Assembly: GCA_045652245.1 (NCBI GenBank)
Contig: JAZRTY010000023.1
Coordinates: forward strand, 38,588-102,587
DNA from: Eubacteriales bacterium
Lineage (GTDB): Bacteria; Bacillota; Clostridia; Oscillospirales; CAG-382
Direction of reading: 5' to 3'
DNA length: 64,000 bases
Position 1 is the stretch's first letter. Each line of letters begins with the position of its first letter. Shown here piece after piece: positions 1 to 64,000 of the stretch. The notes beneath the pieces were generated by a model. That model worked only from the letters and a program-made list of their open reading frames with translations, was not told the origin of the DNA and ran no database searches. The translations under genes and the position numbers were made by a program.

Positions 1-2011
1 TAAGCTTGATATTAACTGCCGGATATTCGTCATCGGTTGTATCGGCAAGCTTTGTATATTCAGTTACCATCTGACGTATAATCTGTGCCTGGTCACGTCC
101 TGTTGTAATCCAAACCTCAAGAACACCTTCTTTTCCTTCAAGGTCTTCTGTTGCACCTACTGAGTTGTAGTTAGCAAAGAAGGAGTTGATGAAGGCTGTG
201 AATTCGTGCTTGATGTTCTGGAAGAAATTACCTGTAGCACGAGGTCTGAAGTCGGAATCGGTCGGAACTACAACAATATAGTCAAGTGCCAACGGCTGGC
301 TTCTTGCTGTAAGAATCCATGTACCGAGTGAACCGATATAGGACTTGTAGTTTGCAAGGTTTGCTGCAACCTTGGTTTCATCGTTACCCATTATATCAAG
401 AAGGTATGCAATCTTATCAAGAATTACAGACTGGTCACCCTTTTCACCGATAAGTGCTTCAAGATTTGAAGAAATTTCGGTAAGGAGCGCACTTTCCTGT
501 CTCATACCACGAAGAACATCAGGAATAAGTGAAGCAAAGTCGTAGTCGAGGTATGCATCGGGCTGAGTACCTGTAATCATAATAATTTTTCTGTAGTATT
601 CATTCATTCTTGAAAGGCTCTCATCGATCTGAAGAAGGATATCACCCATATCTCCGAGAACAGCTTCAAGCTTGAGCTCGTATTTCTTACCCTTTTCAAA
701 GTAGAACATAAAATCCTCAGTATCACTTCCGAGGGGCTTTGTCTGCCAATCATCGGAATAGTCAAATCTTATGTTTCTTGCTTCAACAAAGGGTTCCTCG
801 CCATTTATGTAGATTTTACGTGAAGAGAACAGACCTGCATTTACGTTCTGCATATATCTCGGGATGATATAATAAAGTCCATCTTCTTCTACTTCAAATT
901 CGTATGTAACCCACTGACCTGCAAGCTGCCATGTTGAACCACCGATTGAGTTAAGTCTGATTGCACTTGAATGCTGCGGCTCTGTAATCGGTGATGTTCT
1001 GTCGTTTAACGGATAAACAACCTGTTCACTCGTTGCTGCAGGAACTTCTGCATCCATCTTTACAATATTGCTTGTCGAAGGAGACTTGTAGCCATTCTTT
1101 TCGTATTCAGCCTTAATTTCTTCGTATGTCTTAACCTTTTCAAGAGGAGCAATGCTGATGCTCTTTAAAAGGAGAGGTTCACGGGAACCGTCAAGAGTGA
1201 TTGTATGCTCTCCTGCTTCAAAATAAAATTCAAAGGGGGCATCATGGAAGGTATCAGCATCGGTAAAGAACTTTGTAACCCACTCAGGCTTTTCAACCTT
1301 TGTCGGACGAATTTCATTCTGATAGTAGTCATACTTAAAGTATCTACCCTCTTCTCTGAAATTCTTTTTGCCGTCTTCAAGCTCCTCGTTTACCGCCTTC
1401 GCATTTGAATCAGCATTTGAGGAGTCTATATCTGTACCTACCTTATAGAGCTTTTCGGGAACAATAAAGCCTTCTGCCTCGTAATCTTCCTTCCAGATTC
1501 TGGAGAAAGTAAGGTATCTTGCTTCCTTGAAAGGAACTCTTCCATCGACAAACAATACTCTCTCAATAGACGCACTGTTTCCGGGATAAGGATAATAGTC
1601 GGTAGAAATAGAATAGAGACCGGGAGTCTTTATTTCAAAATTCCATACAACCTTTCCTGTATCGGGAGTAAGAAGGCTTCCACCTATGTCGCCGTCATAA
1701 TCCTCGAGTACCTGAACTGCTGCCGTTGTTTTTTCCTCGTCATAGTCCACCGCATTGATAACGAGGCTGTCCTCGCCCTTTTCTGGATTATCAAGCTTTG
1801 CAAGATATTCCGAATAGGTTGTGGATGTCATAATTTCTGCTGTTGCGGCAAGTGAATTCAAGGTTGTGCTGTTTTTGATGTTCTTTTCAACTTCTTCAGG
1901 TGTATCTGCAAAAGCTGTGAAAGAACCTGTAACCGAGCTCGCAAGCAACGCCGCCAGCAACACGGACACTATGGCATTTCTTCCGTGCTTTGATTTTTTC
2001 GCCATTTTCAT
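1..2011 (-). CDS. Secreted multidomain protein with solute-binding-protein-like C-terminal region (partial; C-terminus lies beyond window start)
   Basis: Own minus-strand translation: ATG at 2011 follows GGGGGA; N-terminus MKMAKKSKHGRNAIVSVLLAALLASSVTGSFTAFA looks like a signal peptide; frame open for 670 codons to position 2; last residues ...GVLEVWITTGRDQAQIIRQMVTEYTKL resemble extracellular solute-binding proteins. Missing from the ORF track because it runs off the edge. Confidence 0.6.
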   Translation of the reverse strand, partial: MKMAKKSKHGRNAIVSVLLAALLASSVTGSFTAFADTPEEVEKNIKNSTTLNSLAATAEIMTSTTYSEYLAKLDNPEKGEDSLVINAVDYDEEKTTAAVQVLEDYDGDIGGSLLTPDTGKVVWNFEIKTPGLYSISTDYYPYPGNSASIERVLFVDGRVPFKEARYLTFSRIWKEDYEAEGFIVPEKLYKVGTDIDSSNADSNAKAVNEELEDGKKNFREEGRYFKYDYYQNEIRPTKVEKPEWVTKFFTDADTFHDAPFEFYFEAGEHTITLDGSREPLLLKSISIAPLEKVKTYEEIKAEYEKNGYKSPSTSNIVKMDAEVPAATSEQVVYPLNDRTSPITEPQHSSAIRLNSIGGSTWQLAGQWVTYEFEVEEDGLYYIIPRYMQNVNAGLFSSRKIYINGEEPFVEARNIRFDYSDDWQTKPLGSDTEDFMFYFEKGKKYELKLEAVLGDMGDILLQIDESLSRMNEYYRKIIMITGTQPDAYLDYDFASLIPDVLRGMRQESALLTEISSNLEALIGEKGDQSVILDKIAYLLDIMGNDETKVAANLANYKSYIGSLGTWILTARSQPLALDYIVVVPTDSDFRPRATGNFFQNIKHEFTAFINSFFANYNSVGATEDLEGKEGVLEVWITTGRDQAQIIRQMVTEYTKLADTTDDEYPAVNIKL

Positions 2012-2700
2012 TAACTGTTTCCCCCTATAATTGAGTTTACATAAAGCAGTACTCAGCATCCTTTTTTTTGCAAGCACAGTAGTAGCATATAATTCCCGAA
2101 ATAGCTACACCGTTATTGCAAGAGTGTTCTGTTCTACCATAAATATATATCGGCAGACAAGAACACTGAAAAATGAGCGCAAAATACCACAAAATCTCAT
2201 ACTGATAGAATACCATAAATTCTATTTTTTGTCAAGAATATAAAATATTCGCAATTGCTTTTTCCTCTGTTTTTTCGACGATTTTCTTTTTGAGATTTTT
2301 ACCATCCGAAGCAATCAAACACAAATATATTATTCTTATTCGACAAAAATACTGCACAAATTTCGTACTAATAATATATTTTTGTTCCTCAAAATTCCGT
2401 ATTTTCAACTTATATAAGGCTTTAATAGCGACACAAAATTCGCAATATTATATTTTAACTCTTGTTAATATTATTTTTAAAATATGTATACACTTTGCAA
2501 CTGATTTTTTCAAGCTTGTTTTGTTTGATTTTTTTCCTGTTATTGGAATTGTTGTTCGTGATTTTGCACAATTTTAAAGTATTTTTTTCTACACCTTGTT
2601 GCAACTGCCAATTTTGATTTTTTGATTTTTATGCACCGTTTTTGTTAGGATTTTTGCAGTTTTTAACTGTTTTTATGTTTTTTAGTTAAGCCAAACAATA

Positions 2701-2733
2701 CAAAAAAGTGGCATGGCTCATCGCCACACCACT
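2701..2733 (-). terminator. Rho-independent terminator downstream of groEL
   Basis: On the minus strand GTGGC-(g)ATG..CAT-GCCAC stem followed by TTTTTTG, immediately after the groEL stop. Confidence 0.65.
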
Positions 2734-2757
2734 TTCTTTTTTTGCTATCCTGTCTTA

Positions 2758-4386
<1,629 letters not shown>

Positions 4387-4416
4387 TTACCTCCAAAGAT
4401 CAGATTACATATAGAA

Positions 4417-4749
<333 letters not shown>

Positions 4750-4795
4750 TCAGCTTGTACTTTGTATACGTTTATTAAATGTGATTTTATTCAAA

Positions 4796-4822
4796 TTAGC
4801 ACTCTTGCACTTCGAGTGCTAA
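4796..4822 (-). promoter_or_regulatory. CIRCE operator (HrcA binding site)
   Basis: TTAGCACTC-N9-GAGTGCTAA, an exact match to the CIRCE consensus, in the groES 5' leader. Confidence 0.95.
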
Positions 4823-4834
4823 TTCACAAACGGT

Positions 4835-4863
4835 ATTTTATTACAAATAATAGTAAAAATCAA
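4835..4863 (-). promoter_or_regulatory. Sigma-A-type promoter of groES-groEL
   Basis: Minus strand TTGATT -17 nt- TAAAAT, ending about 12 nt upstream of CIRCE. Confidence 0.5.
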
Positions 4864-4956
4864 TAGGTTTACCTATATGTTTACATTTTTTTAACATATT
4901 TTCCTGTTTATATTTTACCCTTTATTCGCTTTGAAATTTTATTGCTTTCTGACTTT

Positions 4957-6135
4957 TTACTTTCGTTTATCACAAAAGCCATTCTTGCCGGCAAAAGGTC
5001 TTGTATTTCCATCTTTTTTGTAGTACTGATAAAGATAACATTTTATCATACCGTTATACAGCTTTCTTGACTTATCGCAGCGTCTGCCATAGAGATATTG
5101 GAAGTCCTCCTCACTTGTAAGCAGATACATCTGCCAGGGTGGCACGAGTGTTGAGAAAGCTTTGCCGAGTTTTTTGTAAAGCTCTCTTGCTTCTCTTATC
5201 GTTCCAAGCCTTTCACCATATGGTGGATTGCAGACAACAGTCATTCTCTCCCCTGTGTCTGTGATAGTCAGGGCGTCCTTTGTAAAAACTTTTATGTGCT
5301 TTTCCATTCCTGCTCTTTTTGCGTTTTCAAGAGTAAGCTTTACGCAGTCCTTTGAAATATCCGATGCCCACGCCATAAACGGAGTATCGGGATTTATTTT
5401 CTCCTGTGCCTCACGCCTTGCTTCCTTCCAGTACTTTTTATCAATAAAGCTGTAATGCTCGGAGGAAAATCTGCGATTTATTCCGGGAGCAGTATTTGTC
5501 ATAATGAGTGCTGCTTCTATTGCAATTGTACCCGAGCCACAGAAGGGGTCATAGGTTATTACGTTTTCTCTCGGTCTTGAAAGCTTAACAAGAGCTGCGG
5601 CAAGAGTTTCACGAAGTGGCGCTTCTGCCGATTTTTCACGATAACCTCTTTTAAAAAGTGGCTCACCCGATGTATCTATCATCAGAGTTGCTTTGTTATC
5701 AAGGATGAAAAATTCAATTTTCAGCTTTGTTTCGTTTTCCTCAAACCAATCAACATTATATACACTTTTCAGTCTTTCAACCATTGCTTTCTTAACGATG
5801 CTCTGGCAATCGGGAATACTTGTAAGCTGTGATTTTACTGAATGTCCGGAATTCGGGAAGGCATCATTTACACGGATATATTTCTCCCAGGGAATCGCTT
5901 TCGTTCCGTCAAAAAGCTCTGTAAAGGTTTCAGCGTAAAACTGTCCTGCGACAATATACACCCTCTCGGCACAGCGCAGATTTATATTACATCTCGGGAT
6001 TGCACTGACATCTCCCTCAAAATATATTCTTCCGTCTATAGTTTCAAGACGCGTGTATCCAAGCTCGTCTATCTCCTGTCCGACAAGCCCTTCAAGCCCA
6101 AAAAGACAGGTGGCGCAATATTTTAATTTTTCCAT
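4957..6135 (-). CDS. THUMP-domain class I SAM-dependent RNA methyltransferase (COG0116 type)
   Basis: 392 aa; N-terminal CATCLFGLEGL.., DPFCGSGTIAIEAAL (SAM motif I) and NPPYGERLG (motif IV). Confidence 0.8.
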   Translation of the reverse strand: MEKLKYCATCLFGLEGLVGQEIDELGYTRLETIDGRIYFEGDVSAIPRCNINLRCAERVYIVAGQFYAETFTELFDGTKAIPWEKYIRVNDAFPNSGHSVKSQLTSIPDCQSIVKKAMVERLKSVYNVDWFEENETKLKIEFFILDNKATLMIDTSGEPLFKRGYREKSAEAPLRETLAAALVKLSRPRENVITYDPFCGSGTIAIEAALIMTNTAPGINRRFSSEHYSFIDKKYWKEARREAQEKINPDTPFMAWASDISKDCVKLTLENAKRAGMEKHIKVFTKDALTITDTGERMTVVCNPPYGERLGTIREARELYKKLGKAFSTLVPPWQMYLLTSEEDFQYLYGRRCDKSRKLYNGMIKCYLYQYYKKDGNTRPFAGKNGFCDKRK

Positions 6136-6181
6136 TTATACCTCAAGCCAAGTACTAAAATTTATGTATTGTTTTAAAAAA

Positions 6182-6643
6182 TTATTCTTTACCGTCACCG
6201 TTTACCTCGTCGTATACCGAGGTGTATTCATTTGTGTTTCCGTCGCCCCTTGAAAGCAGGTAATTTACAAATGCGCAAAGTGCTGTTACCACAGCATAAA
6301 TTATCACAAAGGCAGTACTGAGCACAACAACATTCATAAGCTTTGAGGTATCCTTTACCATCGCTATGAAGCATATATAAAAGGCGATATAGCAAATTAC
6401 AAATCTTATTATGTGTGCAAGAGCACTGTTCAGTTTTTTCGGTATAGCCGTTATAACGCTCGAAAGAGCACAAAGTGCCGAAAACAGAAGTATCTGCAAA
6501 AACAGAAGCATAACTCCACCCCAGGTGGGTGCTTCTTCGATTCCGACTAACCTGTTAAGTGCCATCATACCAAGTGAAACACAAGAAAAGAGCGCAAAGG
6601 TGATATTAAAAAATTTTCCGATAAGGTTAAATGTCTTTTTCAT
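6182..6643 (-). CDS. Hypothetical integral membrane protein
   Basis: 153 aa with about four hydrophobic segments; no recognisable family. Confidence 0.5.
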   Translation of the reverse strand: MKKTFNLIGKFFNITFALFSCVSLGMMALNRLVGIEEAPTWGGVMLLFLQILLFSALCALSSVITAIPKKLNSALAHIIRFVICYIAFYICFIAMVKDTSKLMNVVVLSTAFVIIYAVVTALCAFVNYLLSRGDGNTNEYTSVYDEVNGDGKE

Positions 6644-6864
6644 AGCTTATTATCTCCCAGTTTCTGTATTTTAACATCTTCGAGTATATCATATTTCTTT
6701 TGAACATTCAAGACATATTTAAAGGAATAAAGTTGAATATTCTATTAAATTTCAGCTTATTTTGCATTTTTCTTTACAGTGTATATCTATTTATTTCAAT
6801 ATTTTGTTATATAATAAACCTGATACAAGTAATTTGACTGTATAACCAGCGTGGAGGTGAATTC

Positions 6865-7401
6865 ATGAAAAGAAAGGAAATAAAAAAGCTTGCAATTTCC
6901 GCAATACTTTGCGCTTTTTCGGTGGTGGTTCTGCTCATTGGCAGTATTTTTGAAATGGTGGACATAACCTGTGCCGCAATTGCTTCGGGTGCTATCGCTT
7001 TTTCTGCACTTGAACTTAGAGGAAAATACTCTGTTCTTATTTTTGCCGTAACTGCCCTGCTTTCCTTTATATTGTTTCCACTTTCAAGTGCTTCAATTTT
7101 CTATATAGCCTTTCTTGGCTATTATCCGATAATAAAGGTTTATATTGAAAAAATTAAGGGGATTTTTTCTGCAATTTTAAAGCTTATAATATTCAATGGT
7201 TCGTTTTTTGTCATTTTCAGTATTTTCAGAAGCTTATTCCTCTCACAGGAAGCAGATACATCCCCGATAATCTTAATTTTACTGATCGTTTTTGCCAACA
7301 TTTTCTTTATCGTTTACGATATAGCTCTGAATGTCCTGATAACGGCATACAAGCGTGTCTTTCGCAAAAAATGGGGTATTGACAGATTTCTTGACTTTTA
7401 A
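6865..7401 (+). CDS. Hypothetical integral membrane protein
   Basis: 178 aa, multiple hydrophobic helices; GGAGGTG RBS 6 nt upstream of ATG. Confidence 0.6.
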   Translation: MKRKEIKKLAISAILCAFSVVVLLIGSIFEMVDITCAAIASGAIAFSALELRGKYSVLIFAVTALLSFILFPLSSASIFYIAFLGYYPIIKVYIEKIKGIFSAILKLIIFNGSFFVIFSIFRSLFLSQEADTSPIILILLIVFANIFFIVYDIALNVLITAYKRVFRKKWGIDRFLDF

Positions 7402-7511
7402 TTCCGTAAGTAATATAAAATTTTTCCGATAATATTCACACGAATGTCACAATGTACTGTTATAATTATTAATTGTGGCAAACAATTAAACTCAAAGGAA
7501 GGATACAAAAA

Positions 7512-8555
7512 ATGAAAAAAACAAAAATCGTAGCTTTAGCGCTCAGCGCAATTCTTTGTGCATCAACCTTTATCGGATGCTCTCCCCAAACTCCTGTAAA
7601 TAACCTTGCAGTAAACGCAGACCTGGGTCTGTCACAGTACAACTGGAAGTACGCCGATGACGAGGTAATGTTTACTGTCGGTGATACACCTGTGGATTTC
7701 GCAGAATACCGTTATTATGTTATGAATGCAAGAGCGAGCTTTGACGGTGGTGATGTTTCTTACTGGAATGCCGAAACAGCAACGGAGTTTTCAGACTACA
7801 TTATCAATGAAATCAAACTTTTGAGCGCTCTTCGCAGTTATTGCGAAAAAAATAATATTGTTCTGAGCGAAAAAGATAAACAGGAAATTGCCAATACCGG
7901 TTATGAAGCCTTCGGTATGACCCAGGAAGAATACAATAGCTGGTTGGAAGGTACTTATTTAACAGAAGAACTTTTCGAGAAAAGCTTTGTTGATCAGTAT
8001 CTTATCCAGAACCTTTATAAGAGTTGTACCTCCGACGAAGAAATCAAGGCATATGCACAGGAAAACTATGTAAGAGCTTCTCATATTCTCGTTTCAACCC
8101 TTGACGAAAACGGTCTGCCTCTTGAAGGGGATGCTCTTGACGAAAAGACAGCACTTGCAAACAGCTTATATCAAAGAGCACTCGCAGGTGAAGATTTTGA
8201 TGCACTTATAGAGGAATACGGTGAAGACCCCGGAATGACAACTCATCCAAACGGTTACTTCTTTACAAAAGGTGTGATGGTTAAAGAATTTGAAGACAAG
8301 TCCTTCGAACTTGAAGTTGGTCAAATCGGCGAGCCCGTCAAGACTAATTTTGGTTATCACATTATAAAGAAGCTTCCTCTTGACGTAGAGTATGAAATCG
8401 CAAATGAAACTACCGAATATTGGGATATGGTTTATGCTTTAGGTAGCGAAGAGGGTTATAATCTTATTGTTGAATATGCAAACACACTGCCTGTTGAAAA
8501 AACCGATGCTTTCAACGACCTTAATATTGGTAATATTATTGTTTCAAAAAAATAA
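7512..8555 (+). CDS. PpiC/PrsA-type peptidyl-prolyl isomerase lipoprotein
   Basis: Start moved to ATG 7512 (AAGGAAGGA RBS). MKKTKIVALALSAILCASTFIGCS has a lipobox; parvulin signature ...FGYHIIKK near the C-terminus. Confidence 0.8.
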   Translation: MKKTKIVALALSAILCASTFIGCSPQTPVNNLAVNADLGLSQYNWKYADDEVMFTVGDTPVDFAEYRYYVMNARASFDGGDVSYWNAETATEFSDYIINEIKLLSALRSYCEKNNIVLSEKDKQEIANTGYEAFGMTQEEYNSWLEGTYLTEELFEKSFVDQYLIQNLYKSCTSDEEIKAYAQENYVRASHILVSTLDENGLPLEGDALDEKTALANSLYQRALAGEDFDALIEEYGEDPGMTTHPNGYFFTKGVMVKEFEDKSFELEVGQIGEPVKTNFGYHIIKKLPLDVEYEIANETTEYWDMVYALGSEEGYNLIVEYANTLPVEKTDAFNDLNIGNIIVSKK

Positions 8556-8567
8556 TTATAAAAACTT

Positions 8568-8605
8568 AAGGCTTCTGCAGGATTCTGCAGAAGCCTTATT
8601 TTTAT
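8568..8605. terminator. Bidirectional terminator between convergent genes
   Basis: AAGGCTTCTGCAG-gatt-CTGCAGAAGCCTT, perfect 13-bp stem, then ATTTTTATT. Confidence 0.8.
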
Positions 8606-8612
8606 TATTCAA

Positions 8613-10334
8613 TTATTCAGCTTTATTTCCGGAAAGCTTTGCCAGCTCTTCTTCTTCAAGAACTCTGTATGCTACCTTACCGACAAGTGTTTTCGGAAGG
8701 CTCTCACGGAATTCAATGTCGTACGGCATAGCATATTTTGCCATATTTTTGCGACAGTACTCAAGAATTATCTGCTTGTTTTCTTCGCTTGGCGCAATAT
8801 CGGGTTTCAGCATTACAAACGCTTTGATTTTCTGCATCTTATAAGGGTCCGGAACACCGATTACACAGCTCATTTGTACAATGTCGTGAGCATCAAGAAT
8901 GTTCTCAAGCTGTGACGGATATACGTTATATCCGCTTGTGACTATCATTCTCTTTATTCTCTGCTTAAAGTAAACAAAGCCTTCGCTGTCCATATACCCA
9001 AGGTCGCCTGTATGTACATAGGTTCTTCCGTCCTCATGAACTCGCAGTGTATCTGCTGTTTCCTCAGGATGCTTTATGTATTCCATCATAACTGTCGGGC
9101 CGCTTATACAGATTTCACCGTCAAGACCATAGTCAAGCTCCTTTGTCGTTCCCGGCTCTGTTATAACATAGTAAGTATCGGGGAACGGCAAGCCTATACT
9201 TCCCTCTTTTACCATATGAGTAGGTGTCAGGCAGCTTGCAGTTACACATTCTGTCGTACCGTAACCCTCTCGTATCTGGATTGTTGCGTTATGGTCATAA
9301 AGGAATTTATCAAATTTCTTCTTCAGTTCAACCGAAAGTGAGTCACCACCACTGAACACACCTTTAAGGTGTGACAGGTCTGCTCCGTTCATTGAAGGCT
9401 GACGAAGAAGTGCCTCATAAAGTGTCGGCACACCTGCAATAAAGTTACACTTATATTTCTTAAGAAGCTTTGCGTAGCTTTGGGCAGTAAAACGTGGAAC
9501 AAGAATACATCTTCCACCGCTTGCAAGCATTGAATGTATTGAAACACCAAGTCCGAAGCCGTGGAACATCGGCATTACTGCAAGCATCTTATCTCCGGGT
9601 CTGAACATCGGATTTGTTGCAATTATCTGCTGAGCAAGAGCATTGAAATTATAATTTGAAAGAAGTATTCCCTTTGTTGTTCCTGTAGTACCGCCACTAT
9701 AAAGAATCACAGCAGGGTCGGTATGCTTTCTCTCAGCCTTATATTTCCAATTATAACGTTCTCCACCTCGCATAAAGTCACGCCAGAGAACAACCGGTGC
9801 GTCCTTCGGGATTTTCTTGATTTTTCTTCCTTCGGTAAGCATATAACCTGCCTTTATAGGCTGTGAAAGCTCGTCCTTTATGCTTGCAATAATGATATGC
9901 GAAAGGTCTACATTCTTTCTTATTGCTTCAAATTTGTTATAGAACTGATCAAGTGTAATCGCAACTATACTTTCCGATTCTTTCAGGTAAAATTCTATTT
10001 CGTTTTCGGCAGATAACGGATGAATCATATTTGCAATTGCACCTACGATGTTTATTGCATAAAAGAATATAACTGTCTGTGGGCAGTTAGGCATACATAC
10101 TGTAACCTTATCTCCCGGACGTATTCCTATATTCTTAAGACCACGTGCCGCAGTTTCGACCTGCCTTGCAAAATCCTTATATTTTGTGGTTTTGCCCATA
10201 AAATCATATGCTATGTAATCAGGATATTCCCCGGCAATCTTCTCAACTGCCTGCCACATTGTACACTCCTGATATTCGATATGCTCAGGTACATCCCCGT
10301 AATTTTTCAGCCACGGTGCTTTTGTTTCTGTCAT
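8613..10334 (-). CDS. AMP-forming acyl-CoA synthetase (long-chain fatty acid-CoA ligase family)
   Basis: 573 aa; AMP-binding motif YSGGTTGTTKG; GYGTTE; C-terminal ...GKVAYRVL. Confidence 0.85.
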   Translation of the reverse strand: MTETKAPWLKNYGDVPEHIEYQECTMWQAVEKIAGEYPDYIAYDFMGKTTKYKDFARQVETAARGLKNIGIRPGDKVTVCMPNCPQTVIFFYAINIVGAIANMIHPLSAENEIEFYLKESESIVAITLDQFYNKFEAIRKNVDLSHIIIASIKDELSQPIKAGYMLTEGRKIKKIPKDAPVVLWRDFMRGGERYNWKYKAERKHTDPAVILYSGGTTGTTKGILLSNYNFNALAQQIIATNPMFRPGDKMLAVMPMFHGFGLGVSIHSMLASGGRCILVPRFTAQSYAKLLKKYKCNFIAGVPTLYEALLRQPSMNGADLSHLKGVFSGGDSLSVELKKKFDKFLYDHNATIQIREGYGTTECVTASCLTPTHMVKEGSIGLPFPDTYYVITEPGTTKELDYGLDGEICISGPTVMMEYIKHPEETADTLRVHEDGRTYVHTGDLGYMDSEGFVYFKQRIKRMIVTSGYNVYPSQLENILDAHDIVQMSCVIGVPDPYKMQKIKAFVMLKPDIAPSEENKQIILEYCRKNMAKYAMPYDIEFRESLPKTLVGKVAYRVLEEEELAKLSGNKAE

Positions 10335-10352
10335 ATTTTGTCTCCTGATTCT

Positions 10353-11240
10353 TTATGCGTTTTTTTCTTTCTGTATTTCCGAAAAGCTCTTGTCAAGCAT
10401 TTCAGGATTTGCAAGTATTTCACGGAGTCTTTTTATTGTCTTTGCAAAATACACACCGTCTGCAATTCTCTCATCCACCGTAATGCCGAGAGGCAGCTTT
10501 TCTACCATTTCAACGCTTCCGTCTTCCTTGTATTCAGGTCTCATTTTCTTTTCTCCGATAATCAGGAAAAGCGAATTTGTACCCCAGTTTGCAAGGTGAT
10601 GATACTGTGCGTTCATCTTGATACTGCCGAGATTTGACATAAAGCAGGTTGTGTAATACGGGTCAACGACCTGAAATGACTTAGGATACAAGCCATAGTA
10701 GTCAAGAGTTTTAAGTCCCCATACAACAAGGCGAACTATTGGTCTTGGCAGTTTACACAAAACTCCCATAATATCTGTTGCACCGTCAACCTTATTTTCT
10801 TTTCTGACGCTGTAAACAATCTTTTTTATCTGTGAATAAACCTGCGAAATACAGCTTTCTTCACTTTCCGGACGGAATTTTACAATAGCAAGTGTTTCCG
10901 CGCCGTCATCGGTGAATATTTTTTTCACAGTAAAGGAAAAAGAAATTTCATTTCTTTCATACAGCCTTTGTCCTGCGTAAAATCTGTTCATTCTTGGTCT
11001 TTCTGCAATTACAAGCCCGAGGGCTGCACAAACCACGTGGAAAAATGTATACTTGAATTCGGGACTATCCTCATTTTTCTTTCTGACATATTCGTTTATC
11101 GGGCCTATATCGATACTTTCGAATAATGCTGCCTCGTTATCTGCCCTGTTTGGCATGGCAAACGGCATAAATCTGTGCATAGAGTCTGCATCACGCACAA
11201 GATACCCGTCATTTCTGTCACCAAATTTCTTTTTCTTCAT
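10353..11240 (-). CDS. Stand-alone 2-oxoacid dehydrogenase E2-like / CAT-fold acyltransferase domain protein
   Basis: 295 aa; C-terminal ...ITVDERIADGVYFAKTIKRLREILANPEML aligns with the E2 catalytic motif region (DHRxxDG) but has E in place of H. Confidence 0.6.
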   Translation of the reverse strand: MKKKKFGDRNDGYLVRDADSMHRFMPFAMPNRADNEAALFESIDIGPINEYVRKKNEDSPEFKYTFFHVVCAALGLVIAERPRMNRFYAGQRLYERNEISFSFTVKKIFTDDGAETLAIVKFRPESEESCISQVYSQIKKIVYSVRKENKVDGATDIMGVLCKLPRPIVRLVVWGLKTLDYYGLYPKSFQVVDPYYTTCFMSNLGSIKMNAQYHHLANWGTNSLFLIIGEKKMRPEYKEDGSVEMVEKLPLGITVDERIADGVYFAKTIKRLREILANPEMLDKSFSEIQKEKNA

Positions 11241-11414
11241 AATTTCAGCTGCCTTTCACTCATTTTTTAATATACAAGTGTCTGTCAAAAATTTGTTATC
11301 CCGTTCATTATAACACACAGTTTTTATTTTGGCAAGACATTTTTTGACAAAATGCGACATTTTTAAATTTTTTCGGTATTTTATTATATAATGAAGTTTT
11401 GTAAATGTTTTTGC

Positions 11415-11443
11415 TTGACAAATCCCATTTTTAGTTGTATAAT
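11415..11443 (+). promoter_or_regulatory. Consensus sigma-A promoter upstream of yicC operon
   Basis: TTGACA -17 nt- TATAAT, about 108 nt upstream of the yicC start. Confidence 0.6.
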
Positions 11444-11551
11444 ATTATAATAGCATATTATAGTGGTGATATTATGCAAAAAATTTGCTAAAGCCATATA
11501 ATTGCTGAATTTTAATTCACAAAGGAGAGCCGGAAACGGCAAAAAAAGACA

Positions 11552-12451
11552 ATGATTATCAGTATGACAGGCTTTGGCAGAGGCAAGGCAGTTGTGGCGG
11601 GTACCGAATATACAGTTGAAATAAAATCTGTAAATTCGCGTTTCACCGACATAAACTGCAAAATGCCAAAAATCTTCCTTCGGGTTGAGGACAAAATAAA
11701 ACAACAAATCACCAGTGTTGCTTCTCGTGGTAAAATCGAGCTTTATGTTACTACCGAAGTAACTGAGGAAGCTGAGGATATTAAGATTTCTCTGAACGAG
11801 CAATATCTTCGTGGCTATCTTTCCTGCCTTTCAGAGCTTTCGGAAAAGTATGGTCTGAGAAATGACGTAAGCGTTATGAGTATTGCAAGAAATCAGGAAA
11901 TTTTCAAAATGCCGAAAAAGGATGATGAAACAAGCGAGGAAATCTTTGCAAAACTCTCTCCTGCTCTTGAGCTTGCTCTGTCGGAATTTTTCAAAATGAA
12001 ATGCGACGAGGGAGAAAGACTTTGTGTTGACATTCTCTCAAAACTTGACATAATTGAAGAAATGGTGGAAAAAATAAAGCAAAGAATTCCCGAAACCATT
12101 GATTCCTACAAGGCTCGTCTTACAGAAAAAATCAAGGAATACACCGAGCTTATAAACATTGACGAAACAAGGATAATTCAGGAGGTTGCAATTTTTACCG
12201 ACAAGGTTGCAATCGACGAGGAAATGGTACGACTCGCAAGTCATATCGCCGAATTCCGCAGTATTCTTGCACAGAAGGACAGTAAAAACGCTGTTCCTGT
12301 CGGAAGAAAGCTTGACTTTCTGCTTCAGGAAATCAACCGTGAAATCAACACGACAGGTTCAAAATGTAACAATGCCGAGGTTGCTAAAATTGTGGTTGAT
12401 GCCAAGAGTGAGGTTGAAAAGATAAGAGAACAAATACAAAATCTCGAATAA
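11552..12451 (+). CDS. yicC: YicC-family stress-induced protein
   Basis: 299 aa, MIISMTGFGRGK..., C-terminal ...LDFLLQEINREINTTGSK typical of YicC. Confidence 0.85.
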   Translation: MIISMTGFGRGKAVVAGTEYTVEIKSVNSRFTDINCKMPKIFLRVEDKIKQQITSVASRGKIELYVTTEVTEEAEDIKISLNEQYLRGYLSCLSELSEKYGLRNDVSVMSIARNQEIFKMPKKDDETSEEIFAKLSPALELALSEFFKMKCDEGERLCVDILSKLDIIEEMVEKIKQRIPETIDSYKARLTEKIKEYTELINIDETRIIQEVAIFTDKVAIDEEMVRLASHIAEFRSILAQKDSKNAVPVGRKLDFLLQEINREINTTGSKCNNAEVAKIVVDAKSEVEKIREQIQNLE

Positions 12452-12479
12452 TAAATTTTAAAGCTTAAGGAGAATAGTT

Positions 12480-12746
12480 ATGCAGCTGATAAATATCGGA
12501 TTTGGAAATATGGTGTCGGCTTCAAGAGTTGTCGCTCTTGTAAGCCCGGATTCAGCACCGATAAAGAGACTGATTCAGGATACACGTGATACCGGAAAGC
12601 TGATTGATGTAAGCTGTGGAAGAAAAACCCGTTCGGTGATTATTACCGACAGCGACCACATAATTCTTTCGGCAATTCAGCCTGAAACAATTTCAAACAG
12701 AGCAACAGGAAACCTTGATGACTCTGATGACGAAGAAGAAAACTAA
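12480..12746 (+). CDS. remA: RemA/DUF370 family regulator
   Basis: 88 aa, ...[30 protein letters not shown]...; conserved position between yicC and gmk. Confidence 0.85.
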
Positions 12747-12764
12747 AAAAACGAGGTAACAGCT

Positions 12765-13376
12765 ATGAAAAAAGAAGGAAAGCTTATAGTTGTATCCGGT
12801 CCGTCGGGCGCAGGAAAGGGTACGGTTCTCAAGGAGCTTCTTGAAAATCACGAGGAATTCGTTTGTTCTGTTTCTGCCACAACCCGAGCACCGAGAGTAG
12901 GTGACGAGGACGGAGTAAATTATTTCTTTATCTCAAAGGAACAGTTTTTAGAACAAATCGACCGGAACGGATTTCTTGAATATGCCGTTTATAACAACAA
13001 CTTTTACGGAACTCCGAGAAGCTTTGTCGAAGAAAAGCTTGAGAGTGGAAAAAATGTAATACTTGAAATTGAAGTACAGGGAGCATTGCAGATAAAAAAG
13101 CTCTTTCCCGGTGCAATATTTATCTTTATAACCCCCGAAAGTTACGGGGAACTTTGTAAGAGGTTACGTTCACGTGGCACTGAAAGTGACGAGGTTATAG
13201 AAAACCGTCTTGCAATCGCAAGGCGTGAAGCACCGAGTGCTTTGCTTTACGACTACATTATTGTAAACCGTGAGGGTGAATACAAAAAGGCAGCGCAGGA
13301 AATTCTTGCCTGTGTAACTGCCGAAGGTCTGAAGCCTTTTGCAACGCATGATATACTTGCAACATATTTTGAATAA
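12765..13376 (+). CDS. gmk: Guanylate kinase
   Basis: 203 aa, P-loop GPSGAGKGT, ATTRAPR motif. Confidence 0.95.
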   Translation: MKKEGKLIVVSGPSGAGKGTVLKELLENHEEFVCSVSATTRAPRVGDEDGVNYFFISKEQFLEQIDRNGFLEYAVYNNNFYGTPRSFVEEKLESGKNVILEIEVQGALQIKKLFPGAIFIFITPESYGELCKRLRSRGTESDEVIENRLAIARREAPSALLYDYIIVNREGEYKKAAQEILACVTAEGLKPFATHDILATYFE

Positions 13377-13424
13377 GGTTAAACATAATAACAAATATAA
13401 AAAAGTTTAAGGAGAAATGCCATT

Positions 13425-13715
13425 ATGATGATCAAACCGTCAATCGAAGAACTCACAAACGAAAGCAATTGCAACAGATACACTCTTGTTATCGCATCTG
13501 CAAAAAGTGCGAGATATGTTACTGCAAAGCAGAAACTCAAAAGAGACGAGGGTAAATTCGAAAGTGCCGATGCTCTCTCCCAGAGCTACGCTAAGCAGCC
13601 CCTTCGTCGTGACCTTTACGAAGAAAAGCCCACTACTGCAGGTATTGAGCTTATTCACAACGGGGATTTCCACATTGTAAACCCCACAACAGGCAGCGGA
13701 AGCAATAAAGAGTAA
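13425..13715 (+). CDS. rpoZ: DNA-directed RNA polymerase subunit omega
   Basis: 96 aa, ...PSIEELTNESNCNRYTLVIASAKSARYV; canonical gmk-rpoZ order. Confidence 0.85.
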   Translation: MMIKPSIEELTNESNCNRYTLVIASAKSARYVTAKQKLKRDEGKFESADALSQSYAKQPLRRDLYEEKPTTAGIELIHNGDFHIVNPTTGSGSNKE

Positions 13716-13767
13716 TTAATACGGGCAAAAACCGAAGTATTCTTTGTAATAAGGAGGGAGATTCACT

Positions 13768-16293
13768 GTGACCAAGGATACAAGCAGCACTGCTGCAGCC
13801 GGCTTTGTGGGAGTTCACATTCTGAATGCTCCCTATCAGATTGATAAGGAATACGATTACATTATACCTTCGGAAATGAAAGGAAAAATCGAGGTTGGCT
13901 CGGTAGTAATCGTTCCCTTTGGCGGAGGAAACAGAAATGTCTCAGCCATCGTTTCAAGTCTCAAGGAAAGCTCGTCCTTTAAGACTTTAAAGCCTGTTAT
14001 CGGGCTTCCACCCGGTAATATTTCTATCGGCAGCGAGCTTTACGGAATTTGCAGCTTTATGAAGGAGCGTTGCTTTTGCTCTATCGGGGAAGCGACAAAA
14101 ACCGTACTTCCGTCAGGCTTTAGTGTTCGTACAACCGTGTATTATCAGAAATCCGAAAATGCACCGAATGGTACTGTAAGCCAAGAGGCTATTGAGATTC
14201 TGGATTTTATTGAGGAAAAGGGAAAAGCCTTTGAGTCTGAACTCAAAATGAAGTTCGGAAGTAATCTTGCTTGTCTGAAAGCTCTTGCTTCAAAAGGCTA
14301 TATTGAGAGAAAAACTCAGGCAAACTGCAGCCTTAATACAAAAAGCGACAGATATGTAAAACTACTTTTATCAGAGGATGAGATTTCGGATTTGCGACTT
14401 TCCCCGAAAGCCTTTACAAAAAAGCAGTTATCTGCACTTGATGAGCTTTTGAAAAATCCAATGACACCGATAAATGAGCTTATGGAGCTTGCAGGTGTTG
14501 GTGAAACGGTTATACGTGAGCTTTGTAAAAAAGAGGTTGCCGAAATTGTGCCTATTCCGAAGTACAGAAACCCTTATGCTGATATTGAACAGGCAGAAAA
14601 TTGCGACTTTACTTTAAGTCCCTCACAGGACAAAGCTTATAAACAGCTCCTTGACCTGTATGAAGATAGTGAACCCAAAGCTGCCCTGCTTCACGGGGTT
14701 ACGGGAAGCGGAAAAACAAATGTTGTGCAAAAACTTGTAGACAAGTGCATTAGCGATGGTAAACAGGCAATAGTGCTTGTTCCGGAAATTGCCCTGACAG
14801 CACAGGCTGTCGGAATATTTGTCGGAAGATATGGGGATACTGTTGCCGTACTGCATTCGGGGTTATCTGCAGGTGAGAGACTTGACGCCTGGAGGAAAAT
14901 CTCGGAAGGCAGAGCAAGTGTAGTTCTCGGAACACGTTCGGCAATCTTTGCACCACTGAAAAATCTCGGACTTATCGTTATTGATGAGGAACAGGAATCC
15001 TCTTTCAAATCCGATATGACACCGAAATACCACGCAAGGGATATTGCAAGGTACAGATGCAGCAAGAATAATGCTCTTATGCTTTTGTGTTCTGCAACTC
15101 CGAGTATTGAGAGCTACTACAAGGCAAAAAGTGGAGTTTACACTCTTGTTGAGCTGTCTGAGAGATATAACAGCACAGCTCTGCCAAAGGTAGAAATCTG
15201 CGACATGCGTGATGACACTTCAAGCTTTGAATTACCGGTGCCAAGTGATGACACGCAGACTAAGCTTCAAGGTCAGAAAATCCTTGGTGATACGCTGCTT
15301 TCCGAAATAGAAAAAAATCTTGATAATAATGAACAAACTGTTCTTTTCATAAACAGGCGTGGTTATCAATCCTTTATGTCCTGCAAAAAATGCGGTTTTG
15401 TTCTTGAATGTCCGAACTGTTCGGTTTCCATGACATACCACAAGTACGGCTTTTCGGGGAACGGCAAAATGGTCTGCCACTACTGTGGCTACACAACGGA
15501 TATTCCGAAGCTCTGTCCTTCCTGTAGCAGCGAGCATATTTCGACACTCGGCACAGGTACACAGATGCTTGAAGAGCATCTGCAGCAATATTTCCCAAAA
15601 GCACGACTTCTTCGTATGGATACCGACACTACAAGTGGGAAATTTTCGCACGATACCATACTTGAAGCCTTCAGAGAAAAAAAGGCTGACATTCTGCTTG
15701 GCACTCAAATGGTTACAAAAGGACACGATTTTCCGAACGTTTCGCTTGTCGGTGTTGTAAACGCCGATGCTTCACTCCATATCGGAGATTTCAGAGCCGG
15801 AGAACGCACCTTTTCGCTCCTGACTCAGGTTATCGGCAGAGCAGGCAGAGGAAACTGCGAGGGTAGAGCATATATACAGTCCTACTGCCCAGACAACACG
15901 GTACTGGAGATGGCAAAGGTACAGAACTACAAAAAGTTTTACGACAGCGAAATTGCTTTCAGACGTGCTGCAAAATATCCACCTTTCTGTGATATTGCAC
16001 TTGTGAGCTTTACAAGTGAAACCGACTCCGAAGTACATCTTGCAGTCAACGCTTTCGGAAAAGCTCTTGATGAAGCCTTGCGTGGCGAATACAAAGACAT
16101 CAAGATGATAGTTTTCGGCCCGTTTGAAGCAGGAATTTATAAGGTGGCCGGAAAGTACCGTATGAGATATGTGCTGAAATGTAAAAACAACACAAGGACA
16201 CGGGAGCTTCTCTCAAAGCTGTACAGCGATTTTCTTGCAGGTACTTCAGATAGCGTCGGAATTTCAATAGATATGAATCCTCAATCACTTTAA
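13768..16293 (+). CDS. priA: Primosomal replication-restart helicase PriA
   Basis: 841 aa, GTG start after GGAGGGAG; Walker A GVTGSGKT, DEEQ box, Cys4 zinc-finger cluster CKKCG..CPNCS..CHYCG..CPSCS. Confidence 0.95.
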   Translation: MTKDTSSTAAAGFVGVHILNAPYQIDKEYDYIIPSEMKGKIEVGSVVIVPFGGGNRNVSAIVSSLKESSSFKTLKPVIGLPPGNISIGSELYGICSFMKERCFCSIGEATKTVLPSGFSVRTTVYYQKSENAPNGTVSQEAIEILDFIEEKGKAFESELKMKFGSNLACLKALASKGYIERKTQANCSLNTKSDRYVKLLLSEDEISDLRLSPKAFTKKQLSALDELLKNPMTPINELMELAGVGETVIRELCKKEVAEIVPIPKYRNPYADIEQAENCDFTLSPSQDKAYKQLLDLYEDSEPKAALLHGVTGSGKTNVVQKLVDKCISDGKQAIVLVPEIALTAQAVGIFVGRYGDTVAVLHSGLSAGERLDAWRKISEGRASVVLGTRSAIFAPLKNLGLIVIDEEQESSFKSDMTPKYHARDIARYRCSKNNALMLLCSATPSIESYYKAKSGVYTLVELSERYNSTALPKVEICDMRDDTSSFELPVPSDDTQTKLQGQKILGDTLLSEIEKNLDNNEQTVLFINRRGYQSFMSCKKCGFVLECPNCSVSMTYHKYGFSGNGKMVCHYCGYTTDIPKLCPSCSSEHISTLGTGTQMLEEHLQQYFPKARLLRMDTDTTSGKFSHDTILEAFREKKADILLGTQMVTKGHDFPNVSLVGVVNADASLHIGDFRAGERTFSLLTQVIGRAGRGNCEGRAYIQSYCPDNTVLEMAKVQNYKKFYDSEIAFRRAAKYPPFCDIALVSFTSETDSEVHLAVNAFGKALDEALRGEYKDIKMIVFGPFEAGIYKVAGKYRMRYVLKCKNNTRTRELLSKLYSDFLAGTSDSVGISIDMNPQSL

Positions 16294-16323
16294 TACATAA
16301 AAATCATAAAAACAGGAGAAAAA

Positions 16324-16800
16324 ATGGCTATACTAAATATAATGACAGAAGAAGAGAGCGTACTTCGCAAGGTATCAAAACCGGTAACTGAGATAACACC
16401 AAAAATTATCACACTTCTTGACGATATGAGAGATACTCTTATAAAATCCGGTGGTGTAGGTCTTGCAGCTCCACAGGTTGGTATTCTCAGGAGAATTTTT
16501 ATTATTGATACTGAACCCGATAATGGGCATAATATTATTGAGTTTATAAACCCCGAAATCATAAAAACAGAAGGTCACCAAGAGGAAACGGAGGGTTGTC
16601 TTTCAATCCCCGGCAAGTGTGGTATAACCTCAAGACCTATGACAGTAACAGTTCGGGCACAGGACAGACAAGGAAAAGAATTCACCTACACAGGTACTGA
16701 GCTTTTCGGCAGATGCCTTTGCCACGAATACGACCATCTTGACGGTGTTCTTTATATTGACAATGCTCTCGAAATGCTCGACCCGGAAGATTTTGAATAA
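16324..16800 (+). CDS. def: Peptide deformylase
   Basis: 158 aa; GVGLAAPQ, EGCLS, HEYDHLDG motifs. Confidence 0.97.
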   Translation: MAILNIMTEEESVLRKVSKPVTEITPKIITLLDDMRDTLIKSGGVGLAAPQVGILRRIFIIDTEPDNGHNIIEFINPEIIKTEGHQEETEGCLSIPGKCGITSRPMTVTVRAQDRQGKEFTYTGTELFGRCLCHEYDHLDGVLYIDNALEMLDPEDFE

Positions 16801-16832
16801 TACTTTATTACACCTTTGAAAGGAACAAAAAA

Positions 16833-17780
16833 GTGTCAGAAATGATAAGAATTGTATTTATGGGAACTCCCGATTTTGCGACAAGTGCCCTTTCGGCTCT
16901 ATATGACGCAGGGATGAATATAGTCGGTGTTTTCACAAAACCCGACGCAATGAGTGGCAGAGGAATGAAGGCACAGTTTTCTGATGTAAAAAAGTACGCT
17001 CTTGAAAAGGGGCTTCCTGTTTACCAACCTGAAACCTTTAAAGATAATGCCTGTCTTGAACTCTTAAAAGAGTTAAATCCCGATATGATTATCGTTGCAG
17101 CATACGGAAAAATACTTCCTCCGTATGTGATTGATTATCCGAAATACGGATGTATAAACATTCACGGTTCAATTCTTCCAAAGTACAGAGGTGCAGCACC
17201 CATTCAGAGAGCAGTCCTGAACGGCGACTCTGAAACAGGGGTCACTCTGATGAAGATGAATTACGGAATGGATACGGGCGATATTCTGAAAATTGCAAAG
17301 GTTAAAATTTCAGAAGTTGACAGCACGGGTGACATTTTCGACAGACTTGCTCTGCTAAGTCAAGACCTTATTGTAGAGGCTGTTCCCGAAATTGTACAGG
17401 GAAAGCTTACGCCTGTTCCACAAAATGAAGCCGAAGCTACATATGCCGAAAAAATCACAGCGCAGGATGAAGTGATAAATTGGGATATGTCAAATATTGA
17501 AATTCACAACAAAATAAGAGGCCTTTCCCCTTTCCCCGGAGCTAAAACAACCCTTTCGGGAGGACTTGTAAAGATTTATGCTTCTTCAGTGGTTTCCTTT
17601 GAGGCTCCTGAGACTGCAAAAGTCGGTGAGGTTGTGGAATGTCGCAAGTCAAGTCTTATTGTAAAATGCGCAAAGGGCTGCCTTGCACTTTGGTCACTCA
17701 AACCTGAAGGAAGCAAGCTACTCTCAAGTACCGATATGATAAATGGCAGAAAGGTAAACCTTGGTGATATTTTTAAGTAA
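16833..17780 (+). CDS. fmt: Methionyl-tRNA formyltransferase
   Basis: 315 aa; ..IVFMGTPDFA.., HGSILPKYRGAAPIQ. The true start may be the ATG at 16842. Confidence 0.95.
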   Translation: MSEMIRIVFMGTPDFATSALSALYDAGMNIVGVFTKPDAMSGRGMKAQFSDVKKYALEKGLPVYQPETFKDNACLELLKELNPDMIIVAAYGKILPPYVIDYPKYGCINIHGSILPKYRGAAPIQRAVLNGDSETGVTLMKMNYGMDTGDILKIAKVKISEVDSTGDIFDRLALLSQDLIVEAVPEIVQGKLTPVPQNEAEATYAEKITAQDEVINWDMSNIEIHNKIRGLSPFPGAKTTLSGGLVKIYASSVVSFEAPETAKVGEVVECRKSSLIVKCAKGCLALWSLKPEGSKLLSSTDMINGRKVNLGDIFK

Positions 17781-17804
17781 TACTGTAAAGTACAAGGAGA
17801 AATT

Positions 17805-18518
17805 ATGGATTTAATTGTATATTTACTTCTGATAGTTGCGATTATTTATTCAATGTGGGCGCAGTTCAATGTAACTTCCACCTTTAATAAATATTCTAAG
17901 ATACGGAATACTTCCGGTATGACAGGTTACGATGCTGCCCGTACTATTCTTGACAGCAACGGACTTACAAATGTAAAAATCGAGCATGTTTCGGGAAATC
18001 TAACAGACCATTATGACCCGAAGGCAAATGTTATAAGACTTTCCGACAATGTTTATGACAGCAATACAAGTGCTGCTGTCGGAGTTGCAGCACACGAGGC
18101 AGGACATGCCGTACAGTATGCAGTAGGCTATGCTCCGATAAAATTCAGAATGGCAATTCTGCCTGTCTGCAATATCGGTTCCCGTTTTGCTATGCCTCTT
18201 ATTCTTATAGGACTTCTGCTCGGCGGATATTATTCATACAGTGGTGGTTCATCACTCGGCTATAGCCTTGCAATGCTCGGTGTTATCGGTTACGGTCTTG
18301 CGGCTTTCTTCCAGTTTGTAACACTCCCTGTTGAGTTTAACGCCTCACGCAGAGCTATTGCTGCTCTTTCGCAAAGAATTTATGACAAGCAAGAGCTTGA
18401 TGCTTCAAAAAAGGTACTGAAAGCTGCAGCTTTAACTTATGTTGCCGCTTTTGCAGTTTCATTTTTGCAGTTTCTTCGTCTGTTTTTGCTGGTTTCGGGC
18501 GGAAGAAGAAGGGATTAG
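17805..18518 (+). CDS. Membrane zinc metallopeptidase (Zn_peptidase_2 family)
   Basis: 237 aa; HEAGHAVQ zinc motif; N- and C-terminal transmembrane segments. Confidence 0.8.
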   Translation: MDLIVYLLLIVAIIYSMWAQFNVTSTFNKYSKIRNTSGMTGYDAARTILDSNGLTNVKIEHVSGNLTDHYDPKANVIRLSDNVYDSNTSAAVGVAAHEAGHAVQYAVGYAPIKFRMAILPVCNIGSRFAMPLILIGLLLGGYYSYSGGSSLGYSLAMLGVIGYGLAAFFQFVTLPVEFNASRRAIAALSQRIYDKQELDASKKVLKAAALTYVAAFAVSFLQFLRLFLLVSGGRRRD

Positions 18519-18550
18519 TAACTAAATTAGTTAACTAAATTAGTTAAAAA
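18515..18550. repeat. Tandem 12-13-bp repeat containing the perfect palindrome TTAGTTAACTAA
   Basis: TTAGTAACTAAA / TTAGTTAACTAAA / TTAGTTAAAAA read directly; overlaps the stop codon of the upstream gene and precedes rsmB. Confidence 0.8.
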
Positions 18551-18568
18551 GAAAGGAAATTAAAGGCT

Positions 18569-19882
18569 TTGGATCCAAGAAAAGCTGCTGTACTGTCACT
18601 TAATTCCTGTATTAAAAACGGAAGATTTACCAATCTTGAGCTTGACAGTATGATTAAAAAATACAAGTTTGAAGGTCTTGATAAGAGCTTTTTTACGGCT
18701 TTGCTTTACGGAACTACCGAAAGGCTGCTCACTCTTGACTTTATAATTTCAAAGTTCTCAAATATTGCCATAGAAAAGATTGACGCAGTCCTTCTGTGTA
18801 TTCTTCGTACTGCTATATATCAGATTCTTTATATGGACAGAGTACCGGATAGTGCTGCTTGTAACGAAGCAGTTTCCATCTGTAAGTCAACCTCACACGG
18901 TGAAGGAGTTTGTGGATATATAAACGGAGTTCTTCGTTCTGTGTGCAGAAACAAGTCGAAAATTCCCTCTCTTATTGAAAAAGAGGGTGGTATGCGTGCA
19001 GTTTCTATTGCAACAAGTATTCCCGAGTGGATTCTTGAGTCTCTTTCAAAGGATTACGGTAAAAAAACTGCCATAGAATTCGCATCTCACATATCGTCAC
19101 TCTCCCCTTGCGTTACACTTCGTGTTAACACAACTAAAATTTCAAGAGAGAAGTTACTTGCTTCTCTCGGCGATATTGCAAGCAAAACAAGATACTCGGA
19201 GTACGGAATAAAGCTCTCAGGCAGTTACCCTGCAACCGAGCTTTACGGTTTTGAGGAAGGTCTGTTTTTTGTTCAGGACGAGGCGTCACAGCTTGCAGTA
19301 AGTCTTATAAAGGACACGGATAATTCCACAATAATCGCTGACGTTTGTGCGTGCCCGGGTGGAAAAACCTTCTCAGCTGCAATAAATATGCAAAACGCAG
19401 GCAAGGTTTATTCCTTTGACCTTCACAAAAACAGAATTCGTTTAATTGACAGTGGTGCGCAAAGGCTTGGACTTACAAATATAGAAACGAGCGACAGAGA
19501 CGCACGAAGTGGCGACGAAAACCTTTTCGGAAAGTGCGACTATGTAATTTGTGATGTCCCCTGCTCAGGACTCGGTGTTATTGGCAAAAAGCCGGATATT
19601 CGCTATAAAGAGGAGTCGGAAATCTCAAACCTTCCGGTTGTTCAGTATGATATTCTCTGTGAGAGTGTAAAATATTTAAAGAGTGGCGGAACACTTATTT
19701 ATTCTACCTGTACTCTTAAAAAGAGTGAAAACGAGGATAATGTAAACAAATTTATTTCAGAGCATCCCGGCTATCACCTTGAGTCTACAGGGATTTTCGG
19801 TGATGACTGTGGGTATGTTACACTTTTTCCTCAAAAATATGATACTGACGGTTTCTTTATTGCAAAGATTATTAAAGACTAA
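18569..19882 (+). CDS. rsmB: 16S rRNA (cytosine967-C5)-methyltransferase RsmB
   Basis: 437 aa; NusB-like N-terminal half; DVCACPGGKT and DVPCSGLG motifs; conserved def-fmt-rsmB order. Confidence 0.9.
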   Translation: MDPRKAAVLSLNSCIKNGRFTNLELDSMIKKYKFEGLDKSFFTALLYGTTERLLTLDFIISKFSNIAIEKIDAVLLCILRTAIYQILYMDRVPDSAACNEAVSICKSTSHGEGVCGYINGVLRSVCRNKSKIPSLIEKEGGMRAVSIATSIPEWILESLSKDYGKKTAIEFASHISSLSPCVTLRVNTTKISREKLLASLGDIASKTRYSEYGIKLSGSYPATELYGFEEGLFFVQDEASQLAVSLIKDTDNSTIIADVCACPGGKTFSAAINMQNAGKVYSFDLHKNRIRLIDSGAQRLGLTNIETSDRDARSGDENLFGKCDYVICDVPCSGLGVIGKKPDIRYKEESEISNLPVVQYDILCESVKYLKSGGTLIYSTCTLKKSENEDNVNKFISEHPGYHLESTGIFGDDCGYVTLFPQKYDTDGFFIAKIIKD

Positions 19883-19905
19883 TTATTACTTATGGAGGTT
19901 GTGCT

Positions 19906-20967
19906 TTGGATTTTCCAAAAACTGATATTGCAAGCTTAGATAAAGATGAGCTTTCTGTCTATCTTTCAGAGCTTTCGGAAAAAAGCGGTGTAAAATTTGA
20001 AAAATTCAGAGCGGCGCAGATTTTTTCGTGGCTTATGCGTGGAATTTCGGATTTTTCACAGATGACGAATATATCTGCAAAACAAAAGGATGTATTATCT
20101 GAATATTGTTATCTTGCAACACCGAAAATACATAAAAAATATGTTTCAAAGCTCGACGGAACTGTAAAATATCTGTTTGAGCTTTACGACGGAGAATTTA
20201 TCGAAACGGTTTTTATGAGGTATAAACACGGAAATACAGTTTGTATTTCAACTCAGGCAGGCTGCAGAATGGGCTGTTCCTTTTGTGCTTCAACCCTTGC
20301 AGGGCTATCCCGTCACCTCACCCCCTCCGAAATGCTCGGACAGATACTTGCAGCTCAGAACGACACGGGAGAGAGAGTTTCAAATATCGTTATGATGGGA
20401 ATCGGTGAGCCTCTTGATAATTACGAAAACTCAATAAAATTCTTACATCTTGTAAATTCCCCCGACGGTATAAACATCGGCTACCGTCACATTTCGCTTT
20501 CAACCTGTGGAATTGTTCCAAAAATTTACGACCTTGCAAAGGAAAATCTGCCGATTACTCTTTCGATTTCACTTCATGCACCAACTCAGGAATACAGAGC
20601 TTCGATTATGCCGGTAGCAAAAAAGTGGAGTATTGAGGAGTTAATACAGGCTTGTCGTGATTATATAGATGTTACAGGAAGACGTATTTCCTTTGAATAT
20701 GCTATGATTGACGGTATAAATGACAGCGAGGAATGTGCAAGGCAGCTTTCAAAAATGCTCAAAGGTATGCTTTGTCACATAAATCTTATTCCTTTAAATG
20801 ATGTAAAGGAGCGTTCTTATCGTCAGAGTAATACAACAAATATTGAGAATTTCGTAAAAATTCTTGAAAAAAACGGTCTTGTCGCAACTGTGCGAAGACG
20901 ACTCGGCTCTGATATTAACGCTTCCTGTGGTCAGCTTCGTCGTGACAGGACAAAAAATGAAAATTGA
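19906..20967 (+). CDS. rlmN: 23S rRNA/tRNA (adenine-C2)-methyltransferase RlmN (radical SAM)
   Basis: 353 aa; CRMGCSFCAS radical SAM cluster; C-terminal ...INASCGQLR. Confidence 0.95.
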   Translation: MDFPKTDIASLDKDELSVYLSELSEKSGVKFEKFRAAQIFSWLMRGISDFSQMTNISAKQKDVLSEYCYLATPKIHKKYVSKLDGTVKYLFELYDGEFIETVFMRYKHGNTVCISTQAGCRMGCSFCASTLAGLSRHLTPSEMLGQILAAQNDTGERVSNIVMMGIGEPLDNYENSIKFLHLVNSPDGINIGYRHISLSTCGIVPKIYDLAKENLPITLSISLHAPTQEYRASIMPVAKKWSIEELIQACRDYIDVTGRRISFEYAMIDGINDSEECARQLSKMLKGMLCHINLIPLNDVKERSYRQSNTTNIENFVKILEKNGLVATVRRRLGSDINASCGQLRRDRTKNEN

Positions 20968-21030
20968 AAATAATAATTCTTATATATAAACAAGATTATT
21001 TAGAAGACACAGCTTCGGAAAGGATCAAAA

Positions 21031-21792
21031 ATGGTATACAGTGGTATAACAGATACGGGAAAGGTACGAAAAAACAACGAAGATGCCTTTTACATTGAAG
21101 AATTTGACTTGAAATGCACAGGTACAAGTGCTGTTCTTGCAGTTGTCTGTGACGGAATGGGTGGTGCTGTTGCAGGGGAAAAAGCCAGCTCTATTGCAGT
21201 ACGCACCTTTAGCAGTAATGTTGTAAGACAGGTAAAGGCATACTCTGACGAGCTTTCAAATCTTGACAACATTCCCTTTGAAAAAATCCTGAGAGACGGT
21301 GTAAAAATGGCAAACAAGGCAGTACTTGCCGAAAGTACTCAGAATCCCGATTGTGCCGGAATGGGCACAACGCTTGCTGCCGTTCTTTGTACACCTGACA
21401 GGATTTTTGCAATAAATATCGGGGACAGCAGAATTTATAAGCTTGAAAATGATAGCCTTATAAAAATTTCAAATGACCATTCCTATGTGCAGTCACTTAT
21501 CGAAAACGGTACAATTACAGAAGCCGAAGCAAAAGTACATCCGGAGAGAAATATTATTCTCAAAGCAATCGGAGCTTCGGTAAATACCGATCCTGACACC
21601 TTTGTGCTTTCCGATATTCCTCAAAAAATACTTATTTGCAGTGATGGTCTTACAAATATGCTGCAGGACATTGAAATTGCAACTATACTTACCGAAGAGC
21701 CGGACACGCAAAAAGAAGTTCGTTTGCTTGTTGACAGTGCAAATATTGCCGGTGGTCTGGATAATATTACAGCTGTTGTAATTTCGCTGTAA
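21031..21792 (+). CDS. stp: PP2C-family Ser/Thr protein phosphatase (Stp/PrpC)
   Basis: 253 aa; ..RKNNEDAF.., VCDGMGG, GGLDNITAVV; directly upstream of prkC. Confidence 0.92.
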   Translation: MVYSGITDTGKVRKNNEDAFYIEEFDLKCTGTSAVLAVVCDGMGGAVAGEKASSIAVRTFSSNVVRQVKAYSDELSNLDNIPFEKILRDGVKMANKAVLAESTQNPDCAGMGTTLAAVLCTPDRIFAINIGDSRIYKLENDSLIKISNDHSYVQSLIENGTITEAEAKVHPERNIILKAIGASVNTDPDTFVLSDIPQKILICSDGLTNMLQDIEIATILTEEPDTQKEVRLLVDSANIAGGLDNITAVVISL

Positions 21793-21833
21793 TACACAAA
21801 AAACCTTAACACATAATTATAAAGGAAAATTGT

Positions 21834-23651
21834 ATGGATAATCACGAAAACTATATAGGTAAGCTTTTTGACAAAAGGTACCTTATTGAATCAATTGTCG
21901 GCGAAGGTGGTATGGCTCTTGTTATGAAAGCCAAGGACACCACAAACGGCAAAACAGTATCGGTTAAACTGCTTACCGATAACGAAAAGACAGCTGTTGA
22001 ACGTTTTACAATAGAAGCCAGAGCTGTGGCTCTTTTATCTCATAAAAACATCGTAACAGTCCACGACATTCATCTTGAGGGTGACGCAAAGTATATTGTT
22101 ATGGAATATATAAGTGGAATAACTCTCAAGGAATATTTCGACAAAAAAGGAAAACTCGAATGGCATGAGGCTGTTCACTATATAAATCAGGTTTTACAGG
22201 CACTTGAGCATGCACATTCAAAGGGTGTTATCCACAGGGATATCAAGCCTGAAAACGTAATGCTGCTCCGTAACGGCGAGGTTAAGCTCATTGACTTCGG
22301 TATTGCAAAGCTGCCGGACAGTAAGTCAATTACCGTTATTGACAAGGCAATCGGAACTGTAAACTACATCAGTCCCGAACAGGCAAGCGGCAGACCGTCA
22401 AGTGAAAAATCTGATATCTACTCAACAGGTATTATGCTGTACCAGTTTGTAACGGGAAGTCTGCCTTATGTTTCGGATAGCTCAGTTTCTGTTGCGATGA
22501 TGCACGTAAGCTCAGAGCCTCCGATGCCGACAACCCTTTGTAAAACCTTGCCAATAGGTCTTGAGCAGATCATTATAAAAGCTATTATGAAGTCGCCCGA
22601 AAGACGCTTCGGCTCGGCGCAGGCTATGAGAAAATCTCTTGAATATCTTATTTTGAACCCTGAAATAAAATTTAAGGAAAAGGTTGTTCTCGGCTCTGAC
22701 GGAAAACCAATCACAGGAACAGGTGCTTCTGAAAACAAAAATAAGACAAATATCAAAAACCGTGTGGAGGAAAATGAAATGCGAGCAGATGAAGAACAAG
22801 GTCGTACCTCGATGCTTCCAATCATACTCGGAGTAACGCTTGCTTTCTTTACAGTTGCAGTTATAAGTCTGCTTGTTGCTATGAACAAGTTTGGGATTGT
22901 AGACCTTTTATCACTGGAACCCCGTGACAACGAGGAAAATACCGTTATTATCCCTCAGCTTGTCGGCGAAACATATACGCAGTGGCTATCCGACGAGCTT
23001 ACGGGTGATGGATATTTGCTTGAAGTTAAGTATGTTACAAATATTGAGGCTGAAAAGGATGAAATCATCTCACAGGAGCCGAGTGCCAAATCCGAGAGAA
23101 AAATAATAGAAAACGGTATACCGCTGACGCTTTATGTAAATACCGGAAGCTCGGAAATTCTCCTTGATGATTACCGGATTACCGACGAGAGAGAAGCCAC
23201 CTTTGTTCTTGAAGAGCTTGGGCTTCGTACAAAGGTAATTGAAGAATTCAGCGACACGGTTATAAACGGATATGTAATAAGAACAGAACCCGCCGAGGGT
23301 ACTGTTTTAAAAATCGGTGATACCGTAACTCTTTACGTCAGCAAGGGACAGGAAAAGAACACCGTAAAGATGCCGAATATAATCGGTATGACGGTTTCAC
23401 AGGCAGAACGCGAGCTTGTAAAGAAGGGGATATCTGTTTCTTCAAGAAGCTATGCCGCCTCAAGTGAATATCCTGACGGAACGGTAATCTCTGTCAGCAT
23501 TGAAGCGGGTGAGCTTGTTACCCCAAGGTTTACAAGTGTTGATATTACCATCAGCAAATCGGATGTCAATTCTGAAGCTACCGAAACTATGAATTCAACC
23601 GATCTTCCTGAAAATACAGACAACGAAGAAAGCAATAACAATGACGAGTAA
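21834..23651 (+). CDS. prkC: Ser/Thr protein kinase PrkC with extracellular PASTA repeats
   Basis: 605 aa; kinase motifs HRDIKPEN and DFGIA; one transmembrane segment; C-terminal repeated PASTA-like units. Confidence 0.92.
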   Translation: MDNHENYIGKLFDKRYLIESIVGEGGMALVMKAKDTTNGKTVSVKLLTDNEKTAVERFTIEARAVALLSHKNIVTVHDIHLEGDAKYIVMEYISGITLKEYFDKKGKLEWHEAVHYINQVLQALEHAHSKGVIHRDIKPENVMLLRNGEVKLIDFGIAKLPDSKSITVIDKAIGTVNYISPEQASGRPSSEKSDIYSTGIMLYQFVTGSLPYVSDSSVSVAMMHVSSEPPMPTTLCKTLPIGLEQIIIKAIMKSPERRFGSAQAMRKSLEYLILNPEIKFKEKVVLGSDGKPITGTGASENKNKTNIKNRVEENEMRADEEQGRTSMLPIILGVTLAFFTVAVISLLVAMNKFGIVDLLSLEPRDNEENTVIIPQLVGETYTQWLSDELTGDGYLLEVKYVTNIEAEKDEIISQEPSAKSERKIIENGIPLTLYVNTGSSEILLDDYRITDEREATFVLEELGLRTKVIEEFSDTVINGYVIRTEPAEGTVLKIGDTVTLYVSKGQEKNTVKMPNIIGMTVSQAERELVKKGISVSSRSYAASSEYPDGTVISVSIEAGELVTPRFTSVDITISKSDVNSEATETMNSTDLPENTDNEESNNNDE

Positions 23652-24564
23652 TACAAAGAAGCTTACCGGGAGAATAATTAAAGGCGTCGGTGGTCTTTAT
23701 ACAATTATTCCCGATTCAGACAAAAGTATAAGAATAACTGCAAGTGCAAAGGGGACCTTCCGTCACGAAAAGATAACACCGACTGTCGGCGATATCGTGA
23801 GCTTTGATTGTATTTCAGAGGAAAGTGCTGTTATAACCGATATTCACAACAGAAAAAATCTTCTGGTCCGTCCTGCGTGTGCAAATGTAGATTGTCTTGT
23901 AATTACTGCGTGTGCCAAAAATCCAAAGCCGGATGTTTATATGCTTGATAAGCTATCGGCAGTTGCTCTGTATAACAATATTAAGATATTATTTGTATTT
24001 AACAAGTGCGATATCTGTCCGCCGGATGAGCTTGTGGCTATTTATAACAAGGCAGGCTTTGAAACTGTCGGAATTTCTGCAGCTGAAAGTGATTGCGAAA
24101 GTGCAGGAATACTAAAAATAAGAGAATTTATAAATGGTAAGGTTTCCTTCTTTGCAGGGGCCTCGGGGGTTGGAAAGTCAAGCCTTATGAACGTACTTTT
24201 TCCAAACCTTTCGATTACAACAGGAGGACTCAGCAGGAAAATTTCAAGAGGGAAGCACACTACAAGGGCTACCGAGCTATATTTGGTAAATGATGATACC
24301 TATATTGCCGACACTCCCGGATTTTCCTCCTTTGATGTAGCACAGCTCGGACTTATTCCGAAGGACAGACTTCTTGAGGCCTTTCCGGATATATACAAAA
24401 ACAGTACAGGCTGTGTCTATACCGATTGTACTCACACAGGCGAGGGTGCAGATGTATGCTCGGTAAAAGCAGCGCTCGAAAAAGGGCAGATTTCTCTTTC
24501 CCGTCATGAAAGCTATGTAAAGCTTTACGGTGAAATTTCAGCTATAAAAGAATGGGACAAATAA
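23641..24564 (+). CDS. rsgA: Ribosome small-subunit-dependent GTPase RsgA
   Basis: 307 aa; NKCD, GASGVGKSSLMN, C-terminal Cys/His zinc cluster; overlaps the prkC end by 11 nt. Confidence 0.92.
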   Translation: MTSNTKKLTGRIIKGVGGLYTIIPDSDKSIRITASAKGTFRHEKITPTVGDIVSFDCISEESAVITDIHNRKNLLVRPACANVDCLVITACAKNPKPDVYMLDKLSAVALYNNIKILFVFNKCDICPPDELVAIYNKAGFETVGISAAESDCESAGILKIREFINGKVSFFAGASGVGKSSLMNVLFPNLSITTGGLSRKISRGKHTTRATELYLVNDDTYIADTPGFSSFDVAQLGLIPKDRLLEAFPDIYKNSTGCVYTDCTHTGEGADVCSVKAALEKGQISLSRHESYVKLYGEISAIKEWDK

Positions 24565-24565
24565 A

Positions 24566-25225
24566 ATGCAAAATAAATGTTTTATCTTCACAGGTGGCGA
24601 AAAAATAGCTGCAAAAAACTTCAACAGCGATTACTTTGAAAATGCTTTTCTTATTGCTGCAGATTCAGGTGTTTTACAGTTACTCGAGCTTTCAGAAGTC
24701 GGAATACAAGTAAGTCCTGACCTGCTTTTGGGTGATATGGATTCCTTTGATAAGAAAAGTGCGCAGCAGCTTTTCAAAAATGCAGAGTTCATCCCCTTCC
24801 CACCCGAAAAAGATTATACCGATACCCAGTTAGCCCTTAAAATTGCAATAGAAAAAGGATATACGGATATTGAAATTATCGGTGGAACGGGTGGCCGTTG
24901 TGACCATTTTCTGTCAAATCTTCTGCTGTTTAACTACTGCAGCGAAAATGGCGTGTCACTCACTGTCTGCGACGGAAAAAATAAAATTTTCTACTGCGAC
25001 AGTGGTGTTGTGGATATAAAAAAAGACGAAAAATACAAGTATCTTTCAATTATCCCGTTCGGCGCTCCCCTTTTTGGTGTTTCGATTAAGGGTACAAAGT
25101 ATGAGCTTGAAAATGCAGATGTATCAGATAGTATGCCTGTTACTGTTTCAAACGAAATAATTTGTGATACTTGTAATATCAGTGTAAAAAAAGGGAGCTT
25201 TTACATAATACTCAGCTGTGACTGA
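24566..25225 (+). CDS. thiN: Thiamine diphosphokinase
   Basis: 219 aa; ..GDMDS.., EKDYTD, GGTGGRCDH. Confidence 0.85.
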   Translation: MQNKCFIFTGGEKIAAKNFNSDYFENAFLIAADSGVLQLLELSEVGIQVSPDLLLGDMDSFDKKSAQQLFKNAEFIPFPPEKDYTDTQLALKIAIEKGYTDIEIIGGTGGRCDHFLSNLLLFNYCSENGVSLTVCDGKNKIFYCDSGVVDIKKDEKYKYLSIIPFGAPLFGVSIKGTKYELENADVSDSMPVTVSNEIICDTCNISVKKGSFYIILSCD

Positions 25226-25287
25226 ATATAAAAAAGTGCAAAGTTTACTTTTCTTTTTTTATAAATTTTATCTTACGGAGGTTTGCC

Positions 25288-26004
25288 TTGATACGGCTTG
25301 ACAAATATATTTCAGACACTCTCCCTTGCACACGAAAGGAAGCAATAAAGCTTATAAAGAGTAAAAAAGTAACGGTAAACGGTGAGACAATTACACAATC
25401 AGATAAAAAAATTGACGAAAGTTCATCTGTACTGTGTCTTGGAAACGAGCTTTTCTACAGTAAATACATTTATATTATGCTGAATAAGCCCGAAGGTCTT
25501 ATTTCGGCAACAGAAGACGAGCGTGAAAAAACCGTTATGAGTCTTTTGCCGGAAAGCTACATGACAAAGGGACTTTTCCCTGCAGGCCGTCTTGACAAGG
25601 ACACAACCGGACTTCTCATTCTTACAAATGACGGTGAAACGGCTCACAGGCTATTATCGCCGAAATACAACAAGAAAAAAATCTACAAGGTAACGGCAGA
25701 ATTCCCCTTTTCAAAAGATGATGCTGAAAAATTAAAAGACGGTATTATGCTTGATGACGGAATGACAAAACCTGTAACACTTGAAATCACCGACACCCCG
25801 AATATTGCCTATATGACGCTTACAGAGGGACGTTTTCACGAGGTAAAAAGAATTTGTATAGCTCTTGGCAAAAAATGTGTTGCCCTTAAAAGAGTTGAAT
25901 TTGCATCACTCACACTTGATAAAACTCTTGAAAGAGGCTCTTGGCGACTTTTAACGCAGGAAGAAATTGACATCCTACTTGAAAACAGCCAAAAGAAATC
26001 ATAG
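25288..26004 (+). CDS. RsuA/RluB-family rRNA pseudouridine synthase with S4 domain
   Basis: 238 aa, TTG start; MIRLDKYIS.. S4 domain; catalytic GRLDKDTTGLLILTNDG. Confidence 0.9.
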   Translation: MIRLDKYISDTLPCTRKEAIKLIKSKKVTVNGETITQSDKKIDESSSVLCLGNELFYSKYIYIMLNKPEGLISATEDEREKTVMSLLPESYMTKGLFPAGRLDKDTTGLLILTNDGETAHRLLSPKYNKKKIYKVTAEFPFSKDDAEKLKDGIMLDDGMTKPVTLEITDTPNIAYMTLTEGRFHEVKRICIALGKKCVALKRVEFASLTLDKTLERGSWRLLTQEEIDILLENSQKKS

Positions 26005-26026
26005 TTAAATTTGAAAGGAACCAAAT

Positions 26027-26776
26027 ATGAAAGCACTCATAACAGGCGCAAGCTCAGGACTTGGCAGGGAATTTGCACTGCAGCTATCCGGGCTTGGATA
26101 TGATATAATTGTAGTTGCAAGACGTGAAGACAGGTTACTTGAGCTAAAAAATGAAGTAAAAACAAATCTTGTCTATTTTGTATGTGACCTTGCAAATATT
26201 GAAGAATGTACAGCACTTTACGAAAAGGTAAAGAGTGAAGACATTGATATAGTTATAAATAATGCAGGCTTCGGACTTATCGGAAGCTTTACAGAAAGCG
26301 ACCTATCTCGTGAGCTTGAAATGATTGATGTAAACTGCAAGGCGCTTCATATTCTGATGAAGCTGTTTTTGAAGAAATTTTACCGTGAAAACAAGGGGTA
26401 TATTTTAAATGTATGTTCTATTGCAGGCTTTCTTCCGGGTCCCCTTATGGCAACATATTATGCCACAAAGGCATATGTTTTGAGTCTTAGTCGTGCTATA
26501 TATGAGGAAATACGAAAGGATAAAAAGAATATTTACGTCGGCGCTCTTTGTCCGGGCCCTGTTACTACTGAGTTTTCAAAGGTTTCAAGAGCAAGCTTTG
26601 CAGTAAAATCAAAAAAAGCTGATGCTGTCGTAGCATATGCAATAAAAAAGATGCTGAAAAAGAAAAATACCATTCTTCCCGGGTTCGAGATTAAATTATC
26701 GGCATTGGCTTCAAAATTCTTGCCCTGGAAGCTGCTTTCAAGAATAAGCTGTCACGTGCAGAAAAAGAAAATATAA
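26027..26776 (+). CDS. Short-chain dehydrogenase/reductase (SDR) family oxidoreductase
   Basis: 249 aa; TGASSGLG cofactor motif, NNAG, YxxxK (YYATK). Confidence 0.85.
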   Translation: MKALITGASSGLGREFALQLSGLGYDIIVVARREDRLLELKNEVKTNLVYFVCDLANIEECTALYEKVKSEDIDIVINNAGFGLIGSFTESDLSRELEMIDVNCKALHILMKLFLKKFYRENKGYILNVCSIAGFLPGPLMATYYATKAYVLSLSRAIYEEIRKDKKNIYVGALCPGPVTTEFSKVSRASFAVKSKKADAVVAYAIKKMLKKKNTILPGFEIKLSALASKFLPWKLLSRISCHVQKKKI

Positions 26777-26792
26777 TAAAAAAACACAAAAA

Positions 26793-26830
26793 AACGGTAA
26801 TCTTTCGATTACCGTTAATTTTTGTGTTTT
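26793..26830. terminator. Bidirectional terminator between SDR gene and rpsU
   Basis: AACGGTAATC-tttc-GATTACCGTT, perfect 10-bp stem, flanked by A-run and T-rich run. Confidence 0.75.
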
Positions 26831-26857
26831 TCACACCAAGTCTTGCTTTTACGAAAA

Positions 26858-27034
26858 TTACTTGAATTTACGCTTACGAGCAGCTTCTGATTTCTTCTTA
26901 CGCTTTACGCTGGGTTTTTCATAGTGCTCTCTCTTACGAAGTTCTGTGAGTACTCCGCTTCTGGCACACTGTCTCTTAAATCTGCGAAGTGCGCTGTCAA
27001 GACTCTCATTTTCTTTAATTTTAATTTCTGCCAT
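26858..27034 (-). CDS. rpsU: 30S ribosomal protein S21
   Basis: Own translation (58 aa, below ORF-track cutoff): [58 protein letters not shown]; GGAGGGAGGGAA RBS upstream. Confidence 0.93.
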
Positions 27035-27085
27035 TTATTTTCCCTCCCTCCGCAGTGGCTAAAGAGATATTTTCCTCACTAAAGT

Positions 27086-27114
27086 ATTATACACTATTTT
27101 TATTTGCTTGTCAA
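27086..27114 (-). promoter_or_regulatory. Consensus sigma-A promoter of rpsU
   Basis: Minus strand TTGACA -17 nt- TATAAT, about 50 nt upstream of the rpsU start. Confidence 0.65.
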
Positions 27115-27173
27115 GTGGTATATTAAAATTCATAAAATTTTAATACTTTTGTTTTAAAAGAACGACAATTTTC

Positions 27174-29609
27174 TTATCTTACAACGATATTCACGAGCTT
27201 ATTGGGTACAAAAATTTCCTTAACTATTGTCTTTCCCTCAATTGCACTTGCTACCTTTTCGTTTGCCTTAACAGCTGCAATTACATCATCCTTTGCGCTG
27301 TCAAGCGGAAGTGAAATTGTACCCTTGAGCTTTCCACAAACCTGCATTACAATTTCAACACTTGAGTCAACAGTTTTTGCTTCGTCAAAGGTCGGCCAGG
27401 GTTCATACGCGATAGTATCGTTATGACCGAGAATCTGCCATAGTTCCTCACCGATATGGGGGCTGATGCAGGAGAGCATCTTTACAAAGCCTTCAGCATA
27501 GACCTTAGGACATTTACCTTCCTTATAAACTGCATTTACGAATATCATCATCTGGGATATAGCTGTATTGAAGGCAAGCTTTTCAAAGTCCTCGGTAATC
27601 TTCTTGACACTCTTGTGATAAATGCTCTCAAGTGCTCCACCCTCGCAATCGATAATGTTTTCCGGCTCTGTAAAGAAGTTCCATACACGGTTTAAGAACT
27701 TTTTAGCTCCTTCAACACCCTGATTGCTCCAGGGCTTTGAAACCTCAAGTGGTCCCATAAACATTTCGTAAAGTCGGAGAGTGTCTGCACCGTAATCGCG
27801 TACAACGTCGCTGGGGTTTACAACGAATTCGGGGAAACGCTTACCCATCTTTATACCGTTAGAGCCGAGTATCATACCCTGATGTACAAGCTTCTTGAAG
27901 GGCTCCTTCGTGGGAGCAAGTCCCTTATCGTAAAGGTATCTGTTCCATATTCTTGAATACATAAGGTGACCTACGGCGTGCTCGGGTCCGCCTATGTAAA
28001 GGTCGACCGGCATCCAATGCTTAAGTAACTCCTGATTTGCAAACTCGTCATTGTTATTCGGGTCGATATAACGCAGGAAATACCAGCTTGAGCCTGCAGA
28101 GCCGGGCATTGTTGAGGTTTCTCTCTTGCCCTTTATGCCATTTTTATCATACTGCTTCCACGCTACTGCATTTTCAAGAGGAGCTTTTCCGTTTTCACCC
28201 TTGTAGTTTTCAAGCTCGGGAAGTACAAGCGGAAGCTCGCAATCTTCAAGAACGTGTACCTCGCCGTCCTCACCGTGAACGACCGGCACGGGCTCACCCC
28301 AGTATCGTTGTCTGGCGAATATCCATTCTCTGAAGTGGTAGTTGACAGTTCTCTTTGCAACCCCCATCTTTTCAAGTTTCGATGTAATTGCTTCCTTCGC
28401 CTCTTCAACGGTAAGACCTGTGAATTCTTCAGAGTTTATGAGTTTATATCCCTTTCCGAGATATTCACCCTTTTCAAAAGCCTTTTCGGAAACGTCAACG
28501 TGACCAAGCTTTTCGTCACCGTCGATTACCTGAAGCATATCAATGTTATGAGCAATAGCATATTCAAAGTCACGCTGGTCGTGAGAAGGAACTGCCATTA
28601 CAGCACCTGTTCCATAGCTTGCAAGTACGAAATCACCAATGAACATTCTTACTTCCTTACCGTTTATAGGATTTATACAGGTAATACCCTTGAGCTCACA
28701 ACCGGACTTTGTCTTATTAAGCTCGGTTCTGTCCATATCGTTCTTCTTGAGTGTTTCGTCAATATAAGCCTGAACCTCGTCTTTATTCTCAATTCTCGGC
28801 ATAAGCTGCTTTACAATATCTCCGTCAGGAGCGAGAACCATAAAGGTTATACCGTAAATAGTTTCAATACAAGTGGTAAATATTGAGAATTCTCCACCAC
28901 CAACTATCTGGAATTTAACCTCAACGCCGGTGGACTTGCCGATCCAGTTCTTCTGCATAAGCTTTGTGGATTCGGGCCAGTCAACCTCGTCAAGTCCCTC
29001 AAGTAGCTTTTCTGCAAAGGCAACCTGGTCGATAACCCACTGTTTCATATTCTTTCTGACAACGGGATATCCACCACGCTCGGACTTTCCGTCGATAACC
29101 TCGTCGTTGGAAAGAACTGTTCCAAGCTCTTCACACCAGTTAACCGGCATATCAATATATTTGGCATACCCGTCAAGGTAAAGCTGCTTGAATATCCACT
29201 GAGTCCATTTATAATACTCAGGGTCACTTGTTGCTATCATCTTACTCCAGTCGTAGTCAAAGCCAAGTTCACGCAGCTGCTTTGAGAAGGTCTTTATATT
29301 ATCCTTTGTAAAGCCATTCGGGTGATTACCGGTAGTTACTGCATATTGCTCTGCAGGAAGACCGAAGGAGTCGTACCCCATAGGATGAAGGACATTGTAG
29401 CCCTGCATTCTCTTCATTCTTGAAACTATATCTGTTGCCGTATATCCTTCCGGGTGACCGGCATGAAGTCCTACACCTGACGGGTACGGGAACATATCAA
29501 GAACGTAATATTTTGGCTTTGAGAAATCCCAGACGTCAGTCTTGAAGGTTTCATTCTTCTCCCAATATTCCTGCCATTTCTTTTCAATTGCAGAAAAGTT
29601 ATATTCCAT
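27174..29609 (-). CDS. leuS: Leucine-tRNA ligase
   Basis: Start moved to ATG 29609 (MEYNFSAIEKKWQEYW.., typical LeuS N-terminus); 811 aa; HIGH-region sequence HAGHPEGY. Confidence 0.95.
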   Translation of the reverse strand: MEYNFSAIEKKWQEYWEKNETFKTDVWDFSKPKYYVLDMFPYPSGVGLHAGHPEGYTATDIVSRMKRMQGYNVLHPMGYDSFGLPAEQYAVTTGNHPNGFTKDNIKTFSKQLRELGFDYDWSKMIATSDPEYYKWTQWIFKQLYLDGYAKYIDMPVNWCEELGTVLSNDEVIDGKSERGGYPVVRKNMKQWVIDQVAFAEKLLEGLDEVDWPESTKLMQKNWIGKSTGVEVKFQIVGGGEFSIFTTCIETIYGITFMVLAPDGDIVKQLMPRIENKDEVQAYIDETLKKNDMDRTELNKTKSGCELKGITCINPINGKEVRMFIGDFVLASYGTGAVMAVPSHDQRDFEYAIAHNIDMLQVIDGDEKLGHVDVSEKAFEKGEYLGKGYKLINSEEFTGLTVEEAKEAITSKLEKMGVAKRTVNYHFREWIFARQRYWGEPVPVVHGEDGEVHVLEDCELPLVLPELENYKGENGKAPLENAVAWKQYDKNGIKGKRETSTMPGSAGSSWYFLRYIDPNNNDEFANQELLKHWMPVDLYIGGPEHAVGHLMYSRIWNRYLYDKGLAPTKEPFKKLVHQGMILGSNGIKMGKRFPEFVVNPSDVVRDYGADTLRLYEMFMGPLEVSKPWSNQGVEGAKKFLNRVWNFFTEPENIIDCEGGALESIYHKSVKKITEDFEKLAFNTAISQMMIFVNAVYKEGKCPKVYAEGFVKMLSCISPHIGEELWQILGHNDTIAYEPWPTFDEAKTVDSSVEIVMQVCGKLKGTISLPLDSAKDDVIAAVKANEKVASAIEGKTIVKEIFVPNKLVNIVVR

Positions 29610-29632
29610 TTTTCTATCCATTCCTTTCTGAA

Positions 29633-29658
29633 ACCTGTATCTGAACACAGATACAGGT
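29633..29658 (-). other. Perfect 11-bp stem-loop in the rsfS-leuS spacer
   Basis: ACCTGTATCTG-4 nt-CAGATACAGGT; on the coding (minus) strand followed only by TTTC, so a poor terminator. Confidence 0.5.
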
Positions 29659-29682
29659 ATTTATACTGTCATATTTTATTTT

Positions 29683-30141
29683 TTAATTTTCGTCTGAAGG
29701 GAGCTTTTCAAAGGGCACTTCGATTCCTTCTGACCATAACTTTTCAAGCTTGTAAAATTCCTTTGACTGCACTCCGAAGATATGCACAATTACAAAACCG
29801 TAATCTAAAAGCACCCAGGTTCCACTTCCGGCTCCCTCTGTACGAAGTGGCTTTATACCTTCCTGCGAAAGTCTGAATTCGATTTCGTCGGCAAGGGAAT
29901 TTACCTGTGTGGTTGATGTACCGGTTCCGAACACAAAGCAGTCTGTGATTATTGTCTTTTCGTGAACATTCAGGATTTTTACATCCAGTGCTTTTTTTGC
30001 ATCAAGAATAGCAGCGATTTTTTTAGAAAGCTCTATGGATTCCTCAACTCTACGTCTATCCTGCTCGCTGTCCGGAGTGATTTTAGCAACTTTTTCTGAT
30101 TCTACTTCTTCATTTTCAAGTATTTCTTTATTTTCAGACAT
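29683..30141 (-). CDS. rsfS: Ribosome silencing factor RsfS with acidic N-terminal extension
   Basis: 152 aa; core ...AAILDAKKALDVKILNV..DCFVFGTGTSTTQV..WVLLDYGFVIVHIF; about 35 extra acidic residues at the N-terminus. Confidence 0.88.
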   Translation of the reverse strand: MSENKEILENEEVESEKVAKITPDSEQDRRRVEESIELSKKIAAILDAKKALDVKILNVHEKTIITDCFVFGTGTSTTQVNSLADEIEFRLSQEGIKPLRTEGAGSGTWVLLDYGFVIVHIFGVQSKEFYKLEKLWSEGIEVPFEKLPSDEN

Positions 30142-30187
30142 TTTGTCCTCCCGTATTATTAAAAATTATACAACCGACAAATAAACC

Positions 30188-31414
30188 TCAGTTCCAATAA
30201 ATGAGCGGCGGATTATCCTCGTTTATATCCTGTGCAGTACTTCCGCCTGTATACTCGGAATTTTCAGGCTCGCCCTTGAGCATTATCGGCTCAACATTTT
30301 CCTGCTTCAGTTCCTTATCAAAGGCATTGAAATATTTATTTACAAGGTCAAGATTGGCTTTTTCGTAAACCGAAAAGTACGAGATACCGTCTGTATGATA
30401 GAGCGCCTCTCCCTGAAGTGAATGCATTGTAATCTGTGACAGATCCATTTCAAGAAGCTCCTTTCCGAAAACCACAGCATCGGAAATGCTCACGTCTGTT
30501 TCAAGATAATCAAGAACTGTATCTGCAAGCTCAGGAATTTTTCCGATTGTGGAAACGCTGAAAAGTTTATCAAGGAATGCCGACATAAATATTTTCTGTG
30601 CATCCATTCTTCCGATATCGGCATTTACATAACCCGAACGGAACCTTACAAAGCCCTCTGCCTCATTACCCGTCAGATGGTGATTTCCTTTTGTAAGATT
30701 TATTTCAAGATCCTGGTATTCGTCGTAATAGGTCATATCCTCCTGCACATAGACATCCACTCCGTCTATTGCATCAACTATATGACGAAAGCCGGAAATA
30801 TCCACAAAAATATACCTGTCTATAACAATACCGAAGTTTGTAAGGAGTGCATCACAGAGTCCTTCAACACCTGCTTGCTTGCGCTCGGAGAGCGATTTCC
30901 CTGCCCAGGCTGCATTATTATAGGCTGCAGAATACACCGAATTGAGCTTTTTAAAGCTGTACGGCACATTAACATAAGTATCTCTCGGCATCTGAAGAAT
31001 AGCAATTTTATTATTCTTTGTATCAAAGGAAAGTGCCATTATAACATCTGTATTACTTCCGGCAACATCCTTACCTACAAGCAGAAAATTGTAAAAGCCT
31101 TCTTTTCTCTTTACACTTTCACTACTATCGGGAAATTCTCCGTTACCGATTTCAATTTCGTCATTCCCTCTTACCTGTTCGTCGTCGGGAGTCTCATCAC
31201 CCGTAAAAAAGCCCTTGAGGTTTATCCAGAAGCTTTCAAATAAATTGGGCTCGTTCTCTTCAAGTTCACTTCCAAACGGATTATCCTCCGAAACATCCGG
31301 TGTGCTTGAAAGAGTTATTCCAATACAGGACACAACAAGCAGTGCAAGTGCTGCAATTATGAACAATACAATTATTAACTTTGTTTTTTTCTGCCCGTTT
31401 TCGGGATTATTCAT
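30188..31414 (-). CDS. LytR-CpsA-Psr (LCP) family cell-envelope transferase
   Basis: Start moved to ATG 31414 (GGAGG 8 nt upstream). Transmembrane anchor, then NFLLVGKDVAGSNTDVIMALSFD...LQMPRDTYV LCP signature. Confidence 0.85.
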   Translation of the reverse strand: MNNPENGQKKTKLIIVLFIIAALALLVVSCIGITLSSTPDVSEDNPFGSELEENEPNLFESFWINLKGFFTGDETPDDEQVRGNDEIEIGNGEFPDSSESVKRKEGFYNFLLVGKDVAGSNTDVIMALSFDTKNNKIAILQMPRDTYVNVPYSFKKLNSVYSAAYNNAAWAGKSLSERKQAGVEGLCDALLTNFGIVIDRYIFVDISGFRHIVDAIDGVDVYVQEDMTYYDEYQDLEINLTKGNHHLTGNEAEGFVRFRSGYVNADIGRMDAQKIFMSAFLDKLFSVSTIGKIPELADTVLDYLETDVSISDAVVFGKELLEMDLSQITMHSLQGEALYHTDGISYFSVYEKANLDLVNKYFNAFDKELKQENVEPIMLKGEPENSEYTGGSTAQDINEDNPPLIYWN

Positions 31415-31456
31415 CTGTATTACCTCCAAAAATCAAACACAAATCGGTACCTTCAA

Positions 31457-32779
31457 TTATCTGAAAAGCTCCTTATACTTCTCATTTATAAGTAAAAATC
31501 TCTCGTCACTCGCGTACCTTGATATCAGTGCATTCAGGCTCTTCATGGTTCTTGAATGTACCTTTACACCCTTTTTATGATTATATAATGCCGTCTTTGC
31601 AAGAATATTGCAGAGCAACAGGTCAAATTGCAGATATGCCTGTTCTTTTTCTTTCACCGTATTTATAATATCAAGAAGCTGCGCTCTGGATTCCTTGCAA
31701 TCCTCGTGTACTCTCGTTTCCTCGCAATAATCTGCAACAAATATGATTTTATCAAGCAACGACATATTTTCATTTCCGAGTGTATGAGCATCGATTGCCG
31801 AAAAAACAGCCTCCGAAATGCCATAGCGCTCTCTTGCAAAATATGCACCTGTTTTTGCGTGGAGAGTTTCATATGCTTCTTTATCTTCCTGTGATACATC
31901 AAGACTGTACTTTTTGCAAAGCTCCGTCTGATTCATATTCTTTGTAATATCGTGAAGAAGTGCTGCAAGCACCACATCATTCTCTGAAATATTCTCTCCG
32001 AATGACACAAAATAGCTGCAGATAAGCAGTGCCGTTCTCTCTACTGCCAGAATGTGCTGAAGCCTTTTTTCGCTTACAAAGCCGGGAAGCTCCGAGCGAA
32101 TTTTGGCTGAAAGCTCCCCTTTCGACTGCAGTCCTTCATTCTCACAATAAAGGTTATTTTCCATTATATACCTAATAACACTTTCGGTCAAGAGTTTTTT
32201 TGTTAAATCTTGAGCTTTTTCGCTGTTTTCGTAACACATTTCCGATATAATGGACCTTATTTGCGTTGAAGACACCACAAACGGCTCAAAATCCATAATT
32301 ATACTTTCTGTTCCGTACAACTTTTTGTATTTTTCCGAAATTTCAAAGAGCTTTTCTTTCTCGTTTGCCTGTCTGGCACACGTTACGGGTGAACACATTT
32401 TTAAAATTTCACTTCCCTTGTACCATCTGTCAAGGGTATAGTACATATCGCTTCCGACATACATAAAAATCTCAGAGTCCGGATAAATTTGCGAAATCTC
32501 CTGTAATGTATCATAGGTATAACTTTTTCCCGTTCTTTTCAGTTCGATGTCCGAGACCTCGATATTACGATTTCCGGTAATTCCCCTGTCGCTGTAAACA
32601 AGCTTTACCATTTCAAGCCTTGCAGCGGCATTCACGCCTGCGTCCTGCTTGTGCGGTGGTACTCTGTCCGGGATTATAAGAAGCTTATCAAGGTTTGCCC
32701 TATCGTAAAATTCGATTGAAGCATTTATGTGCCCTTTGTGTATCGGATTAAAGGTTCCACCAAATATTCCAAGCCTCAT
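31457..32779 (-). CDS. nadD: Fused nicotinate-nucleotide adenylyltransferase NadD / HD-domain YqeK
   Basis: Start taken at ATG 32779 (MRLGIFGGTFNPIHKGH, NadD); the C-terminal half has HD-domain features (HILAVERTA..LLHDITK) like YqeK. One uninterrupted ORF. Confidence 0.85.
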   Translation of the reverse strand: MRLGIFGGTFNPIHKGHINASIEFYDRANLDKLLIIPDRVPPHKQDAGVNAAARLEMVKLVYSDRGITGNRNIEVSDIELKRTGKSYTYDTLQEISQIYPDSEIFMYVGSDMYYTLDRWYKGSEILKMCSPVTCARQANEKEKLFEISEKYKKLYGTESIIMDFEPFVVSSTQIRSIISEMCYENSEKAQDLTKKLLTESVIRYIMENNLYCENEGLQSKGELSAKIRSELPGFVSEKRLQHILAVERTALLICSYFVSFGENISENDVVLAALLHDITKNMNQTELCKKYSLDVSQEDKEAYETLHAKTGAYFARERYGISEAVFSAIDAHTLGNENMSLLDKIIFVADYCEETRVHEDCKESRAQLLDIINTVKEKEQAYLQFDLLLCNILAKTALYNHKKGVKVHSRTMKSLNALISRYASDERFLLINEKYKELFR

Positions 32780-32818
32780 TTTGCCATACCCTTTCTTTGA
32801 AATTATCTGCAATTCCGA

Positions 32819-33130
32819 TTATTTCGGAAGAATAATTTTTCTGTTTTCCTTTTCCTTTGCCTGACGGTAGAGTACTATTTTTCTGCCTATTACCTGTACT
32901 GACTGGGAATTTGTACCTCTTGTAAGCTCCTGCGCTGCCTCTTTTGGCTTTACTTCGGAATTTTCAAGTATGCAAAGCTTTATAAGCTCTCTCTTTTCAA
33001 GTGCCTCGTCTACCTGAATGTAGAAATTCGGGTTGATTCCACCCTTGCCTATCTGAAATATTGTATCAATTGTATTTGCAAGACTGCGTAGGTATGCTCT
33101 TTCTTTTGATGTTAAATTCTGTGCTGACAT
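32819..33130 (-). CDS. yhbY: CRM-domain RNA-binding protein YhbY
   Basis: 103 aa; LTSKERAYLRSLAN...FQIGKGGI... Confidence 0.85.
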   Translation of the reverse strand: MSAQNLTSKERAYLRSLANTIDTIFQIGKGGINPNFYIQVDEALEKRELIKLCILENSEVKPKEAAQELTRGTNSQSVQVIGRKIVLYRQAKEKENRKIILPK

Positions 33131-33154
33131 TTTTATCTCCTAATATTTATTAGT

Positions 33155-33772
33155 TTATTTGTTTTTGTTTTTAAAATAGTTGTCCAGCTTTTCCTTTAAA
33201 GCTTTAACTGCGCATGCTCTGTGGCTGACTGCGTTTTTCTCCTGTGCAGAAGTTTCACCAAACGTCTTACCAAAGGGCTCATAGAAGAACACGGGGTCAT
33301 AGCCAAAGCCACCCTCTCCTCGAATTTCCCTTGTTATTATCCCCTCAACCTTACCGGTTGCCGAAACTTCAGTACCGTCTTCGTCAACAAAACAAAGCGC
33401 ACTTACAAATCTTGCAGTTCTTTCCTTTTCGGAAATGTTCTCAAGATTTTTGAGTAATTTTTTTGTGTTTTTAAGGTCGTCGCTGTTCTGACCGTCAAGG
33501 CTTGCGTATCTTGCAGAGTAAATCCCGGGTTCGCCCCCGAGTGCATCAACGCACAGTCCCGAATCGTCGGCAACTGTAGCATACCCTGTTGCAGTATGTA
33601 CTGCCATTGCCTTTATTCTTGCATTTTCCTCAAAAGTCTTGCCGTCTTCTTCAATTTCATCTGTAAAGTTTATTTCCTTTAATGTCAGAAGCTCGACATT
33701 TTCAAGGCTTTCAAACAAAGCCTTAAGCTCCTGTACCTTATGCTTGTTATTTGTTGCTGCTACTATTTTCAT
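33155..33772 (-). CDS. rdgB: dITP/XTP pyrophosphatase (RdgB/Ham1)
   Basis: Start moved to ATG 33772 (AAGGAG RBS; MKIVAATNNKHK); ..FGYDPVF.., ..SHRA... Confidence 0.9.
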   Translation of the reverse strand: MKIVAATNNKHKVQELKALFESLENVELLTLKEINFTDEIEEDGKTFEENARIKAMAVHTATGYATVADDSGLCVDALGGEPGIYSARYASLDGQNSDDLKNTKKLLKNLENISEKERTARFVSALCFVDEDGTEVSATGKVEGIITREIRGEGGFGYDPVFFYEPFGKTFGETSAQEKNAVSHRACAVKALKEKLDNYFKNKNK

Positions 33773-33797
33773 TTTGTCTCCTTTTATATAGACTCTT

Positions 33798-34706
33798 TTA
33801 TTCTTCAAAAAGTGCCTTTACGAAGTCCTGTGCATTGAAAACCTGCAGGTCATCAATTTTTTCACCGACACCGATGAACTTCACGGGTATTCCAAGCACC
33901 TTCTTTATTGAAAAGGCAATTCCACCTTTGGCTGTTCCGTCAAGCTTTGTAAGGACTATTCCCGAAATATCGGCGCTGTTTTTAAATTCCTGAGCCTGAT
34001 TTACTGCATTCTGACCGGTTACAGCATCAAGAACGAGAAGCGTTTCACGGTCGGCCCCCGGAAGCTCACGACTAAGAACTCTGTCGATTTTCGAAAGCTC
34101 GTTCATAAGGTTTACCTTGTTATGAAGTCTGCCTGCAGTATCAACGATAAGGACATCTGCATTTCTCTCCTTTGCAGCCCTTGCCGCATCAAAGACTACC
34201 GCTGCAGGGTCACCGCCTTCGTTGTGACGTATAACGTCAACACCTGCTCTTTCTCCCCAGATACACAGCTGTTCAATCGCACCTGCTCTGAAGGTATCGG
34301 CAGCACACAGAAGTACTGATTTTCCCTCGTTTTTAAGACAGTTTGCAATTTTTGCAACACTTGTTGTCTTTCCGACACCGTTTACACCGATTACAAGAAT
34401 TACAGATGGCGTGGTATTCAGCACAAGCTCCTCACCCTGCCCTATCATCTGCACCAGAATTTCCATAAGAGCTTGCTTTGCCGCCTCCGGCTCTTCAATC
34501 CTTTTTTCCTTTATCCTATCACGTAGCTTTTCGATAATCTCCTGCGTCGCAGTATATCCGACATCTGCAGCAATCAGTATTTCTTCGAGCTCCTCAAGCA
34601 TCTCCTCATCGACCTTTACAAAGCTTTTGAAGATGTCGTTTATCTGTCCGAGAATTGATTGTTTTGTTTTGGAAAGTCCGTTTTTAAGTTTTTCAAAAAA
34701 TCCCAT
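33798..34706 (-). CDS. ftsY: Signal recognition particle receptor FtsY
   Basis: 302 aa; GVNGVGKTT, DTAGR, TKLDGTAKGG. Confidence 0.95.
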   Translation of the reverse strand: MGFFEKLKNGLSKTKQSILGQINDIFKSFVKVDEEMLEELEEILIAADVGYTATQEIIEKLRDRIKEKRIEEPEAAKQALMEILVQMIGQGEELVLNTTPSVILVIGVNGVGKTTSVAKIANCLKNEGKSVLLCAADTFRAGAIEQLCIWGERAGVDVIRHNEGGDPAAVVFDAARAAKERNADVLIVDTAGRLHNKVNLMNELSKIDRVLSRELPGADRETLLVLDAVTGQNAVNQAQEFKNSADISGIVLTKLDGTAKGGIAFSIKKVLGIPVKFIGVGEKIDDLQVFNAQDFVKALFEE

Positions 34707-34715
34707 AATTTTCTC

Positions 34716-35267
34716 CTACTTGTTATATTTTTCAATTCCGATAATATACGGAGCATCGGGGGCGTTCAGGAGTCTGAATCTGAAAACACAATATTCAAAT
34801 CTTGAAAGCTTTGAAAGTTCCTCGTCCAGAAGCTCACCCTCGCATTTTCCCTCGTCGTGTCCGGGATAGACATTTATTGTGATAAGCCCACCCTTTTTAA
34901 GTAACTTTATCGCACTCATTACGGCAGGAAGGGTACTTTCACGCAAGGTATGTATGCTCTTGTCACCACCGGGAAGCCAACCGAGATTGAACATACCTGC
35001 ATCTATTTCTTCTTTTATATAAGCTTCACAGTTTGCGTGACTGTCAAGGATAAGCTTATAGTTTGAATAGCCTTCCTTCTTCAGCCTTTCGTCGGTGTTA
35101 TGTACTGCCTGCTCCTGAACATCAAAGGCATATACAAAGCCATTCTTTACAAGTGAACAAAGCCATAACGTATCGTGTCCGTTCCCCATTGTAAAATCGG
35201 CAACAACAGAATTTTCACTTATATGCTCAGAAATAAAGGTCTTTGAAAAGTTCAGAAGCTCAAACAT
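34716..35267 (-). CDS. Small class I SAM-dependent methyltransferase (YtqB/MnmM-like)
   Basis: 183 aa; ..VADFTMGNGHDTLWL.. SAM-binding-like N-terminus; size and layout as in the YtqB family. Confidence 0.55.
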   Translation of the reverse strand: MFELLNFSKTFISEHISENSVVADFTMGNGHDTLWLCSLVKNGFVYAFDVQEQAVHNTDERLKKEGYSNYKLILDSHANCEAYIKEEIDAGMFNLGWLPGGDKSIHTLRESTLPAVMSAIKLLKKGGLITINVYPGHDEGKCEGELLDEELSKLSRFEYCVFRFRLLNAPDAPYIIGIEKYNK

Positions 35268-35418
35268 TTTATTTTCCTTTCCAGAAGTTACAATAAAAAC
35301 AAATTTACATAAATATTCATTATATTATAGCATACTTTTGTTAATAATAAAAGAACAAAACGGAATATTCTTGAATTTTTGCAAAATTTTTTATAATTTT
35401 TGATATTTTGAGGTATTT

Positions 35419-37050
35419 ATGGGACTGTATAAAAGAATTTCGGTTATCTATATATTACTGTTGGCAACTTTTTCCTTTTTGTTGCTTCGTCTTTTTCTTC
35501 TTACAGACAACAAGCAGGCAGAAAGTGTACTTTCAGGTCAGTATTCAAGAAGGATTGATATTTGCGAAAAATCGGGGTTTATTTATGATAAAAATATGCA
35601 GTGTCTGAATCACGAAAAAACAGGTTATATCTGTCTTATTTTCCCGTCTGCAGTCAAAAATGCAAGGGCGTGTGCTGCAAGCATCAGTAAAATATCCACC
35701 TGTAAAGAATCCGAAATAGTCGAGAAGCTGGCTGTACAAAAACCGTTTCTTATGGAGGTGTCAGAATACTACACCGAAGGTGGCATTTACTGTTTTGAAA
35801 AATACAAGGAAGCTACTGTTTGTGCAGAACATATTATTGGGTATAAAAATATAGATGGACTCGGAATGAGTGGTATTGAAAAACAGCTGTCTCCGTTTCT
35901 TTCCTCTTCCCTTTCGGGTAAAGTTTCTTTCAGATATTTTGCAAGTGCAAACGGACTTCCTCTTGAAAACAGTGGAAGTGCTCTTTCAGACATAGGATAC
36001 AGCGAAAAATCGGGGGTTGTTACAACTCTCGACAAGGACCTTCAGCTTTTTTGTGAAAAGGTGGCAGACGAGCACCTTAGTGCAGGTGCTGTTTGTATTT
36101 CCGAAATTTCAAGTGGTGCTATTTGTTCCTCTGTCAGCACACCCGGCTTTGATACAGGTAATATTGTCTCCTATCTTGACAGCGATAAGGGAGAGCTTAT
36201 AAACAGGTGTGCCGTAGGGTTTACTCCGGGTTCGATTTTTAAAACGGTTGTTGCCGGCACGGCTCTTGAGGAAAACCCCGAGCTTTACAACCTTGAATAC
36301 AGCTGTACAGGAAAATATATTACCGAAAGTGGCAAGGAAATTTCCTGTCACAACAAAAAAGGACACGGCAAAATAGCTATGAAGGAAGCCTATGCCGAGT
36401 CCTGTAACTGTTATTTTATAAATATTTCCGGAAAACTTGGTGCAGAAAAAATCCTCTCTACTGCGACAAAAATGGGGCTTGGAACAGAAAAGTCAATATT
36501 CGGTATCGGTTCTTACTCGGGTTTGGTTCCCGAGTGTATTGCCGACGATATTTTTCTTGCAAACCTTGCAATCGGTCAGGGTGAGCTTCTTATTTGTCCG
36601 TATGAGGCACTTAATATTTTTTCCTGTGCATCGACCGGTTATTACTGTGAGCCGTATGTTGTTTCTTCAATTTTCAAAGGAGAAAACACTATAAAGAATT
36701 ACAGCAGCAAGCCGATAAAGGTACTGAAGGAGGAAACTGTCACGTTGCTTCGTGAAATGATGAGCTATTGCGTAAGTGACGGACTCGGAAAAGAAGCAAC
36801 ACCCGAAAACCTGATTGCAGGTGGAAAAACTGCAACTGCACAAACAGGACAATATAAAAACGGAAAGGAAATTCTCAACAGCTGGTTTTGCGGAGTATAT
36901 CCGATACAGGCGCCGAAATATGCTATCTGTGTTCTGGCTGACGGAAACGGGGAAAATGGAAATCCTAAAGCTGTTTTCCGGAAGCTTTGCGACTATCTTT
37001 GGGAGTACCGGGAAAAATACGGAATAAATGCTATCGAAAACTTACAATAA
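35419..37050 (+). CDS. Class B penicillin-binding protein (transpeptidase; FtsI/SpoVD-like)
   Basis: 543 aa; N-terminal membrane anchor; SxxK (GSIFK), SxN (SCN), KT(A) triad region GGKTATAQ. Confidence 0.8.
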   Translation: MGLYKRISVIYILLLATFSFLLLRLFLLTDNKQAESVLSGQYSRRIDICEKSGFIYDKNMQCLNHEKTGYICLIFPSAVKNARACAASISKISTCKESEIVEKLAVQKPFLMEVSEYYTEGGIYCFEKYKEATVCAEHIIGYKNIDGLGMSGIEKQLSPFLSSSLSGKVSFRYFASANGLPLENSGSALSDIGYSEKSGVVTTLDKDLQLFCEKVADEHLSAGAVCISEISSGAICSSVSTPGFDTGNIVSYLDSDKGELINRCAVGFTPGSIFKTVVAGTALEENPELYNLEYSCTGKYITESGKEISCHNKKGHGKIAMKEAYAESCNCYFINISGKLGAEKILSTATKMGLGTEKSIFGIGSYSGLVPECIADDIFLANLAIGQGELLICPYEALNIFSCASTGYYCEPYVVSSIFKGENTIKNYSSKPIKVLKEETVTLLREMMSYCVSDGLGKEATPENLIAGGKTATAQTGQYKNGKEILNSWFCGVYPIQAPKYAICVLADGNGENGNPKAVFRKLCDYLWEYREKYGINAIENLQ

Positions 37051-37052
37051 TA

Positions 37053-38150
37053 TCACCCCTCAAGAGATGTTTTCCTTTTTAAAAAGATATTCTTTGCCAC
37101 AATGAAAGCAATGGGAAACAGAAAAAGTCCTATTACCCCAAACAGGCGTATTCCGACATACATTGAAAAAAGAGCAAGTAAGGGGTGAAGTCCGAGAAAA
37201 CCCCCGACTATTTTCGGCTCAATGCTTTGCCGTATAACTGTCATTAATATATACAGTACAACCAATCCGATTGCCTTTTTGTAGCTATCAAAGATAAAAA
37301 GTACAAATGCCCACGGCAGAAGTATTGCTCCTATTCCGAATATCGGCAGAATATCGACAGCTGCAGTAAGGGTAGAAATGAGAAAGGAATATTTCACTCC
37401 GATAATATTAAGTCCCACATAAAGCTCACAAAAGGTAAGCGCAAACAGTATCGAATAAGCCCTGAAATATCCGGATATAACATCAAAAAGCTCGTTTTTT
37501 ACCGTAAAAAGTATCTTTCGTGTTTTTTTGGGGAATATTCCGGCAACACTTCTGTTTATATTTTCAAGGTCACAGCTGAAATACACACTTGCAACAACCG
37601 TCACAAGCAAAACAACCATAGAATACGGCACCGTTTTTATAAGAGTACCGATAAAATTTCCGATTACAGGAACAAGTGATAAAAAAATTTCCGAGAGCCT
37701 TGCTGCAAAATTTTCTTCAAAGCTGACCCTGCCGGTTTTGTCGATAAGCCTTTCCCCGATATAAGGTATTTTCCTCATTGTTATTTCTGCTTTTTCCCCT
37801 ATCTCCTGTACAGCCCCCAGTATATTATCAATTACGCCCTTATCCGAGGAAAGCTTTGCATAAATATCCGAAATCTGATGAATGAGCATAGAAAAAAAGA
37901 GGTAAACAAGATACCCCACAACAAAAATTGCAACAGTCGTACAAACAACACTCGCACTTTTCCGGCTTAACCTTGTTTTATCCGACAGAAATTTTGAAGG
38001 CTTTTTAAGTCCCGTTACAAAAAGCCATGCCACGAGGAAGGGAAAAACAGCAGAAAACAAATATTTAAAAGCAACGATAAGCAGTAATAATCCAAGTACT
38101 ATACAGAGTAAAATACAGGCTATTTTTATAAAAATATTTTCCTTTGACAT
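37053..38150 (-). CDS. AI-2E family transporter / YtvI-like sporulation membrane protein
   Basis: About 365 aa polytopic membrane protein; start preferred at ATG 38150 (GGTGA upstream) over the track start at 38174. Confidence 0.65.
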   Translation of the reverse strand: MSKENIFIKIACILLCIVLGLLLLIVAFKYLFSAVFPFLVAWLFVTGLKKPSKFLSDKTRLSRKSASVVCTTVAIFVVGYLVYLFFSMLIHQISDIYAKLSSDKGVIDNILGAVQEIGEKAEITMRKIPYIGERLIDKTGRVSFEENFAARLSEIFLSLVPVIGNFIGTLIKTVPYSMVVLLVTVVASVYFSCDLENINRSVAGIFPKKTRKILFTVKNELFDVISGYFRAYSILFALTFCELYVGLNIIGVKYSFLISTLTAAVDILPIFGIGAILLPWAFVLFIFDSYKKAIGLVVLYILMTVIRQSIEPKIVGGFLGLHPLLALFSMYVGIRLFGVIGLFLFPIAFIVAKNIFLKRKTSLEG

Positions 38151-38367
38151 TCTTTTCACCGTAATCTTAAACATTATATTTATAAGAGTATTATATTCCG
38201 CTTCTTTTTATTTATTACCCTACCCGTATTTTAGCGTCAGGTACATTTTTCTCGTATTTCCTGAAAACGTATATTTTACTTTTTTAGTGTAAATTGCATA
38301 AAAATACTGCTTTTTATCTTGAAAGGTTATTATTTTTTCAAAAAATGACAAAAATTTCAAAAAAGGT

Positions 38368-38396
38368 ATTGCTTTTTTCGAAAAAGTATGTTATTA
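38368..38396 (+). promoter_or_regulatory. Sigma-A promoter with extended -10 driving the glycine riboswitch
   Basis: TTGCTT -17 nt- TGtTATTAT. Confidence 0.55.
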
Positions 38397-38403
38397 TATT
38401 TCT

Positions 38404-38629
38404 CGTGATACTAATCATACCGTTGAAATTTTCGGAATTGAACTGAACAAAACCGAAAATTGAGGAACTCTGGAGAATCCCAAATTGCCAATTTGGGTGC
38501 CGAAGGTGCAAGGCGAATTTCGCCGAATCTCTCAGGCAAAAGGACAGAGCAGACAAACACACATTTTGTGTCTGCATATGTATTTTTCCGGAGCTATTGA
38601 TTTTTATCAATAGTTTTATTTTTTTATTT
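38404..38629 (+). promoter_or_regulatory. Glycine riboswitch (single aptamer) with terminator-type expression platform
   Basis: Aptamer 38468-38549: CTCTGGAGA...TGCCGAAGGTGCAA...CTCAGGCAAAAGGACAGAG with P1 CTCTG/CAGAG. Upstream 9-bp hairpin AATTTTCGG/CCGAAAATT (38427-38461). Downstream hairpin CTATTGAT-tttt-ATCAATAG plus a long T-run (38594-38629) just before the RBS. Confidence 0.85.
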
Positions 38630-38646
38630 ACAGGAGGTTTTGCAAA

Positions 38647-40071
38647 ATGCAGGACGCAATTCTTAATGTCGTTGCAAAGATCAACGGCTATCTTTCGGAC
38701 TATATTCTTATAGTTCTTCTCGTAGGTATAGGTCTATTCTATTCTTTCAAAACAAGATTCGTACAGGTTCGCTGCTTTGGCGAGGGTATGAAAAAGGTTT
38801 TCGGCAATGTCAAGCTTTTCGGTGCAAAGAACACAGGTGGCGGTCTCTCCTCCTTCCAGGCACTTGCTACTGCAATCGCCGCCCAGGTAGGTACAGGTAA
38901 TATCGTTGGGGCTTCAGGTGCTATCCTTGTCGGTGGTCCCGGCGCTATCTTCTGGATGTGGGTTATCGCTTTCCTCGGTATGGCAACAATTTACGCAGAA
39001 GCGGTACTCGCTCAGGAAACCAAAGTGAAGGATGCTGACGGAAATATCCACGGTGGTCCCGTTTACTACATAAAAAAGGCATTCCCCAATGGCTTCGGTA
39101 AGTTCCTTGCAGGCTTCTTCTCTATCGCTGCAATTCTTGCTCTCGGCTTTATGGGTTCTATGGTTCAGTCAAACTCTATTGCTGAATCCTGCAACACAGC
39201 ATTCGGTATCCCCGGCTATGTAGTAGGTATTATACTTGCAGTTATTTCCGCTATTATCTTTATCGGTGGTATTCAGAGAATCGCATCTGTTACAGAAAAG
39301 ATGGTACCCTTTATGGCTTCCCTCTTCCTTCTCGGTGGTCTTATAGTTCTTATTCTTAACATCAAGTACATTCCCGCAACTATCGGAATGATTTTCAAAT
39401 ACGCCTTCACACCTGATGCTCTTATCGGTGGTGGTATCGGTTATGCTCTTAAAACTGCTATCTCGCAGGGTGCTAAGCGTGGTCTTTTCTCAAACGAAGC
39501 AGGTATGGGTTCTACACCTCACGCACACGCACAGGCAAACGTTGAAAAGCCTCACGACCAGGGTGTTGCCGCTATGATCGGTGTATTTATAGATACTTTC
39601 GTAGTTCTTACAATGACAGCTCTTGTTGTTATCACAATGCTTTATGCAAAAGACGGTGCAATTCTTAACGGTCTTGCAGGTGAAGCATACAGTGCCGCAA
39701 CTTCAGGTGCAGCTGCTATCGTATCCAAGACAAGTGCTATGCAGACAGCCGTTGGTTCTGCCTTCGGTACAAACTTCGGTAACATATTCGTAGCTATCTG
39801 TCTGCTCTTCTTTGCTTACTCAACAATTATCGGCTGGAACTTCTTCGGCAAGATTAACGTTCAGTATATGTTCAAGAACAGCAAGGTTGCAACAATCATC
39901 TATTCTGTAATCGCAATTCTCTTCATTTTCCTCGGAACACTTGCTTCAAACGACCTTGTTTGGGAGCTTACAGACTTCTTTAACTACCTTATGGTTCTTC
40001 CCAACGTTATTGCTCTTGCATTCCTTTCAAAGCTTGTAGTAAAAGCTGCAAAGTCCAACAAAAACAAATAA
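38647..40071 (+). CDS. Sodium:alanine/glycine symporter (AGCS family)
   Basis: 474 aa polytopic; ..FQALATAIAAQVGTGNIVG.., ..GLFSNEAGMGS.. typical AGCS motifs. Confidence 0.9.
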   Translation: MQDAILNVVAKINGYLSDYILIVLLVGIGLFYSFKTRFVQVRCFGEGMKKVFGNVKLFGAKNTGGGLSSFQALATAIAAQVGTGNIVGASGAILVGGPGAIFWMWVIAFLGMATIYAEAVLAQETKVKDADGNIHGGPVYYIKKAFPNGFGKFLAGFFSIAAILALGFMGSMVQSNSIAESCNTAFGIPGYVVGIILAVISAIIFIGGIQRIASVTEKMVPFMASLFLLGGLIVLILNIKYIPATIGMIFKYAFTPDALIGGGIGYALKTAISQGAKRGLFSNEAGMGSTPHAHAQANVEKPHDQGVAAMIGVFIDTFVVLTMTALVVITMLYAKDGAILNGLAGEAYSAATSGAAAIVSKTSAMQTAVGSAFGTNFGNIFVAICLLFFAYSTIIGWNFFGKINVQYMFKNSKVATIIYSVIAILFIFLGTLASNDLVWELTDFFNYLMVLPNVIALAFLSKLVVKAAKSNKNK

Positions 40072-40092
40072 TAAATAACAGATAAAAAATTC

Positions 40093-40126
40093 CAAGCGAT
40101 TTGGAGTAATTTCTCCAAATCGCTTG
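40093..40126 (+). terminator. Stem-loop after the symporter gene
   Basis: CAAGCGATTTGGAG-6 nt-CTCCAAATCGCTTG, perfect 14-bp stem; no clean T-run on the plus strand; overlaps the hom -35. Confidence 0.5.
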
Positions 40127-40152
40127 AAATATACACATTTTTGTGTTATAAT
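40124..40152 (+). promoter_or_regulatory. Sigma-A promoter of hom (extended -10)
   Basis: TTGAAA -17 nt- TGtTATAAT. Confidence 0.6.
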
Positions 40153-40205
40153 GAGTAGTATATTATAGTGCCGCAGGAAATGCGGTGTACGGAATGGAGA
40201 TTAAA

Positions 40206-41393
40206 ATGATAAATATTGCAATACTCGGTTTTGGTGTTGTCGGAAGTGGTGTGGCAGAGGTAATCTCAAAAAACGCCGATTCACTTTCCGAACGACTTTT
40301 CGGTGAAAAGCTTAACATAAAGCATATTCTCGACCTTCGCTCCTTCCCTGACCATCCACTCGGGGACAGGGTGACAAATGATTTCGATAAAATTCTCAAT
40401 GATGAAGAGGTACTTATAGTTGTTGAAACAATGGGTGGCTCTCATCCGGCGTACGATTTTTCAAAAAAAGCACTTATGGCAGGTAAAAGCGTTGTGACCT
40501 CAAACAAGGAGGTTGTCGCTAATTTCGGAGCAGAGCTTTTATCTATTGCAAGAGAAAACGGTGTAAGCTATCTGTTTGAGGCAAGTGTCGGTGGCGGTAT
40601 TCCGATAATCCGTCCTATGTGGCAGTGTCTTGCTGCAAATAAGATTGTATCGGTTGACGGAATACTTAACGGTACTACAAACTACATTCTCACAAAGATG
40701 TTCTCTGAAGGTGAAAGCTTTGAAACGGCGCTTTCAAATGCTCAGGCTCTCGGCTATGCCGAAAAGAATCCGGCAGCCGATGTTGAAGGACTTGATACCT
40801 GCAGAAAAATATCAATTCTTGCGTCGCTTTCCTACGGAAGTGCAATAAATCCTGCAAAGGTGCATTGTGAGGGAATTACGAAAATCACCTCGCAGGATGT
40901 TAGTGCTGCCGAAGAGTTTGGCTATACAATAAAACTTCTCGGAAGATGCCGTGACATAGACGGAAAAATCTACTGTATTACAGCTCCCTTCCTTGTGCCA
41001 AAATCACATTCTGTTTCTTCTATTTCCGATGTTTATAACGGTATATCTGTTACAGGTAATGTTGTAGGTGACGTTTTGTTCTGCGGACGCGGCGCAGGAG
41101 CGCTTCCAACTGCAAGTGCTGTTATGGCAGATGTGCTTGACGTCATCCGTGATTGTCGCAAGACAATCGGTTGGGGACCTGAAAAAGAAGACATCTATTA
41201 TGATTACGAAATGGCTTCTATTCGTCTTATGGTTTGTACAAAACAAGAAAACATTTCATCAGTTTTCCCGTCTGCAAAGACTATAAAGGTGGAAGACAAA
41301 TTCTACTTTATCACAGAAAATGCTACCGAAAAGGAACTCAAAGCAAAGCTCTCGGCTCTACCCGACGCTTCCTTTATCCGTGTAATGGACTGA
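40206..41393 (+). CDS. hom: Homoserine dehydrogenase
   Basis: Start moved to ATG 40206 (GGAG RBS; MINIAILGFGVVGSG NAD-binding fold); ..GILNGTTNYIL..; C-terminal ACT-like region. Confidence 0.92.
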   Translation: MINIAILGFGVVGSGVAEVISKNADSLSERLFGEKLNIKHILDLRSFPDHPLGDRVTNDFDKILNDEEVLIVVETMGGSHPAYDFSKKALMAGKSVVTSNKEVVANFGAELLSIARENGVSYLFEASVGGGIPIIRPMWQCLAANKIVSVDGILNGTTNYILTKMFSEGESFETALSNAQALGYAEKNPAADVEGLDTCRKISILASLSYGSAINPAKVHCEGITKITSQDVSAAEEFGYTIKLLGRCRDIDGKIYCITAPFLVPKSHSVSSISDVYNGISVTGNVVGDVLFCGRGAGALPTASAVMADVLDVIRDCRKTIGWGPEKEDIYYDYEMASIRLMVCTKQENISSVFPSAKTIKVEDKFYFITENATEKELKAKLSALPDASFIRVMD

Positions 41394-41422
41394 TTCCAAA
41401 GTAAAATAAATATACTATCTCC

Positions 41423-41472
41423 AAAAAACAAAGGGCTGTAAAAATTCATTTTTACAGCCCTTTGTTATTTTT
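41423..41472. terminator. Bidirectional terminator between hom and the XRE gene
   Basis: ACAAAGGGCTGTAAAAAT / ATTTTTACAGCCCTTTGT long perfect stem flanked by A6 and T6 runs. Confidence 0.85.
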
Positions 41473-42053
41473 TACAGTTTTAAATCGTCCTCATTCATAA
41501 GCTTCTCAAGCTCTGAAGCCGTGTACTTGAGATATCCTGCTTTTTTATCGAAGCTCGGGAAAATCCCCTCGTAGGCTGCAGTCTGCAGCCAAACCTCCTC
41601 TGTATCTTTAAAATTTGCAATCCGTTTTTTACCGTTTATCTCCTCTATAATCAGGTCAGGTTGTCCGTCCGGCGGAGCACTTGCAAATTCAATATTTAAA
41701 ATAAGCTCCTTTTCTTTGTCTTTCTTGATTTTCTTAGCCTTTACCTTTTTATCAGGCTTATTCTTCTGTTCCTTTGTCTGCTCCTGAGGTTTACCCTCCT
41801 GTGGCTGATTTTCCTCAGCCTGCGCCTGCTGAATTTGCGCACGAAGCCGTCTTTCATTTGCAATTTCATCTTCAAGCAAATAATCAATCGAAACATTAAA
41901 ATAATTGCTTATTTTTATGAGTGCCTCTGCTTTGGGTAAAGTTCCATTTCCCCACCTTGTACAAACTGCATTTGAATATCCAAGCTCCTTTGCCACAGGA
42001 TTCGGCCATGTATTATTCTTTCTACACAATTGATAAAATTTGTCCCAAAACAT
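41472..42053 (-). CDS. XRE-family helix-turn-helix regulator with Lys/Glu/Gln-rich linker and C-terminal domain of unknown function
   Basis: 193 aa; N-terminal HTH ..VAKELGYSNAVCTRWGNGTLPKAEALIKISNYFNVSIDYLL..; low-complexity KKVKAKKIKKDKEKE linker; GGGGGGAG RBS. Confidence 0.8.
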   Translation of the reverse strand: MFWDKFYQLCRKNNTWPNPVAKELGYSNAVCTRWGNGTLPKAEALIKISNYFNVSIDYLLEDEIANERRLRAQIQQAQAEENQPQEGKPQEQTKEQKNKPDKKVKAKKIKKDKEKELILNIEFASAPPDGQPDLIIEEINGKKRIANFKDTEEVWLQTAAYEGIFPSFDKKAGYLKYTASELEKLMNEDDLKL

Positions 42054-42076
42054 CCGGCTCCCCCCCTTTTTGTATA

Positions 42077-42096
42077 AATCTAACTAAAGTTAGATT
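42077..42096. promoter_or_regulatory. Palindromic operator 1 (AATCTAACT-aa-AGTTAGATT)
   Basis: Perfect 9+9 inverted repeat read directly, 24 nt upstream of the XRE start codon. Confidence 0.7.
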
Positions 42097-42118
42097 GTAA
42101 TTTTGGTGTTTGTTCTAA

Positions 42119-42138
42119 AATCTAACAAAAGTTAGATT
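42119..42138. promoter_or_regulatory. Palindromic operator 2 (AATCTAAC-aaaa-GTTAGATT)
   Basis: Perfect 8+8 inverted repeat with the same half-site as operator 1; centres 42 bp apart; ends 5 nt before the TTGACA at 42144. Confidence 0.7.
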
Positions 42139-42143
42139 TTCTA

Positions 42144-42173
42144 TTGACATTCACTGTAATAATATGTTATAAT
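42144..42173 (+). promoter_or_regulatory. Near-consensus sigma-A promoter pointing toward the split GH18 gene
   Basis: TTGACA -18 nt- TGtTATAAT; followed by about 320 nt without any credible ORF before ATG 42496. Confidence 0.6.
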
Positions 42174-42495
42174 ACGGTATACGCAAAAAACGCACGAAAT
42201 GTTGTAGAATTATAAAACAGCTGTGCATATAATATTATACCGAAACACAAGCTTTTATCGATTCTGAAGCTGAAAGTGTAATAAACAGATACACTTATAA
42301 TTATAGTCATTATAACACATTTAAACCAAAAATTCAACCATTTTCGACAAAGTTTGATAAATAAATATTTATTTGCTGAAAAAGCGATAGAAGCTGCGTT
42401 TTACAAAAATTATTCTCAGATGGCGGCAAAGTGAAATTATACCACTCTCACGCCCATCTTGTGCCGTGTTATAAAGCGGCAGAACGGAGCTGTTT

Positions 42496-43353
42496 ATGAT
42501 TTTTCACGAAGTAAAAAGTGGTGAAACTCTATCACAAATCGCACGAAATTATGGTACAAGTGTTGCAAGTCTTGTAGCCTATAACGGAATTCCGAATCCC
42601 GAGTCTCTCGCTGTCGGACAATGTATCGTTATCGTGTATCCCGAACTTTTACATACCGTTCGTACAGGTGAAACAATATTTTCAATAGCCTTACGGTACG
42701 GAACAAGTGTAAATCAAATCTACAGGAACAATCCCCAACTCTCCTCGCTTCCGGAGCTTTACCCGGGCGAAGTACTTGTAATAGAGCTTGAGGATGACAG
42801 AATTGCCTCCTTTGAAACCGGAGGCTATGCCTACCCCGATACCCCTGAGGAGCTTCTTCGCTCACAGATGCCGTTTATGAACTATTTTATGCCCTTCACC
42901 TACGGTTTTTCAGGTGAAGGAGCTCTTACAAGTGCTACCGACGCAAACCTTATCGCTCTTGCCCACAGATACGGAAGAAAATGCTTTCTGCACCTCTCCA
43001 CGCTTACAGAAGAAGGCTATTTTTCAAATGAAATTGCAAATGTAATTCTGAACAGCCCAACACTTACCGAAACCCTTATAGGTAACATTCTTCGGGAGGT
43101 AACAGATAAGGGCTTTGACGGAGTCGACATTGATTTTGAATTTGTATATGCAGATGACGCCTATAAATATGCTGAGTTTGTTGATAGGCTTCGTACTGTT
43201 ATGAATGAAGCAGGTTACGAGGTATTCGTCGCACTTGCGCCAAAAACGAGTGATGACCAGGCAGGTCTTCTTTACGAGGGGCACCTTTACCGTGAGCTTG
43301 GACAGGCTGCAAATGCTGTGCTTCTTATGACATATGAATGGGGCTATACATAA
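42496..43353 (+). CDS. LysM-LysM-GH18 spore peptidoglycan hydrolase (YaaH/SleL type), 5' segment, interrupted
   Basis: 285 aa: two LysM repeats (HEVKSGETLSQIARNYG.., HTVRTGETIFSIALRYG..), then a GH18 barrel with catalytic GVDIDFE. Ends ...LLMTYEWGYT at a stop created at the insertion junction. GGAG RBS. Confidence 0.85.
   Translation: MIFHEVKSGETLSQIARNYGTSVASLVAYNGIPNPESLAVGQCIVIVYPELLHTVRTGETIFSIALRYGTSVNQIYRNNPQLSSLPELYPGEVLVIELEDDRIASFETGGYAYPDTPEELLRSQMPFMNYFMPFTYGFSGEGALTSATDANLIALAHRYGRKCFLHLSTLTEEGYFSNEIANVILNSPTLTETLIGNILREVTDKGFDGVDIDFEFVYADDAYKYAEFVDRLRTVMNEAGYEVFVALAPKTSDDQAGLLYEGHLYRELGQAANAVLLMTYEWGYT
43343..43352. repeat. attL core (GCTATACATA)
   Basis: Identical to 45689-45698; flanking bases differ on both sides (g/c before, a/c after). 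Confidence 0.85.
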
Positions 43354-43393
43354 CACCATTGTTGTTACAAATACACAGGACAAAGGAGAAATT

Positions 43394-43636
43394 ATGGAAT
43401 GCTGCGAAATATTATCATTTAATATCTGGAAATATGAAAAGGAGCATAATATGACAACCGAAGAGCTTGCTGCACTTTGTAACCTTACGCCAAAGCAAAT
43501 ACGCGCAATCGAAAACGCAAAGCTTAATCTGAACATATCATTACTCGACAAACTGAGTATTGGTATGGGGATGACTCCGGCACAGCTTATGCAGACAGAC
43601 GGAAAATTTGCCAAAATTAAAAAAATCAGCCACTGA
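43394..43636 (+). CDS. Small XRE-type HTH protein, element-encoded (paralog 1)
   Basis: 80 aa from ATG 43394 (AAAGGAG RBS 5 nt upstream): MECCEILSFNIWKYEKEHNMTTEELAALCNLTPKQIRAIENAKLNLNISLLDKLSIGMGMTPAQLM... Confidence 0.75.
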   Translation: MECCEILSFNIWKYEKEHNMTTEELAALCNLTPKQIRAIENAKLNLNISLLDKLSIGMGMTPAQLMQTDGKFAKIKKISH

Positions 43637-43663
43637 CAGTTCTACAATAAGGGAGAAGACAAA

Positions 43664-43873
43664 ATGAAATGCTATGAAATCCTTGCAAGAAATTTAAAGA
43701 AGCATCGCCATGAGTATAACATTTCCGGTGAGTATCTTGCCTACGACTGTGAGCTGAGTCCGAGATGCTTTAACGACATTGAGAATATGAAGGAAATAAT
43801 TACCTTTGAAACTCTTGATAAGCTTTGTACAGGTACCGGTCTTCCTCCCGATATTCTCTTATCGGAAAATTAG
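43664..43873 (+). CDS. Small XRE-type HTH protein, element-encoded (paralog 2)
   Basis: 69 aa, GGGAG RBS; ungapped by-eye alignment to paralog 1 gives 27 identities over 66 positions (MxCxEIL..N..K...E.N...E.LA..C.L.P.....IEN.K.......LDKL..G.G..P..L). Confidence 0.75.
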   Translation: MKCYEILARNLKKHRHEYNISGEYLAYDCELSPRCFNDIENMKEIITFETLDKLCTGTGLPPDILLSEN

Positions 43874-44061
43874 CTTTTTTCATCCCCGAAGCACAGCTTA
43901 CATTCTATATTTACTTTATCAGAAATATGGAATTTTGTAAATTCCCCACTGAGAACAGCACTCGACAATTGCTTTTCAAGCAGCTTTATATTTTCCTCTC
44001 TGTTTTCTGACTGTGCTTTGTGTATGTTCACTATTATTAGATTCTCCGGGCTTTTTTTCAT
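43870..44061 (-). CDS. Small hypothetical protein (63 aa), convergent with the HTH pair and divergent from the recombinase; candidate directionality factor
   Basis: ATG 44061 preceded by GAGAGGTGAAAAGA; MKKSPENLIIVNIHKAQSENREENIKLLEKQLSSAVLSGEFTKFHISDKVNIECKLCFGDEKS; 4-nt overlap with the paralog 2 stop. No recognisable family. Confidence 0.45.
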   Translation of the reverse strand: MKKSPENLIIVNIHKAQSENREENIKLLEKQLSSAVLSGEFTKFHISDKVNIECKLCFGDEKS

Positions 44062-44128
44062 TCTTTTCACCTCTCTTAAAGTCCAGTTAAATCTATGCGT
44101 ACAAGCTGCTTTTAATGATAGCTTATGC

Positions 44129-44158
44129 AATATTTATAATCCTCTGCATATAAATATT
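44129..44158. promoter_or_regulatory. 10-bp perfect inverted repeat in the divergent control region upstream of the recombinase
   Basis: AATATTTATA-10 nt-TATAAATATT; right arm ends 27 nt before recombinase ATG 44185; left arm contains a TATAAT hexamer (44135-44140). Confidence 0.5.
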
Positions 44159-44184
44159 ACATAAATAATCTACAGGGGAAAAAT

Positions 44185-45672
44185 ATGACATACTGCATAT
44201 ATCTTCGAAAATCAAGAGCTGACCTTGAGCTTGAGGAAAAAGGAGAGGGCGAAACTTTAGCACGTCACAAGAAAATACTTTTAGCTCTTGCACAAAGAAA
44301 TAATTATGAAATCGGTAAAATATACAGTGAAATTGTATCGGGAGAAAGCATAACACAACGTCCGGAAATACAAAAACTGCTTTACGACCTTGACTCAGGA
44401 CTCTGGGAAGGCGTACTCGTTATGGAGATTGAACGTCTTGCAAGAGGTGATACAATCGACCAGGGGATAATTGCAAGGGCATTCCGGGAAAACAAAGTCA
44501 AAATCATAACTCCGAACAAAATATACAATCCCGAAAATGAATTCGATGAGGAATATTTCGAGTTTTCCCTCTTTATGAGCAGACGGGAATATAAAACCAT
44601 CAACCGACGTATTCAACGTGGAAGAATTGCCTCGGTAAAGGAAGGAAAATACATCTCCCCCACGCCCCCCTTTGGCTTTGACAGGGAAAAATCACCTGAC
44701 GGTAAAGGCTATGTTCTTTGTAAGAACCCGGTTGAAGCACCTGTGGTACTCAGTATTTACGAGCAATTTCTTGCCTGTCACAGCATCTTGGAAATTTGCA
44801 ATACCCTTAACCTTTGCGGTATAAAGCCACGAAAAAGTGATTCCTGGTCACGCTCTTCAATCCGTGATATACTGAAAAACCCCGCAAATGCAGGCTTTAT
44901 CCGTTGGGCAAGAAGGAAAAATTCAAAGATTAAAGAGGGAAACAGCATAAAAATTTCAAGAAAAATCTGCGACGATTATATTCTTGTACAGGGAATGCAC
45001 GAGGGAATTGTCAGCCGGGAAGAATATGAACTTGCTCTTGAAATACTGCAGAAAAACAGGAAAAACACCTCCCGTTCCGACAGGACACTTAAAAACTCTC
45101 TGTCGGGACTTGTTTTTTGTAAGGCTTGTGGAAAACCCTTATCAAGAAGCGCAAACAAAAACGGTGATTTGCTCATTTGCAAAACCAAGGGTTGTCCTAC
45201 CGTGTCCGAAAAACTGTCAAGAATTGAGTCTGCTGTCATTTGTGAGCTTGAAAAATATTACAATGGTACTTATTTGTTTTTTGACAAGGCAAAAGAAAGT
45301 GAAAAAAGCAAGCATTCAGAAAGTATTTTATCATCGCTTTTAAAACAGAAAAAAAGCCTTGAAACCCAGCTTGAGAATATATATACCCTTGTTGAAAAGG
45401 GCATTTACAGTGATGCCGAATATCTGAAGCGCAGAAAAAATCTGCTTCATCAAAGGAGTATGTGCGAAAAAGAAATTGAAAAATATCAAAAGGCAGGTAC
45501 AGTGACCTCTGAAGCTTTTACAGGAGAAAAGACAGATGTTTTTGAGTTTTATAAAGCTCTCGGAAGCGTCGAAGATAAAAACAGACTTCTTAGGTGTATT
45601 ATCCAAAAGATTACATATAGAAAAAGTGAAGCCCGTGGCAAGGTAGAGCTTGAAATTTTTGTCAAAATATAG
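44185..45672 (+). CDS. Large serine recombinase (resolvase catalytic domain + recombinase domain + zinc ribbon + coiled coil)
   Basis: 495 aa; N-terminal YCIYLRKSRAD with the presumptive catalytic Ser10; ..ERLARGD..; zinc ribbon CKACGKPL...LICKTKGCP; C-terminal heptad-like region. Same strand as the interrupted gene. Confidence 0.9.
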   Translation: MTYCIYLRKSRADLELEEKGEGETLARHKKILLALAQRNNYEIGKIYSEIVSGESITQRPEIQKLLYDLDSGLWEGVLVMEIERLARGDTIDQGIIARAFRENKVKIITPNKIYNPENEFDEEYFEFSLFMSRREYKTINRRIQRGRIASVKEGKYISPTPPFGFDREKSPDGKGYVLCKNPVEAPVVLSIYEQFLACHSILEICNTLNLCGIKPRKSDSWSRSSIRDILKNPANAGFIRWARRKNSKIKEGNSIKISRKICDDYILVQGMHEGIVSREEYELALEILQKNRKNTSRSDRTLKNSLSGLVFCKACGKPLSRSANKNGDLLICKTKGCPTVSEKLSRIESAVICELEKYYNGTYLFFDKAKESEKSKHSESILSSLLKQKKSLETQLENIYTLVEKGIYSDAEYLKRRKNLLHQRSMCEKEIEKYQKAGTVTSEAFTGEKTDVFEFYKALGSVEDKNRLLRCIIQKITYRKSEARGKVELEIFVKI

Positions 45673-45688
45673 TTGTATGATAAACGGC

Positions 45689-45698
45689 GCTATACATA
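45689..45698. repeat. attR core (GCTATACATA)
   Basis: Identical to 43343-43352; same reading frame relative to the GH18 codons (TAT ACA TA.). Confidence 0.85.
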
Positions 45699-46116
45699 CG
45701 GCCCACCACTACCTGTTTCACCGATTTTTGCAGTTAGAAGAGTTCTCGACTATGCAATAACACGAATTCCCCGTGAGAAAATTTTTATGGGAATGTCAAA
45801 CTACGGCTATGACTGGTCACTTCCGTATGTAAAGGGAGAATCTATGGCTCGTTCCCTCTCAACCGATGAGGCTCTGCTGCTTGCTTCAGAGAATGGTGCT
45901 GAAATAAAATACGATACAAGTGCCGCATCACCATATTTCAATTATGTAAAGGACAACATTATCCACGAGGTCTGGTTTGAGGATGCAAGAAGCATCGGGG
46001 AACGTCTCTCCCTCTGTGCAGAATACGGTTTTCGTGGTTGCCTTTACTGGAATTTATCCAGAAGAAATGTTCAGAATTTACTTATGATAAATCTGCTTAT
46101 TGATTTGAATGACTGA
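45697..46116 (+). CDS. GH18 spore peptidoglycan hydrolase, 3' segment (continues 42496-43350 after element removal)
   Basis: 139 aa YGPPLPVSPIFAVRRVLDYAITRIPREKIFMGMSNYGYDW...LYWNLSR.. (GH18 C-terminal strands). No RBS or plausible start of its own; the track start at TTG 45673 lies inside the element arm. Confidence 0.85.
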   Translation, partial: YGPPLPVSPIFAVRRVLDYAITRIPREKIFMGMSNYGYDWSLPYVKGESMARSLSTDEALLLASENGAEIKYDTSAASPYFNYVKDNIIHEVWFEDARSIGERLSLCAEYGFRGCLYWNLSRRNVQNLLMINLLIDLND

Positions 46117-46130
46117 TTTCATCAAAGATT

Positions 46131-46165
46131 AAAGGGGCTGCAAAATACAGCCCCTTTGGTTTTTA
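46131..46165. terminator. Bidirectional terminator between GH18 gene and pfkA
   Basis: AAAGGGGCTG-7 nt-CAGCCCCTTT followed by GGTTTTT. Confidence 0.8.
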
Positions 46166-46178
46166 CATTACTGAAAAA

Positions 46179-47249
46179 TCAGGTTGAAATTTTATTTGCA
46201 AGGTCATAAAGCTCATTAAATCTTTCATGCTTAACTTTTGCAAGAGAGAGCATATTTTCGTAAACATCTTTGTCGAGTTTTTCGATTTCTTCAGGAGTTG
46301 CTTTACCCTTGTAAATTCTGTCATACATAAGTGCCCATTCGATATCTCTTGAACATATTTGTCCGTCAACCTCTGCCATAATAAGGTTAGATTTTCCGTT
46401 TATAAGCAGCTCTACGGCACTCGCTCCCATACGGCTTGCAACGAGTCTATCACGAAGAGTCGGTCTTCCACCTCTCTGAACGTGGGCAAGTCTTGCAAAT
46501 CTTGTCTCGATTCCGGTAGCAGCCTCTATTCTTCTTTCAAGTCCTTCACCGAAATCAGTTCCCATTCCCTCAGAAACAACTATAATAAAGCTTCTCTTTT
46601 TGCGAAGCACCGATTCCTTGATTTTACTGATTACCGCTTCTTCATCAAACGGCAACTCCTTGATTGCACAACCTGTTGCACCAACAGCAATAGCAGTTTC
46701 AACTGCAATATACCCGGCATCTCTTCCCATAACCTCAACCACATTACATCTTGCGTGTGATTCACAGGTATCACGAAGTCTATCTACCATTTCAATTACG
46801 GTATTCATTGCAGTATCAAAGCCTACAGTATAGTCAGAGGCAGATATATCGTTATCTATTGTTCCGGTAACCCCTATACAAGGAAGTCCGCGTCTTGTAA
46901 GGTCACGTGCACCCCTGAAGGTTCCGTCACCACCGATAGTTACAAGTCCTTCAATTCCGTTTTCACGCGCTACCTTGAGTGCCTTCTGCATTCCTGATTC
47001 TTCCTTGAATTCAAGGCATCTGTCGGTATAAAGAAAAGTACCACCATCACTCAGTATATTTGACACATCCCCCAGCTCAAGAAGCTTCATATTGTTTTCA
47101 AGAAGTCCTCTGTATCCACCATAAATTCCCATTACCTCAACACCGTGAAGTGCCGCAGTTCTTACTACACTTCTGATTGCTGCATTCATTCCGGGAGCAT
47201 CGCCACCGGACGTAAGTACACCTATTCTCTTAAGTCCTTTAAGTTCCAT
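46179..47249 (-). CDS. pfkA: ATP-dependent 6-phosphofructokinase
   Basis: Start taken at ATG 47249; ..IGVLTSGGDAPGMNAAIR.., ..GGDGTF.., ..TIDNDI... Confidence 0.93.
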   Translation of the reverse strand: MELKGLKRIGVLTSGGDAPGMNAAIRSVVRTAALHGVEVMGIYGGYRGLLENNMKLLELGDVSNILSDGGTFLYTDRCLEFKEESGMQKALKVARENGIEGLVTIGGDGTFRGARDLTRRGLPCIGVTGTIDNDISASDYTVGFDTAMNTVIEMVDRLRDTCESHARCNVVEVMGRDAGYIAVETAIAVGATGCAIKELPFDEEAVISKIKESVLRKKRSFIIVVSEGMGTDFGEGLERRIEAATGIETRFARLAHVQRGGRPTLRDRLVASRMGASAVELLINGKSNLIMAEVDGQICSRDIEWALMYDRIYKGKATPEEIEKLDKDVYENMLSLAKVKHERFNELYDLANKIST

Positions 47250-47586
47250 TTTTATCCCCATTCCGCCGACATTTGCTACGGCATAAAAAGTCTGTATATT
47301 GATTTTTAATTAACAATCGTCATGAATTATACTACTATTCTCAGAAAATATCAAGCCTTTAAAGGAAAATTTAACAATATTTTTGTATAAAATACAAATA
47401 TTTATTCGGTTTTCAATTTATTTTTTTGTCGTTTTTGTGAATTGTCGTTTGATTTCACATTTTTTAATCTGTAAAAATTTCACATCATTGTTAACTATTC
47501 ACCACAAATACGCTTTTGTTTTGGTGCTTTTCAATATATTTTGTGTTAATTTTTTGATTTTTTATAATTTTATCGGTGCTTTCTTG

Positions 47587-47615
47587 TTGACAAATATAAC
47601 AATTTATGTTAAAAT
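47587..47615 (+). promoter_or_regulatory. Sigma-A promoter (extended -10) of the DeoR regulator gene
   Basis: TTGACA -17 nt- TGtTAAAAT, about 36 nt upstream of ATG 47652. Confidence 0.6.
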
Positions 47616-47651
47616 CTAAATAGATATAATAGTTGTGAAAGGAATCTTAAA

Positions 47652-48509
47652 ATGAAAACTGCAAGAAGACAAATTATTTCGGGTATGATTCAGCAACAGC
47701 CCTTTATATCCTTTAAAGAGCTTGAAGAGCGTTTTCCGAATGTTACCGGTATGACCCTGCGTCGTGATATAGAGTATTTTGAAAAGGTCGGAGAGATTAT
47801 AAAAGTGCGTGGGGGTGCACGGTCAATAAAATTCATAACCGCAACAATTGATGAGGACTATACTGTACGTGACAAGGAAAATTACAGCTCAAAGCTAACT
47901 ATTGCAAGCAAGGTAGTTTCTCTTATCGAGGAAGGAAAATCCTACTATTTTGATTCCGGCACTACAATTATGCGTCTTGCAGAGCTGTTACCTGATATGT
48001 TTTTAAATATTACCACCTCAAGTCCGAATATTGCACTTGAACTACTCCGTAAAAAATCTACGATTGTTTATCTTATCGGTGGAATTCTCAATCGCGAAAG
48101 CTTTTCAACAACGGGTGATTTAGCCTTGTCTTGTGCTGAAAACATAAGTGTTGATGTAGCCTTTATGACTCCGTCGGGGTATTCCGAAAACAGCGGTTTT
48201 ACTTGTGGAAACCTTGCCGAAAACTCAATAAAAAGCGCAATAGTCAAGAGGGCAAAAAAGGTAATAATGCTTATGGATTCTTCAAAGCTTGATAAAAATA
48301 TGCCCTACACCTTCTGCAGAATCTCCGATATTGACACTCTTATTGTTGACAAGCCCATTCCTGCCTCCTATATTGATACGGCAGCTTATCCGAACCTTAA
48401 TATAGAGGTTTGTAACGACAGAGAAAATACATCCCACGAAATTACCACAAAATGTCTTACCCCCGAAGAATTACAAATTCTCAGGGAAAGAAAAAATCTT
48501 GACATCTGA
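47652..48509 (+). CDS. DeoR/GlpR-family transcriptional regulator
   Basis: 285 aa; N-terminal winged HTH ..FISFKELEERFPNVTGMTLRRDIEYFEK..; C-terminal DeoR sugar-phosphate-binding-like domain. Confidence 0.8.
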   Translation: MKTARRQIISGMIQQQPFISFKELEERFPNVTGMTLRRDIEYFEKVGEIIKVRGGARSIKFITATIDEDYTVRDKENYSSKLTIASKVVSLIEEGKSYYFDSGTTIMRLAELLPDMFLNITTSSPNIALELLRKKSTIVYLIGGILNRESFSTTGDLALSCAENISVDVAFMTPSGYSENSGFTCGNLAENSIKSAIVKRAKKVIMLMDSSKLDKNMPYTFCRISDIDTLIVDKPIPASYIDTAAYPNLNIEVCNDRENTSHEITTKCLTPEELQILRERKNLDI

Positions 48510-48548
48510 CGATTTTAACATTGTTTTGGGCAGAATTAACAATTTGGT

Positions 48549-48563
48549 AAAAAAAAAAAAAAA
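48549..48563. repeat. Homopolymeric A15 tract (A15-C-A6)
   Basis: Read directly; lies between the DeoR stop and a TGaTAGAAT extended -10 (48595-48603) upstream of the secreted-protein gene. Confidence 0.9.
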
Positions 48564-48653
48564 CAAAAAATATGTATTTTTACTGCAAAAAATATGATAG
48601 AATATTTTTACTGAAAAACACTCAGTAAAGACATTCTAAGAAAGGAGAGTTCT

Positions 48654-50069
48654 ATGAAAAAACTCTTGGCAATTTTACTTACTTTCACATTACTTATTTC
48701 GTGTTCATCTATGGTTCTTGCAAAAGAAACAGATACCGTACAGGTTATTATACCCTCATATTCTGTGGAAATCTGTAACGGTCCGGTTTATTATTATGAC
48801 TCGCTCTATCCTTTTTTATCCTACAAAAATATCACTTATTTCCCGATGACCTATGACTACTGCAGAGTTCTGGGACTACTTACAAGCTGGGATGCGCAAA
48901 AGGGGTTGTTTATTGCCGGAGCAGACACAAAAGGTACTCTTCCGATTTACGAAACAACAGATAATTCCGGAATTCTTACTGCAACACTCCCCACCTACGA
49001 TATTTATGTAAACGGCAAAAAAATTGATAACTCAAAGCAGGAATATCCCCTTCTTAATTTCCGTGGTGTTACATATTTCCCGATGACCTATGACTTTTCA
49101 AAAGAGCTTCTCTGGACACTTGATTTTACTCCCGAAAAATTTACTGTAAATAAAGTAACAGATGATTCGGGTGTAAACACACGTAATCTAGAAGAAAACG
49201 CTGTTATCTTCCAGCACTCTACCTGGGAAACCTACTGGCAGGAGCCGGATTTCATTTATACAGTATATCCTACACTTTCAACAAGAAACCAACAAAACCA
49301 TTACTACAGAGCAAACCTTGATACCTTTGAAGTTACAGAAATTGAAAAGCCGGATTACTCAAGCTCTGTTACGATGTTCCCGGACTTTACCTTTGATAAA
49401 GCAGAGGTAACAGAGAATGATGACGGTAAAATCTATGTTGACAACATGGAGATTGTCGATTCAGACTATGACTCTTTCAAGGAAAGTATTGCATCAGCAT
49501 ACGAAGTAACAGGGTATCATCTTATGGCATCCAAGATTTATTCAGATAATATCACGTTTTATCAACTTGTAAAGCAGGCGAATATTATTCTTCCCGGAAG
49601 TGGTGTGTATCATTACACAAACGATTACACAACCTATGTAAAGATTGGTGACAAACTTGTAAAATTCAGAAATTATACCACTCCCGACAGTACACTAAAA
49701 GCCGGAGATAACGTATATTTTACAGCACGTAAGTTTGTAAAAACGATAATGACTCATTACTCGGATCAAGCAATGCTGTTCTATCTTCCGGAAGGTGCGC
49801 CCGAGCCTGTAAGTCTTACAGATAAGCTTGGAATATCCCACGCAGAGCTGCTTGGAGTTCACGACGGAAAGCTTTACTTCAAAGCACATTTCTCAAATTC
49901 CGATACCGGAGATACGATTGACGTAGGACGTGACGGATATTACACTCTTGACGGGGACAAACTCGAAAAGATAGGAAACTATGCAGATGTTCACTATGAA
50001 TTTTTAAAGGATGACGGTTCACTTTACGGACTAAACTACTACAAAAAGGAATTTGTAAAGCTCAACTAA
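48654..50069 (+). CDS. Secreted hypothetical protein with duplicated N-terminal module
   Basis: 471 aa; signal peptide MKKLLAILLTFTLLISCSSMVLA; two copies of a module ending ..(I/V)TYFPMTYD(Y/F)..; AAAGGAGAG RBS. Confidence 0.7.
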   Translation: MKKLLAILLTFTLLISCSSMVLAKETDTVQVIIPSYSVEICNGPVYYYDSLYPFLSYKNITYFPMTYDYCRVLGLLTSWDAQKGLFIAGADTKGTLPIYETTDNSGILTATLPTYDIYVNGKKIDNSKQEYPLLNFRGVTYFPMTYDFSKELLWTLDFTPEKFTVNKVTDDSGVNTRNLEENAVIFQHSTWETYWQEPDFIYTVYPTLSTRNQQNHYYRANLDTFEVTEIEKPDYSSSVTMFPDFTFDKAEVTENDDGKIYVDNMEIVDSDYDSFKESIASAYEVTGYHLMASKIYSDNITFYQLVKQANIILPGSGVYHYTNDYTTYVKIGDKLVKFRNYTTPDSTLKAGDNVYFTARKFVKTIMTHYSDQAMLFYLPEGAPEPVSLTDKLGISHAELLGVHDGKLYFKAHFSNSDTGDTIDVGRDGYYTLDGDKLEKIGNYADVHYEFLKDDGSLYGLNYYKKEFVKLN

Positions 50070-50083
50070 GATAACTTCATACT

Positions 50084-50119
50084 CCCCTTGCTGTACTTTG
50101 TAGCAAGGGGGAAATTTTT
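50084..50119 (+). terminator. Rho-independent terminator
   Basis: CCCCTTGCT-9 nt-AGCAAGGGG, then GAAATTTTT. Confidence 0.75.
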
Positions 50120-50163
50120 GCTCAATTTTAACACTAAAATTACATTTAAACTAAAATTTCGCC

Positions 50164-50192
50164 TTTACAAAAAGCGTGTCTTGTGATATAAT
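50164..50192 (+). promoter_or_regulatory. Sigma-A promoter (extended -10)
   Basis: TTTACA -17 nt- TGaTATAAT upstream of the methyltransferase gene. Confidence 0.55.
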
Positions 50193-50232
50193 ATAATTTG
50201 TATAATTTTGACTTTTTAAGGAGACTTTCGGT

Positions 50233-50982
50233 TTGTTCTACGGAAATACACTTGCAAAAGTATACGATGCACTCAATGACGAAATTGACATTTCAGCCTG
50301 GGCTGATTTTATCTGCCGTGTTTTCGGAAAATACACAGACAGAGAAATAAAAAAAGTGTGTGAGCTTGCCTGTGGTACCGGCAATATGGCAATAGAGCTT
50401 GCCGGACGCAGTTTTGATATTACTGCCTCGGATATTTCAACCGAGATGCTCACGGAAGCTGAAAACAAAACAAGAAATGCAGGTCTTGAGGTGCGCTATG
50501 TCTGCGCTGATATGCGTTCCTTTTCGTTATATAACAAAGCCGATGCCGTGCTGTGTCTTCTTGACAGTATGAACTATCTGACTAAACCCTCAGATTTTGT
50601 TTCGGCACTTGAGAGTGTTTACAAAAATCTCAGCGATGGCGGTCTGTTTATTTTTGATATAAATTCAAAGTACAAATTTGAAAATATCTATTCAGATAAT
50701 GCTTATGTAATCGAGAACGAGGGTGTTCTCTGCGCCTGGCAGAATTTCTACAATCCGAAAAGTAAAATCTGCGACTTTTATCTCTCGATTTTCACAGAAA
50801 ACAACGACGGAAGCTACACAAGGAATGACGAGCATCAAAGAGAGAGAATGTACACTCTGCGTTCGGTTTCAAAGATGCTACGGGACACAGGCTTTACTCT
50901 TTGTGGAGTGTTTTCTGATTTTGATTTTACTCCTGCCAACGAAGAAGATTGTGAAAGGCTCTATATAGTTGCTAAAAAATAA
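50233..50982 (+). CDS. Class I SAM-dependent methyltransferase
   Basis: 249 aa, TTG start after AAGGAGA; motif I ELACGTGNMAIELA. Confidence 0.75.
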   Translation: MFYGNTLAKVYDALNDEIDISAWADFICRVFGKYTDREIKKVCELACGTGNMAIELAGRSFDITASDISTEMLTEAENKTRNAGLEVRYVCADMRSFSLYNKADAVLCLLDSMNYLTKPSDFVSALESVYKNLSDGGLFIFDINSKYKFENIYSDNAYVIENEGVLCAWQNFYNPKSKICDFYLSIFTENNDGSYTRNDEHQRERMYTLRSVSKMLRDTGFTLCGVFSDFDFTPANEEDCERLYIVAKK

Positions 50983-51000
50983 ATTTTAAAGGACGTAACA

Positions 51001-51882
51001 ATGAAACAAAATACTATAAGTCGTGCTATGACTGTATGCGGAAACGCAAGAATACTAATTATAAATTCAAGGGAAATGGTAAATGATGCCATAAAAATAC
51101 ACAGTCTCTCCCCTACCTGTGCTGCAGCTCTCGGAAGAACTCTGACAGCAGCCTCTTTAATCGGTGTTATGCTCAAGAACGCAACCGATACTGCAACTCT
51201 CACCTTTAACGGTGACGGCGTGTGTGGAAAGCTGATTGCTACTGCCGATTACTACGGAAATGTTAAGGGCTGTGCTGAAAATCCGACGGCTGACCTTCCT
51301 TTGAACTCCAAAGGAAAGCTTGATGTTGCAGGTGCCGTTGGTAAGGGTAATATGTATATTATCCGTGATACAGGTGAAAAGGAGCCATATATCGGCATGA
51401 TTCCGATAGTATCGGGTGAGATTGCCGAGGATATCACAGAATACTATGCAAGAAGTGAGCAGATTCCGACAGTTTGTGCGCTTGGTGTTCTTGTAGATAC
51501 AGATTATTCCTGTCGTGCTGCCGGCGGAATTATGATTCAGCTGCTTCCGGGTGCTGACGATGAATTTATAGACAGACTTTCTGCTCGTGTACCACTTCTT
51601 TCAAATATTTCTTATCTTTTCAGCGAAGGTAAGACCAACAAGGAACTTCTTGACTATATTCTGGGTGACATTGAATATGACCTTTTTGATGAAATTGACT
51701 GTTCATATCATTGTGATTGCTCGGTAGAGCGAGTCGAAAAGGCTCTTATTTCTCTTGGAAAAGTGGAAATTGAAAGCATTATAAATGACAACAAGCCCAT
51801 TGAGGTTGGTTGTCAGTTCTGTGGCAAGAAGTACACCTTCACAAAGGAAGATATGCAAAAGCTTTACGAGAGTGCAAAATAA
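51001..51882 (+). CDS. hslO: Redox-regulated chaperone Hsp33
   Basis: 293 aa; C-terminal zinc centre CDCS....CQFCGKKY. Confidence 0.9.
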   Translation: MKQNTISRAMTVCGNARILIINSREMVNDAIKIHSLSPTCAAALGRTLTAASLIGVMLKNATDTATLTFNGDGVCGKLIATADYYGNVKGCAENPTADLPLNSKGKLDVAGAVGKGNMYIIRDTGEKEPYIGMIPIVSGEIAEDITEYYARSEQIPTVCALGVLVDTDYSCRAAGGIMIQLLPGADDEFIDRLSARVPLLSNISYLFSEGKTNKELLDYILGDIEYDLFDEIDCSYHCDCSVERVEKALISLGKVEIESIINDNKPIEVGCQFCGKKYTFTKEDMQKLYESAK

Positions 51883-51896
51883 AGGAAATTCCAGAT

Positions 51897-53321
51897 ATGA
51901 AAAAATACGAGAATTTTGATTTTAACGACATAAATATGCAAAGGGAGCTAATACGCGAGCTTCGCATAATAAATGCACAAAAGGAAAAACTACTCGGAAG
52001 AAAGCTTCGTGCTTGTGTGCAAACCTTCGGGTGTCAGCAGAATGAGGCAGACAGCGAAAAGTTACTTGGAACGGCGCTTGCGTGTGGCTACGAAAAGTGC
52101 GACAATGTCGAGGATGCAGACCTTATAATATACAACACCTGCGCTGTACGTGAACACGCAGAGCTGAGGGCTCTTTCAAAAACAGGGCAGCTCAAGCACT
52201 TAAAAGAAAAAAATCCCGACCTTTTAATAGGTCTTTGGGGTTGTATGGTATCTCAGGAGCACAGAACAAACACCATAAAGCACAGCTATCCTTATGTTGA
52301 CTTTGTTGCCGGCACAAATATGCTTCACAGGCTTCCCGAAATTCTTTATGATGTGGAGATTTCAAAGAGAAGAAGATACTATGTTGACGACAAGGACTAT
52401 TCGGTAATTGAAGGTGTCCCCTGTGAACGTGACAGTTCCTTTAAGGCTTGGGTTTCGGTTATGTACGGCTGTAACAACTTCTGTACCTACTGTGTAGTGC
52501 CGTATGTGCGTGGCAGAGAAAGAAGCAGGAAACCTTCGGAGATACTTGCTGAAGTAAGAGACCTCGTTATGCGTGGCTACAAGGAAATTACTCTCCTTGG
52601 GCAGAATGTAAACTCATACGGTAAGTCACTCCCCATTGAGGAAAGAATTACCTTTGCACAGCTTCTTTCAGAAATATGTAAAATTGAGGGTGATTTTATA
52701 GTTCGGTTTATGACCTCTCACCCAAAGGATGCCTCTGACGAGCTTATCGAGGTGATGTCAAAAAATCCAAAGATTGCAAAGCATTTTCACCTACCCGTTC
52801 AATCAGGCAGCACAAAGGTGCTTGGGGACATGAACAGACGTTACACACGGGAGCATTATATTGAGCTTGCAGGTAAAATAAAATCTGCAATGCCTGACAT
52901 AACCCTTACAACAGACATTATTGTAGGTTTTCCGACTGAAACCGAAGAGGATTTCCAAGATACCCTTTCGGTAATACGTGAGGTTGGTTTTGATTCAATT
53001 TATGCGTTTATCTTCTCTCCCCGTAACGGAACGCCTGCTAAGGATATGCCAAATGTTTCGACAAAAGAAGAAATAAGTGACAGATTTTCAAGGCTTTTAG
53101 CCCTTGAGGCGCAGGTCAACGCAGAGCTTGGAGAGCGCATGGTAGGTAAAAAAATGCGTGTACTTGTGGATTCTCATCCCGATGAGTGTGGAATCAGTAC
53201 TGCCAGAAGCGAAGGCAACAAAATTGTAAGATTCAATACAGATACAGACTTTTACGGAAAATTCGTAAATGTAGAAATAATAAGCGCGCAAGGGTCTAAC
53301 CTTTTTGCAAAACAAATTTGA
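51897..53321 (+). CDS. miaB: tRNA-i6A37 methylthiotransferase MiaB
   Basis: Start moved to ATG 51897 (the track start at 51810 overlaps hslO); ..VQTFGCQQNEADSE.., radical SAM CNNFCTYC, C-terminal TRAM domain. Confidence 0.92.
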   Translation: MKKYENFDFNDINMQRELIRELRIINAQKEKLLGRKLRACVQTFGCQQNEADSEKLLGTALACGYEKCDNVEDADLIIYNTCAVREHAELRALSKTGQLKHLKEKNPDLLIGLWGCMVSQEHRTNTIKHSYPYVDFVAGTNMLHRLPEILYDVEISKRRRYYVDDKDYSVIEGVPCERDSSFKAWVSVMYGCNNFCTYCVVPYVRGRERSRKPSEILAEVRDLVMRGYKEITLLGQNVNSYGKSLPIEERITFAQLLSEICKIEGDFIVRFMTSHPKDASDELIEVMSKNPKIAKHFHLPVQSGSTKVLGDMNRRYTREHYIELAGKIKSAMPDITLTTDIIVGFPTETEEDFQDTLSVIREVGFDSIYAFIFSPRNGTPAKDMPNVSTKEEISDRFSRLLALEAQVNAELGERMVGKKMRVLVDSHPDECGISTARSEGNKIVRFNTDTDFYGKFVNVEIISAQGSNLFAKQI

Positions 53322-53343
53322 CAAATTTTGAGGAGTAAGTATT

Positions 53344-53766
53344 ATGACAGAGAATCAGATAATTGAAATGGCAAAGTCACTTGGTAAGGAAATTTCAGAA
53401 AGTGAAAAATTCAAGGAGTTTATGGAAGCGAAAAGGGAATTTCTCGCAAGTGATGAGCTGAAAACAAAACTTACCGAATTTAAAGTACAAAAGGCACTCA
53501 TTGACAAGCAGGCAGAACTTAAAAATGCTGATGAGGTAGTTATTGACGCAATCGGTGCAAGAGCTGATTTACTTTTCAGAGAAATAAACGAAAGCCCGAT
53601 TTTTCAGAGATTTCAGACAGCAGAACAGGAATTCAACATCCTGCTTAATGCTGTAAACACCACTATAAGCTCATATCTTTCAGGACAGACCGAAGTTTCC
53701 GGACAAGGTGCTTGTTCCGGCAACTGTTCTTCCTGCAAGTCCTCCTGCTCACATTCTCACGAATAA
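53344..53766 (+). CDS. YlbF/YmcA-family regulatory protein with Cys-rich C-terminal tail
   Basis: 140 aa; helical N-terminal ..AKSLGKEISESEKFKEFMEAKREF..; tail GQGACSGNCSSCKSSCSHSHE. Confidence 0.65.
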   Translation: MTENQIIEMAKSLGKEISESEKFKEFMEAKREFLASDELKTKLTEFKVQKALIDKQAELKNADEVVIDAIGARADLLFREINESPIFQRFQTAEQEFNILLNAVNTTISSYLSGQTEVSGQGACSGNCSSCKSSCSHSHE

Positions 53767-53819
53767 TTTTAAGCTTCCAGAAAACGCAATATGCGTAAAA
53801 GAAAGGAACTATAATTCTT

Positions 53820-56411
53820 ATGCCATATACGCCAATGATGCTTCAGTATTTTGAAGTTAAAGAACAATATCCCGATCACATACTGTTTTACAGACTCGGA
53901 GACTTTTATGAAATGTTCTTCGAGGATGCAAAGACTGCCTCACGTGAGCTTGAATTGACTCTTACAGGCAGGGATTGTGGTATGGAGGAACGTGCACCTA
54001 TGTGTGGGGTCCCCTATCACAGTGCTGAAGGGTATATAGCAAAGCTTGTTTCTCGTGGCTACAAGGTCGCTATCTGCGAACAGACAGAGGACCCGGCACA
54101 AGCCAAGGGTATAGTTAAGCGTGAGGTTATAAGAATTATAACACCCGGAACTGTTACAGAAGGAAGCCTTCTTCTTGAGGGTAAAAACAATTATCTGTGT
54201 GCTATTTACATTGAGGGTGCAAAGGCAGGCTTCGCAGTAGCCGATATTTCTACTGCAGAGGTATATGCTACAGACTTCTCTCAGGGTGATATTCTCTCAA
54301 ATCTTATGGGCGAGCTTGCAGTTTATTCGCCAAGTGAGGTTATAACAAATCTTCCCGAACAAAGCCTTGAGGAAATGGCTGATTTTATTAAAGGCAGACT
54401 CGGAGCATTTTTATCGGTAGGCAATAATGATGCCTTTAACGGAAAAGGCGAAATTCTCGAAAAACAATTTGGAGAAGACTATACCGAGAAATATAATATA
54501 GCTCCTGACTCCCCTGTGAATAATGCCCTGTCTGCACTTATTGATTACCTTATTGAAACCCAAAAGGGTGATATTTCCCACATAAACAAGCTGACCTATT
54601 ATACAAATGAACAGTTTTTGGCTCTTGACGTCAATACAAGACGAAACCTTGAGCTATGCGAGGCTATGCGTACTCGTGAAAAGAAAGGTACTCTGCTTTG
54701 GGTGCTTGATAAAACAAAAACTGCGATGGGTTCAAGACTTCTTCGAAAATGGGTTGAACAGCCACTTCTTTCAGTAAATCTTATATCGCAAAGACAAAAT
54801 GCTGTAAAGGAGCTTTATAGTTCATTTATCGCAAAGGAAGAGCTGCAGCTTGAGCTTTCCGGAATTAACGATATTGAACGACTCCTTACAAAAATCGTTT
54901 ACGGTACTGCAGGCGGACGTGACCTTACAGCCCTTATGACTACTTGTGAACATTTGCCGAAAATACGTGAGCTGCTATCTTCTTTTTCCTGTGATGAGCT
55001 TTGTAATCTTTATACCGAAATTGATGAGCTATCGGATATTTGTGCTCTTATTAAGGCTGCAATATGTGAAAATCCCCCCTTCTCTGTTCGTGAGGGTGGT
55101 TTTATCCGTGACGGGTATAACGCACAGGTTGACGAGCTTCGTGGTATGCTCGGTGAGGGTAAAAGCTGGATTTCGCAGATTGAAGCGAAGGAAAAAGAAG
55201 CAACAGGTATTAAAAATCTGAAAATCGGTTATAACCGTGTTTTCGGGTACTATATTGAGGTTACAAAATCCTATATTGACCAAGTACCCGAAACTTATAT
55301 CAGAAAACAAACGCTCACAGGCTGTGAGCGATACATAACACAAGAGCTTAAGGATATGGAAGCAAAGGTGCTTGGTGCGCAGGACAAGGTTATTGCACTT
55401 GAATATGAGCTTTTTGTGAAAATCTGTACATATATTTCCGAAAATATGCTCAGAATTCAGAAAACTGCGTCACTTCTTGCACGTCTTGATGTATATGTTT
55501 CACTGGCAGACGTGGCACTTAAAAACAATTACGTCTGCCCCGAAGTTGATTATTCAGACAAGCTCGAAATTCGTGGTGGCAGACATCCTATTGTTGAAAA
55601 ATATATGCACGGAACACAGATGTTTGTACCAAATGACGCGTATCTTGACGAAAACAGACGTATTATGCTCATTACAGGTCCAAATATGGCAGGTAAGTCT
55701 ACATATATGAGACAGAACGCACTTATTGTAATAATGGCACAGATTGGCTCGTTTGTTCCTTGTGAGAGTGCAAGAATAGGAATTGTTGACAAGGTTTTCA
55801 CAAGAGTTGGTGCAAGTGATGACCTGGCGTCAGGGCAATCGACCTTTATGCTTGAAATGAACGAGGTAGCGTACATTCTTGCAAACGCTACAAAAAAGAG
55901 CTTTATTATCTATGACGAAATAGGCAGAGGAACCTCGACCTATGACGGAATGAGTATTGCAAGAGCAATCTGCGAATACACGGCAGGTAAGAAAATCGGT
56001 GCTAAAACTATGTTTGCAACGCATTATCACGAGCTTTGTGAGCTTCCCGAAACCTATCCTTGCATTGTGAATTACTCAATTGCAGCAAAGAAACGTGGCG
56101 ATGAGCTTATATTCCTTCGTAAGATAGTTGAGGGTGCAGCAGACGACAGCTACGGTATTGAGGTTGCAAAGCTTGCAGGTGTACCGAATGAGGTTATAAA
56201 GCGAGCAAAGGAAGTTTTAGAGAGTCTTGAGGGTGGAATTGGTATTCCACTTGGCAGGGGGGCTAAAAAGGTTGAAGAGGATATCAGCCTTTCCTTTGAG
56301 GATCTGGCAAAAGATAAGCTTTACTCGCTGATTAAGCACACAGACCTTGATACAATTTCTCCGATTGAGGCTTTACAAAAGCTTTATGAGCTCAAAAAAT
56401 ATACTAACTAA
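53820..56411 (+). CDS. mutS: DNA mismatch repair protein MutS
   Basis: 863 aa; MPYTPMMLQYFEVK.., Walker A GPNMAGKST, ..STFMLEM... Confidence 0.97.
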   Translation: MPYTPMMLQYFEVKEQYPDHILFYRLGDFYEMFFEDAKTASRELELTLTGRDCGMEERAPMCGVPYHSAEGYIAKLVSRGYKVAICEQTEDPAQAKGIVKREVIRIITPGTVTEGSLLLEGKNNYLCAIYIEGAKAGFAVADISTAEVYATDFSQGDILSNLMGELAVYSPSEVITNLPEQSLEEMADFIKGRLGAFLSVGNNDAFNGKGEILEKQFGEDYTEKYNIAPDSPVNNALSALIDYLIETQKGDISHINKLTYYTNEQFLALDVNTRRNLELCEAMRTREKKGTLLWVLDKTKTAMGSRLLRKWVEQPLLSVNLISQRQNAVKELYSSFIAKEELQLELSGINDIERLLTKIVYGTAGGRDLTALMTTCEHLPKIRELLSSFSCDELCNLYTEIDELSDICALIKAAICENPPFSVREGGFIRDGYNAQVDELRGMLGEGKSWISQIEAKEKEATGIKNLKIGYNRVFGYYIEVTKSYIDQVPETYIRKQTLTGCERYITQELKDMEAKVLGAQDKVIALEYELFVKICTYISENMLRIQKTASLLARLDVYVSLADVALKNNYVCPEVDYSDKLEIRGGRHPIVEKYMHGTQMFVPNDAYLDENRRIMLITGPNMAGKSTYMRQNALIVIMAQIGSFVPCESARIGIVDKVFTRVGASDDLASGQSTFMLEMNEVAYILANATKKSFIIYDEIGRGTSTYDGMSIARAICEYTAGKKIGAKTMFATHYHELCELPETYPCIVNYSIAAKKRGDELIFLRKIVEGAADDSYGIEVAKLAGVPNEVIKRAKEVLESLEGGIGIPLGRGAKKVEEDISLSFEDLAKDKLYSLIKHTDLDTISPIEALQKLYELKKYTN

Positions 56412-56443
56412 TATTTATTAGGTTAAAAGGCAGGTGACTATAT

Positions 56444-58489
56444 ATGGGAATAGTAAATGTTCTTGACAAGCATACGGCAAACCTTATTGCAGCCGGTGAA
56501 GTGGTTGAACGTCCGTCAAGCGCCATTAAGGAGCTTATGGAGAACAGCGCCGATGCCGGAAGCACAAAGATTACTGTTGAAATAAAAAACGGTGGTATAA
56601 CCTATATACGTGTCAGCGATAACGGCTGTGGAATGGCAGCTGACGATGTTCCTGTATGTATTCTTCGCCACGCAACAAGTAAAATCCGTACAAAGGACGA
56701 CTTACTTGCAATATCAACTCTCGGTTTTCGTGGTGAAGCGCTTGCTGCAATTGCATCTGTTACAAGACTTCACATTATGACGAAAAGAAAAGAGGATGCT
56801 ATCGGCACTTCTTTTTACTGTGATTTTGGTGAAAAAAAGGAAATTATCGAAAGTGGTTGTCCTGACGGTACAACAATTATAGCAGAAAATCTTTTTGAAA
56901 ATGTCCCTGCACGAAGAAAGTTTTTGCGAAAGGATGCAACAGAAACAAAGGCAGTTTGTGCCGTTGTCGAGAAATTTGCTCTTTCAAAGCCGAATATTGC
57001 AGTAACACTTATTACCGACGGAAGTATAAAAATAAAAACTCCCGGTGACGGAAATCTGAAAAGCTGTATTTATGCGTGCTTGGGACGTGAATTTTCCGAT
57101 TATATGCTTCCTGTTTCCTATTCCTATTCGGGAATCGAAGTCGAAGGCTTTATCGGGAAGCCACAAATTGCAAGACCTAACAGGAATCTGCAGAATTTCT
57201 TTATAAACGGCAGATACATAAAATCCTCAACAATGATAGCAGCACTCGAGGAAGGCTTTACAAGCTTCTGCCCTGTCGGCAAATTCCCTGCTTGTGTGCT
57301 TTTTGTAAAAATTGACTTTTCTCTTGTTGACGTAAATATTCACCCATCCAAGCTTGAGGTCAAATTCTCAAATGAAAGACCTGTTTTTGAAGCTATTATG
57401 TACGCAGTAAAAAACACACTTTCAAGGGGTGTTTCTCCGTTTGCTTCAAACCTTGCCAATGATGACGGATATTTTGAAAGTAATAAGTCTTTCAGGGGTG
57501 AGAGCAGTAATTCTTCAAGTGTTTTCGAAGATGCATTAAAGAAACGTGCAGAGGTTATCCGTAGTACAGGTACACTATCTGTTCCGAATCCTCAAAGCAT
57601 TGAGCTTATTTACGGAAAACAGGAAAATACTGCCGTTCCATCAGAGCAAAAAAAGGATAATATATTTAACGAAAAAGCACCGGGTATTCCGGTATACAAG
57701 CTGCCCGACCTATCGACTGAAGAAGATTACGAAGATGCTGAGGAGCTTTCCGAAGGCAGTAACGAGAATCTCTCTCCCGAAGAAAAAGCTGCAAAGGAGG
57801 CTTTCTGGAAGTCTCTTTATGACGAGCTGACGTCAGAGGGAGAAAACGCAGATATTCATCAAAGTACCCCCCGGGGAAACACCGAAAACGAGCTTTCAGG
57901 CGAACTTCAGGCACGTGTAAAACAAGGAATAACAGTAATCGGCGAGGCATTCAATTCCTATATAATTGTAGAACGTGACGGTGTACTTTACATAATTGAC
58001 AAGCACGCAGCACACGAGAGAATTATCTATGAGTCCCTTAAAAATGCAAAAAAAGAAAGTGGAAGTCAGCTTCTGCTTATGCCTTTGACAGTTACTCTTT
58101 CAAGCGAGGAAGCAATGGCAATTTCCGAAAATGGTGAATATCTTGAAAATATCGGATTTGTTTTCAAGGAAGCTGAAAGTGGGCAATACATAATAGACGG
58201 TATTCCGTCTGAAATTGATATTTCCGATGCATCTGAAATCTTTGTTTATCTTGCAGGGCAGATAGCATCTGCCGGAGGACGTGCTATCGGTGATATTTTT
58301 GACAGGGCTCTGTATACAGCTGCCTGCAAGGCTGCAGTAAAGGCAGGCACCTACACTTCAAAGCTATCCTCGACAATTATTGCAGATACACTCTTTTCTA
58401 ACGAGGCAGTTCTGTACTGTCCTCACGGACGACCGGTAATAATAGAATTTACAAAAGAAAAGCTTGATAAGTTATTTTCACGTACATAA
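56444..58489 (+). CDS. mutL: DNA mismatch repair protein MutL
   Basis: 681 aa; ..IAAGEVVERPSSAIKELMENSADAG.. GHKL ATPase; C-terminal dimerisation domain. Confidence 0.96.
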   Translation: MGIVNVLDKHTANLIAAGEVVERPSSAIKELMENSADAGSTKITVEIKNGGITYIRVSDNGCGMAADDVPVCILRHATSKIRTKDDLLAISTLGFRGEALAAIASVTRLHIMTKRKEDAIGTSFYCDFGEKKEIIESGCPDGTTIIAENLFENVPARRKFLRKDATETKAVCAVVEKFALSKPNIAVTLITDGSIKIKTPGDGNLKSCIYACLGREFSDYMLPVSYSYSGIEVEGFIGKPQIARPNRNLQNFFINGRYIKSSTMIAALEEGFTSFCPVGKFPACVLFVKIDFSLVDVNIHPSKLEVKFSNERPVFEAIMYAVKNTLSRGVSPFASNLANDDGYFESNKSFRGESSNSSSVFEDALKKRAEVIRSTGTLSVPNPQSIELIYGKQENTAVPSEQKKDNIFNEKAPGIPVYKLPDLSTEEDYEDAEELSEGSNENLSPEEKAAKEAFWKSLYDELTSEGENADIHQSTPRGNTENELSGELQARVKQGITVIGEAFNSYIIVERDGVLYIIDKHAAHERIIYESLKNAKKESGSQLLLMPLTVTLSSEEAMAISENGEYLENIGFVFKEAESGQYIIDGIPSEIDISDASEIFVYLAGQIASAGGRAIGDIFDRALYTAACKAAVKAGTYTSKLSSTIIADTLFSNEAVLYCPHGRPVIIEFTKEKLDKLFSRT

Positions 58490-58494
58490 AATAA

Positions 58495-59649
<1,155 letters not shown>

Positions 59650-59675
59650 AAAATTGTAAATATTTACTCGTGCTA

Positions 59676-59704
59676 TTGCAAAATCCAACAAGTTATGATA
59701 TAAT
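59676..59704 (+). promoter_or_regulatory. Sigma-A promoter (extended -10) of yajC
   Basis: TTGCAA -17 nt- TGaTATAAT. Confidence 0.6.
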
Positions 59705-59737
59705 AAATTTCAGTTAAAAAACTCGGAGGTAATTAAA

Positions 59738-60118
59738 ATGTCTTTATTTAATCAGTTCTATACTCTTGATGCTGCAGCAGATGCAGCAGCACAGCAGGCA
59801 GCAGGTGGAAGTATGTATACTTCTCTTATCCTTATCGTTGTAATGGTACTTGTTTTCTACTTTATCGGTGTTCGTCCCCAGAAGAAGCAGGAAAAGGAAA
59901 CTCAGAAAATGAGAGACAGTCTCGCCGTTGGTGATGAAATCACAACTATTGGCGGTATTGTAGGTAAGGTTGTAAATGTCAGAGAGGATATGATATTTAT
60001 CGAAACAGGCTCTGACAGAACAAAGATGAAAATTGCACGTTGGGCTATCCGTTCAATCGAAAAGAAGGTTGGCGAAGTAAAGGAAGCAAAGCCTGCGACC
60101 TTTAAAGTGAAAAAATAA
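59738..60118 (+). CDS. yajC: Preprotein translocase subunit YajC
   Basis: 126 aa; one transmembrane segment, then ..RPQKKQEKE...L..GDEITTIGGIVGKV... Confidence 0.88.
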   Translation: MSLFNQFYTLDAAADAAAQQAAGGSMYTSLILIVVMVLVFYFIGVRPQKKQEKETQKMRDSLAVGDEITTIGGIVGKVVNVREDMIFIETGSDRTKMKIARWAIRSIEKKVGEVKEAKPATFKVKK

Positions 60119-60122
60119 ATTT

Positions 60123-60160
60123 AAATGGCTGTTGCAAAATATGCAACAGCCATTTTTTTG
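60123..60160. terminator. Bidirectional terminator
   Basis: AAATGGCTGTTGCA-5 nt-TGCAACAGCCATTT followed by TTTTG. Confidence 0.85.
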
Positions 60161-60169
60161 CTTGTGTTT

Positions 60170-60577
60170 CTATCTTTTCTTTCTTTTTTTGCTCTTACTG
60201 CGTTTAGCACCTATATTTGTACCAATTATTGAAAAAACAACCGGTGTGCCGTAAAGAAATAAAATCTGCAAAACTGATGCGCTATTTTCCCGGGTAAAAA
60301 AACTTGAAATTAAAAAAAGTATTCCCGATATTATAATTCCCGTTACTATTCCTGTTAAAAGCTTGTTTTTACCGAAGCTGCGTTGTGTTGCTATTCCACA
60401 AAAAACAGATGAAAGCGCAAGTGTCAGAATGATTGATGCCGAAACAAGGGAATTTGGGTCGGGACTTTTTAAAAGCAATAGTGGAAGAAGCAAAATACAA
60501 AGCGCAAATACTATGCAAAATGTAAGTAGAGATTTTAAAATTTTTGAAAGTATCGAAGTGTTTTTTCCTTTATCCAT
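60170..60577 (-). CDS. Small integral membrane protein (four predicted helices, basic C-terminus)
   Basis: 135 aa; hydrophobic throughout; ends KRSKSKKRKKR. Confidence 0.6.
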   Translation of the reverse strand: MDKGKNTSILSKILKSLLTFCIVFALCILLLPLLLLKSPDPNSLVSASIILTLALSSVFCGIATQRSFGKNKLLTGIVTGIIISGILFLISSFFTRENSASVLQILFLYGTPVVFSIIGTNIGAKRSKSKKRKKR

Positions 60578-60704
60578 AGTGTTTTCCTTTCAACTTTTTC
60601 TTTTTTACAATAAATTCTATGTCCGGGCATTTTAAAATATTACACACTTGAAAAAAAGTAAATAATATAGTATAATAAATCTAAATAAACATCGGAGGTT
60701 AAAA

Positions 60705-61559
60705 ATGCCGGGGAAAGCCTTTCTGGAAATCACAAACGCCTGTAATCTATCCTGCTCGTTCTGTCACGGAACGAAACGGAAAATAAAATACATAACCGAG
60801 GAAGAATTCACCCTTGCTGCCACACAAATACGTCGGTATGCCGAGTATCTGTATTTTCACTTAATGGGTGAGCCTTTGCTTCATCCGAAGCTGAAGGAGT
60901 TTCTCGGTATTGCAAAGGAGCTTGGTTTTAAGGTTATACTTACGACAAACGGAACTCTGTTGAGACGTTGTCGTGATATACTCCTGTCGGAATATGCACC
61001 CTTTAAGGTGAGTATTTCGCTTCACAGCTTTGAGGCAAATAAAATAGGTATTCCTCTGTCGGAATACCTGGCTATGTGTTTTGAGTTTTGTAAAGTGGGC
61101 GCTGAAAACGGAATTATCTGTGTTATGAGACTCTGGAACAAGGGGTCTGAAAGCAGTACTCTTAACGACGAGATAATATCCGAAATGCACAAGTTTTTTG
61201 ACGAAATCAGTCCTTGCGAGTGGAAAGAGATATACAGTGGATATAAAATCTGTGATAAAATTTTTCTTGAATGGGGAGAAAAATTTGATTGGCCTGACAT
61301 TGACGGTGAATTTGTGGGGGAGAATCATTCCTGCTACGGACTTCGCGACCAATTCGGTATTCTTTCTGACGGAACGGTTGTCCCCTGCTGTCTTGATGCA
61401 GATGGAAGCATAAATCTTGGAAATATTTTCAAAACACCACTATCGGAAATTCTCTCGTCTCCTCATGCTGTAGCACTTCGGGAGTCCTTTATCGACAAAA
61501 ATATAAAAGAGGAACTGTGCAGACGTTGTGGGTATGCTAAGGGGAAAAATTATAAATAA
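60705..61559 (+). CDS. Radical SAM protein with C-terminal Cys-rich (SPASM/twitch-like) region
   Basis: 284 aa; CNLSCSFCHG (CxxxCxxC); C-terminal ..VVPCCLDADGS...CRRCGY; GGAGG RBS. Confidence 0.75.
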   Translation: MPGKAFLEITNACNLSCSFCHGTKRKIKYITEEEFTLAATQIRRYAEYLYFHLMGEPLLHPKLKEFLGIAKELGFKVILTTNGTLLRRCRDILLSEYAPFKVSISLHSFEANKIGIPLSEYLAMCFEFCKVGAENGIICVMRLWNKGSESSTLNDEIISEMHKFFDEISPCEWKEIYSGYKICDKIFLEWGEKFDWPDIDGEFVGENHSCYGLRDQFGILSDGTVVPCCLDADGSINLGNIFKTPLSEILSSPHAVALRESFIDKNIKEELCRRCGYAKGKNYK

Positions 61560-61565
61560 AACAGC

Positions 61566-61600
61566 AAGCACACGACCGCACCTTGTCGTGTGCTTTTGTT
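61566..61600 (+). terminator. Rho-independent terminator of the radical SAM gene
   Basis: AAGCACACGAC-8 nt-GTCGTGTGCTT, then TTGTT. Confidence 0.75.
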
Positions 61601-61644
61601 ATATGCAAGGGACTTTATCCCCATACTACCCCACCATTTATTAC

Positions 61645-61964
61645 GGGGGACGTTGTCCCCCTGTACCCCCGAGATACTTTTTCCCACCATAAAGCTGGAA
61701 AAAGTATCCAAAAAGAGCCCTAGTCAAGGGAAAAGGCTTTTTCCCTTGACAATCCCTTTTCCCGTAAGTTATTCTGATAAAATTTGATACTTTAATTTCT
61801 CGCCATCAACTTTGGCTCGGTCAATTTCTTCGAAATTGACACCTCGCATTATGGAAAAAAATCAAGTTATTTTTACAAAAAAACACGCCGACCTGTTTCA
61901 CAAAGTGGAATAGTCCGGCGCAATATTTAAAGTTTTTTGCCCCTCTTTTTTTCAAAAAAGAGGG
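61645..61964. repeat. Cluster of five perfect short hairpins in an ORF-poor spacer
   Basis: GGGGGAC-gtt-GTCCCCC (61645-61661); GATACTTTTTCC-12 nt-GGAAAAAGTATC (61673-61708); GTCAAGGGAAAA-4 nt-TTTTCCCTTGAC (61723-61750); GTCAATTTC-ttc-GAAATTGAC (61820-61840); CCCTCTTTTTT-..-AAAAAAGAGGG (61941-61964). Confidence 0.7.
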
Positions 61965-62000
61965 CGAGGGGTTTGGGGGCGAGAAGCCACCAAGAATATC

Positions 62001-63086
62001 TTACAATTCTAGCTTATAGTCGCCTGTTTTGATAAGTCCCATTTTTCTCATAATTTCATTGAAGAGAATCGAAAGAACAGCAGGAAGAACTATACAGGTT
62101 ACAAGAACTCCAATCCATACATTTCCGTTTGTAATTCCCATATCAGTAAAGATACCGAGAGGGCCTACAAGTCCACAGGTACCCATACCTGCAGATACAC
62201 CCGTACATTTTAGCTTAAACAGCATTGTTGAAACAGGTCCTGTTATTGCAGAGGCAAGTGTTGCAGGAATCCAGATAATCGGTTTCTTTGTAATATTACC
62301 CATCTGAAGCATTGATGTACCGAGTCCCTGCGCTACAATGCCACCCCATCTGTTTTCCCTGAAGCTTATAACTGCAAAACCTACCATCTGTGCACAGCAG
62401 CCTGCAGTTGCAGCACCACCTGCAAGTCCACTAATGCCAATCATAGCACAGATTGCCGCTGAAGAAATCGGAAGTGTGAGGATTATACCAACAACAACCG
62501 AGATTATAATTCCCATAAAGAAGGGCTGAATTTCTGTTGCAGTATTTATGAAATATCCGAGCCAATACATAGCATATGCAATAATCGGACACACAAGCTT
62601 TGATACGAGAAGTCCCGAGAAAATTGTAACTACGGGTGTTACAAGAATATCAACCTTTGTTTCCTTTGAAACCATCTTACCAAGCTCTACTGCAATAATT
62701 GTTGCAATAAACGCACCTGCAGGGCCTGCTGTAATTGATTTTTCAACTCCGTCAAGCATATATGTAAATGCAAGTCCGTTACCACAAAGTCCGACAACAC
62801 CTGCACTGAAAAGTACAAGTGGTGGAGCTTTAAGTGCCGAGGCGATAGCTATACCGAGAATTGCACCCGTTGCACCTTTAGCATAGTTTGCTGCAAGCTT
62901 TAAAAATTCTGCTACATCGAAAAGTACTGCTACATTTCCGAGATATTTCCCGAGAGTTTCAAAAATCGTTCCGATAAGAAGCGACGAAAAAAGACCGAGT
63001 GCCATATAGCTCATACAGTCAATAAAATAAAGCTTTGGTGAAATTACAATGTTTTTACGATTTAAAAATGCTTTGAATTTGCTCAT
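62001..63086 (-). CDS. Polytopic membrane protein, probably PTS EIIC-2-like transporter family
   Basis: 361 aa, Gly/Ala-rich with about ten hydrophobic segments; N-terminal ..FIDCMSYMALGLFSSLLIGTIFETLGK.. recalls the PTS_EIIC_2 family; assignment from memory only. Confidence 0.5.
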   Translation of the reverse strand: MSKFKAFLNRKNIVISPKLYFIDCMSYMALGLFSSLLIGTIFETLGKYLGNVAVLFDVAEFLKLAANYAKGATGAILGIAIASALKAPPLVLFSAGVVGLCGNGLAFTYMLDGVEKSITAGPAGAFIATIIAVELGKMVSKETKVDILVTPVVTIFSGLLVSKLVCPIIAYAMYWLGYFINTATEIQPFFMGIIISVVVGIILTLPISSAAICAMIGISGLAGGAATAGCCAQMVGFAVISFRENRWGGIVAQGLGTSMLQMGNITKKPIIWIPATLASAITGPVSTMLFKLKCTGVSAGMGTCGLVGPLGIFTDMGITNGNVWIGVLVTCIVLPAVLSILFNEIMRKMGLIKTGDYKLEL

Positions 63087-63127
63087 TTTCAGTTTCCTTT
63101 CATATTTGCTAATTGTATTTAATAAAA

Positions 63128-63739
63128 TCAGCTTCTTGCAAAAAGCTTTCTTTTTATTCTTTTAAATAGTGGTAGCTTGTAGCTGTTCCAGGGAATAATT
63201 TTTTCACCGTCAACAATGAAGGCTTGTTTTGAAATCTGTGCAAGAGGTGTATCAGACAATGCGTCGGAATAGAATTTATCTATACTGCCCTTTTCAAAGC
63301 CTGCATTTAAGAAACGTCTTACCTTTTCTTCACCGTGACAGTTTTTCCCCGTTGTTTTACCCGTTTTACTGTCGACATCCGAAGCATAAAGATACTTAAT
63401 ACCGAGTTTTTCACAACAAGGCTTTACAAGAAAATACGGGGAAGCAGATATAATCACATCATCTTCCTTCTGCATTTCAAGGTAAAAGCTTTTAATTCTT
63501 CCGATGTTCTTATCCCAGAATTCGGGCAGTAGTTTTTCTGTGTCAATTCTTGAAAAATAAGAATAAAATTTCTCCTTATACTCTGTTTTTGACATTCGTT
63601 TGAATAAAATTTTTATGCTCGGACAGAACATCTTAAAAAGTCCAATCAGAAGCGACGGTTTTTTCGCGACACAAAAGAAATAAAATCTCGCACTACTGTC
63701 ACCATCAAATATTGTCTTGTCAAAATCGTATACATTCAT
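63128..63739 (-). CDS. HAD-superfamily hydrolase (HAD-IB-like)
   Basis: 203 aa; N-terminal motif I VYDFDKTIFDGDS; ..ISASP..; C-terminal ..YSDALSDTPL... Confidence 0.75.
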   Translation of the reverse strand: MNVYDFDKTIFDGDSSARFYFFCVAKKPSLLIGLFKMFCPSIKILFKRMSKTEYKEKFYSYFSRIDTEKLLPEFWDKNIGRIKSFYLEMQKEDDVIISASPYFLVKPCCEKLGIKYLYASDVDSKTGKTTGKNCHGEEKVRRFLNAGFEKGSIDKFYSDALSDTPLAQISKQAFIVDGEKIIPWNSYKLPLFKRIKRKLFARS

Positions 63740-63766
63740 ATTTTTTCCTGAAACCTTTTACAACAA

Positions 63767-63792
63767 TACCACTTCAAAGCTTTGAAGTGGTA
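63767..63792 (-). terminator. 26-nt perfect palindrome after the DUF47-like gene
   Basis: TACCACTTCAAAG|CTTTGAAGTGGTA; only a T-rich (not pure T) tail on the minus strand. Confidence 0.5.
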
Positions 63793-63803
63793 CTATCCCA
63801 AAA

Positions 63804-64000
63804 TTAACTGTTTTTAATAATAATTGCTGCAACTGTGTCTGCTACGTGCTCGCAGGCATCTGCACACTTTTCAAGATAGTCATATATTTCTCTGTTCGCA
63901 ATTATTTCCGACAAATCTCTCTTACTCATATAGAGGTTTCTTACAGCCTTAAGATATATACTGTCACATTCCTCTTCCATATCATTAAGACTGATAATCA
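63804..64000 (-). CDS. DUF47/PhoU-like phosphate-transport-regulator family protein (partial; N-terminus beyond window end)
   Basis: Own translation of the minus strand: ...LNDMEEECDSIYLKAVRNLYMSKRDLSEIIANREIYDYLEKCADACEHVADTVAAIIIKNS stop at 63804-63806; matches the conserved DUF47 C-terminus from memory. Confidence 0.6.
   Translation of the reverse strand, partial: IISLNDMEEECDSIYLKAVRNLYMSKRDLSEIIANREIYDYLEKCADACEHVADTVAAIIIKNS

Follow-up and report, generated by a model that had tools for sequence, protein, structure and literature searches.

Programmed DNA rearrangement in bacteria has a textbook example in the sporulation gene-intervening elements (skin, SPβ, vfbin, gin and yin), for which, to our knowledge, no more than a handful of targets are on record. 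Large serine recombinases act on attP and attB sites of approximately 40–50 bp, in which an imperfect dyad flanks a central, non-palindromic 2-bp crossover. These enzymes recombine attP with attB unaided, while attL × attR recombination proceeds only with a directionality factor. SleL/YaaH is a spore cortex-lytic enzyme, which in Bacillus is a product of the mother cell.

In the skinCd element of C. difficile, a 12-bp motif, 22-bp imperfect inverted repeats, 5-bp outer repeats and the catalytic residue S10 in CD1231 were described (PMC5025042). SPβ recombines over a 16-bp core, and its attP is symmetric, unlike its attB (PMC5499854); a 9-bp core with a 27-bp imperfect inverted repeat was reported for the gin element (PMC5595907). 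Moreover, the Clostridium phage PhiS63 has been described as a sigK-intervening element (PMC3442830).

The window, i.e. the whole stretch of DNA that was analysed, comprises 64,000 nt of Eubacteriales bacterium (CAG-382; assembly GCA_045652245.1, contig JAZRTY010000023.1, positions 38,588–102,587, forward strand). Here, the sleL/yaaH coding sequence is interrupted by an insert of 2,346 bp (43353–45698) that contains two paralogous HTH genes, a 63-aa ORF and the gene for a 495-aa large serine recombinase (Table 1). We consider it likely that this insert is a 2.3-kb gene-intervening element with a SprA-type recombinase, the excision of which by attL × attR recombination is predicted to restore the gene. 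As such, the element is a new, very small case of the well-known skin/SPβ-type sporulation gene switch; sleL was not found among the described targets of such elements.

The 5′ fragment of sleL is terminated by a TAA codon created by the junction (43351–43353), and a stop codon is kept at this junction in the two closest relatives, as TAA in L001 and as TAG in L002. In-silico joining across GCTATACATA yielded an in-frame, stop-free protein of 424 aa with the architecture LysM-LysM-GH18, which aligned end to end with the SleL/YaaH structure PDB 4S3K (E = 2.6e-81); the joined frame is uninterrupted in more than 70 intact orthologs. The junction sequence expected upon excision, GAATGGGGCTATACATACGGCCC, is present verbatim in the intact ortholog L022, and a 51%-identical ortholog of the split gene is labelled "Spore germination protein YaaH" in its source database. 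The sporulation-specific gene ytvI within the window marks the host as a spore former. The target would thus be a mother-cell sporulation gene if mother-cell expression may be carried over from Bacillus.

Table 1. Features of the sleL/yaaH locus and its insert; positions refer to the 64,000-nt window.
Feature	Position	Strand	Basis or remarks
sleL/yaaH 5′ part	42496..43353	+	285 aa, LysM-LysM and first two thirds of GH18
Predicted attL	43324..43373	+	B half-site, AC, P′ half-site; 14/24 dyad
Left 10-bp identity core GCTATACATA	43343..43352	+	sequence identity
Predicted crossover AC in attL	43348..43349	+	attP dyad centre
P′ arm ACCATTGTTGTTACAA, as delimited in the sequence-only reading	43355..43370	+	in the 41-nt gap between gene fragment and HTH1
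HTH1, 80-aa Cro/C1-type HTH	43394..43636	+	RBS GGAG at 43385–43388; dN/dS 0.065
HTH2, 69-aa Cro/C1-type HTH	43664..43873	+	HTH1 paralog, 40% identity; dN/dS 0.04
63-aa ORF, no family match	43870..44061	-	convergent with HTH2; candidate directionality factor
Putative recombinase control region	44123..44164	+	16-nt inverted repeat, 94% complementary, around box GCATATAAATA
Large serine recombinase, 495 aa	44185..45672	+	domain scan, SprA alignment; predicted catalytic Ser10; dN/dS 0.126
Predicted attR	45670..45719	+	P half-site (from recombinase stop codon), AC, B′ half-site
P arm TTGTATGATAAACGGC, as delimited in the sequence-only reading	45673..45688	+	sequence
Right 10-bp identity core GCTATACATA	45689..45698	+	sequence identity
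Predicted crossover AC in attR	45694..45695	+	attP dyad centre
sleL/yaaH 3′ part	45699..46116	+	reading frame resumes from 43352

Judged by its domains and alignments, the protein encoded in the insert is a large serine recombinase with catalytic, recombinase and zinc-ribbon regions; in this class, the zinc ribbon follows the recombinase domain and has a coiled coil embedded in it. The resolvase domain PF00239 scored 61 bits (cutoff 23.3) and the recombinase domain PF07508 71 bits, while the zinc-ribbon PF13408 reached 23.8 bits, slightly below the Pfam cutoff of 25.3. The closest solved relative is SprA of SPβ (9dxh, E = 2.7e-38), with residues 6–484 aligned and the CxxC and C...C cysteines in register. 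The predicted catalytic residue, located in the sequence YLRKSR, lies opposite SprA Ser22, which was the residue changed in the S22A control (PMC5499854). Assignment to the IS607-type serine transposons was rejected on the score for NF033518 (17 bits versus a cutoff of 110 bits), which requires a small recombinase with an N-terminal HTH, and on a domain architecture typical of large serine recombinases.

The core GCTATACATA occurs exactly twice in the 64-kb window, both times on the plus strand and hence as direct repeats. It had been put forward as the only identity between the two junctions. The bases bordering it indeed differ, with G versus C on the left and A versus C on the right, but similarity extends more widely, ATGAATGGGGCTATACATA and ATAAACGGCGCTATACATA matching at 16 of 19 positions. 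By itself, an exact 10-bp repeat is not unusual, as further 10-mers recur within the same 2.7 kb (families D1 and D20); we judge the core to be real because joining across it restores the 424-aa reading frame. The shared core is accounted for by attB/attP identity. A target-site duplication made by a transposase was discarded since serine integrases, to which the sole recombinase belongs, do not generate such duplications.

Directly behind the recombinase stop codon (TAG, 45670–45672) begins the P arm, just as the sequence-only reading had it. We also confirmed that the P and P′ arms are inverted repeats of each other, with 10 of 16 positions matching and no mismatch in the TTGTA/TACAA tips (P ~0.003 compared with random window pairs). 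The half-site pattern TTGTANNANNAANGGNGNTATAC has these two arms as its only occurrences in the window, with 0.03 expected; since the pattern was derived from the same arms, this demonstrates uniqueness and not independent significance.

In the circle junction, the attP dyad comprises 15 of 24 matching positions counted from the centre, or 16 of 24 without the central AC, and its centre falls on this AC. A symmetry no better than chance had been named as the result that would speak against functional sites; the dyad is beyond chance, with P ~0.005 when every core position is allowed as centre and ~0.0004 at a fixed centre. For the reconstituted attB, a shorter symmetry had been suggested. It holds for TGGGGC versus GGCCCA (5/6) but not beyond, as the extended comparison gave only 8–9/24, which is the chance level. 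Around the same centre, attL almost reaches the symmetry of attP, owing to the likeness of the chromosomal B arm to the P arms. The extent of the predicted att sites, approximately ±24 bp, was inferred from this dyad analysis. In the class of large serine recombinases, the distance of the distal (zinc-ribbon) motif from the centre is greater in attP than in attB by about 5 bp; an offset scan of P/P′ against B/B′ yielded no peak at +5, with four half-sites giving such a scan little power.

A close parallel to this arrangement is SPβ (in spsM of B. subtilis, with SprA/SprB), which shares the identity core, the symmetric attP, the attB without obvious symmetry and a crossover located within a codon at the centre of the dyad, the latter being predicted here. 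In contrast, SPβ is an active phage of 134 kb that has a core of 16 bp and crosses over at AA, compared to a core of 10 bp, a predicted AC crossover and the lack of phage genes in the element studied here. The anatomy of the att sites is as the field would expect and in this respect unsurprising.

We predict that the crossover takes place at the AC dinucleotide, which in attL occupies positions 1 and 2 of a Thr codon (ACA). Mismatches between attL and attR across three related elements leave two stretches for a shared crossover, ACATA, which is the longer one and contains AC, and the palindromic TA at core positions 3–4. The preference for AC over CA is inferred solely from the dyad centre. 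The sites could also be real with the crossover elsewhere in the shared core, e.g. at CA (43349–43350) or a TA step, the dyad centre being misleading. Such a displacement is in line with the comparison, which by itself narrows a shared crossover to ACATA or TA, and with the precedent of SprA, for which cleavage at AA needed experimental mapping (PMC5499854). Nevertheless, we regard it as unlikely: a TA or AT crossover is palindromic and would abolish insertion polarity, and the dyad centre lies on AC in the window, in L001, in L002 and in an independent, 41%-identical prophage of which both ends were recovered (11-bp core TATACCTATGG). The junctions of other relatives fit AC as well, with the identity starting at −2 in L108 and ending at +2 after AC in L129, L115 and L103.

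Close relatives of the element were found only in the Logan contigs L001/L134 and L002. The recombinases of L001 and L002 are 85% and 75% identical, respectively, and both elements are inserted at the same position, so that the possibility of homologues with different boundaries turned out negative. Together with the recombinase domains and the significant attP dyad, these identical boundaries support the original assignment of the sequences as att sites of a large serine recombinase. The attP dyad comprises 15/24 positions in L001 and 19/24 in L002. The P′ arm of L002 matches that of the window at 15 of 24 positions, yet its attP is the more symmetric one; symmetry rather than sequence is conserved in attP. 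In JGI metagenomes, nothing exceeded ~55% identity except short fragments, and a search of IMG/VR with the predicted attP ATGATAAAYGGNGCTATACATARNNCCAYTNNTGTTACAA gave no matches. In two free phage genomes with related integrases, MT835739 and the Dorea phage DO134P1 (~41% identity), the sequence downstream of the integrase gene is unrelated and therefore uninformative on the attP of the window.

The recombinase, the HTH genes and the sleL halves are under purifying selection with dN/dS values of 0.02–0.13; for the 5′ and 3′ halves of sleL the values are 0.079 and 0.024. Stops or frameshifts were absent from all three lineages. The dS of the element (0.46–0.91) is about that of the host genes PFK and DeoR (0.53–0.67), which argues for vertical descent. 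These results fit a vertically inherited, still functional element, and the selective constraint acting on the recombinase and the two sleL halves supports indirectly that the att sites are still recombination-competent, as the sequence-only reading had proposed.

The opposite reading, a dead relic, would have an old prophage remnant permanently inactivating sleL, with the att symmetry as an unused fossil. All phage structural genes have been lost, the recombinase of L002 is 58 aa shorter, and neither an empty site nor a circle junction was found. The recovered close orthologs, i.e. those of the window, of the L001/L134 lineage and of L002, are all split; the databases searched contained no empty site from the same clade, the nearest intact orthologs being at most 73% identical, and no excision product was seen, be it the attB or the attP junction. 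However, a dead gene would drift to a dN/dS of 1 and gather stops and frameshifts, whereas the recombinase and both sleL halves have remained under strong purifying selection over a dS of ~0.6–0.9 in three lineages without any such lesion. In addition, the attP symmetry was maintained although the arms diverged. We consider a dead relic very improbable and proceed from a functional element.

Excision from such an element would start from attL and attR as hybrids, each consisting of a chromosomal half (B or B′) and an element half (P′ or P) around the shared core. Recombinase dimers bound to both sites would synapse and cleave both strands at the central dinucleotide, predicted to be AC. Subunit rotation and religation would then generate attB (...GAATGGGGCTAT-AC-ATACGGCCCACC...), in which the codons W-G-Y-T-Y-G-P are restored, together with a circle of 2.3 kb that contains the symmetric attP (TTGTATGATAAACGGCGCTAT-AC-ATAACACCATTGTTGTTACAA). 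Candidates for the directionality factor are HTH1, HTH2 and the 63-aa ORF. A homolog of SprB was not detected in the element, and HTH2 has no similarity to the HTH gene adjoining the integrase of prophage L084. The 63-aa ORF gave no match in Pfam, NCBIfam, PHROGs or PDB; it is kept in L001 (72% aa identity) and partly in L002, under weaker constraint than the other genes of the element (dN/dS 0.44).

HTH1 has the orientation of the host gene. Because it begins 41 nt downstream of the sleL fragment with no terminator in between, HTH1 and HTH2 should be transcribed whenever the sleL promoter fires, and this read-through may couple excision to sporulation. Upstream of the recombinase gene lies an invariant CATA-type box, GCATATAAATA (44146–44156), a putative sporulation-sigma-like element; the promoter scan revealed no sigma-70-type site in 44123–44164. 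A SpoIIID box (KRTAACARK) considered for the P′ arm was dismissed, as the match is incomplete and the window contains 13 such 9-mers. Excision probably takes place in the mother cell. If it were confined to this terminal cell, sleL would be restored there while the copy in the spore stays interrupted, which would explain the fixation and vertical inheritance of the element.

An active element need not be developmental in this sense. One version would be a reversible switch of the kind known from comK ("active lysogeny"), the other a small mobile island excised during vegetative growth and spread by horizontal transfer. The HTH pair is similar to repressor/Cro regulators of phages, the relatives of the recombinase are ordinary phage integrases at the same site, and the skinCd and SPβ recombinases are expressed constitutively (PMC5595907). 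Against these points stands that the element lacks replication and transfer genes; its circle would therefore be lost in dividing cells and empty sites should be common, but none were found. The dS of the element matches that of host genes, favouring vertical descent, and the target is spore-specific, as in every described case of this kind. Jointly, the two versions appear unlikely to us, and we prefer excision in the mother cell.

Prophage relatives provide further context. The serine integrases of related phages and prophages, among them Clostridium phage PhiS63, are 34–49% identical to the recombinase, and in L084 the same sleL site is occupied by a true prophage (with holin and M23 peptidase) that has a 49%-identical recombinase at its end. 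These temperate phages share the recombinase family and some of them reside in sporulation genes; in contrast to their full gene sets, the element consists of a recombination and regulatory module only. It has no phage structural, lysis or replication genes, its PHROGs matches being limited to integrase and transcription regulators. With four genes in 2.3 kb, the insert can be no more than what is left of an L084-like prophage.

Like skinCd, it is a clostridial element in a presumed mother-cell sporulation gene with a Ser10 large serine recombinase, a short motif (12 bp there, 10 bp here) and an imperfect inverted repeat (roughly 22 bp in skinCd), and the 5-bp perfect outer repeats of skinCd correspond to the TTGTA/TACAA tips. 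It differs in target (sleL/yaaH instead of sigK), in size (2.3 kb and 4 genes instead of 14.6 kb) and in the directionality factor CD1234 known for skinCd. The gin element (in gerE of B. cereus, with GirC/GirX) is likewise a non-prophage element for which the crossover was predicted from the dyad centre (PMC5595907). In contrast to its 31 genes and three recombinases, a single recombinase and three small genes are present here, and the element in the window has clear prophage relatives at the same site.

The locus adds a germination/cortex-lysis gene of uncultured gut Clostridia to the targets of gene-intervening elements and indicates that a stripped-down 2.3-kb module, comprising a recombinase with three small genes, can be maintained across speciation. 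It also points to the sleL codon block as a recurrent phage integration site. For practical use, it offers a compact recombinase, predicted attP/attB sites of ~50 bp, a testable crossover and three candidate directionality factors. A more far-reaching joint reading can be offered only tentatively and, taken as a whole, seems rather doubtful to us. The element would represent a minimal developmental switch that is fully domesticated and apparently smaller than any other of this kind. Excision would be triggered by transcription that starts at the sleL promoter and continues through attL into HTH1-HTH2, so that the gene repairs itself only on its first transcription in the mother cell. The G-Y-T-Y-G codon block of sleL would serve as a landing pad for serine-integrase phages throughout a wide range of Clostridia, used in both orientations as set by an AC to GT flip in otherwise near-identical attP arms.

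Developmental excision in a terminally differentiated cell is also the hallmark of the fdxN element in Anabaena heterocysts, albeit in another phylum and another target gene. Its recombinase XisF was the best NCBIfam match of the recombinase studied here; at 113 bits, far under the cutoff of 375 bits, the latter is not a member of the XisF family.

The element splits the gene sleL/yaaH and carries the 10-bp core GCTATACATA at either end, with no third copy in the 64 kb of the window. The adjoining bases are unlike (left G vs C, right A vs C), confirming the two-copy core described in the preceding sequence-only reading. By itself this identity means little, because the same 2.7 kb holds further exact 10-mer repeats. 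It gains meaning from the restored reading frame: joining the two gene segments yields 1,275 nt without interruption. The restored 424-aa protein contains two LysM domains and one GH18 domain, and its residues 4–416 align with the Bacillus YaaH/SleL structures 4S3K (E 2.6e-81) and 4S3J (E 1.4e-70) across the junction without a break. More than 70 intact Clostridia orthologs read continuously ...MTYEWGYTYGP... at the break point, and one of these, L022, contains the exact 23-nt predicted excision junction GAATGGGGCTATACATACGGCCC. The predicted rejoined attB site of the window is GAATGGGGCTATACATACGGCCCACC, the predicted circle junction attP is GATAAACGGCGCTATACATAACACCATTG, and the predicted attB of L001, a Logan contig with a related element, is GAATGGGGTTATACATACGGTCCACC.

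Features of the split sleL/yaaH locus and its surroundings
Feature	Position	Strand	Detail
YtvI, sporulation integral membrane protein	37053-38174	-	TIGR02872, 225 bits vs 198-bit cutoff
Glycine riboswitch aptamer	38460-38557		64.8 bits
Amino-acid carrier gene (agcS family)	38647-40071
Sigma-70 promoter, perfect consensus	42144-42173		TTGACA, 18 nt, TG, TATAAT
sleL/yaaH, 5′ segment joined	42496-43352
Core copy, left	43343-43352	+
Predicted crossover AC	43348-49 / 45694-95
Junction-made stop codon	43351-43353	+	element's first bases
HTH1	43394-43636	+	Cro/C1-type HTH protein
HTH2	43664-43873	+	Cro/C1-type HTH protein
63-aa ORF	43870-44061	-	family unknown
Inverted repeat around GCATATAAATA box	44123-44164		16 nt, 94% complementary, 10-nt spacer
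Large serine recombinase, 495-aa ORF	44185-45672		Resolvase and Recombinase domains
Recombinase stop codon TAG	45670-72
Arm TTGTATGATAAACGGC	from 45673
Core copy, right	45689-45698	+
sleL/yaaH, 3′ segment joined	45699-46116

The gene content of the window is that of an ordinary chromosome (GroEL, PriA, LeuS, MutS/L, PknB), and since it includes the sporulation-specific gene ytvI, the host is a spore former. The glycine riboswitch aptamer lies upstream of the amino-acid carrier gene. The sigma-70 promoter is situated ~320 nt upstream of the sleL start codon, and no gene is obvious immediately after it on that strand.

The 2,346-bp insert consists of four genes. HTH1 and HTH2 are paralogs with 40% identity. 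PHROGs matched nothing in the element beyond an integrase and regulators; structural genes of phages are absent. Of solved structures, SPβ SprA is nearest to the recombinase (9dxh, E 2.7e-38, residues 6–484). Ser10 of the recombinase is aligned opposite SprA Ser22, the residue changed in the published S22A control (PMC5499854). The zinc-ribbon domain of the recombinase scored slightly below the Pfam cutoff. Among its phage relatives (34–42% identity) are the sigK-intervening phage PhiS63 and phages of C. tetani.

The attP and attB sites were reconstructed and scanned for dyad symmetry. The best attP centre lies between core positions 6 and 7, on the predicted crossover AC, with 15/24 symmetric positions counted from the centre and 16/24 among flanking positions. 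Compared with 20,000 random or chimeric 70-mers drawn from the window, this dyad exceeds chance expectation (P ~0.005 with the centre free within the core, ~0.0004 with the centre fixed). The earlier description of the 16-nt arms as inverted repeats likewise stood, with 10/16 matches (P ~0.003) and perfect TTGTA/TACAA tips, as did the start of the left arm directly after the recombinase stop codon. A half-site pattern derived from the two P (element) arms, and hence informative on uniqueness only, matched just these arms in 64 kb (0.03 expected). The shorter symmetry previously ascribed to the reconstituted chromosomal site found no statistical support: attB is symmetric at 8–9/24 positions, the chance level, and SprA attB was likewise reported to be without symmetry (PMC5499854). 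The B (gene) arm resembles the P arms (ATGAATGGGGCTATACATA vs ATAAACGGCGCTATACATA, 16/19 matches), and because of this resemblance attL is symmetric at 14/24 positions; attR, at 9/24, is not. Common to all four half-sites are TAT at positions -1 to -3 and GG at -7 and -8.

In L001 and a second Logan contig, L002, the same four-gene element sits at the identical point of sleL/yaaH, with recombinases 85% and 75% identical to that of the window, respectively; a third contig, L134, represents the L001 lineage again. Differing boundaries in homologous elements had been named as an observation that would speak against the att-site proposal; those of L001 and L002 are shared with the window. The L002 recombinase (2095-3408) has 437 aa versus 495, 58 residues fewer, with an intact N-terminus (MAYCI...). 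Identity between attL and attR is reduced to TATACATA in L001 and to GCTA[C/T]ACATA in L002. Therefore, a crossover common to all three must lie in ACATA or in the TA of core positions 3–4, and as TA and AT are palindromic, AC or CA remain. Of these, AC is predicted from the dyad centre. The P′ arm of L002 agrees with that of the window at only 15/24 positions, and the attP dyads amount to 19/24 in L002 and 15/24 in L001, a comparison pointing to conservation of symmetry rather than sequence. The junction-made stop codon that directly follows the 5′ gene part reads TAA in the window and in L001 and TAG in L002. Its retention despite substitution suggests selection against translation entering the element.

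The recombinase, the HTH genes and both parts of the interrupted gene are under purifying constraint, with dS of the element similar to that of host genes.

Rates of substitution between the window and L001
Gene	dN/dS	dS
Recombinase	0.126	0.61
HTH1	0.065	0.61
HTH2	0.04	0.46
sleL 5′ part	0.079	0.71
sleL 3′ part	0.024	0.91
Host PFK	0.101	0.53
Host DeoR	0.07	0.67

The equal dS, together with a G+C content of 38% in the element vs 40% in the window, indicates long vertical co-descent. A split gene that is never rejoined would not be expected to stay under such constraint across three lineages. Constraint and co-descent lend strong, though indirect, support to the view that the att sites are still used. 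Among 5.8 billion proteins searched, the close orthologs that turned up were split 285-aa forms, the nearest intact orthologs were at most 73% identical, and no empty site was found in close relatives; a search of IMG/VR for the predicted attP gave no match. By analogy, this pattern of constraint, vertical descent and split orthologs would be expected if excision were limited to the terminal mother cell, as it is for skin, SPβ, gin and skinCd (PMC4191935, PMC5595907, PMC5025042).

The anatomy of the window sites agrees with SPβ (16-bp core, symmetric 52-bp attP, non-symmetric attB, cleavage at the dyad centre; PMC5499854), skinCd (12-bp motif, 22-bp imperfect repeats, 5-bp outer repeats; PMC5025042) and gin (9-bp core within a 27-bp imperfect repeat; PMC5595907). 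The proposal of large-serine-recombinase att sites was thus borne out by the significant attP dyad, the SprA-like recombinase and this published anatomy. The att-site architecture is conventional, and the element belongs to a known kind; new is the target gene sleL/yaaH, interrupted by an element that is unusually small and has outlasted speciation. Target genes described in the literature consulted are sigK, spsM, spoVFB, spoVR, gerE and yabG (PMC4191935, PMC10747680); the literature searched yielded no report of sleL or yaaH as an intervening-element or recombinase target, an absence that is not proof.

HTH1 and the gene fragment share one orientation and are 41 nt apart; this gap contains just the P′ arm and a ribosome binding site, and no terminator-like site. 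Co-transcription of HTH1 and HTH2 with the sleL 5′ part would therefore be expected. Upstream of the recombinase gene, the 11-nt box GCATATAAATA is invariant in the window, L001 and L002 amid poorly conserved DNA. The inverted repeat around it, only partially conserved in L001, may serve the HTH proteins as an operator. A scan upstream of the recombinase gene found no sigma-70-type promoter. CATA-type -10 boxes are typical of mother-cell sigma factors. The directionality factor is expected to be one of the three small proteins (HTH1, HTH2 or the 63-aa protein), none of which matched known directionality factors.

Among 49 loci fetched by recombinase similarity, at least 18 have a recombinase gene, its product 36–50% identical to that of the window, adjoining the same sleL break point (L083/L082, L080, L084, L086, L088, L090/L091, L103, L104, L106, L108–L112, L115, L121, L129; junction beside the recombinase gene). 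The codon block ...EWGY/TYGP... (slash, break point) is a recurrent integration site of serine-integrase (pro)phages. One such locus, L084, whose recombinase shows 49% identity, belongs to a true prophage carrying a holin and an M23 peptidase. The window element is therefore best understood as all that is left of an L084-like phage.

Insertions occur in both orientations relative to sleL. The phages of L111 and L110, 88% identical in DNA, are joined to opposite sleL halves via nearly the same recombinase-proximal P arm (L111 ~5040-5130, L110 ~5040-5135; ...GCCTTGCCATAATCTxxxATGTCC...), beyond which one phage reads TAT-AC and the other TAG-GT. The pattern resembles a naturally occurring switch of orientation by way of the central dinucleotide or the inner core; for the class A phage, the comparison covers the recombinase-proximal end. 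Both ends of an inverted prophage were recovered in L091 (6480-6735) and L135 (12560-12850), with the core TATACCTATGG and an attP symmetric at 15/24 positions, again centred on the Thr-codon AC. At the inverted recombinase–sleL junction of L083 (1-8600), the neighbours are common metabolic genes (for a GH38 mannosidase, a GDSL lipase, a lyxose isomerase and a Na/H exchanger), with no phage genes and no sleL 3′ part in 8.6 kb; possible explanations are a large island of non-phage origin and a rearrangement of the chromosome. In L139, the ~45 nt that precede the TAYGG match (74-99, minus strand) include the element arm GATGACTTATAACGTGAGTGGGGCTATACC, which resembles the usual gene arm GATGACTTATGAGTGGGGCTATACC plus 5 bases (AACGT); this could be an instance of the 5-bp spacing rule for attP and attB of serine integrases, or a coincidence.
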